The notes under the pieces: model-generated
Databases searched by the model: none
Seen by the model: the letters and a program-made list of their open reading frames with translations, nothing else
What the model was told of the DNA's origin: nothing
Assembly (NCBI GenBank): GCA_002269645.1
Contig: NIVC01003089.1
Span: 56,202 to 120,201, forward strand
From: Macrostomum lignano
Lineage: Eukaryota
Direction of reading: 5' to 3'
DNA: 64,000 nucleotides
Program-made: the position numbers and the translations under genes
Part shown: positions 1 to 64,000 of the stretch, piece after piece
Numbering within the stretch: the first letter of the stretch is position 1
Layout: each line of letters starts with the position of its first letter

Positions 1-28109: not shown

Positions 28110-29512
28110 AAGATTCGGAATCTGTGTGAATGCTTAGATTAAGAATCTTTGTGAATGTAAAATTCGGAATCTGTGTGAATGCTAAGAATAGGAATCTGTG
28201 TGAATGCTAAGAATAGGAATCTTTGTGAATGTGAAGATTAGGAATCTGTGTGAATGCTAAGAATAGGAATCTTTGTGAATGTAAAATTCGGAATCTGTGT
28301 GAATGCTAAGAATAGGAATCTGTGTGAATGCTAAGAATAGGAATCTTTGTGAATGTGAAGATTAGGAATCTGTGTGAATGCTAAGAATAGGAATCTTTGT
28401 GAATGTAAAATTCGGAATCTGTGTGAATGCTAAGAATAGGAATCTGTGTGACTGTGAAGATTAGGAATCTGTGTGAATGCTAAGAATAGGAATCTTTGTG
28501 AATGTAAAATTCGGAATCTGTGTGAATGCTAAAATTAGGAATCTGTGTGAATGGTAAGATTAGGAATCTGTGTGACTGTGAAGATTAGGAATCTGTGTGA
28601 GTGCTTAGATTAGGAATCTGTGTGACTGTGAAGATTAGGAATCTGTGTGAATGTGAAGATTAGGAATCTGTGTGAATGCTTAGATTAGGAATCTGTGTGA
28701 ATGCATTAAGAATCTGTGTGAATTCTAAGATTACGAATCTGTGTAAATGCATTACGAATCTGTGTGAATGCATTACGAATCTGTGTTAATGCATTAAGAA
28801 TCTGTGTGAATGCATTAAGAATCTGTGTGAATGCATTAGGAATCTGTGTGAATGCATTAAGAATCTGTGTGAATTCTAAGATTACGAATCTGTGTAAATG
28901 CATTACGAATCTGTGTGAATGCATTACGAATCTGTGTGAATGCATTAAGAATCTGTGTGAATGCATTAAGAATCTGTGTGAATGCATTAGGAATCTGTGT
29001 GAATGCATTAAGAATCTGTGTGAATTCTAAGATTAGGAATCTGTGTGAATTTTAATATTAGGAATCTGTGTGAATTCTAAGATTAGGAATCTGTGTGAAT
29101 TTTAATATTAGGAATCTGTGTGAATTCTAAGATTAGGAATCTGTGTGAATGCATTAAGAATCTGTGTGAATTCTAAGATTAGGAATCTGTGTGAATTTTA
29201 ATATTAGGAATCTGTGTGAATTTTAAGATTAGGAATCTGTGTGAATGCATTACGAATCTGTGTGAATTCTAAGATTAGGAATCTGTGTGAATGCATTAAG
29301 AATCTGTGTGAATGCATTAAGAATCTGTGTGAATGCATTAAGAATCTGTGTGAATGCATTAAGAATCTGTGTGAATGCATTAAGAATATGTTTGAATGCA
29401 TTAAGAATCTGTGTGAATTCTAAGATTAGGAATCTGTGTGAATGCATTAAGAATCTGTGTGAATGCATTAAGAATCTGTGTGAATGCATTAAGAATCTGT
29501 GTGAATGCATTA
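28110..29512. repeat. ~21-bp minisatellite (GAATCTGTGTGAATGCATTAA)n and variants
   Basis: Visible period just upstream of the protocadherin ATG. Confidence 0.95.
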
Positions 29513-29714
29513 AATGTGTGTGATTTTCCGTATTCTGAGCTTCAACTTTCTCTCTGAAAAATTGGTTCCTGCAGAAACCCGTGCCTGCATGGCCTCCGCC
29601 GCCCACGTCAAAATCCCCTTGAATGCCACTTCTTGGGGGTTTCAGACCAGTTCTTTTCAAATCCTGACATTGCCAGAAAAGTAACAACAACAGCAGCAAA
29701 AATGCAGCAAACAC

Positions 29715-29748
<34 letters not shown>

Positions 29749-30354
29749 TCTGTCCATTCTCGATTCTTTTCTTAGAAAAGTGCCGATGAAAACGGAACCA
29801 TTCGCTGGGTATAAAGAAATAAGTCCCCATATGTCATCGCGAGTTTTTTGTTTCCTTGTTAGGATTTTCTGCTTGCTGCCTTTTTTCTCTCTTCGACAAA
29901 GGATTCTTTGGGCCGCTCTTTTATCTGTTTCTAAGGATCTGACAGTGAGGGTTCATGCTGCGTTGGTATCTCGGGGTTGGATGATTAGGGAGGTAGGCTT
30001 CTGGCGGCCATGGGCCCCCGAGTTTTGGCTAAATGCAAACTTGGGAGGGAAAGCAGTGCTGTGTAATTATCGCAGAGTTTAGGGCTTGCATTGACAACCA
30101 AAGCTGGCTAAATTTTCGCGAATTGCACTGACCAGATAGGAAGCCTTCGGTTCAGTATTTTGCTGTTCCCATCTGCAGAGTGAAGTTGCGGTATGCGGGT
30201 TTCTCTCGGCCGACTATTGTCTATGGTAGAACCTCATCTCACGATTCGAGAGATAAGGGCATTGCCGCTCCGCAATAAAGGGGCCCATCTAGGGGAGGTC
30301 AAGGTGGTCTGCAAAGACCCCCCTAGGAAAGAATAAAAAGTGCTTATCAATGTG

Positions 30355-30875
30355 GCGCCAAAATCTAGCCTTTGGCGCTAAATTGGCGCTAAAATATACT
30401 CTTTTGGCGCTAAAATCTTGTGTGTGACGCTAACTTGGCGCTAAAATGTAGTGTGTGACGCTAAATTGGCGCTAAAATCTTTCTGTGGCGCTAAAATCTA
30501 TTCTGTGGCGCTAAATTGGCGCTAAAATCTAGTGTGTGACGCTAAAATCGGCGCTAAAATCTAGTTTGTGACGCTAAAATCGGCGCTAAAATCTAGTTTG
30601 TGACGCTAAATTGGCGCTAAAATCTAGTTTGTGACGCTAAATAGGCGCTAAAATCTAGTTTGTGACGCTAAAATCGGCGCTAAAATCTAGTTTGTGACGT
30701 TAAAATCGGCGCTAAAATCTAGTTTGTGACGCTAAAATCGGCGCTAAAATCTAGTTTGTGACGCTAAATTGGCGCTAAAATCTAGTTTGTGACGCTAAAT
30801 AGGCGCTAAAATCTAGTTTGTGACGCTAAAATCGGCGCTAAAATCTAGTTTGTGACGCTAAAATCGGCGCTAAAA
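30355..30875. repeat. ~33-bp repeat (GGCGCTAAAATCTAGTTTGTGACGCTAAAATC), possibly the interior of a MITE
   Basis: Visible period. Confidence 0.85.
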
Positions 30876-31207
30876 TGTGTTTCGTTCAGCGCGGGGAACT
30901 GTGACCTTCGCTTACAATTATTAAGGCAGATTTGAGAATTTTAGCTAAATAAAATTACGCAAGAAAATCGCGTTATAGCTATGGTTTATTTTTATCGCTA
31001 TAAGCCAGTTGGCAAGGTTGGCGCAAAAAAGGGGCAAGAAAAAAGAGATGGATTAATGGGTTCTCAGTGTAGCGATGGCTGTAATCCCCCAATGGGAATT
31101 CAGATATTGAGCTCCGGCATCACTTGCTGCTGAAGGTGATTCATAACTTCCATTAGCTGTACTCTTTATCGTGAGGAATGAGCTCAAATTCTGACTTGCC
31201 TCGCTTC

Positions 31208-32640
31208 TCTGGTCACTGTCCCAGGTCACTCTCTCTGGTCACTCTCTGGTCACTTTCTGGTCACTCTCTGGTCACTCTCTGGTCACTCTCTGGTCACTGT
31301 CCCAGGTCACTCTCTCTGGTCACTCTCTGGTCACTTTCTGGTCACTCTCTGGTCACTCTCTGGTCACTCTCTGGTCACTGTCCCAGGTCACTCTCTCTGG
31401 TCACTCTCTGGTCACTTTCTGGTCACTCTCTGGTCACTCTCTGGTCACTCTCTGGTCACTCTCTGGTCACTCTCTGGTCACTCTCTGGTCACTCTCTCTG
31501 GTCACTCTCTGGTTACTCTCTGGTCTCTCTCTGGTCACTCTCTGGTCACTCTCTGGTCACTCTCTCTGGTCACTCTCTGGTTACTCTCTGGTCTCTCTCT
31601 GGTCACTCTCTGGCCACTCTCTGGTCACTCTCTGGTCACTCTCTCTGGTCACTCTCTGGTTACTCTCTGGTCTCTCTCTGGTCACTCTCTGGTCACTCTC
31701 TCTGGTCACTCTCTGGTTACTCTCTGGTCTCTCTCTGGTCACTCTCTGGTCACTCTCTCTGGTCACTCTCTGGTCACTCTCTGGTCACTCTCTGGTCACT
31801 CTCTGGTCTCTCTCTGGTCACTCTCTGGTTACTCTCTGGTCACTCTCTGGTTACTCTCTAGTCACTCTCTGGTTACTCTCTGGTCACTCTCTGGTCACTC
31901 TCTGGTTACTCTCTGGTCACTCTCTGGTTACTCTCTGGTTACTCTCTGGTTACTCTCTGGTCACTCTCTGGTCACTCTCTGGTCACTCTCTGGTCACTCT
32001 CTGGTCACTCTCTGGTTACTCTCTGGTCACTCTCTGGTTACTCTCTTGTCACTTTCTGGTCACCTCCGGTCACTCTCTGGTCACTCTCTGGCCACTCTCT
32101 GGTTACTCTCTGGTCACTCTGGTTACTCTCACTGGTCACTCTGTGATCACTCTTAGGTCAGCTCTGGTTAATTTCTGGTCTCTCTCCCGTCACTCTCACC
32201 CTCTCCCTTCACCCTCTCCCATGACTCTCTCCCTTCATTCTCACCCTCCATTCTCACACTTCATTCTCACCTCTTACTCTCTCCCGTCACTCTCTCCCTC
32301 TCCCTTCGCTCTCTCCCATCACTCTCTCCCGTCACTCTCTCCCATCACTCTCTCCCGTCACTCTCTCCCATCACTCTCTCCCATCACTCTCTCCCATCAC
32401 TCTCTCTCTTCACTCTCTCCCGTCACTCTCTCCCATCACTCTCTCCCATCACTCTCTCCCTTCACTCTCTCCCTTCACTCTCTCCCTTCACTCTCTCCCT
32501 TCACTCTCTCCCTTCACTCTCTCCCTTCACTCTCTCCCATCACTCTCTCCCTTCACTCTCTCCCATCACTCTCTCCCTTCACTCTCTCCTTCACTCTCTC
32601 CCATCACTCTCCCCCATCACTCTCTCCCTTCACTCTCTCT
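31208..32640. repeat. (CTCTCTGGTCAC)n 12-mer array followed by a CACTCTCTCCC(A/T)T array
   Basis: Visible periods; strongly pyrimidine-biased strand. Confidence 0.93.
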
Positions 32641-33225
32641 GGTCTCCCGCTATTCCCTGCCTCATAAATCAATCGCTGTCTCCCCCAATTCTGTCACTCA
32701 CTCTACTCGTCACCCCCCAATCAGCTGATATTGTTTAACTCGTAAAATCCAAATCAGTCAGTCACAGTGCGCCAACCCCCAAAAAGCACACCTAGACACG
32801 CACTTACATCTCTCATCGAGATATTTACTCCTTGTTACGAAGATCCCTCCAGATACAGAGGGTATAACAAAATTGGGGGCAAGTGTGTGTGTGTGTTTAT
32901 TTCCTCCCAAACCGTATACAGCCAACCGCCTATGGTATAAACACAAAAAATGTAAGCCATTTCTTCACTTCAATCGCGCGGAATTTCTTTGCTTCCAACA
33001 TTGACTATTTTGCTGGCAGTTTTCATAACTTCGCTGCTAACCCATCCATGGTCCGCTGAACAGGCGGGTAACTGCTAATCACAAATATACAAACCTTTTG
33101 GTGGATTAGGAGCTTGCACCTTGCACTAAGATTAAGCTGGAGAAATTTCACACATGATGCTAAGAAGGTCGCAACTTCTTGCTTCAAAAATGCTTGCTTT
33201 TGTAAAAGGTTCCTACAGATTAGCA

Positions 33226-33790
33226 ATCCATTGTATAGATTAGCAATCCATTCTATAGATTAGCAATCCATTCTATAGATTAGCAATCCATTCTATAGAT
33301 TAGCAATCCATTCTATAGATTAGCAATCCATTCTATAGATTAGCAATCCATTACATGGATTAGCAATCCATTCTATAGATTAGCAATCCATTCTATAGAT
33401 TAGCAATCCATTCTATAGATTAGCAATCCATTCTATAGATTAGCAATCCATTCTATAGATTAGCAATCCGTTCTATAGATTAGCAATCCATTACATAGAT
33501 TAGCAATCCATTACATAGATTAGCAATCCATTACATAGATTAGCAATCCATTGCATAGATTAGCAATCCATTGCATAGATTAGCAATCCATTGCATAGAT
33601 TAGCAATCCATTGCATAGATTAGCAATCCATTGCATAGATTAGCAATCCATTGCATAGATTAGCAATCCATTACATAGATTAGCAATCCATTACATAGAT
33701 TAGCAATCCATTGCATAGATTAGCAATCCATTGCATAGATTAGCAATCCATTGCATAGATTAGCAATCCATTGCATAGATTAGCAATCCA
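33226..33790. repeat. 20-bp minisatellite (ATTAGCAATCCATTCTATAG)n
   Basis: Visible period, with variants arranged in blocks. Confidence 0.97.
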
Positions 33791-34930
33791 ATACGGACCG
33801 AATATGCAAATTCCTGAACAAATTTCTGCCCCATCTACCAGAAGCCGTCGCCTGACTGACCCATTTAATCCAGAGATTTTCTAAGCAGACGGAGTGACGG
33901 TCAGCCGCACAATTCAGGTCAGCTGCATTCGGTTTCCAGGGGGGGGCAAAGTCGAGCTCTTTTCAGATTCCTTTCCAGGCTGTATGGAAAAAACTGCTTG
34001 AGCATGCTAGGGGCCGAGTTGTCGCTCGAACTAATTGCCAATTAGAGGAGGCATTAGGCCGGAATTCTGCGCGAGTTCTCCCTGATTGCGATCCGCGCAT
34101 GGGAGGCCACTTCAAACTCTTCAGCATCATTTCTTAGAAACATCAGCAGGATTTTTTGTTTTCTCTTACTACTCTGTGCTGCCCCCGTGCACAGCTTCTT
34201 GGTCTCTGACTCTACCTTTGCATCTCTCCGTCTCGGTTTCCGTCTCTCCCTCTCCGTCTCTCCCTCTCCGTCTCTCACCCTCCGTCTCTCACTCTCCGTC
34301 TCTCTTTCTCCGTCTCTCCCTCTCCATCTCTCACTCTCCATCTCTCTCTACCTCTCACCCTGTCTATCTCACTCTTTTCATAGTTTCCTCCCTATCTCTC
34401 TCTCTCCATCTCTATCCTGGCCTGTGGCCAACCTGTGTACATGACCTGCGATGAGATAGTCAGTACCGTTGTGCACTCTGTGTGAGCATGTGGTGTTGGA
34501 TCGGTGGGGGGGGGGGGTCGGAAATAGTTGGAAATGACTGGCTTGCCTTCTTGCTGCGCCTGGTCGCCTCAATCTATGCAGTGTTCAAATTTAGTCTATG
34601 GCCAATGCTAAGTCCGGTAAATTCAGATGTGCAGGCGTGAGCGCTATGATCAGTGAATTTTCTTGCCTACATGCAGCTGCATAACGACGCCAATATGGAT
34701 TCTAGCAGAGCTCAACTTCTCGATCAACTGATTAACAAAACTGCCAGTTCAAATTGTTTCATTCACATCGGTGCCGAAATCGCTCAGATAGCCGGATCAG
34801 ATGTTCTTCAGCCTCACGTTGGGAAGATTCGATTGAAAATTGGTAACAATTTTATATTGTAGATTTTTATAAGGCCAATTAGTCTTGTTACAACTTAACG
34901 GTAGCGAACTTTAAAATTAACTATTTTTAG

Positions 34931-36300
34931 CGAATCCTACACTGGAAGCTGGTTGAAATCGCCGAGCCCGTGGCTTCAAGGAGTTCTAGAAGCTGCAGAA
35001 GCTGACGAGGCGAATGCGGAAGATTCTGACACATCAGAGGTTGAGCAAGCATCGGCTGCTTCAACGATACAACGAGATGGCTCAGCCGTCAAATGCCAAG
35101 AAGTAGAGAGGTCAAATCAAGTACCGGATTCGACAGAATTACAACGGCTGGATTCAACAAAAGTGCATGCACTGGATTCGACAAAAGTACATGTTTCGGG
35201 TTTGACTAAAGTACAAGCTTCGGATTTAGCAATAGTACACGCCTTGAATTCAACGAACGTACAAGCTTCGGATTCAACGAACGTACAAGCTTCGGATTCA
35301 ACGAACGTACAAGCTTCGGATTCAACGAACGTACAAGCTTCGGATTCAACGAACGTACAAGCTTCGGATTCAACGAACGTACAAGCTTCGGATTCAACGA
35401 ACGTACAAGCTTCGGATTCAACGAACGTACAAGCTTCGGATTCAACGAACGCACAAGCTTCGGATTCAACCAACGTACAAGCTTCGGATTCAACGAACGC
35501 ACAAGCTTCGGATTCAACGAACGTACAAGCTTCGGATTCAACGAACGCACAAGCTTCGGATTCAACGAACGTACAAGCTTCGGATTCAACGAACGCACAA
35601 GCTTCGGATTCAACCAACGTACAAGCTTCGGATTCAACGAACGCACAAGCTTCGGATTCAACGAACGCACAAGCTTCGGATTCAACGAACGTACAAGCTT
35701 CGGATTCAACGAACGCACAAGCTTCGGATTCAACCAACGTACAAGCTTCGGATTCAACGAACGCACAAGCTTCGGATTCAACGAACGTACAAGCTTCAGA
35801 TTCAACGAACGTAACTGCCAAACTAGCTAAATCTTCCTATTCAAAGCAGTACCGCCTGACATGCGAGACATCTTGCAGACGGTGCGAATCAACGCCTACG
35901 TCTTCATCGAAACAATCAGCCGAAAGATTTCTAAGACAGCGATTTGCAGCCTTGGCAAAGAAATCTTCGCTGGCCAACTGTTGGAACTCCAACGTCGCCA
36001 GCGGTCAGGCCAACTGCAGCAACATTGACGACGGCAGCCAGTACAAAGAATGGGACACCCCGAGTGTATCTCATCTCACGGGTGACACCACTTCGACCAT
36101 CAAGACACTTGAACCTGACGAAAACAGAGACGACGCGCAGTCGTTGCGGCACTCTGCAGATAACGAAGGCTCGGATAGCGTTCTGCTGGTGCGCGTCGGA
36201 TCCGAGGGTGCCACCGCCGCCGTAACCACTGCTGCAGAATCTGGCAGCGAACAAAAGACTGCCTCTGATGAAGGTGCCTGGGAAGCTCTGGACCTGTCCG
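34931..36300 (+). CDS. Large exon of the RING gene: Ser/Asp/Thr-rich region with a 24-bp (STNVQASD) coding tandem repeat
   Basis: tttttag acceptor, open frame throughout (ORF 34953-36305), G|GTTAGT donor in phase 1 matching the next exon. The 5' exons were not resolved. Confidence 0.7.
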
Positions 36301-36412
36301 GTTAGTGTGAGGCTTTCTTGGCTGCCCTGCAGAGTTCATTTTTTTCTTCTGAGTCCTGAGGTTTGTCGTGCGTTTCACACCCGTGAGATCCAAGCCCCCC
36401 CCCCCAAGGCAG

Positions 36413-36890
36413 GAGGGGCGTCGCCATGGATTTTATGATGGGGAGACAAAGCTAACAATTCAAGATGTACATGACTAAATTCCTACATTTCCATCACTTT
36501 GAGAATCGTGTTGTCAGCGCTCATTTTGGCGCCGCAGGCACTGATTTAAATTGGCGCCGCAGGCAGTCTTTTTAGCGCCACCGGAATTCATTTTGGCGCC
36601 GCAGGCACTCATTTTGGCGCCACAGGCACTCATTTTGACGCCGAAGGTACTCATTTTGGCGCCGCAAGTACTCATTTTGGCGCCGCAGGCACTCATTTAA
36701 ATTGGCGCTGCAGGCACTCATTTTGACGCCGCAGACACTCATTTTGGCGCCGAAGGCGCTATATTTTGTCGCCCTAAAGTAAAATTATTTTTACCACAAC
36801 GGGTCTCAAGGTGGGGTGGATAGGGACGAAGCATTGGCATGTCCCCCCATAGCTTTTACTGGTGGGGGGAGATGTCCCAGCCCCCAGTGG
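36413..36890 (+). mobile_element. Member of a non-autonomous transposon family with an internal 21-bp (CATTTTGGCGCCGCAGGCACT) array; related copy inverted at ~47330-47720
   Basis: Shared segments GAGAATCGTGTTGTCAGCGCT and CAAAGCTAA..AATTCAA.ATGTA in opposite orientation; GGGGCGTCGCCA end motif. No TSD confirmed. Confidence 0.55.
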
Positions 36891-36933
36891 TAATTATTGT
36901 ATCTGTTTCGTACTGAAAATGCACATTTTACAG

Positions 36934-37318
36934 AGAGTCAGAAGCAGAGCCGCTCATGGGAAGACCCTGCAGCGCCGAGCGGCAGTCGCAGTCTGTGCTC
37001 GGCGGACAAACCGATCCTGATCTTGAATTTGCCAAGCACCTTCTTGGACGGACAGCTGCAGTACTATCCAACCGGATCGATGGTTGATAGCATTTCGGAT
37101 CGCCTGCAACCGCACAGTCACCAGCTGCTTCTATACAATCAACCGCAGCCCTACTCGCGTCACACGTCCAAGTCTTCCATAGGGACGATGACGCCAAGGA
37201 AACCAGTGGTTGGCAGTTCTGCCGGGTCGGACATCAGCCACCTGGCATTGGACTGTCGAGATCTGGCTAATTATCACGATATGCAGCACAGCGGCATGCT
37301 GAGCGCCCTCTGTCGATG
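36934..37318 (+). CDS. Middle exon of the RING gene
   Basis: catttttacag-like acceptor, phase 1 in (G|AG), TG|GTGAGT donor in phase 2; frame of ORF 36897-37322. Confidence 0.75.
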
Positions 37319-37469
37319 GTGAGTTGTGTCACTGAGTGCATGTGTTAACATCCTTCATAGCCGGTTGTGTCTTACTGTGGAAGCTGACAGACATCTTAAT
37401 TCAGAGTTGTGTGACATTGAACACTAAAATAATTCATAGTGTAGTGGCATGTGCCACTGTGTGTTGTTG

Positions 37470-37835
37470 ACATCTTTAGAGTGGTGTCACTGAGTGCTTA
37501 CATCCCTCAGAGATATGTCACTGAGTGCTGACATCCTTCAGAGATATGTCAATGAGTGCTGACATCCTCCAGAGTTGAGTGCTGACATCCTTTAGAGATA
37601 TGTCACTTGAGTGCTGACATCCTCCAGTTTTGTCACTGAGTGCTGACATCCTTCAGAGATATGTCACTGAGTGCTGACATCCTTCAGAGATATGTCACTG
37701 GGTGCTGACATCCAGAGTTTTGTTACTGAGTGCTGACATCCTCCAGAGATGTCATTGAGTGCTGACATCCTTCAGAGATATGTCACTGAGTGCTTACATC
37801 CCTCAGAGATATGTCACTGAGTGCTGACATCCTCC
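37470..37835. repeat. 31-bp intronic minisatellite (GTCACTGAGTGCTGACATCCTTCAGAGATAT)n
   Basis: Visible period. Confidence 0.9.
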
Positions 37836-37940
37836 ATGGTAATATGGCTACTTACAGCAAGCCTTGGCGCCCTTAGTTAAATACCACCGTCTCCAATGTA
37901 ATGCCCAGCAATCTGATTAGCTCTATTCCACTTTTCTCAG

Positions 37941-38241
37941 GTGCCTACGCAGAGTGTTCCGTTCAGACTGGAGCCGCGACTGCTACCTGTGCGACCTGCC
38001 TCTGACGCACAGCTGCCTAATGTGCTTCTGCGCATTGCACGCCCCGCCCGATCACGAGTCCACGCGTAGTTACAACGCGGTTGTCTGCTCAACAATGAGA
38101 ACTTCGTGCGGCCACGTGTACCATAGACATTGTTGGACGCGCTGGGAAGAGGAACTATCGCCTTGTTGTCCGAAGTGCAACACGGCAAATATTGCTAAAA
38201 ATGTTAAAGAGACTTTTATTATTGAGAAGCGATGCAAGTAA
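37941..38241 (+). CDS. Last exon: Rbx1/APC11-type RING-H2 domain
   Basis: cttttctcag acceptor, phase 2; CYLC-x7-CLMC...C...CGHVYHRHCWTRW...CPKC matches the Rbx1/APC11 zinc-ligand spacing. Confidence 0.8.
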
Positions 38242-38352
38242 CAACCTGGGTTGACATACATCGACTACATTTAGGTATTGTCAATCGCTTGTGAGCAAGA
38301 TCAATAACGCCATATGGGTATTAAATTTACATAAATCTGCCAAAACAGGTAT

Positions 38353-38434
38353 GTCGCGATGGCCGAGTGGTTAAGGCGTTGGACTCGAAATCCAATGGGG
38401 TTTCCCCGCGCAGGTTCGAATCCTGCTTGCGACG
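38353..38434 (+). tRNA. tRNA-Ser(CGA): tRNA-Ser (anticodon CGA)
   Basis: Acceptor stem GTCGCGA/TTGCGAC, discriminator G, D-arm TGGCCGAGTGGTTAAGGC, anticodon arm TTGGA-CTCGAAA-TCCAA, long variable arm, GGTTCGAATCC, followed by a T-run Pol III terminator. Confidence 0.97.
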
Positions 38435-41400
38435 TAATTTTTTTGTAATTCAAAAAATTACCCAACGTTTACAAAGACACAGTTGAACTAACTTGCTTTG
38501 GATGTAGTGAATGTTGAAAAAACCGGTAGTTCTTTTACTTCTGCTTATCGTTGAAGCCAGCAAACTGATAGTTGTAGTTCGCTTATATAAACGTATTGCA
38601 GTTGCAAACAAGATTATTTGTAATTTATACGCAAAAATTGTTGTTGCTTCTACGCCTTTGAATCAACTGATCTAATGAAAGACAATTTGGACTAGTTTTA
38701 ATCTCTCCGCAATCATATCTAGTGGACAAAAAAAATAATAATCTATTTCAATTTTGCGAATTTCCGTTAAAAATACAGCCATGTAAAGTTAATTTCGATA
38801 CATATCGGCTAGGGCTACTAATTAAATGTGTAAATGCAATAAAGTAAGTGCTGTTTTCAGCCAGTATACTGTACTGTAAAATGTATTTTCTTATTGTTGT
38901 AAAAATAATTATAACTTTCAAGCCTCGCTATTATTATCGATAATAATTTCGTGGTCTCTTATCAAATAGTTATGCTACTTTGTAAGTATCTTAAATTTAG
39001 CACAACCTATTACCAGTTTCCAATGTCCTACTAACAGTAAGACAAATGATTTTTATAGAGAAAACTTGAAAAGGAAGGAATAGTCTGTTTTAATAAAAAT
39101 GTCACTGCGTTCTATAGATTTGTGAACTGTGGACCTGCATTGAAGCAAAACATTCACAAATCGAAGTGAGTAAACTAACAACCAACACAGTTAACAATAT
39201 TCCTGCACTTACTACCAGTACAGACAATAAAGAAATCAGTTCTGTACGGCGAAATATTGCAGGTAAATATACAAAGTTTTCATTCTGATAATTGTATCCA
39301 TCAAACAAATGAAGAATTATAAGACAAAATCTAATGAAAGACTGTTTAGAATGCTGAAAAATCTGTCATGTAAAAAATATAGGTTGTCTGTAAAAGACTT
39401 CACTTTGTATTTAAATGAAAAAAACTGTTAATTCAATAACAATGTATATAAATATTTCATAAATCAATGAACAAGCAATGAGAAGTGAAAATAAAAAGAC
39501 CAAAAATCAACAATATTAATATTGAAAGACAAAAAAGTATGTATATGGATACATTGATGTTAAAATGATGCGAGACAACTTTGTATCAAAGCTAAATGAG
39601 CATTCAACTAGACTAAACCACAAAGATATAGTTGAATGTTATTGAGTTTTAATTATAATTTAATTACATACAATCAGTTAGTCAAAATTATTATTAAAGC
39701 TATGATTTGTAGTCACTGGTTTTATATAAAGAAACCTGAAAAATAAAAAAGCAATTCAGTTTTAGCTTTTGGATGACTTGATTGCAATACATATTGCATA
39801 GGCATTTTGGTGGATGGCATCCAACATGTTTCAGTCTGGCCTGCCTGGGTATGACATGGCATAGTGTAGAGACTGAGAGGTACAACATGGTAGAAAGGCA
39901 TAGTGTAGCACAGAGGACCACTTGGAGCATTGCAGCATTGTCTGCAAGCATGGAGCAGTTAGGGTAGGCTTCTAGCACACTTATGCCATGTGCATCAATA
40001 GGGTCAGATAATATATATTAAATATTATATACAATTGGTACTTCCATTATACATAATATATATATATACCTAAAGGCATTTAAATTAGGATTTGACCTTC
40101 ATTTATCTGTATATTCTAATATTCTCAGTGAGGGGCAAAAATATGCTAATTTTTTTAGCAAAAAGGCTACTTGAAAATTGTTTGTAGTCATGACATTTAA
40201 TTCTCTTATGGTTAGATTAAAATTGCATAATTTAGCCAATACACACATGTGCAACACCTAGCCAAGCTGGCTGATTTGGCAAGTTGCAAAAATGCCTACC
40301 TGAAAAATAGACTTAGTAATACATTTTGGATAAACAACAGAAGTAACTGACTATATTATTAAGAATAAATATCTTGTCATCTAATTAGTATACTGTCTTT
40401 TTCAGATGTGCATTTTTGCAAATTACCTTAGCTAGACCTTTCATAACCAGGCTGAATTGGCCAGGTTATGAATGTATAGACTTAGTCATAAGATAGTACT
40501 AATATTTATGCTTTAGTATTCTAGAATAGACAACTTTATACTCTGTTAATTGCAATTGATAATTTCAAATTTCTTAGCATATCTCTGGTTGCTTATCATG
40601 AGATGGTTGTACATAGTGTTTGTTCTTGCATAGTGTTCTTTCTTTAACCCTTATGTCTAAGTGCCTATCAGTTTAACCTATATAAAACTAGCATTGCTCA
40701 GCAATGCACAAGAATTTGTAGACAATTGCATCTTGTATTTTGGTAGTGAATTTAATGTTAGGATTTAATGGGTGTTGTTTATGATTTTTAGGAATTCAGT
40801 ATATGAGCTCCCTTTGGTGTTAAAGATAATATAATAAAGAAAACAGCACAATTAAAAAATTGTTAGGTTTATACTTACACTACTAGAAATTAAGTCTATA
40901 AATAAAAAAATATCTCTAACTATAAAAATCAAAACTCTGTCTGTCTGTCTGTCTGTCTGTGTGTGGACAATTTTGATTGCTATGGACTCCCAAACCGCTT
41001 AACCAAATGACACCAAACTTTACACCCACCCTAAACTTACTACGGAGAATGTCTTAGGCTACCTTTTAATTTCCTAGACTCAATTCTTCCTACCTAAAAG
41101 TACAAAAAACTGCTCAAAATGCGCAATTTTTTCACTAAATCCTCCATAGCGCCACTCTACTTCTACCAATTCTCTTCAAATTTGACACAGACAATTTTCA
41201 ATTATTTTGACACAATTGTGTAAAATTTTGAGTCTCAAAGTTAATTCTGAGCAGTGCTGTGCACTTTTAAAGTTAGGCTGTTTTTTTCAGCGTAGCAACC
41301 ACCCCAACCTCCGCCCGCCTGCCTCTCTTTCCGATACCGATCTGGGCCCAGATGTGTAAAAGGGTTTCAAAATTGACTAACTTTCAGCTGCCATAAGTTT

Positions 41401-42059
41401 TTTCCACGTAAATTGATTGACTTCAAACTTGACACAATTCTTCATTGACTCATTCTCTATCTAAATGTAAAGTTTCAACTCTGTAACTCAACCGAAAAAG
41501 AAACTGTAAGCATGTGAAGTTTGTCTGCTTTTTCTGTTGTTTGTGCCACTCACTCACTCATTCCCCCAGAGCCAGACGAAGGGTCAGGCGATAGGACTGA
41601 ATGTACATAGCAAATTTATGTACATAAAGTTTTGGAATAACTTTATTTATAACCTTCTCTGCACCCCGAGAGTGGAGAGGCTACGTTTAGCCATAACAGT
41701 TTAGTGAGAAATTCTAACCACTGCCCTCCCCTCCCCTCTGTATTGGCAAACTCTGCAGAGTTTAACACTGGATGGCAATTGGCAAATCGAGGGAATCCAG
41801 CATGGTTTGTAAGAGCAAAATATTTATGAAAAGGCGATGCAATGCAATGCAATACAACCCTAGGCACACCATGGAAATTTTAGGTTTCTTTTAAAGGTAC
41901 TGTGTAAATTTTAAATGGCCTCCTAAGAAATGCGTATTTCCTTGGTTGTTAGACTGATACAGATTGCAGTGGAGCTGAAGATACACAAATTCCTTTCAGG
42001 GCTGCAAATTGGCAAGAAAGATGACGTGATCAAAGCATGAGAATAACGATGAGAGTAGT

Positions 42060-42423
42060 TTTTTTTATTAAAGGCAGGGGGGTTGTGTGCACCCTGGCGC
42101 ACTTTAAGCGACATAGGCACACAACCGGCGAGAGGCATTACTGCCCATTCCGCCGACTCCCCTGAGCAGGCATACAAGCGCGCAGATACGTATGCAGGCA
42201 CACACTCACACAGGAGTGTACAGCAGACGTACTTTATTTTATCGTTAGGCATGTATACTTCACTGCGCCTTGGGGGGTTGGCTCTCAAGGCCGTTAATTG
42301 CACGAGCAGAGCCAAGCCGAGATTCCAATTCGGCCCCAAATTAATGTGACCTCACTTGGAATCGAGCCTGGGTCGCTGGCACACCAGAGCCTGCGCTAGA
42401 CCGCTGGGCTACGCCCCCCCCCC
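42060..42423 (-). mobile_element. Full-length tRNA-derived SINE
   Basis: A-box TAGCCCAGCGG (42401-42411), B-box GGCTCGATTCC (42358-42368), AATAAAAAAAA tail, 13-bp TSD CGATGAGAGTAGT (42047-42059 and 42424-42436). Confidence 0.9.
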
Positions 42424-42499
42424 CGATGAGAGTAGTACGTCCCACAAACTTGCTTTCGAAGCAGGGATCGGCAGACTTTTACTTCAAAAGCCAGATTAA

Positions 42500-43620
42500 G
42501 AATCCAGCTTATGTGCGGACCAGATGAGAGTGGAAAAGAAAAGGAATAGACTATTAGAAGAGAGGAGAGGCGAGAGGGGGATAAGAGAAAACATGGAAGA
42601 TAAGAAGGTAAGAAGATAAGAAGATAAGTGGTGAGCAGAGAGCAGAGAAGAAGGGAGGAAGAAGCGAGAGGAGGGGAGAAAGGAGGGAGAGGAAAGAGTA
42701 AAGGTGAGAAGAGGGGAGAGATGAGACAGAGGATCGATGAGAGGAGAGTAGAGAAGAGTGAGAAGAGAGTAGAGATGAGAGAGCAGAAAGAAGATGACAG
42801 AGGGTCAAGAGGAGAGGAGAGAGTAGAAAGGATAGAGAAGAGAGGAGATAAGAGGGGGAGAGAGGAGTGAGAAGAGAAGAGATAGAGATCTGAGAGGGGT
42901 GTAAGAAGAGGGGAGAAAGGAGAGATGAGATTGTAGAGATGAGACAAATGAAAGGAGAGATGAGAGAGTAAAGATGAGAGATGAAAAAGGTGAGAGGAGA
43001 GTGCAGAGAGACGAGAGAAGATAATAGAGGAGAGAGAGTATAGAAGAGGGAAGAGAAAAGAAAAGAGGAGTAAGGAAAGAGAAAGAGGAAAGAGGTGAGA
43101 GAAGAGACGAGAGAAGAGGGGAGAGAAGAGAGAGAGAGGAAAGAGTAGAGAGGAGAGAGGAGAGAGTTAAGAGAAGAGAAAAAAGAATAGAGAGGAGAAG
43201 GAAGAGACGAGAGAAGAGGGGGAGAGAGGAGAGAGAGGAGAAGAGAGAAAACGAAAAAGTAGAGAGGAGAGAGGAGAGGAGAGAGAAAAGAAAAGGGAAG
43301 AGATAAGATAAGAGATATGAAAGAGAAGAGAGATGAGGGAAGATACGAAAGAAGATAGGAGAGAGGAGAGGAGAGAGAAAACGAAAGAGTAGAGAGGAGA
43401 GAGGAGAGGAGAGAGAAAACGAAAAGTAGAGAGGAGACAGGAGAGAGGAGAGAAGAGAGAAAACGAAAAGTAGAGAGGAGAGAGAGAGGAAAGAGTAGGG
43501 AGAAGAGACAAGAGATAAGAGAGATGAGGGAAGATATGAGAGAAGAGAGGAGAGAGGAGAGAAGAGAGAGGAGAGACGAGGGACGAGAGAGAAGAGAGGA
43601 AACAGAAGAGACAATAGAAA
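42500..43620. repeat. GA-rich low-complexity tract
   Basis: Near-pure purine strand; source of the spurious Leu/Ser ORFs. Confidence 0.9.
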
Positions 43621-45327
43621 TTTTAAAGGATCCAAGGGACATAGGGAGAGTCAGGGAGAGGCCAGAGTTTGCCAATACATGTTTTAGAGTCAGACAGACA
43701 TTGCCTGACATTCTGTGCAGTACCCCAGCCAACAATATCAATGTTTGCCTCAAATCCTAATTTTGCACGAATGTGTCCATTTTATGTCTACCTCTATCCT
43801 ACTAACTATTAACAAGTTTTTGTTTTTGTATGACCTTAGATTTCAGAATACATGCAAAAGTATAGTTCCAGGGGATCGAAATTCCCCGGGTTCAAAATCT
43901 GCGGGTTTTAACAGCTTGTCAAAATATAAATTTGAATAGGGCAGGCCTATTATATTGCAACCTATATTGTTCTTTCATATTATTTTCAACTTTGAATTGG
44001 TGCCACAATAAGTGTGCCACATGCATTTATTTTGTTTGCCACTTTTTTATCTGCTTGCAGACAAAATGACTTAAAAGAAAGAACATAATTAGCTACAAAA
44101 CTTAATAAAGTTAATTTTCCATAATGAGATATTTTGAGTCATGCAAAGTCTTATAATAAGATGATATTTTTTGTATTTGTAATTTTATTTAATGCAATAT
44201 TTCAAAGAAACATGATATAAAATTTAAACATCTAAAGCAGTAGTTAATTTTTAAAATATCTTTATAATTATTTCTTATAAAAAACATATTCCTTGTTTTT
44301 CTTTAGTAGTTTGTACTTTAATATTTGCCTTTGCTCCATGCTTATAACTGCCTTTTTATGCACATTTTTATAAGTATTGTCCTTAGAAATATTAAATACT
44401 TCTTTTTTGAAAATTATCAATCCAAATAATACTCATTAATGCTTATATAGAAGCTTATCTATGGTAAAACTTTATTAAAATTAGTCTACTATCTATAACT
44501 TTTTTATATATATACAAACAAAAATATATCATTAAAGACCAACCTGGTCTTTAAGATGACTTAAAAACCAGCCATAAAGACAGTCTCTGACTGTTTTTAC
44601 CCTGGCTGCCTCTCTGGTAGCTTGTCTTAGGGTTGTGCACAATCCTATTGGCCTGGCTTTGGCTAGCCCAATTTTCTAAGGGTCTGCCCCATAGGGGCTG
44701 TGCCCATTCTAAAAATAACCCTATTTTTTACTCCAATTATTTTGGCCCTTAGCCTTGGTTTAGGGGGTGTACCTGAAGTGAGTATGTAGTCTGAACTGCA
44801 ATGTGGCTAGAATAGGACTTGAGCCCCCTGGTTGTACCCACCCTGCAGGAAAGAATGACCATTCATGAAGGTGTATGGTAGAGCCTAGTTGATTCCAGTC
44901 TTGAGGCTGTGTCCCAGGAAGCAAGTCAGTAAGCAGCCTGCTAAGTAGGGTTCAGGTACTCTTCCATCCTGTTTTTATCCCCATTACTTGTATTGGTTTT
45001 ATTAATATAAGGCCTTTGACTGCCGCTCCAATTTTCTGGAGTTATAAGGTATGCCCTCCCTGCCCAGTCCATCTTGCGCTGTCCTTGGTCATCTGCTTTA
45101 TTATGTATTCTGCCTTCTTATTAAATTTTGTACCAAGTATCCTAACCTCTATGCTAGAATTTTTTATTACATATTACTATTAGAATTCCCCATTAGGGCC
45201 TAGTGCACCCAATTTCTTAGGCAACTTTAATCTATTGTGTAGCCTTTCCTTTTTTCATTCCTTGGACTAATTAGACAGTGTTTTGCCACTTAGACACTCA
45301 CACCACTAGGAGTAACTAAAGCATACT

Positions 45328-45865
45328 CCACACTCAGGAAGGTTATATGTAAGCTGGAATTTTCCGGTGTACCATTGAAAAGTTTGGCTATTTTGGCGTA
45401 CCACTTTGAGCTCAAGAAATTTTTGGCGTACCAATTTTGGTGAATAAATTCATGCCATGTATAAAAATTGTAATGTAAATGAACCCTTTTTAGTTTTTAC
45501 ATAAAATAAAGGAAAATTAGTATAGTCTAAAAATAAGTGATAAACTTTCTGCTGTTTTAAAATTAACATTAACAATAAATAAAACTTGTGTAAATTATTG
45601 CTAAGAATATAAATTTTGCATTTTTTTTCTGTAGGTTTAATTTAAGTTTGTTTAAAATGAAAATATTCGTAATTTTTTGATCAAGAATTTTCGTACGAAA
45701 GCCTTTCTTAGAAAACTCTACTCGTCAAAACCGAATGACCTTTCTTAGGAGGAATTTTTGGCATACATTTTAGGGAATTTTTTTGTTTTTGGCGTACACT
45801 GGCGTACATTTAGCTGAGATAGGATTCTTGTTCCGACGTACACTACTACACAATCTAAACCGTGG
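45328..45865. mobile_element. Possible small insertion flanked by the direct repeat AGCATACT
   Basis: AGCATACT(CC) at 45320 and 45866; ends CCAC...GTGG; TTTTGGCGTAC motifs near both ends. Confidence 0.4.
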
Positions 45866-47329
45866 AGCATACTCCTTTGGTAGCATAAATTGAATATTTA
45901 TCCCCAATTCTAGCATATCCCTGCCTATACTAGGCCTATACTAAAAGTTGGTGTGCATCATTGCATGACTTCTAAGAAAATAATATGCATGTACACCTCA
46001 CAGAATCACACTTCATAGAATCATGTAGAAAAGTTAGTAGGCCTATTAAAAGTATTACTATTAAGTGGAAAAAATTGAAAATTTTATTTTTAAATATAAA
46101 TTTCAAGCTTTCCAATTTTTAAGCTTAAAACAAGGCTTTAAAACAAATGTTTATATATATATACCAATTTTCTGGTATAGATACTAAGATAGTATTAAAC
46201 AAGAAAGATAATCATGCAACCAAAATTATTTGCCAAAAAGGATCTTTTACATAATACAAAAAGGGCATTTACTATTGCAATTTAAACTATTTAAACTATT
46301 TAAGAAGCTATTTAAACTTCAAATGAAATCTGAGAATATTCAAATAAAGTTTTACTTTTAAAAAGCTTACACTGACTAGACTAGGCTGCCTAGACAGGCC
46401 GCGCCCGCAGGCCCCCTAACTGAAGTTTAAAGACAAAGTTTTAAACTTTAAAATAATTCAAGGAAAGATTTGGAGTTGGTAAAATCTGTAAATTAGGAAC
46501 AAAGTTGTATGTATAGGTTATTATCAACTATAAATTAAAAGGTTCTAAACACTAAAAATGACCAATGTGAGCTCATGCGCAGTTCGGTTCACCACCGCGG
46601 TCCCGACTAAGAGCGCGGGCGTCACTTTTGAAAAAAAGAACTTTTTATAAGTTTATAACACAATGTTTATTATCCCAGTTTTATAGCGTAAAGTGTCTAT
46701 ACATAAGTGAAAATAGATATTAAAAAACTATAAATAATCGATGATGAGAAAAAATAAAAAGTACAAATATAAATACGCATAGAAATTATTCGGGTGTAGT
46801 ACAATTAACTGTGACGGTGGACTTAGTGAAAAATGTCCACGTATTTACTATTATTTTTGCTATCATTAGACTACTACGTAAGTGTATCATATTTCGTATG
46901 AATTATGTCTACATTCATTGCATCGGCTTTTATATGTCAGCAAGTGATAAATTTTTAACAAATCGATAATTTTGCTCAGCGCCCATCGCTATCAGCCAAT
47001 CACAATTCGCTGTATCATCTATCGTTTTGATCTATTATATTAACTGATCGTTTTTCGTCGCTACTCAAAAAAAATTAATAAACTTGGCCAACTAAGCAAG
47101 CAAAATATCAGTTTAATTGCAAATATTGGACTAGCTCTAGCTGCGCTACCATACTTGTATTTATCTGTTCTCTGTTTGGTCTTGTTCTGCCAAGGACTGC
47201 TACGCTGCGCCAGATTAAATTCGTCACATAACTATATCTATAGGCCAATATTCCACTATCGCCAAAATTGCTGTAAAATATATTTAGCATAATTTTACTT
47301 CTTATATAGAGACCTTACTCAGGCGCGTC

Positions 47330-47720
47330 GACACCGGGGAGACACGCCCCGGAAAAAGCTTTGGGGGGGGGGCGACAGGCCAAATATATGCTTTAATTAA
47401 CCCCCCTCCTTTGTGACTTGTTGTGTGGTAATCAATAATTTTTCTTCAGGGCGCCAAAATATAGCGCCTTCGACGCGCCAAAATGAGTACCTATAACGGC
47501 GTTAAAAGGAGCGCCTGCGGCACCATGGAGGCTAAAATGAGCTGCCTGCGGCGCTAAAAGGAATGCCTGATGCCCAAAATGAGTGCCTGCGCAAAGCCAA
47601 TTTAAATCAGTGCCAAAATAAGCGCTGACAACACGATTCTCAGAATTATGGACATGTTAAGAATCTATAGTTAAGTGTGCATGACGTACATGTTGAATTC
47701 TTAGCTTTGTCCCCCAAATT
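47330..47720 (-). mobile_element. Diverged copy of the 36413-36890 family
   Basis: Reverse-complement similarity, GGCGCCAAAA units, CAGGCGCGTCGACA end. Confidence 0.55.
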
Positions 47721-48074
47721 CTTGGCGACGTAAAAGACATATGCCTACCAAATATACTCCAAAAATCTTTTTGCCTGCTTGCTTCTTTTCAACTAGACAA
47801 GAGTCACAGAAGCGGAACGCAAACACGTACACAAAGATATTTCGCACAGTCGTCGACTGCCTACATCATGTACGTGTGCGTTTTAACTGCAAACGCAAGA
47901 ACAACGCTTTTCAGACTTTTTTCCCCCAACCACTACAATGATATGGCCGGCCTGCATGACTATAACTACGACATATATATGCTCTTAGGTAGACGACGTC
48001 TGTCTTTTTTGTTACATGTACATGCATAAATGTGCATGGATGAGGGTAAACTACGACGGTGAATTATGGATACC

Positions 48075-49208
48075 AGGGCTTTATAGCACCTGGGCTTTAC
48101 ATGTAGCACCAGGGCTTTAACACCAAGCTGGAGCTTTAGCACTAGGGGCTTTAGAGCGCACCAGGGCTTTAGCACCAGGGGCTTTAGCACTAGGGGCTTC
48201 CGCATCAGGGGCTTTAGCACCAGGGGCTTTAGCATCAGGGGCTTTAGCACCAAGGGCTTTAGCATCAGGGGCTTTAGCACCAAGGGCTTCCGCATCAGGG
48301 GCTTTAGCACCAAGGGCTTCCGCATCAGGGGCTTTAGCACCAAGGGCTTCCGCATCAGGGGCTTTAGCACCAGGGCTTTAGCACCAAGGGGCTTAGCACC
48401 AAGGGCTTCCGCATCAGGGGCTTTAGCACCAAGGGCTTCCGCATCAGGGGCTTTAGCACCAGGGGCTTTAGCATCAGGGGCTTTAGCATCAGGGGCTTTA
48501 GCACCAGGGGCTTTAGCACCAAGGGCTTCCGCATCAGGGGCTTTAGCACCAAGGGCTTCCGCATCAGGGGCTTTAGCACCAAGGGCTTCCCATCAGGGGC
48601 TTTAGCACCAGGGCTTTAGCACCAAGGGCTTCCGCATCAGGGGCTTTAGCACCAAGGGCTTCCGCATCAGGGGCTTTAGCACAGGGCTTTAGCACCAGGG
48701 GCTTTAGCACCAAGGGCTTCCGCATCAGGGGCTTTAGCACCAAGGGCTTCCGCATCAGGGGCTTTAGCACCAGGGGCTTTAGCATCAGGGGCTTTAGCAT
48801 CAGGGGCTTTAGCACCAGGGGCTTTAGCACCAAGGGCTTCCGCATCAGGGGCTTTAGCACCAAGGGCTTCCGCATCAGGGGCTTTAGCATCAGGGGCTTT
48901 AGCACCAGGGGCTTTAGCATCAGGGGCTTTAGCACCAGGGGCTTTAGCACCAAGGGCTTCCGCATCAGGGGCTTTAGCACCAAGGGCTTCCGCATCAGGG
49001 GCTTTAGCACCAGGGGCTTTAGCATCAGGGGCTTTAGCATCAGGGGCTTTAGCACCAGGGGCTTTAGCACCAAGGGCTTCCGCATCAGGGGCTTTAGCAC
49101 CAAGGGCTTCCGCATCAGGGGCTTTAGCACCAAGGGCTTCCCATCAGGGGCTTTAGCACCAGGGCTTTAACACCAAGGGCTTCCGCATCAGGGGCTTTAG
49201 CACCAAGG
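48075..49208. repeat. 15-bp minisatellite with a 120-bp higher-order period
   Basis: Units AGCACCAAGGGCTTC, CGCATCAGGGGCTTT, AGCACCAGGGGCTTT and AGCATCAGGGGCTTT in a recurring order. Confidence 0.93.
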
Positions 49209-49576
49209 GCGCCATGATATAATTTTGCCAGTCAAATTACATGTAGGTAGAGTGCCGAAAGTCCTTCAAGCGTCCTGCAGGCTATCCCCTAAGCTTCAAG
49301 TGCGATTTTAAAGCCACAATTGTCTAAGACCATTCGGAAGAGGTACATGTTGTTTCTAAATAGAAAAAAGGTAACTGAGTAGTAGGGGAAATGTGGACTC
49401 TGCCGCAGGAATTTCCGTGGGAAAACCACGGGCCTGTAGTGTGTAAACATAGCGCCTATGTAAATGCATTGGTGGACTCTGCCGCAGGGAAAGCCATGGA
49501 AATTCCATGGGGCCTTAGTGAGAGAACATAGGCCTATGTTTTTCTATTGCTGTATGTCTGCTGCAGTGGTTTAGTC

Positions 49577-49584
49577 TATATAAG
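49577..49584 (+). promoter_or_regulatory. TATA-like box upstream of the first element ORF
   Basis: TATATAAG about 80 nt before ATG 49661. Confidence 0.45.
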
Positions 49585-49660
49585 GACCAAAAAATCTCTT
49601 TGATTCATGAAAAAACGATTTTTTTTCGACGAGATAGTTTATTCTGTTAGATTTTAAGTC

Positions 49661-50425
49661 ATGGACATCGGCGAAGGATATAAACTCCAAATACAGGAGT
49701 ATGAAGGAGTTATGTTCATTGCTATCAGAAAATTTTACCGACATGGCAGCACTGCGAGTTTGAAACCTGGAGTCCCCGGCTTCAATTTGAACATCCGTCA
49801 GTGGGAGAAGCTCAAGGAGTTGAAGCGATCGCTTGTCAAGGCGGCCTTGGACAAACAGCCAAAGGTTGTCAAACTCGGCTTCGATAAGTTCATCGAAGTG
49901 AAAAACGGCATTATCTGGTTAAAGCGATTGCCGGAGGACTGCTGCGACGAGTTTCTTAAGCGGAACACCGTGCCGCTGACACCGCCGCTGTGGCGAAAGC
50001 TGTGGCAGTACGCGGATTGGATCGACGAGCAGCTATCGGCTCCACGTGAGATTTCCGATGCATACGAGCTGGAGTCGGGATCTTCCTCCGACAGCATCGA
50101 AAATGAAGACGATGCTGGCGAAAACGCGGAAGAGACCAAGCCGGTAGTGAAGGCGGAGGACGATGCTGCTGCTGCTGCTGGCGAGGCTGGCATGCCATCC
50201 AATCTGCAAATCGACACAGCGTTTGCCACTTCAACGCCTCTGCAACTGACCAAGCCTGCAGCTGGAGCGATTCCTCGGCAGGACACTGATCTGCAAGAGG
50301 ACCCAGTCTGGTACCAGTTCCGAGCTCAAACAGCCGCCGCTGAGAACGCCAGGAAACGCAAGCAGCCGCCATTCGCTCTGCGCAGATTGGATGCCATGAA
50401 GCTGCCCAGGCCGTGCTTCGACTGA
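49661..50425 (+). CDS. PC4/Sub1-like ssDNA-binding protein, probably two tandem PC4 domains plus an acidic tail
   Basis: YEGVMFIAIRKFY....KPGVPGFNLNIRQWEKLKE fits the PC4 pattern (IDIREY..KPG.KGISL...QW..L); a second degenerate copy ends VPLTPPLWRKLWQYADWIDEQL. Confidence 0.75.
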   Translation: MDIGEGYKLQIQEYEGVMFIAIRKFYRHGSTASLKPGVPGFNLNIRQWEKLKELKRSLVKAALDKQPKVVKLGFDKFIEVKNGIIWLKRLPEDCCDEFLKRNTVPLTPPLWRKLWQYADWIDEQLSAPREISDAYELESGSSSDSIENEDDAGENAEETKPVVKAEDDAAAAAGEAGMPSNLQIDTAFATSTPLQLTKPAAGAIPRQDTDLQEDPVWYQFRAQTAAAENARKRKQPPFALRRLDAMKLPRPCFD

Positions 50426-50590
50426 TTGCAGACCCTCTGACATTGAGACAAACTCTGTGCTACGAGCTATTTATCCAGACCTGCTTTCCATCTCTTTGTT
50501 TGAAAAAAAATATATGCTTGCTTTCACATGCGCTATGCATTTTCAATGTCTTAAGAAAACCTAAAAAAAAATGTTTCTTTGTTTCCGAAA

Positions 50591-51658
50591 ATGGAAAAAA
50601 TTTATTTCAACCCAAATCAGCCTGCGAGCTATTGCAGTTCTTCAAAACTGCAACCTGAACTGCGAAAAAGAGGCGAGCATATTGGAGTCAAGAGCATTGA
50701 GCAGTGGCTAAGTCAGCAGCCAGTACACACTCTGCATAAGCCAGCTAGAGTACGATTTCCAAGGGCGCCAATAATAGTGAGAGCCATTGATGATCAGTGG
50801 GAGATGGATCTGGTGGAAATGATTCCATTTGCAAAGTATAATCGCGGGCATAAATACATTCTCACCTGCATTGATGTTTTGTCTAAATTTGCAATGGCCA
50901 GAGCACTGAAGTCTAAGAGCGCGGCAGAAGTGAAATCTGCGTTTGAGAGCATGCTGAAGAGCTCAAAGCGGCAGCCGCGCACTGTCCGCACAGATCAGGG
51001 AAAGGAGTTTGTCAACGCAATTTTTCGCCAGTTCTGCATAGACCGGGGGATTCTGGCGTTTCCAACTAGCAGTGTGCACAAAGCAGCCATAATTGAAAGA
51101 TGGAATCGAACTTTAAAAAGCAAGATGTGGCGTTACTTTACTCACAACAGCACTCTACAATGGCTTGATGTGCTGCCTAAACTGGTCAAGTCCTATAACA
51201 ATACTTTCCACAGAAGCATCAAGACTACACCAATGAATGTCAGCAAAGCAAACGAGACTGAAGTGTGGATGAACCTTTATGATGGGAAAGCGATTGAGAC
51301 AGTTGAGAAACTGAGAAAACCGAAGTTCTGTGAAAACCAATCAGTGCGGATTTCCAATGCACCCAGACTCTTCAGGAAGGGATACAAGGCGAACTGGAGC
51401 GAAGAGGTGTACACCATAGTGTCTAGGGCACCAAAGCATTATCCCTACATGTACAGGATTCGAGACATGAAGGGGGAAGACATAAGAGGCCTCTTCCACG
51501 AGCATGAGCTGCAAGCTGTTCCGGACTCGCAGCGGCTGTATGTAATCGAGAAGGTTCTGAAGACTGAGAAGCGGAAGGGTAAGATCCGATATCTCGTCAA
51601 GTGGGCCGGCTACAAGTCCACTGACTGGGTGGATGAGAAGGACTTAAGAAAAGTGTAA
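50591..51658 (+). CDS. Polinton retroviral-type (DDE) integrase with C-terminal chromodomain
   Basis: QWEMDL, VRTDQGKEF, IERWNRTLK; YNNTFHRSIKTTP; C-terminal YVIEKVL...YLVKWAGY..DW. ATG at 50591. Confidence 0.96.
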   Translation: MEKIYFNPNQPASYCSSSKLQPELRKRGEHIGVKSIEQWLSQQPVHTLHKPARVRFPRAPIIVRAIDDQWEMDLVEMIPFAKYNRGHKYILTCIDVLSKFAMARALKSKSAAEVKSAFESMLKSSKRQPRTVRTDQGKEFVNAIFRQFCIDRGILAFPTSSVHKAAIIERWNRTLKSKMWRYFTHNSTLQWLDVLPKLVKSYNNTFHRSIKTTPMNVSKANETEVWMNLYDGKAIETVEKLRKPKFCENQSVRISNAPRLFRKGYKANWSEEVYTIVSRAPKHYPYMYRIRDMKGEDIRGLFHEHELQAVPDSQRLYVIEKVLKTEKRKGKIRYLVKWAGYKSTDWVDEKDLRKV

Positions 51659-51688
51659 GATACCGACATTGTGCAGCCATTCCCAACT

Positions 51689-52498
51689 ATGAGAAGCATC
51701 ATCATTTGTAGCGAAAATGCTGAAGGTACTCCTAGTGACTTTCATTTTCACCTGCCTTCATCTATTTACTTGGATCGAAATGTGGACTATGAGGCAGGTC
51801 TGGCTGAAATCCATCTGCCTGCTGCATGGTTCAATGTTGACGAGCCTTACTGCTTCACTGTCTCAGATGGAAGAGAGCATGAGGCCCTGGTTCTTCAACC
51901 CGGACGCTTTGCTAGAGTGGAGGAACTGGTGGAACGCCTGAATGAGCTGCTGGCCAACTCTGAGTCACTGTTCTTCGATGCAATGAGCGAAAGGGAGTCT
52001 GAAATGGAAGCTGATGAGTCCGGTTTAATGGGGCGGAGCAGCGCTAGAGATATTGGCATAAAGTTTGAAATCCAAGAGTTGAGAACAGTAGTGCTCAACA
52101 ACACGGCTCGAGCAGAATTGTTCCTTCCATCAAGTAAAATTCTGCAGTGGCTGGGATTCGGAAACCAGCCTGTGAAGATCCCACCCGGACGGCAAGTGTC
52201 ACTCTGCTGCATCGGTTGTCCGCCCACCAACCTGATCAACTTGCACTGCAGCATTGTGGAGCGAACAAACTGTAACTGGAACTCCGTGCTGCGAACTGTG
52301 AGCATGTCATCCGATGTCGAATGGGGCAGCTACATGAGCAAAGTGTTTAAGAAAGCAATTTTCTTCCCGATTCAGAAAGCTAATTTTCTACATGGCATTA
52401 GATTTCAACTGCGTGACATCTTTGGCTACTCACTGACTGCTCGGAGCAGCAGCCCTGTTCTGCTCACAGTTCATATTCGGGAAAGGCTAATACAATGA
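51689..52498 (+). CDS. Minor capsid protein (penton/PX-like, single jelly-roll)
   Basis: F.F.LP..I.L...YEAGLAEIHLP..WFNV N-terminus and VLRTV...F.PI....I.FQLRDIFG...VLLTVHIR C-terminus typical of Polinton minor capsid proteins; position in the core block. Confidence 0.8.
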   Translation: MRSIIICSENAEGTPSDFHFHLPSSIYLDRNVDYEAGLAEIHLPAAWFNVDEPYCFTVSDGREHEALVLQPGRFARVEELVERLNELLANSESLFFDAMSERESEMEADESGLMGRSSARDIGIKFEIQELRTVVLNNTARAELFLPSSKILQWLGFGNQPVKIPPGRQVSLCCIGCPPTNLINLHCSIVERTNCNWNSVLRTVSMSSDVEWGSYMSKVFKKAIFFPIQKANFLHGIRFQLRDIFGYSLTARSSSPVLLTVHIRERLIQ

Positions 52499-52863
52499 AC
52501 TACCAACAGCTGATTCGTCAGTATTCAGGGACTCTGGCAGGAAGCCAAAAGCCGGCGCTCTATGGCTGTGGGAGTTTTCCAGGAATCATGACTTACCAGC
52601 CTCCTCCAGAAGCTTCCACAAAGTCAATATCGCTATCAAAGCCAGCCCATACCACCGCCAGCGGTAGCAGCAGCAACAGCAGAAGCAATAGAAACAGACC
52701 AAAGCAGCGACTAGTCAAACAGGGCAGTAAGAAGCAGACAAAAAAGAAGAAAAAGAGTAAGACGGAGAATCACCGAAAAGAAGCCAGTCAGGGCGAAATA
52801 AACCTAAGAAAGGGAGGTCTAAAACTCAAAGCAAGAAAACAGGCAAAGGAAAGCAAAAAGTGA
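52495..52863 (+). CDS. Small basic protein, putative genome-condensing core (pVII-like) protein
   Basis: K/R-rich C-terminal half, LYGCG motif, lies between the minor and major capsid genes, ATGA overlap with the penton stop. Confidence 0.55.
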   Translation: MNYQQLIRQYSGTLAGSQKPALYGCGSFPGIMTYQPPPEASTKSISLSKPAHTTASGSSSNSRSNRNRPKQRLVKQGSKKQTKKKKKSKTENHRKEASQGEINLRKGGLKLKARKQAKESKK

Positions 52864-52906
52864 GCAAAAAGACTGTGAAACGTGTTCTGGACTCGCTCTC
52901 ATAGCA

Positions 52907-54190
52907 ATGGCTTACGGATTCAACCCGAGACTCGATTTGTTCAAGTCCCCCATGCTGCAGACTGCCATTGAAAAATCCACATATGTTGATATTCACCCCG
53001 TGAACTCTATTGCTACTAACTCACCTATTGAATTCGACTGTCATCCATCGGCTGATGAGTACACTGATCTGCTGAGCTCATTCCTGTATATTCGCTGTCG
53101 CCTAGTCCGGCTTGGCGGGGCTTTGATGAGGGAGGAGGTTCGAAATGCCGATGGAGTTGTCACTGAGCGCAGAGACAGTGGGGTGCACCCAGAAAACTTT
53201 GTCCTGTCTACGGCATTCTCAGATGTAATCGTGAGCATCAACCAGCGCATTGTATCAGGTGGAGACCAGCTCTACCCCTACCATGCCTACCTAAAAGCTC
53301 TCATGGGCTCATCCGATGCTCAGCAGTTAAAGTTCTACCCCGCCGGATTCCTGGAACCCGAAACTGCTGCTGAGGGGCATGCCGAGAGACACAGGGAGTC
53401 CCGCTGGGTGGAGTATGCGGGACCGCTGCTCAGCGACATCTTCCAGTGTCCTGTTCTGCTGCTGAACAATTTACACCTGCACATCAAGCTGATGCCCAGT
53501 GATGCTGCATTCGCCATTCGAACCCCAGATGATAACAACACAGCCTACCGAATGGAAATCTCCCACTGCATTCTGAACCTGCGCCGAGTCAAAGTGGCAC
53601 CTCACATCAGCCTGGCGCATGAACAGGGACTGACCAATCAGAACGCACTCTACCCCATCGAGCGAACCGAAATGCAAAACTTTATTCTACCCCAGGGAAT
53701 TCAGTCAAAAAACATTGAAGGATTCACCCATGGCAAACTGCCGAAGTTCGTTATGCTGGTCTTCGTGAACCACCGAGCCTTCAATGGCCATCACCATTCC
53801 AGCCCTTTCGAGTTCCAGAGCTTCAACCTCAGCCAGCTAGCACTAAAGAAAGGTGGTGAAGCCATGTGCCACGCTGCATTTGCACCTGAGAATAATTCAT
53901 TCGTGAGAGAGTACTTGCACTACCTGAAAAGCTGTCAGTCAGCCAGCCCTAGCAACTCGGTTCCGTGGGTCCCCTACCAGTTGTTCTCCAACGGCAACAC
54001 AGCTTTCGCATTCGATCTCACGCCTGAGGGAGCGGCCCTGTGGTACGGACAGAAGGAGGGCAATTTGCGGCTGGAGATTCGCTTCCGACAGGCCCTGGAG
54101 GAGCCTGTATCTCTGATTGTTATGTGCCTGTATGACTCACTGATTGAGGTCACCAAGCACAGGGAGATTCTGTTAGATTTTCCATCCTAG
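52907..54190 (+). CDS. Major capsid protein (hexon/PY, double jelly-roll)
   Basis: LDLF..P.LQTAIE.S.YVDIHPV....SPIEF, YPYHAY, LNLRRVKV, SPFEFQSFNLSQL, FAFDLTP, GNLRLEIRF motifs; 427 aa, intact. Confidence 0.93.
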   Translation: MAYGFNPRLDLFKSPMLQTAIEKSTYVDIHPVNSIATNSPIEFDCHPSADEYTDLLSSFLYIRCRLVRLGGALMREEVRNADGVVTERRDSGVHPENFVLSTAFSDVIVSINQRIVSGGDQLYPYHAYLKALMGSSDAQQLKFYPAGFLEPETAAEGHAERHRESRWVEYAGPLLSDIFQCPVLLLNNLHLHIKLMPSDAAFAIRTPDDNNTAYRMEISHCILNLRRVKVAPHISLAHEQGLTNQNALYPIERTEMQNFILPQGIQSKNIEGFTHGKLPKFVMLVFVNHRAFNGHHHSSPFEFQSFNLSQLALKKGGEAMCHAAFAPENNSFVREYLHYLKSCQSASPSNSVPWVPYQLFSNGNTAFAFDLTPEGAALWYGQKEGNLRLEIRFRQALEEPVSLIVMCLYDSLIEVTKHREILLDFPS

Positions 54191-54213
54191 GAGTACGCTG
54201 GCGCAACGCTAAT

Positions 54214-54732
54214 ATGGATGCTTTTCAACTGCTTAAACTGGCTAAAAGCTTTTTGCCACAAAATAACTGTTTAATTATTGTCTTGAATTCAATAAATAAA
54301 ACATCTTATGCTTTAAACTTTATTCAGCGAGCAACTCTCAAAAGAAATTTATCTCGATGTAAGTTTATTTTCTTTCTGCTTCAGTACAGCTCATCCTTCG
54401 GTCACTGGGTGGTTTGTTATGCTGATAAGGAGAATTCCATAGAACTCTTTAACTCTCTGGGCTGGGACTCCAGCACTTTAGAGATCATTCACAGAGCACT
54501 GAAATCCTTTTGGTATTCTCCATTCTACTTACGTAGCAATGTGAATCGAATTCAGAGCTGTGACTCTGCTAAATGCGGTTTGTTCTGTCTCTTGTTTGCC
54601 TATCAAAAGTTTCGTTTCAAGCGCTCGTTTGAGTGGGTTCTGCGGCACCTCCATGCAAATCAGCAGAGCCACTTGAATGAGAGAATGCTGCAAAGGTTTG
54701 AGAGTTGCTTAAGAAAAAAGAAATTTAATTAG
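54214..54732 (+). CDS. Adenain-like cysteine maturation protease
   Basis: GHWV (His), ELFNSLG (the usual acidic position is N), IQS..S.KCGLFCL (oxyanion Gln and catalytic Cys). Confidence 0.88.
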   Translation: MDAFQLLKLAKSFLPQNNCLIIVLNSINKTSYALNFIQRATLKRNLSRCKFIFFLLQYSSSFGHWVVCYADKENSIELFNSLGWDSSTLEIIHRALKSFWYSPFYLRSNVNRIQSCDSAKCGLFCLLFAYQKFRFKRSFEWVLRHLHANQQSHLNERMLQRFESCLRKKKFN

Positions 54733-54765
54733 ACTTTCAAAATTAGGGATTTAGCTCAACAGGCG

Positions 54766-55419
54766 ATGGAAACACGTGAGCGGATAAACTGTTATGATGT
54801 GCGCCTGCGACAGGGAAGCTGCATGATTGTCAGCGGGCCTACAAATGCAGGAAAGACAACCTTCGTGAAACATCTGATACAATACAAGGATGTCCTGTTT
54901 GATGTGAAGCCTGGGAGAGTTCTGTGGTACTACGGGATTTCACAAGCAGCACACTCTGAGCTCAGCAGTCTCGGCGTGCACCTGCAGCAGGGATTTCCCA
55001 GCAGTATCGAGACCGCACTGAGACCCAATGACCTGGTTGTATTTGATGACCTGATTGAAGAAACTTCCAATTCTGCTGCAATGCGAAATGTTTTCACTGG
55101 AATTGCCCATCATTTGCCCTGCTTTCTGGTTATGCTGACCCAAAATGTATTTTTTAAAGGGAAGGAGTTGCGAACAATGAGTCTGAATGCGATGTACTTT
55201 GTGATCATGAAGAACCCCAGAGACCAGCTGCAGATTGCAGCGCTGGGCAGGCAGTGCTTTGCTGAGAAGCCCGGATTTCTGCTGTCAGTGTTCAAGCACG
55301 TGACATCGCACGGCAGGGGAGCCTACCTGCTCCTGGATTTTCACCCTTCCACCCCTGATGAGCTGCGGGTCCGGGCTCGAATCCTGCCCAATCAGCGACC
55401 CCACCTGGTTTACACTTAA
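54766..55419 (+). CDS. A32/FtsK-HerA-like DNA packaging ATPase
   Basis: Walker A GPTNAGKT, Walker B LVVFDD, HH...LTQN, RTMSLNAMYFVIMKNPRD. Confidence 0.95.
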   Translation: METRERINCYDVRLRQGSCMIVSGPTNAGKTTFVKHLIQYKDVLFDVKPGRVLWYYGISQAAHSELSSLGVHLQQGFPSSIETALRPNDLVVFDDLIEETSNSAAMRNVFTGIAHHLPCFLVMLTQNVFFKGKELRTMSLNAMYFVIMKNPRDQLQIAALGRQCFAEKPGFLLSVFKHVTSHGRGAYLLLDFHPSTPDELRVRARILPNQRPHLVYT

Positions 55420-55436
55420 GAATAACAGCCGAGATT

Positions 55437-55784
55437 TTGCCATTTGTTCTATATTCTGCAACACTAATGATAATGGAAACCTTTGACTCACATGAAAGTT
55501 TGTTTGATGTTCTCGCGTCACCGAAATATTCCATCAGCTTTAAACGTCTGTTGATCAGAGCGGGTCCAAAAGCCGTACGTGAATTTCTCATTGAGGCCTG
55601 CTACAACCTATTGCAAAACACTCTGTCGTTCTCACTCACTCAAAAGGCAGCGCTGGTGAAGCAAAAGCAAATAATCCGCAAAATTTCTACACATAGAAGA
55701 GCTGCGGATCTGCTAAATACGGGTTTTATCAAAATTCTCTACATTCTAATAAAGCTAGTGAAGAAAAAGAAGCAAAATGAATAA
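55437..55784 (+). CDS. Conserved small Polinton protein (likely start at an internal ATG near 55468)
   Basis: Resembles the recurring Maverick ORF pattern L..L....R..I..A....I..L.E..YN.L...L...QK..L.K.K..IRK with a hydrophobic C-terminal helix; recalled pattern, not searched. Confidence 0.6.
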   Translation: MPFVLYSATLMIMETFDSHESLFDVLASPKYSISFKRLLIRAGPKAVREFLIEACYNLLQNTLSFSLTQKAALVKQKQIIRKISTHRRAADLLNTGFIKILYILIKLVKKKKQNE

Positions 55785-56498
55785 GTTCTCAGAAATGGTT
55801 CTGATCCCCAAGTCAGAGTACGACATGCTCACACAGAATTTGAAGCCAGTCGAGTCTGAAATGGACACTGCTGTGAGATATGCGCAGAGGAAATGCAATG
55901 ATATTTTGCTTGCCGAGGATTGCCCAGACGATGTGAAAGCTGCCATGTACCATGATGCGATGAAGAGTTTGCTGGTCAAGCGCAAGCGGACTGGAAAGGA
56001 TGGTGCGGTACCTGCGAGTGATGCAAAGATGCTGAAAACAGATATTGCACCAAGCAGCTGGGGGGAAAAGATCACCCAATCCGTGCCGCAGAAGTTTAAA
56101 GCGAGAGCCCGCAGTCTATGGGCCATCCTATCTGGCAATCCTCTCTGATTCGGGTGTCCGAAAATGGCGAGGCGCAAATTTCTGGGAAGACAATACCCTC
56201 CTCAAACATCCTGGATTTGTTTCACAGTGCGGTGAGGGATTCGAAATGTGCCAGCGAGCCGGTAGGCTGGAGTGAGTTTGTCTCATTGCTTCAAGACAAA
56301 AAGCTTAACATCCCAGCTTCGGCTATAGGAAAGTCAGTAAGGCAGCTAATTTCTAAACCGGCTGTTTCTCCAGAGGCCACCCCTGCACATCATACAGTTA
56401 AGGGATTCGGGAGTGGGAGAGCCTGGCTACACCTGAGCAGGAAAAAAAACTATTTAAGAAGGGGAACTGAGTCGGCTTCCCGACATCTTGCGTCTTGA
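55777..56498 (+). CDS. Conserved uncharacterised Polinton ORF split by one frameshift at ~56140
   Basis: ORF 55777-56148 (MVLIP...SVPQKFKARA) continues in frame 56118-56498 (SNILDL...PVGWSEF..LL...NIP..AIG); restoring one nucleotide in CCTCTCTG joins them. Confidence 0.65.
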
Positions 56499-56510
56499 AA
56501 CCATCCGATC

Positions 56511-57356
56511 ATGAACTATATTGACTTCCAAGGCTTCCCACGCGAGAGATCGAGCAGAGATTTCGTTGTGAAGGAGCTGGCCATTGCCCAAGTCCGGGCT
56601 GGCAGTTACCATATCACTCATCACGTGTACGCCTCTCCGTTCTCATGGGACAGAATCTCACCTGAGATGCAAGTACATTACAGAAAGCTCTCAAAGAATT
56701 TGCATCATTTCAAGTGGACAGATGGATCCCGACCGTACATGCATTTGGCTAATGACATTCTAAACATTGCTTACGGTCCCACCTGGACAAGCGGGGTGAA
56801 AAAGTCCATCTTTCTGACTGAGCTGCTTGGCAGACAGGTGTACAACCTAGAGGATCTGGGATCACCTTTGATTCAAGCATCTGATACTGGTTGTGCAGTG
56901 AAAAATGTATTACTGTACTACAACTGGCTGAAACCGAAGTTCTGTATCAACTTAAGAAGCGAGGTGTGCCCGCACCACTCAAAAGCTCGCAAAGACAGCA
57001 CCACTGACAGAAAGGACTCTCTAAATGAGTACACCTGCGACAGCCCTGCGAGTGACCAATCTGGTCGGCGGCGTGGATCTGAGACTTGCTGGAGACAGGG
57101 GTGCCCAGTTGCCTCTGCGGGAACTGGCTCTCAGCATGGCTCATGTCATCTATCGCCCCGTCTGGCCCCGAGTGCTTATCAAGAGGATGCGGAGTCCCAG
57201 AGTGACTCTATTGCTCTATCCGACTGGACAACTGAGTATCTGTGGCGCCCGGAGCTACTCGGCCTCAGTCAGGGCCGCTCGTCGCTTCGTGGCTATGCTG
57301 CATCGCAGAGTGCCTGCTCAACTGCTGCCTCATCAAACTGTGCATGTGCGGATTAA
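56511..57356 (+). CDS. DnaQ/DEDD-like exonuclease-fold protein; the true 3' end may be near 57024
   Basis: N-terminal IDFQGF...FVVKELA, HH.KWTDG, NLEDLG.P, CAVKNV..YNWL pattern; the last ~110 codons overlap the TBP ORF. Confidence 0.55.
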   Translation: MNYIDFQGFPRERSSRDFVVKELAIAQVRAGSYHITHHVYASPFSWDRISPEMQVHYRKLSKNLHHFKWTDGSRPYMHLANDILNIAYGPTWTSGVKKSIFLTELLGRQVYNLEDLGSPLIQASDTGCAVKNVLLYYNWLKPKFCINLRSEVCPHHSKARKDSTTDRKDSLNEYTCDSPASDQSGRRRGSETCWRQGCPVASAGTGSQHGSCHLSPRLAPSAYQEDAESQSDSIALSDWTTEYLWRPELLGLSQGRSSLRGYAASQSACSTAASSNCACAD

Positions 57357-57588
57357 AACTATTACTGCGCATGGGAAAATTGACTTGTGCAGAGCACTTC
57401 CCCTCGCTAATCTTGTGAACACTTTACCAAGTGCTCAATATGAGCCAGAATCATTTTCTGCTTTAATCTGCAAACTAAGCTTCTGCAAATGCCTGCTTTT
57501 TCACAATGGCTCATTCGTTCTCAGTGGTGCAAAAACAATGAGCATGCTAATTTCCGACTTTTCCTTGCTTGTCCGTTTTCTGTGCTAA
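57025..57588 (+). CDS. Divergent TATA-binding protein (TBP) homolog
   Basis: Two TBP repeats: TNLVG...Y.P...LIKRMRSPRVTLLLYPTGQLSICGARS and IKTITA...YEPESFSALI...LLFHNGSFVLSGAK; 187 aa, intronless. Confidence 0.88.
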   Translation: MSTPATALRVTNLVGGVDLRLAGDRGAQLPLRELALSMAHVIYRPVWPRVLIKRMRSPRVTLLLYPTGQLSICGARSYSASVRAARRFVAMLHRRVPAQLLPHQTVHVRIKTITAHGKIDLCRALPLANLVNTLPSAQYEPESFSALICKLSFCKCLLFHNGSFVLSGAKTMSMLISDFSLLVRFLC

Positions 57589-58302
57589 TAATAACCATAT
57601 GTTTCAACAATTAAATAAAAAGACGACAGCTGAACAAAAATATAATAATCTTGCATGCATATACCACGTATTAAGATGCGTGCATTTTAATCAATATACC
57701 TGAAAATCAGACTTCGATCGACTTTTTCTTTATTTTCATAACTGAAATCGCAATATTAGTTTGAGTATAGAAAATTTAATCAGACCACAACCAACTCAAG
57801 AAAAAAAGCACACCCATCACTCAGATTATGCACTGCTAAGACAAAAACGAACAAGAACTAGCAGAAATGAAAAAGGAAGCCAATATTTTTCAGATAATCA
57901 TTGGATAATGGTTACAAAAAATATGAGTAGCAAAGCTAGCAAAGATAAAAAAAGGACAGTAACTCAGTTCATTCAATTGTGCAAAAATTCAAGGATAATA
58001 AAAAAGAGGAAAGCCAGACCAATATGCCGCAAATTATTCCAACATGGCTTTCACAAGTTCGTATTGAAATAAATCTGGAACAACTCAACTCGAAAATGTT
58101 ACGTTCAGTTAGTTGCTTAGAGACTACAAATATGTAACTAACTGAATTGGCTCTATTCGTTCCAGCATTGTCATTATCATCATCATCCATCATTATCATC
58201 ATCATCATCATTCAGATTAATTAAACCACTGAAACAATTCATGGAGTACATAAGTAAAAGTCAATAAATTTCAACGCCAAGGTTACACAGATGTGCAAAG
58301 CA

Positions 58303-61300
58303 TCACTCTAAGCAGTCCGCTGTCCTTTTCGGACTACCCCTGATTAACAGCTGAAAGTGGCCGAACGGAAGACTTGAATTCGAGCCAGTCCACGCTCGCT
58401 TGTCCTCCCAGATACTGAGAGCGAGCTTACGTTGCTCAATGGTGAAAACGCGATGTTTCTCACTTCCAATTCGACGAACAGTGAGCGACAGCTTTGAAGC
58501 CCCCTTGAAAATCTTGACGTAGTCGTCGTGGGAGACTTCATTCTTCAGCACGCTTCGTTGGATGCCTTTTGCTTTTGCTTTGCATGCCGCCGAGCTTTCA
58601 GCGAGGAAAGAATAGAGCTTGGGCCTTAGCAGCACCCACTCAATCTGTTGCAGTCCACCAGCTTCATCTTTAATGCAGCCTAGCTTGGCCTTTAGCCGAT
58701 TCGAGAAGAGAGGATGATTAGTGAAAAATTGGAGGTGTCCAAGAGGCCTTCGGCATGCAGGATTGGCAGCACTTCTCTCTGCAAACTAAGGTTCTCTAAG
58801 CTCAAAAACAACGAGTCTGTATCGCCACCGCAAACTCGAACTCTTGCTCCATCACGGAATTCTAGCATGGGTTTTATTTTGTCATAGTAAAGTCGATACA
58901 TGATGATCTTGGAGCGATCTAGAACACACTGCCCCATGAAAATTGGCGATCAAGAGTTACTTCGCGCTTTTGAAGCTCAAAGATGCTGAGTGACGGCGTA
59001 ATGATTGTGAATGATGCGACATTTGGTTGAGAAGAAACAGTCTTGGCTTTTTTCTTGTCACTGCACACTCTGATGTCCCGCCGCTTGCGCACGTTCTCCA
59101 TTGTTTTGCCAAACAGGGAGTTATTTTTCAGTTTATAGAAATCCTTCTCGAAATCATTTTTCGCCATAGAGCGCTTCTCGCTATTCATCTTAATGTAGTC
59201 CGCGAAGACAGGTTCTTGCCTGAATTCGATCATCCTGTGGAGCCCATGCAACTTCATTCCGTGCGATAGATAGAATCGGAGAGCAGACGAGTGCAGTACA
59301 TAGGAAAACTTGTTGTGGCATGTGAGCATTAATTTTTGTACTCCACGGTAGCGCGCAACGGTAGGATTCTCAGTCGTGTTCGCGTCGGGCTGCTGCTGCT
59401 GATGATGCTGAGAATGATCATTGTCATGTTGAAGCAGTACCCATAATTCTCGCATGTACTGCGGAAATTCTTCAAAATTCGGACACCTTTTCTCTGGGGC
59501 GAATGGAAGATCCTCCGTTGCCGTGTGGATTTCGGCTGGGTAGAGCAAATCCGCTTCGACAAGGTAGCCGATTGGAGCGTCATCATCCAGGGAAAGAAAG
59601 CGGCACTCGGACCATGAGCAGAGCTCCTCTTGACTGAGCCAGCGAAAGCCACCAACAGGTAGGGGCATTGTGAGCGCATGACCATAAAGTTATTAGCATC
59701 AACAGCCAGTAAACTCCTACCTGCTGGTTCATTATCATCATCGCTACTTTCGCTCTGGACATGATGTACATTGACAAAAGACATTCCACCCCGAATTCCT
59801 TTTCAAACATTTTATACATCTCGAGGTCAGTTAGCAGTTCGATCTTGACTTGAGAAGACTTTAGTGCAGAAGCGAATGATAGGCCTGGAGTTGACACAAA
59901 ATGCACCGGATCTAGCTTGTCTTCCTGCAAACTCAGCCTTCGAAACCCTTCAAAGATATCTGCTAGTTGCCTGATGTCCAGCTCCAAGTAGCAGAGCATG
60001 TAATCGCGCAATGTTGTAGATTCGAATTCAGTCCAGGCCTTCTGCGCATGCCGATACTCCGCCTCGGTACAGTGGCTGTTGGTGAGTCGGTTAAAAAAGC
60101 TTTCTACTTTTGGTAGTTGGCGATCATCAAGCACATTCAAATTCGAGAGATAATCATAAGGGAAAACTCCCTTACTAAACAGTACATCGCTTGAAGATTT
60201 GGATACTTTGATCGCATCGCATTAGTGATGGACAGTTGTCCTCCGGCAAGTTCTTAATAAGTTGAGAAGACTGCTGTGTAGGAATTGCAGTGAGTCGATG
60301 AATTGTAGCGTGAAAAACAGGGGCTTTTTTACGCCATCTTTCTCATACTCATCAATCTGGAACTCGACCCTCATGGAGAGGTACGACTCAGGCAGTTTGG
60401 GGGATGACGCTCACCCTCCAACCAGTCATGTCACCCAGCGCAGTTGAGAAAATCAAATGCAGGTCATATCCGCGAAGATTGTGGAAAACTATTGGCAAAA
60501 ATCGCCGTTTTAGCCGAGCAAGCTTGTTACACGAAGCGCAGGCAGCACCCTTGTATTCACCGCTGAGGTGGTCGTGATCCCAGTGCTTGTCAGAAGATGA
60601 AATAAACACTGCATTGCATAAATAGCACTGTGGGCATCTTGAAAGCTGCGCCTGTTGTCATCTCTGTTTCTGTCAGCAATCTGATGACTAAACTCGGTAT
60701 TCCAACCATAAACTTCACGAGCAAGACGTTCGAGTGAGGCCAAAAACTGTTTCACGACAGAATTCGGATTGGGTCCGCTGCAGAGGAAAACATCCTCACT
60801 CGGCCTCAGAATTTTGCTGCTCATACCCTCTCTTGGAATAACAATGTAGCCAGCAGCTACAGGTACATGCTCAGTTAACTTGGTGACAGTAACTTCTCTT
60901 TCAGACTCACTGGTTCACGTGGGGTGTTCAGAGCTTCAAAATCTGCGTAGACAACAAATGGGGGACTGATTGTCTTTTCCCAAGCCATGAACTGCATTGT
61001 GTTGCTACTTGCATCAGGCATGCGCTCCATGATGGCTGGTTTCAGTTGAGGATTGCAGCTGTCTCGATGCTGCTCCAACTCTTCCTGGATCGAAACGGAG
61101 AAATGCACTTCTCACACCATTTGCGATTCCTCAGACCTTTTTTGCTGTTCAGGAGCCGGTCCAGGTTCGAAACTGCACACCAGTGTCCAGTCCCACAATT
61201 CTCATCACCACCATCATCATCAGCATCATCGGAGCTGGAGTTGCGAAGCAAGAGTAGAGGAATAACCTTGCGAGAGGCACAAATCCCAGGAAGAGGCTGG

Positions 61301-62049
61301 CGAATGACATAGGCCTCATCATCTTCCCAGCTAAAAACTGTGAAACAGATTTCGGAATTCTTTTCCTCTATAACGTCTAAATCGGAAATTGCGACTGGTA
61401 GTGCGATGCCGCTCAGATCGATTTCATCCAACCATCTGCTGTAAGTTGTTAGTCGATGGCAAGACTTCATCACACCTGGATCTCTGTTGTGCAGGTAAGC
61501 GAGACAGGCAAACAGAAAGCAATTGTTTCCATCGCTCGGTGGGTTGATTATGGCCTTCTTAACGGCCAGCTGATTGGGCAAAGAAAAATTCGCGCATCGT
61601 CCACGATAGTAGCGAATGCGATCAGTGAGGGCAGAGCACAGATCAAAATAGTTGATTTGCTCAACTATCCAACCGCTCCCATTTGAATTGTAGGCATCAA
61701 TCTTGCGTTCCAGCTCAGAAAACTGCTGCAACCACCACAATTCAAAATCTCTTAGATCAGAGAGAAGCTCAAGACCGCATGCGATCCACTTATCTTCTGC
61801 ATTGATTACCGCAGCTTCCTTGATTCTCACCATTCTGATGTTGAACTTGAGCTGCGCTCGAATAGAATTATTCTCGGATGAATCGAATCTCATCTCAACA
61901 GCCTGTAGCACTGCAAACTTCGTTGATGATAAAAAATGAAATGGCTCGAGACCTCTTGATGCTGGAGTGAAGCGTCTGACCTGCAGCGTGTCATCATGCG
62001 CACTAGCGTGAATAGCCGAGCTGAATTGAATGCCTGCATGAATTAGCAT
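58303..62049 (-). CDS. Protein-primed family B DNA polymerase (pPolB), interrupted by about ten 1-nt frameshifts in this sequence
   Basis: In order: GSGW, NNCFLFACLA, VYADFEAL, CYLC..DHDH..G.YKGAAC..CN, FHNLRGYD, FIDSLQFL, KGVFPYDY, DANN(LYG), KLKNNSLFGK, DTDSLF, RPKLYS, KAKGI, EDKR. Confidence 0.93.
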
Positions 62050-62135
62050 GTTGTTGGGTGTACGCGTTTCACTCGACAGTTAAAATTTATAAATCATAAT
62101 CCTAATTCCACCTCATTATGGTGCGGGAATCGGTT

Positions 62136-62690
62136 AATCAGGAATCAGTGAATCGGGAATCGGCGAATCGGAATCGGTGAATCAGGAATCGGCGAATCGG
62201 GAATCGGTGAATCGAATCGGAATCGGGAATCGGCGAATCGGGAATCGGTGAATCGGGAATCGCGAATCGGGAATCGGTGAATCGGAATCAGTGAATCGGA
62301 ATCGGGAATCAGGAATCGGTGAATCGGGATCGGGAATCGGAATCGGTGAATCGGAATCGTGAATCGGTGAATCGGAATCAGTGAATCGGTGAATCGGAAT
62401 CGGTGAATCGGAATCGGTGAATCCGTGAATCGGGAATCGGTGAATCGCTAATCAGTGAATCGGGAATCGGGAATCGGTGAATCGGTGAATCGGTGAATCG
62501 GATCGTGAATCGGGAATCGGAATCGTGAATCGGGAATCGGCGATCAGTGAATCGGTGAATCGGTGAATCGGAATCAGTGAATCGGTGAATCGGGAATCAG
62601 GAATCGGTGAATCGGCTGAATCGGTGAATCGCGAATCGGTGAATCGGTGAATCGGGAATCGGTGAATCGGCGAATCGGGAATCGGGTTTC
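62136..62690. repeat. Irregular (GAATCGG/GTGAATCG) short-unit satellite just upstream of PolB
   Basis: Directly visible; begins about 90 nt from the PolB ATG. Confidence 0.93.
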
Positions 62691-63477
62691 GTGACTACTT
62701 TTGCTTGTATTTATAGAGGGAAGAGTCTACTTTACTGGCTTTACTAATCACATTGGATTGACTCACTGGTTGGTTCGATTTCGATAGCAAAATTGGTAGA
62801 CTCAAGCGGCCGATCACTTGCTGATGATGATGATGAAGTGTCTCTCGAAGAAGCCATCTCGGTTCGGTTGATGACACGGCTTAGAGCATTTTCGATGAGA
62901 ATTAGATGAGGAAATTTGCTGAAATACATATTTGTGAAATTATTTTTTCTTGCAAAAGTAAATTCAAATCCCTAATTTGTGGATATACGCTCGTATTAAG
63001 TGTACATATTTTCGAAAGTTGTACTTCGGGTCTTGTCGTTACGTATTTCGGGTGTCATAATAAAGGGTCTATAAAGGTTTAATAAAAGGGTCTTATAAAC
63101 GAATTCTAAAATATTTCAAAATAACTCAAAGCTGAAAACTTTTCCAAAATTCTGCGCTTCATTGCGCTTTAAAACTTATATTTTAAAAATGCAATGATAC
63201 GCTACATTATTAGAAGCACAAGTTAAAGAAGGAGATTGCAAACCCAACAGAATCAAACCCAATCTGCATTCACACCCAAGCACAGCAATTGATCAACGCG
63301 CACTGCCTGCATAAATATGAACTTTAAAAATAGCAATGAGATGTTGAAAAGAAAAATAAACATTATTCACTTTTCAATTATACGGATAATCATCTCGCAA
63401 TTTAATTCAACACAAAATTTGCTAAATTAATATTTAACGACTGGTAATTAAATTATTAGTTTAGAATTGAGAATTGC

Positions 63478-64000
63478 TCAGGCGAATACGGAAAGCCCCT
63501 CCCAAGTCAATCCAATATTCACCCGTAACACTGTTGGGCAGAACCAGCTGGATGCAGAGAGGTGCTGGCTGCTGCACTTCATTAGCGGCGCAGGCTGAAC
63601 CTCAGTCTGGTGGCGTGGTGCAGGCGCGGCCTGAGTCCATGGCGTGAGGCCTGAGTGCCATATCGTGGTGGAGGCGCAGGCCTGGTCCATATCGCGTCAG
63701 TGTCGGACAGGCTGACTTCGCCGCAGGCTGAACCTCAGTCGGTGGCGGCGGTGGTGGAGGCGCAGGGCCTGAGTCCATATCGCGAATCACGTCGGACAGG
63801 CTGACTTCTGCCAGCATCCTGGCACGCTCCATATTTTTTTCCGGGAACAGGGATTGCACGCCGCTGCTGCTGCTGTTGCATTTCTTGCTGCTCCTGTGCT
63901 TCAGGCTCACCATCGAGGTTCTCGAAGAAAGCGGTGTCCAGCTCATTCAGCTCGAAGTCAGGGGTGCCACCTCCATCAGCAGCATCAAGCAGGGGAGCTC
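63478..64000 (-). CDS. Partial, frameshifted acidic/Gln/Pro-rich ORF, probably element cargo; 5' end outside the window
   Basis: Frames read ...DFELNELDTAFFENLDGEPEAQEQQEMQQQQQ.., then ..EVSLSDVIRDMDSGPAPPPPPPPTEVQPA..; GC-rich and intronless, with an internal imperfect duplication. Confidence 0.4.

Follow-up and report, generated by a model that had tools for sequence, protein, structure and literature searches.

Gene content of the integrated element

The window analysed here, a 64,000-nucleotide stretch of the Macrostomum lignano genome, ends in an integrated Polinton/Maverick element that is multicopy in this genome. The element starts at position 49378 with the Maverick end motif AGTAGT, which opens a left terminal inverted repeat (TIR; 49378..49512, plus strand), and its right arm, including pieces of a minus-strand ORF (63478..64000) that continues past the contig end, runs off the contig at 64000. 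In a sister copy of 98% identity the TIR is 135 bp long and the target duplication 6 bp, and AGTAGT at both ends with matching 6-bp duplications was found in 2/2 family-1 copies for which both end motifs were listed. Among the copies of families 3 and 4 that were examined, the target duplications are mismatched, so the ends of these copies may be chimeric. AGTAGT ends, a 6-bp target duplication and intronless core genes are shared with vertebrate Mavericks, for which the available part of the text includes no TBP among the core genes and does not contain 'TATA' (Barreat and Katzourakis 2021, PMC8097293). The kinds of genes are also like those of adintoviruses/MELD viruses, as far as the available part of that text goes (Starrett 2021, PMC8502044).

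A first, sequence-only reading had described an intronless element with a full virion and replication gene set, and part of this set matches Pfam families. The rve integrase with a chromodomain (50591..51658, plus strand) scored 60.2 bits against PF00665, with PF00385 under cut-off; the adenain-type protease (54214..54732, plus strand) scored 22.6 bits against PF00770 (cut-off 21.3); and the protein-primed PolB (58692..62049, minus strand) scored 30.1 bits against PF03175, above cut-off. The set is not intact in the window copy, where PolB is broken into at least five separate ORFs, whereas other copies have long PolB frames without stops. Two small genes also appear broken in this copy, namely that of a small basic (putative core) protein (52495..52863, plus strand) and two ORFs of 123 and 126 aa (55777..56498, plus strand) that are probably pieces of one gene. 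A GAATC-type tandem array (62117..62715) lies upstream of PolB.

The names of the capsid, penton and ATPase genes in that virion set have no supporting family match and were assigned from motifs, ORF size and location. The 427-aa ORF at 52907..54190 (plus strand) is presumably the major capsid protein, going by a Maverick motif; it has 23 homologues, none annotated as capsid, and no match among PDB sequences. From its position, size and motifs, we take the ORF at 51689..52498 (plus strand) to be the putative minor capsid (penton) protein, and neither of these two ORFs matched the family libraries. The P-loop ATPase (54766..55419, plus strand), a putative packaging ATPase, gives weak P-loop matches, and the A32/FtsK profile PF04665 has 0 matches in the M. 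lignano genome. Further along the plus strand lie ORF105 (55467..55784), kept in all family-1 copies sampled, and an ORF (56511..57356) that we assume to be DEDD/Maelstrom-like from a motif; the latter has no match in the family libraries, and its frame extends over the first repeat of the TBP gene. An AATAAA (57614..57619, plus strand) follows the last plus-strand gene, and AATAAA is found at or just past the TBP stop in 7/7 copies.

A recurrent box ahead of the internal genes

Genes close to the TIRs are preceded by ordinary TATA boxes, and in the integrase/particle block most genes have a separate box, YTTAAGAA, upstream. The ordinary TATA box of the PC4 gene is TATATAAG (49577..49584, plus strand), and a similar TATA lies ahead of PC4 in all six family-1 lineages. 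The sequence-only reading had singled out 49378-49660 as the promoter to assay; that region holds an ordinary TATA. What is informative is YTTAAGAA, a box that precedes the internal genes and that this reading overlooked.

On the plus strand, CTTAAGAA is found 41 nt before the integrase (50550..50557), 46 nt before the putative penton gene and inside the integrase end (51643..51650), 58 nt before the ATPase (54708..54715), 52 nt before ORF105, where it spans the ATPase stop (55415..55422), and 74 nt before TBP (56951..56958). The form TTTAAGAA, also on the plus strand, precedes the basic-protein gene by 149 nt (52346..52353) and the DEDD-like gene by 58 nt (56453..56460). The basic-gene box lies at -149 in six family-1 lineages and at -155 in family 2, and the DEDD-gene box is TATATAAGAA in three other lineages. 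A plus-strand variant, CCTAAGAA (52803..52810), lies 104 nt before the putative major capsid gene, for which the box is CTTAAGAA at -110 in four other lineages and CATAAGAA at -104 in family 2. The regions upstream of the protease and ORF123 hold no box in the window copy.

YTTAAGAA occurs 41-149 nt ahead of 7/10 plus-block genes, on the plus strand only. With a motif that was picked after viewing the same sequences, the 7.3-kb block has seven boxes on the plus strand and none on the minus strand, 7/7 within 10-160 nt of a start, and shuffles of the block gave a mean of 0.56 boxes, with 0/1000 reaching seven. Within coding sequence, five boxes were observed as against 0.70 with synonymous shuffling (0/2000). 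Across the whole window the motif is not enriched (10 vs 8.2 expected; 30/100 shuffles). The box is ahead of 7-8/10 genes in 6/6 family-1 lineages, which are kin, and ahead of 5/10 genes in family 2, whose capsid is ~40% identical. A cross-family test used [AT]TAAG[AC] at 20-115 nt, a motif widened for families 2 and 4; the TAAG-core box was found before 6/10 (P 0.0001), 5/10 (P 0.007) and 4/8 (P 0.003) genes in the TBP-bearing families of the M. lignano genome, and before 1/7 genes in the single family without a TBP match that was scored, which is distantly related and AT-rich. In ten metagenomic relatives, YATAAAC occurs 19 times on the plus and four times on the minus strand, ahead of 15/26 genes (0/20000 placements), and the window block contains none. 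The data do not tie YATAAAC to a TBP, because the ten short capsid-bearing metagenomic contigs gave no TBP or PC4 match. Judged from these sequences, the position of the box is kept and its sequence is lineage-specific.

Gene packing is tight, so 'before a start' often equals 'at the previous stop', and the box might be no TBP site at all, serving instead as a signal for the 3' end or processing of the gene ahead of it, or as a late promoter that a helper DNA virus would use. Four boxes do lie at or near an upstream stop, but the boxes of the basic, capsid and TBP genes are internal to ORFs and 100-400 nt away from the stops of these, and the last gene has AATAAA, not a box, at its end. TAAG is the late motif of baculoviruses, yet the TATAAAC of the relatives has no TAAG. 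According to the available part of PMC11464507, virophages and their giant viruses have promoters in common, whereas no helper virus is in evidence here. We regard a 3'-end or helper-virus signal as quite unlikely.

Trans-splicing to each gene was rejected because, by eye, no AG acceptor recurs consistently ahead of the starts. None of the listed holders of the element is recorded as RNA. In four contig-only runs (three guessed to be RNA, one unlabelled), the element was covered in 30/30 bins, with neither joints nor start sites, and no conclusion on expression was drawn from them.

A short viral TBP

The plus-strand block closes with a TBP-like ORF, as the sequence-only reading had it, and the TBP fold is borne out by Pfam, AlphaFold and structure search. 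The gene (57025..57588, plus strand) encodes a core domain only, of 187 aa. PF00352 matched with 75.8 bits in two stretches, corresponding to the two-repeat saddle; the AlphaFold model has a pLDDT of 84; and TM-scores to cellular TBPs are 0.75-0.81 among the 40 PDB matches listed (E<1e-8). A dN/dS of 0.16-0.17 per repeat indicates purifying selection, and the M. lignano genome has ~150 scored matches.

The protein is 24-27% identical to cellular TBP. In yeast numbering, it keeps E186, E188, F190, F207, N69 and V71, and it carries the changes P191 to S/N, V122 to S/T, T124 to C, N159 to T and V161 to T/S. F190 and F207 are the two that are kept of the four intercalating phenylalanines, a departure from the canonical set in which F116 has become Y and F99 has become P. 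Basic residues that contact the DNA backbone are lost (K120 to Q, K211 to S), and the acidic TFIIB stirrup EPE is unchanged in 11/11 rows of the sequence alignment. The viral TBP, as aligned, retains the acidic TFIIB stirrup while its DNA-binding face is altered. With cellular TBP and TRF2 it has in common the fold (TM ~0.8), the stirrup and N69, V71, F190 and F207; the host TRF2-like protein retains 1/4 phenylalanines, and the viral pattern differs.

Such a protein might lack useful DNA binding and act as a decoy for TFIIB or TBP regulators, dampening host transcription or protecting viral promoters, with the box being a weak TATA for host TBP. The changes at F99, K120 and K211 beside an invariant stirrup would suit a decoy, but the DNA-face changes are common to TBPs of families 35% identical, and kept function therefore fits better than decay. 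Similarly, family-2 boxes are TATA-like, often TATAAGAA, which host TBP could probably use, and PDB 1qn5 is by its title wild-type TBP with a TATAAG variant, whereas positions 1, 2 and 6 of the family-1 box are not those of TATA, and boxes vary in sequence between lineages. On balance, a decoy seems rather unlikely.

Recent capture of a host TBP was rejected, since grouping with host TBP gave a p-AU of 0.014, with a long-branch caveat. Grouping with the host TRF2-like protein is absent from the best tree and was not rejected (p-AU 0.055). Nucleocytoviruses and mirusviruses likewise encode TBP folds, in genomes far larger than a Polinton, and mirusviruses have genes for RNA polymerase subunits of their own (PMC10132985, available part); the structure match of the viral TBP to theirs is weaker than that to cellular TBP, at 8-20% identity. 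Viral contig, metagenome contig and phage collections yielded no genomic context for TBP relatives outside M. lignano. In family 4, an ORF is counted as TBP-like by its sequence profile, without a folded structure: the broad TBP profile gives E 4e-4 and Atlas gives 0.95 to PF00352 clusters, with recognition under the usual mark, the family-1/2 profile misses it, and hhalign gives a probability of 4%. The viral TBP in complex with a 160-aa host TFIIB exon, folded without alignments or DNA, scored 0.00, a value given no weight in either direction.

The PC4-fold protein

The block opens, again as first read, with a PC4-like gene (49661..50425, plus strand; PF02229 26.8 bits, cut-off 25). It encodes a tandem PC4-fold ssDNA-binding protein, followed by an acidic linker and a conserved basic C-terminal motif; the description as tandem is true for residues 1-130, which form two beta-beta-beta-beta-alpha repeats. 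Human PC4 superposes with an rmsd of 1.2 A over 64 residues, and Pur-alpha repeat I-II with a Z of 10.9 and an rmsd of 3.7 over 117 residues. Repeat 2 has a dN/dS of 0.09, indicating purifying selection, and the M. lignano genome has ~150 scored matches. The fold is common to PC4/Sub1, and viral repeat 1 is ~28% identical to human PC4; the viral protein differs in having two repeats in a single chain, Pur-alpha-like type I, and in having no N-terminal regulatory region such as PC4 has.

TBP and tandem PC4 had been read as a putative joint initiation module, with PC4 holding the melted promoter and the two factors redirecting or blocking host Pol II. The TBP half of this is supported, in that a TBP-fold protein is encoded and probably redirects host Pol II initiation; PC4 as the second half is not. 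Other copies do have both genes, with a PC4 match 3-18 kb upstream of TBP in 68/99 TBP copies checked, and both are present in families 1 and 2; PC4, having an ordinary TATA, would be made early. However, a complete family-4 element in the M. lignano genome has the TBP-like gene and the box with no PC4 match, and a PolB element without a capsid match in the same genome has PC4 with no TBP match. Because families have either gene without a match to the other, the joint module is not supported. The two genes also lie 7.4 kb apart, on opposite strands in family 2, and the PC4 homologue of phage T5 is a replication factor (PMC7549692, available part). A joint module is distinctly improbable. The distribution of PC4 points to replication, and its most likely role is to bind ssDNA during strand-displacement replication by PolB rather than to partner the TBP. 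Another six stretches, whose PC4 or TBP matches are distant, are decayed or partial and were left out of the box test.

A proposed late-gene switch

We lean towards a viral TBP that has a late box to itself, a pair that would work much as herpesvirus vTBP-TATT does; the promoter role and late timing of the box are inferred. A two-stage gene programme would run on host Pol II. Early, host TBP would fire the ordinary-TATA genes; next, the viral TBP would bind YTTAAGAA and recruit host TFIIB and Pol II, giving nested late transcripts that could have the AATAAA behind the TBP gene in common. Positive feedback would result in family 1, where the TBP gene itself has a box upstream; family 2 has TATAAAAG before its TBP gene.

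Among the points against the proposal are that the family-1 TBP gene sits behind the very box it should need and that the change of F99 to P replaces one of the four DNA-kinking phenylalanines.

The precedent is herpesvirus ORF24 with TATTWAA, as described in the available part of PMC12529657. KSHV ORF24 (beta/gammaherpesvirus) and the Polinton protein are alike in having the TBP fold, no viral RNA polymerase and a non-canonical TATA-like box before (late) structural genes, where in the Polinton it would act as a promoter. They differ in that ORF24 carries additional domains at its N and C termini, makes direct contact with Pol II, is without the acidic TFIIB residues and needs five other viral factors (PMC12529657, same part), whereas the Polinton TBP is a bare 187-aa core that retains YEPE. 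The Polinton protein is, unlike ORF24, recognisable as TBP by sequence, and its box is YTTAAGAA as against TATTWAA. Proline at position 191 favours T at box position 1 (PMC12529657, same part); the YTTAAGAA box mostly begins with C, and the viral TBP has S/N at this position.

Earlier work and significance

The label 'TBP' is already on a MELD virus map, and labels MOSUB, SSDBP and MAEL appear in Fig. S2, MOSUB and SSDBP being PC4/Sub1-like (Starrett 2021, PMC8502044). The available text gives labels only, without function or promoter analysis. The sequence-only reading had not known the pair as a standard Polinton feature, and these maps already carry labels for both genes. By term look-up, TATA, TBP and PC4 are absent from PMC11161782, PMC11131425, 10.64898/2026.06.19.733378, 10.64898/2026.10.13.758929 and 10.1101/2023.08.22.554363, and TATA and promoter from PMC11296320. 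No paper was found that treats a Polinton TBP together with its promoter, although supplements, Repbase and subscription papers may hold such annotations. The gene labels are in print, and a promoter-level account was not found in the literature searched.

A matched TBP and box would give a concrete mechanism for the timing of capsid genes in Polintons without RNA polymerase, testable with one small protein and an 8-base oligonucleotide in a laboratory flatworm. If true, viruses other than herpesviruses and large DNA viruses would also have come to take over the TBP step, here in a minimal version that keeps the host TFIIB contact, and nature would offer TBP variants whose substitutions map onto box changes. 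More broadly, and with a confidence just short of even, many animal Polintons may have an autonomous early-to-late switch made by one protein; their short viral TBPs would form an old lineage, each paired with a TATA variant (YTTAAGAA, YATAAGAA, WTAAGC, YATAAAC) and each recruiting host TFIIB and Pol II to the particle genes. Such TBP/promoter pairs would be natural cases of altered specificity, and they would be evidence that Polintons regulate their viral cycle and do so independently of a helper virus. Fifteen short TBPs fall near the viral clade, on contigs of up to 26 kb (9/15 looked up).

Element structure and copies

The Polinton/Maverick element begins with AGTAGT at 49378 of the window and continues past the contig end at 64000. 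Its plus-strand block runs PC4, integrase, putative penton, basic protein, putative capsid, adenain, ATPase, ORF105, ORF123/126, a DEDD-like ORF and TBP, and PolB faces this block from the minus strand. The sequence-only reading had the start at 49378 and the PC4-first, TBP-last block right, but not the intact replication gene set, as PolB is split into at least five pieces in this copy. This gene order is kept in all seven other copies of this family (family 1) fetched from the genome searched (G000); both ends are visible in two of the seven, where the TIRs measure 135 and 156 bp and the 6-bp duplications match. Homologous proteins labelled Macrostomum lignano are 78–99% identical.

Within the left TIR (49393–49531) lies a 60-nt direct repeat with internal palindromes, and a 15-nt tandem array (48104–49210) adjoins the element. 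Short tandem arrays are abundant at 1–30900, where no matches to element genes occur. In stretch L026 (contig C130 of G000), the capsid, ATPase and DEDD-like genes are 98–99% identical to those of the window, as against 79% for integrase, 85% for TBP and 45% for PC4, a mosaic pointing to exchange of modules among subfamilies. A Cys/His-rich right-arm ORF (L029:5067–6101; L035:5031–6362) lies downstream of an ordinary TATA and has a weak FAM76 match in one copy.

TBP and PC4

Both proposed transcription-factor genes proved genuine. The TBP ORF exceeds the Pfam cut-off with both repeats, and its predicted fold (pLDDT 84) matches cellular TBPs with TM 0.75–0.81 at 22–27% identity. The PC4 ORF also exceeds its cut-off, and residues 1–130 are predicted to form two PC4 repeats in a single chain. 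G000 holds at least 152 TBP matches (best 150 of 237 candidates scored) and at least 150 PC4 matches (best 150 of 284). Among six lineages compared, the TBP repeats have dN/dS values of 0.17 and 0.16; PC4 repeat 2 has 0.09, and PC4 repeat 1 is saturated at synonymous sites.

The two had been read as one transcription-initiation module. When the best 99 TBP rows in G000 were set against the best 121 PC4 rows, PC4 lay 3–18 kb upstream on the same strand in 68; the contig start cut off 14, and 17 had no assignment. Further PolB elements are present in G000. Family 2, with a capsid about 40% identical, has both TBP (about 40 matches, including fragments) and PC4, on opposite strands, and family 3 has neither match. 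In family 4, whose sequence was read from one end motif to the other, there is a highly divergent TBP-like ORF (weak hhalign match) and no detectable PC4. A PolB element at L059:6298–7959 (contig C491) has a tandem PC4-like gene but, within 30 kb, no match for capsid, integrase or TBP. These last two elements each show one of the genes with no match for the other, and the pairing is therefore not obligate. The frequent upstream PC4 stands, and we hold a joint module to be distinctly improbable. PMC7549692 presents the phage T5 PC4 homologue as a replication factor, and by this analogy the element PC4 is probably the ssDNA-binding protein for replication.

Downstream of an acidic linker, PC4 carries a conserved C-terminal motif, DPxWYxFR...RKRK...LRRxxAM (50270–50410; dN/dS 0.11, purifying selection), which may serve as a nuclear signal or as a docking site. 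Across the first TBP repeat (window 57025–57356; L036:8713–9098), the DEDD-like frame remains open over 110–128 codons in seven of eight copies, families 1 and 2 both represented; by synonymous shuffling the chance of this is about 0.02 and 0.0005, yet the amino acids encoded by that frame show no conservation (dN/dS 2.8). Public gene models P0009, P0010, P0011 and P0014, which join this TBP to adjacent ORFs or host genes, look like annotation artefacts. At L078:2315–3621 (contig C4619), the family 4 TBP-like ORF adjoins a dTMP-kinase-like gene, and in this family a dUTPase follows PolB.

A recurrent upstream box

The box YTTAAGAA precedes the starts of integrase (41 nt), penton (46), basic protein (149), ATPase (58), ORF105 (52), the DEDD-like ORF (58) and TBP (74). 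The capsid gene has the variant CCTAAGAA at -104; protease and ORF123 have no box upstream in the window copy. Ordinary TATA boxes precede the PC4 and right-arm genes, and TTTATAAA lies about 45 nt upstream of PolB in the window copy. Across the whole window the box is not enriched (10 seen, 8.2 expected; 30/100 shuffles); within the plus block there are seven on the plus strand and none on the minus, all near starts (0/1000 shuffles), and coding sequence holds five against 0.70 under synonymous shuffling. It precedes 7–8 of 10 genes in 6/6 family 1 lineages, which are kin, the motif having been chosen post hoc.

The corresponding box is YATAAGAA at comparable positions in family 2 and WTAAGC in family 4. 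A single widened pattern, [AT]TAAG[AC] at 20–115 nt, precedes 6/10, 5/10 and 4/8 genes in the TBP-bearing families and 1/7 in family 3. In ten short metagenomic contigs with related capsid genes, YATAAAC, absent from the window plus block, occurs 19 times on the plus and four on the minus strand and precedes 15 of 26 hand-set starts (0/20000 placements); YWTAAGAA occurs once and three times, respectively, and no TBP was found in any of the ten. That the box is a 3′-end or helper-virus signal seems improbable.

We lean towards a scheme in which host TBP would fire the ordinary TATA genes, while viral TBP would bind YTTAAGAA, recruit host TFIIB and Pol II, and so drive the integrase and particle genes. 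The missing boxes of protease and ORF123 are a problem for this scheme, and so is the family 1 TBP gene, which itself lies downstream of YTTAAGAA, although three lineages read TATATAAGAA one gene upstream of TBP, and family 2 has TATAAAAG. Alternatively, viral TBP would be a decoy and host TBP would read the boxes, which we regard as unlikely.

DNA face and ancestry of the viral TBP

Viral residues were mapped via host TBP in two alignments, which differ in the F99 column for family 2, and are numbered as in yeast TBP. N69, V71, T112, L114, E186, E188, F190 and F207 are kept, and families 1 and 2 share F99->P, F116->Y, V122->S/T, T124->C, N159->T, V161->T/S and P191->S/N. V122 and T124 presumably face box position 6, which is G in YTTAAGAA, and their changes may be matched to that base. 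According to PMC12529657, TBP kinks DNA with four phenylalanines, its proline favours T at box position 1, and the acidic residues for TFIIB are missing from KSHV ORF24. A viral TBP without this proline would fit a C-initial box. The herpesvirus vTBP–TATT system is the working analogue of such a TBP and box; the element TBP differs in having no extra domains and in keeping the stirrup, the acidic residues contacting TFIIB. Large DNA viruses also encode viral TBPs.

In the accessible parts of Starrett 2021 (PMC8502044), the label ‘TBP’ stands in the legend to Fig. 5, while MOSUB, SSDBP and MAEL appear in Supplementary Fig. S2, none with a stated function; those of the preprint agree. No Polinton TBP paired with a promoter of its own was described in the titles and abstracts searched; supplements or subscription papers may hold such a description.

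In trees, the family 1 and 2 TBPs form a clade with two unnamed proteins (100/94). This clade falls outside eukaryotic TBP (99/96) and is placed among short unnamed TBPs with N159->T in common. Among 1.84 billion representatives, only eight homologues reach E<1e-30, seven near families 1/2 and one a duplicated plant TBP model. Grouping with host TBP was rejected (p-AU 0.014) and grouping with host TRF2 was not (p-AU 0.055), the branches being long. A set of unnamed TBPs of 170–195 aa with a shortened second repeat (P0056, P0066, P0081, P0086, P0109, P0155, P0061, P0116 and others), on contigs reaching 26 kb, may belong to other small DNA viruses.
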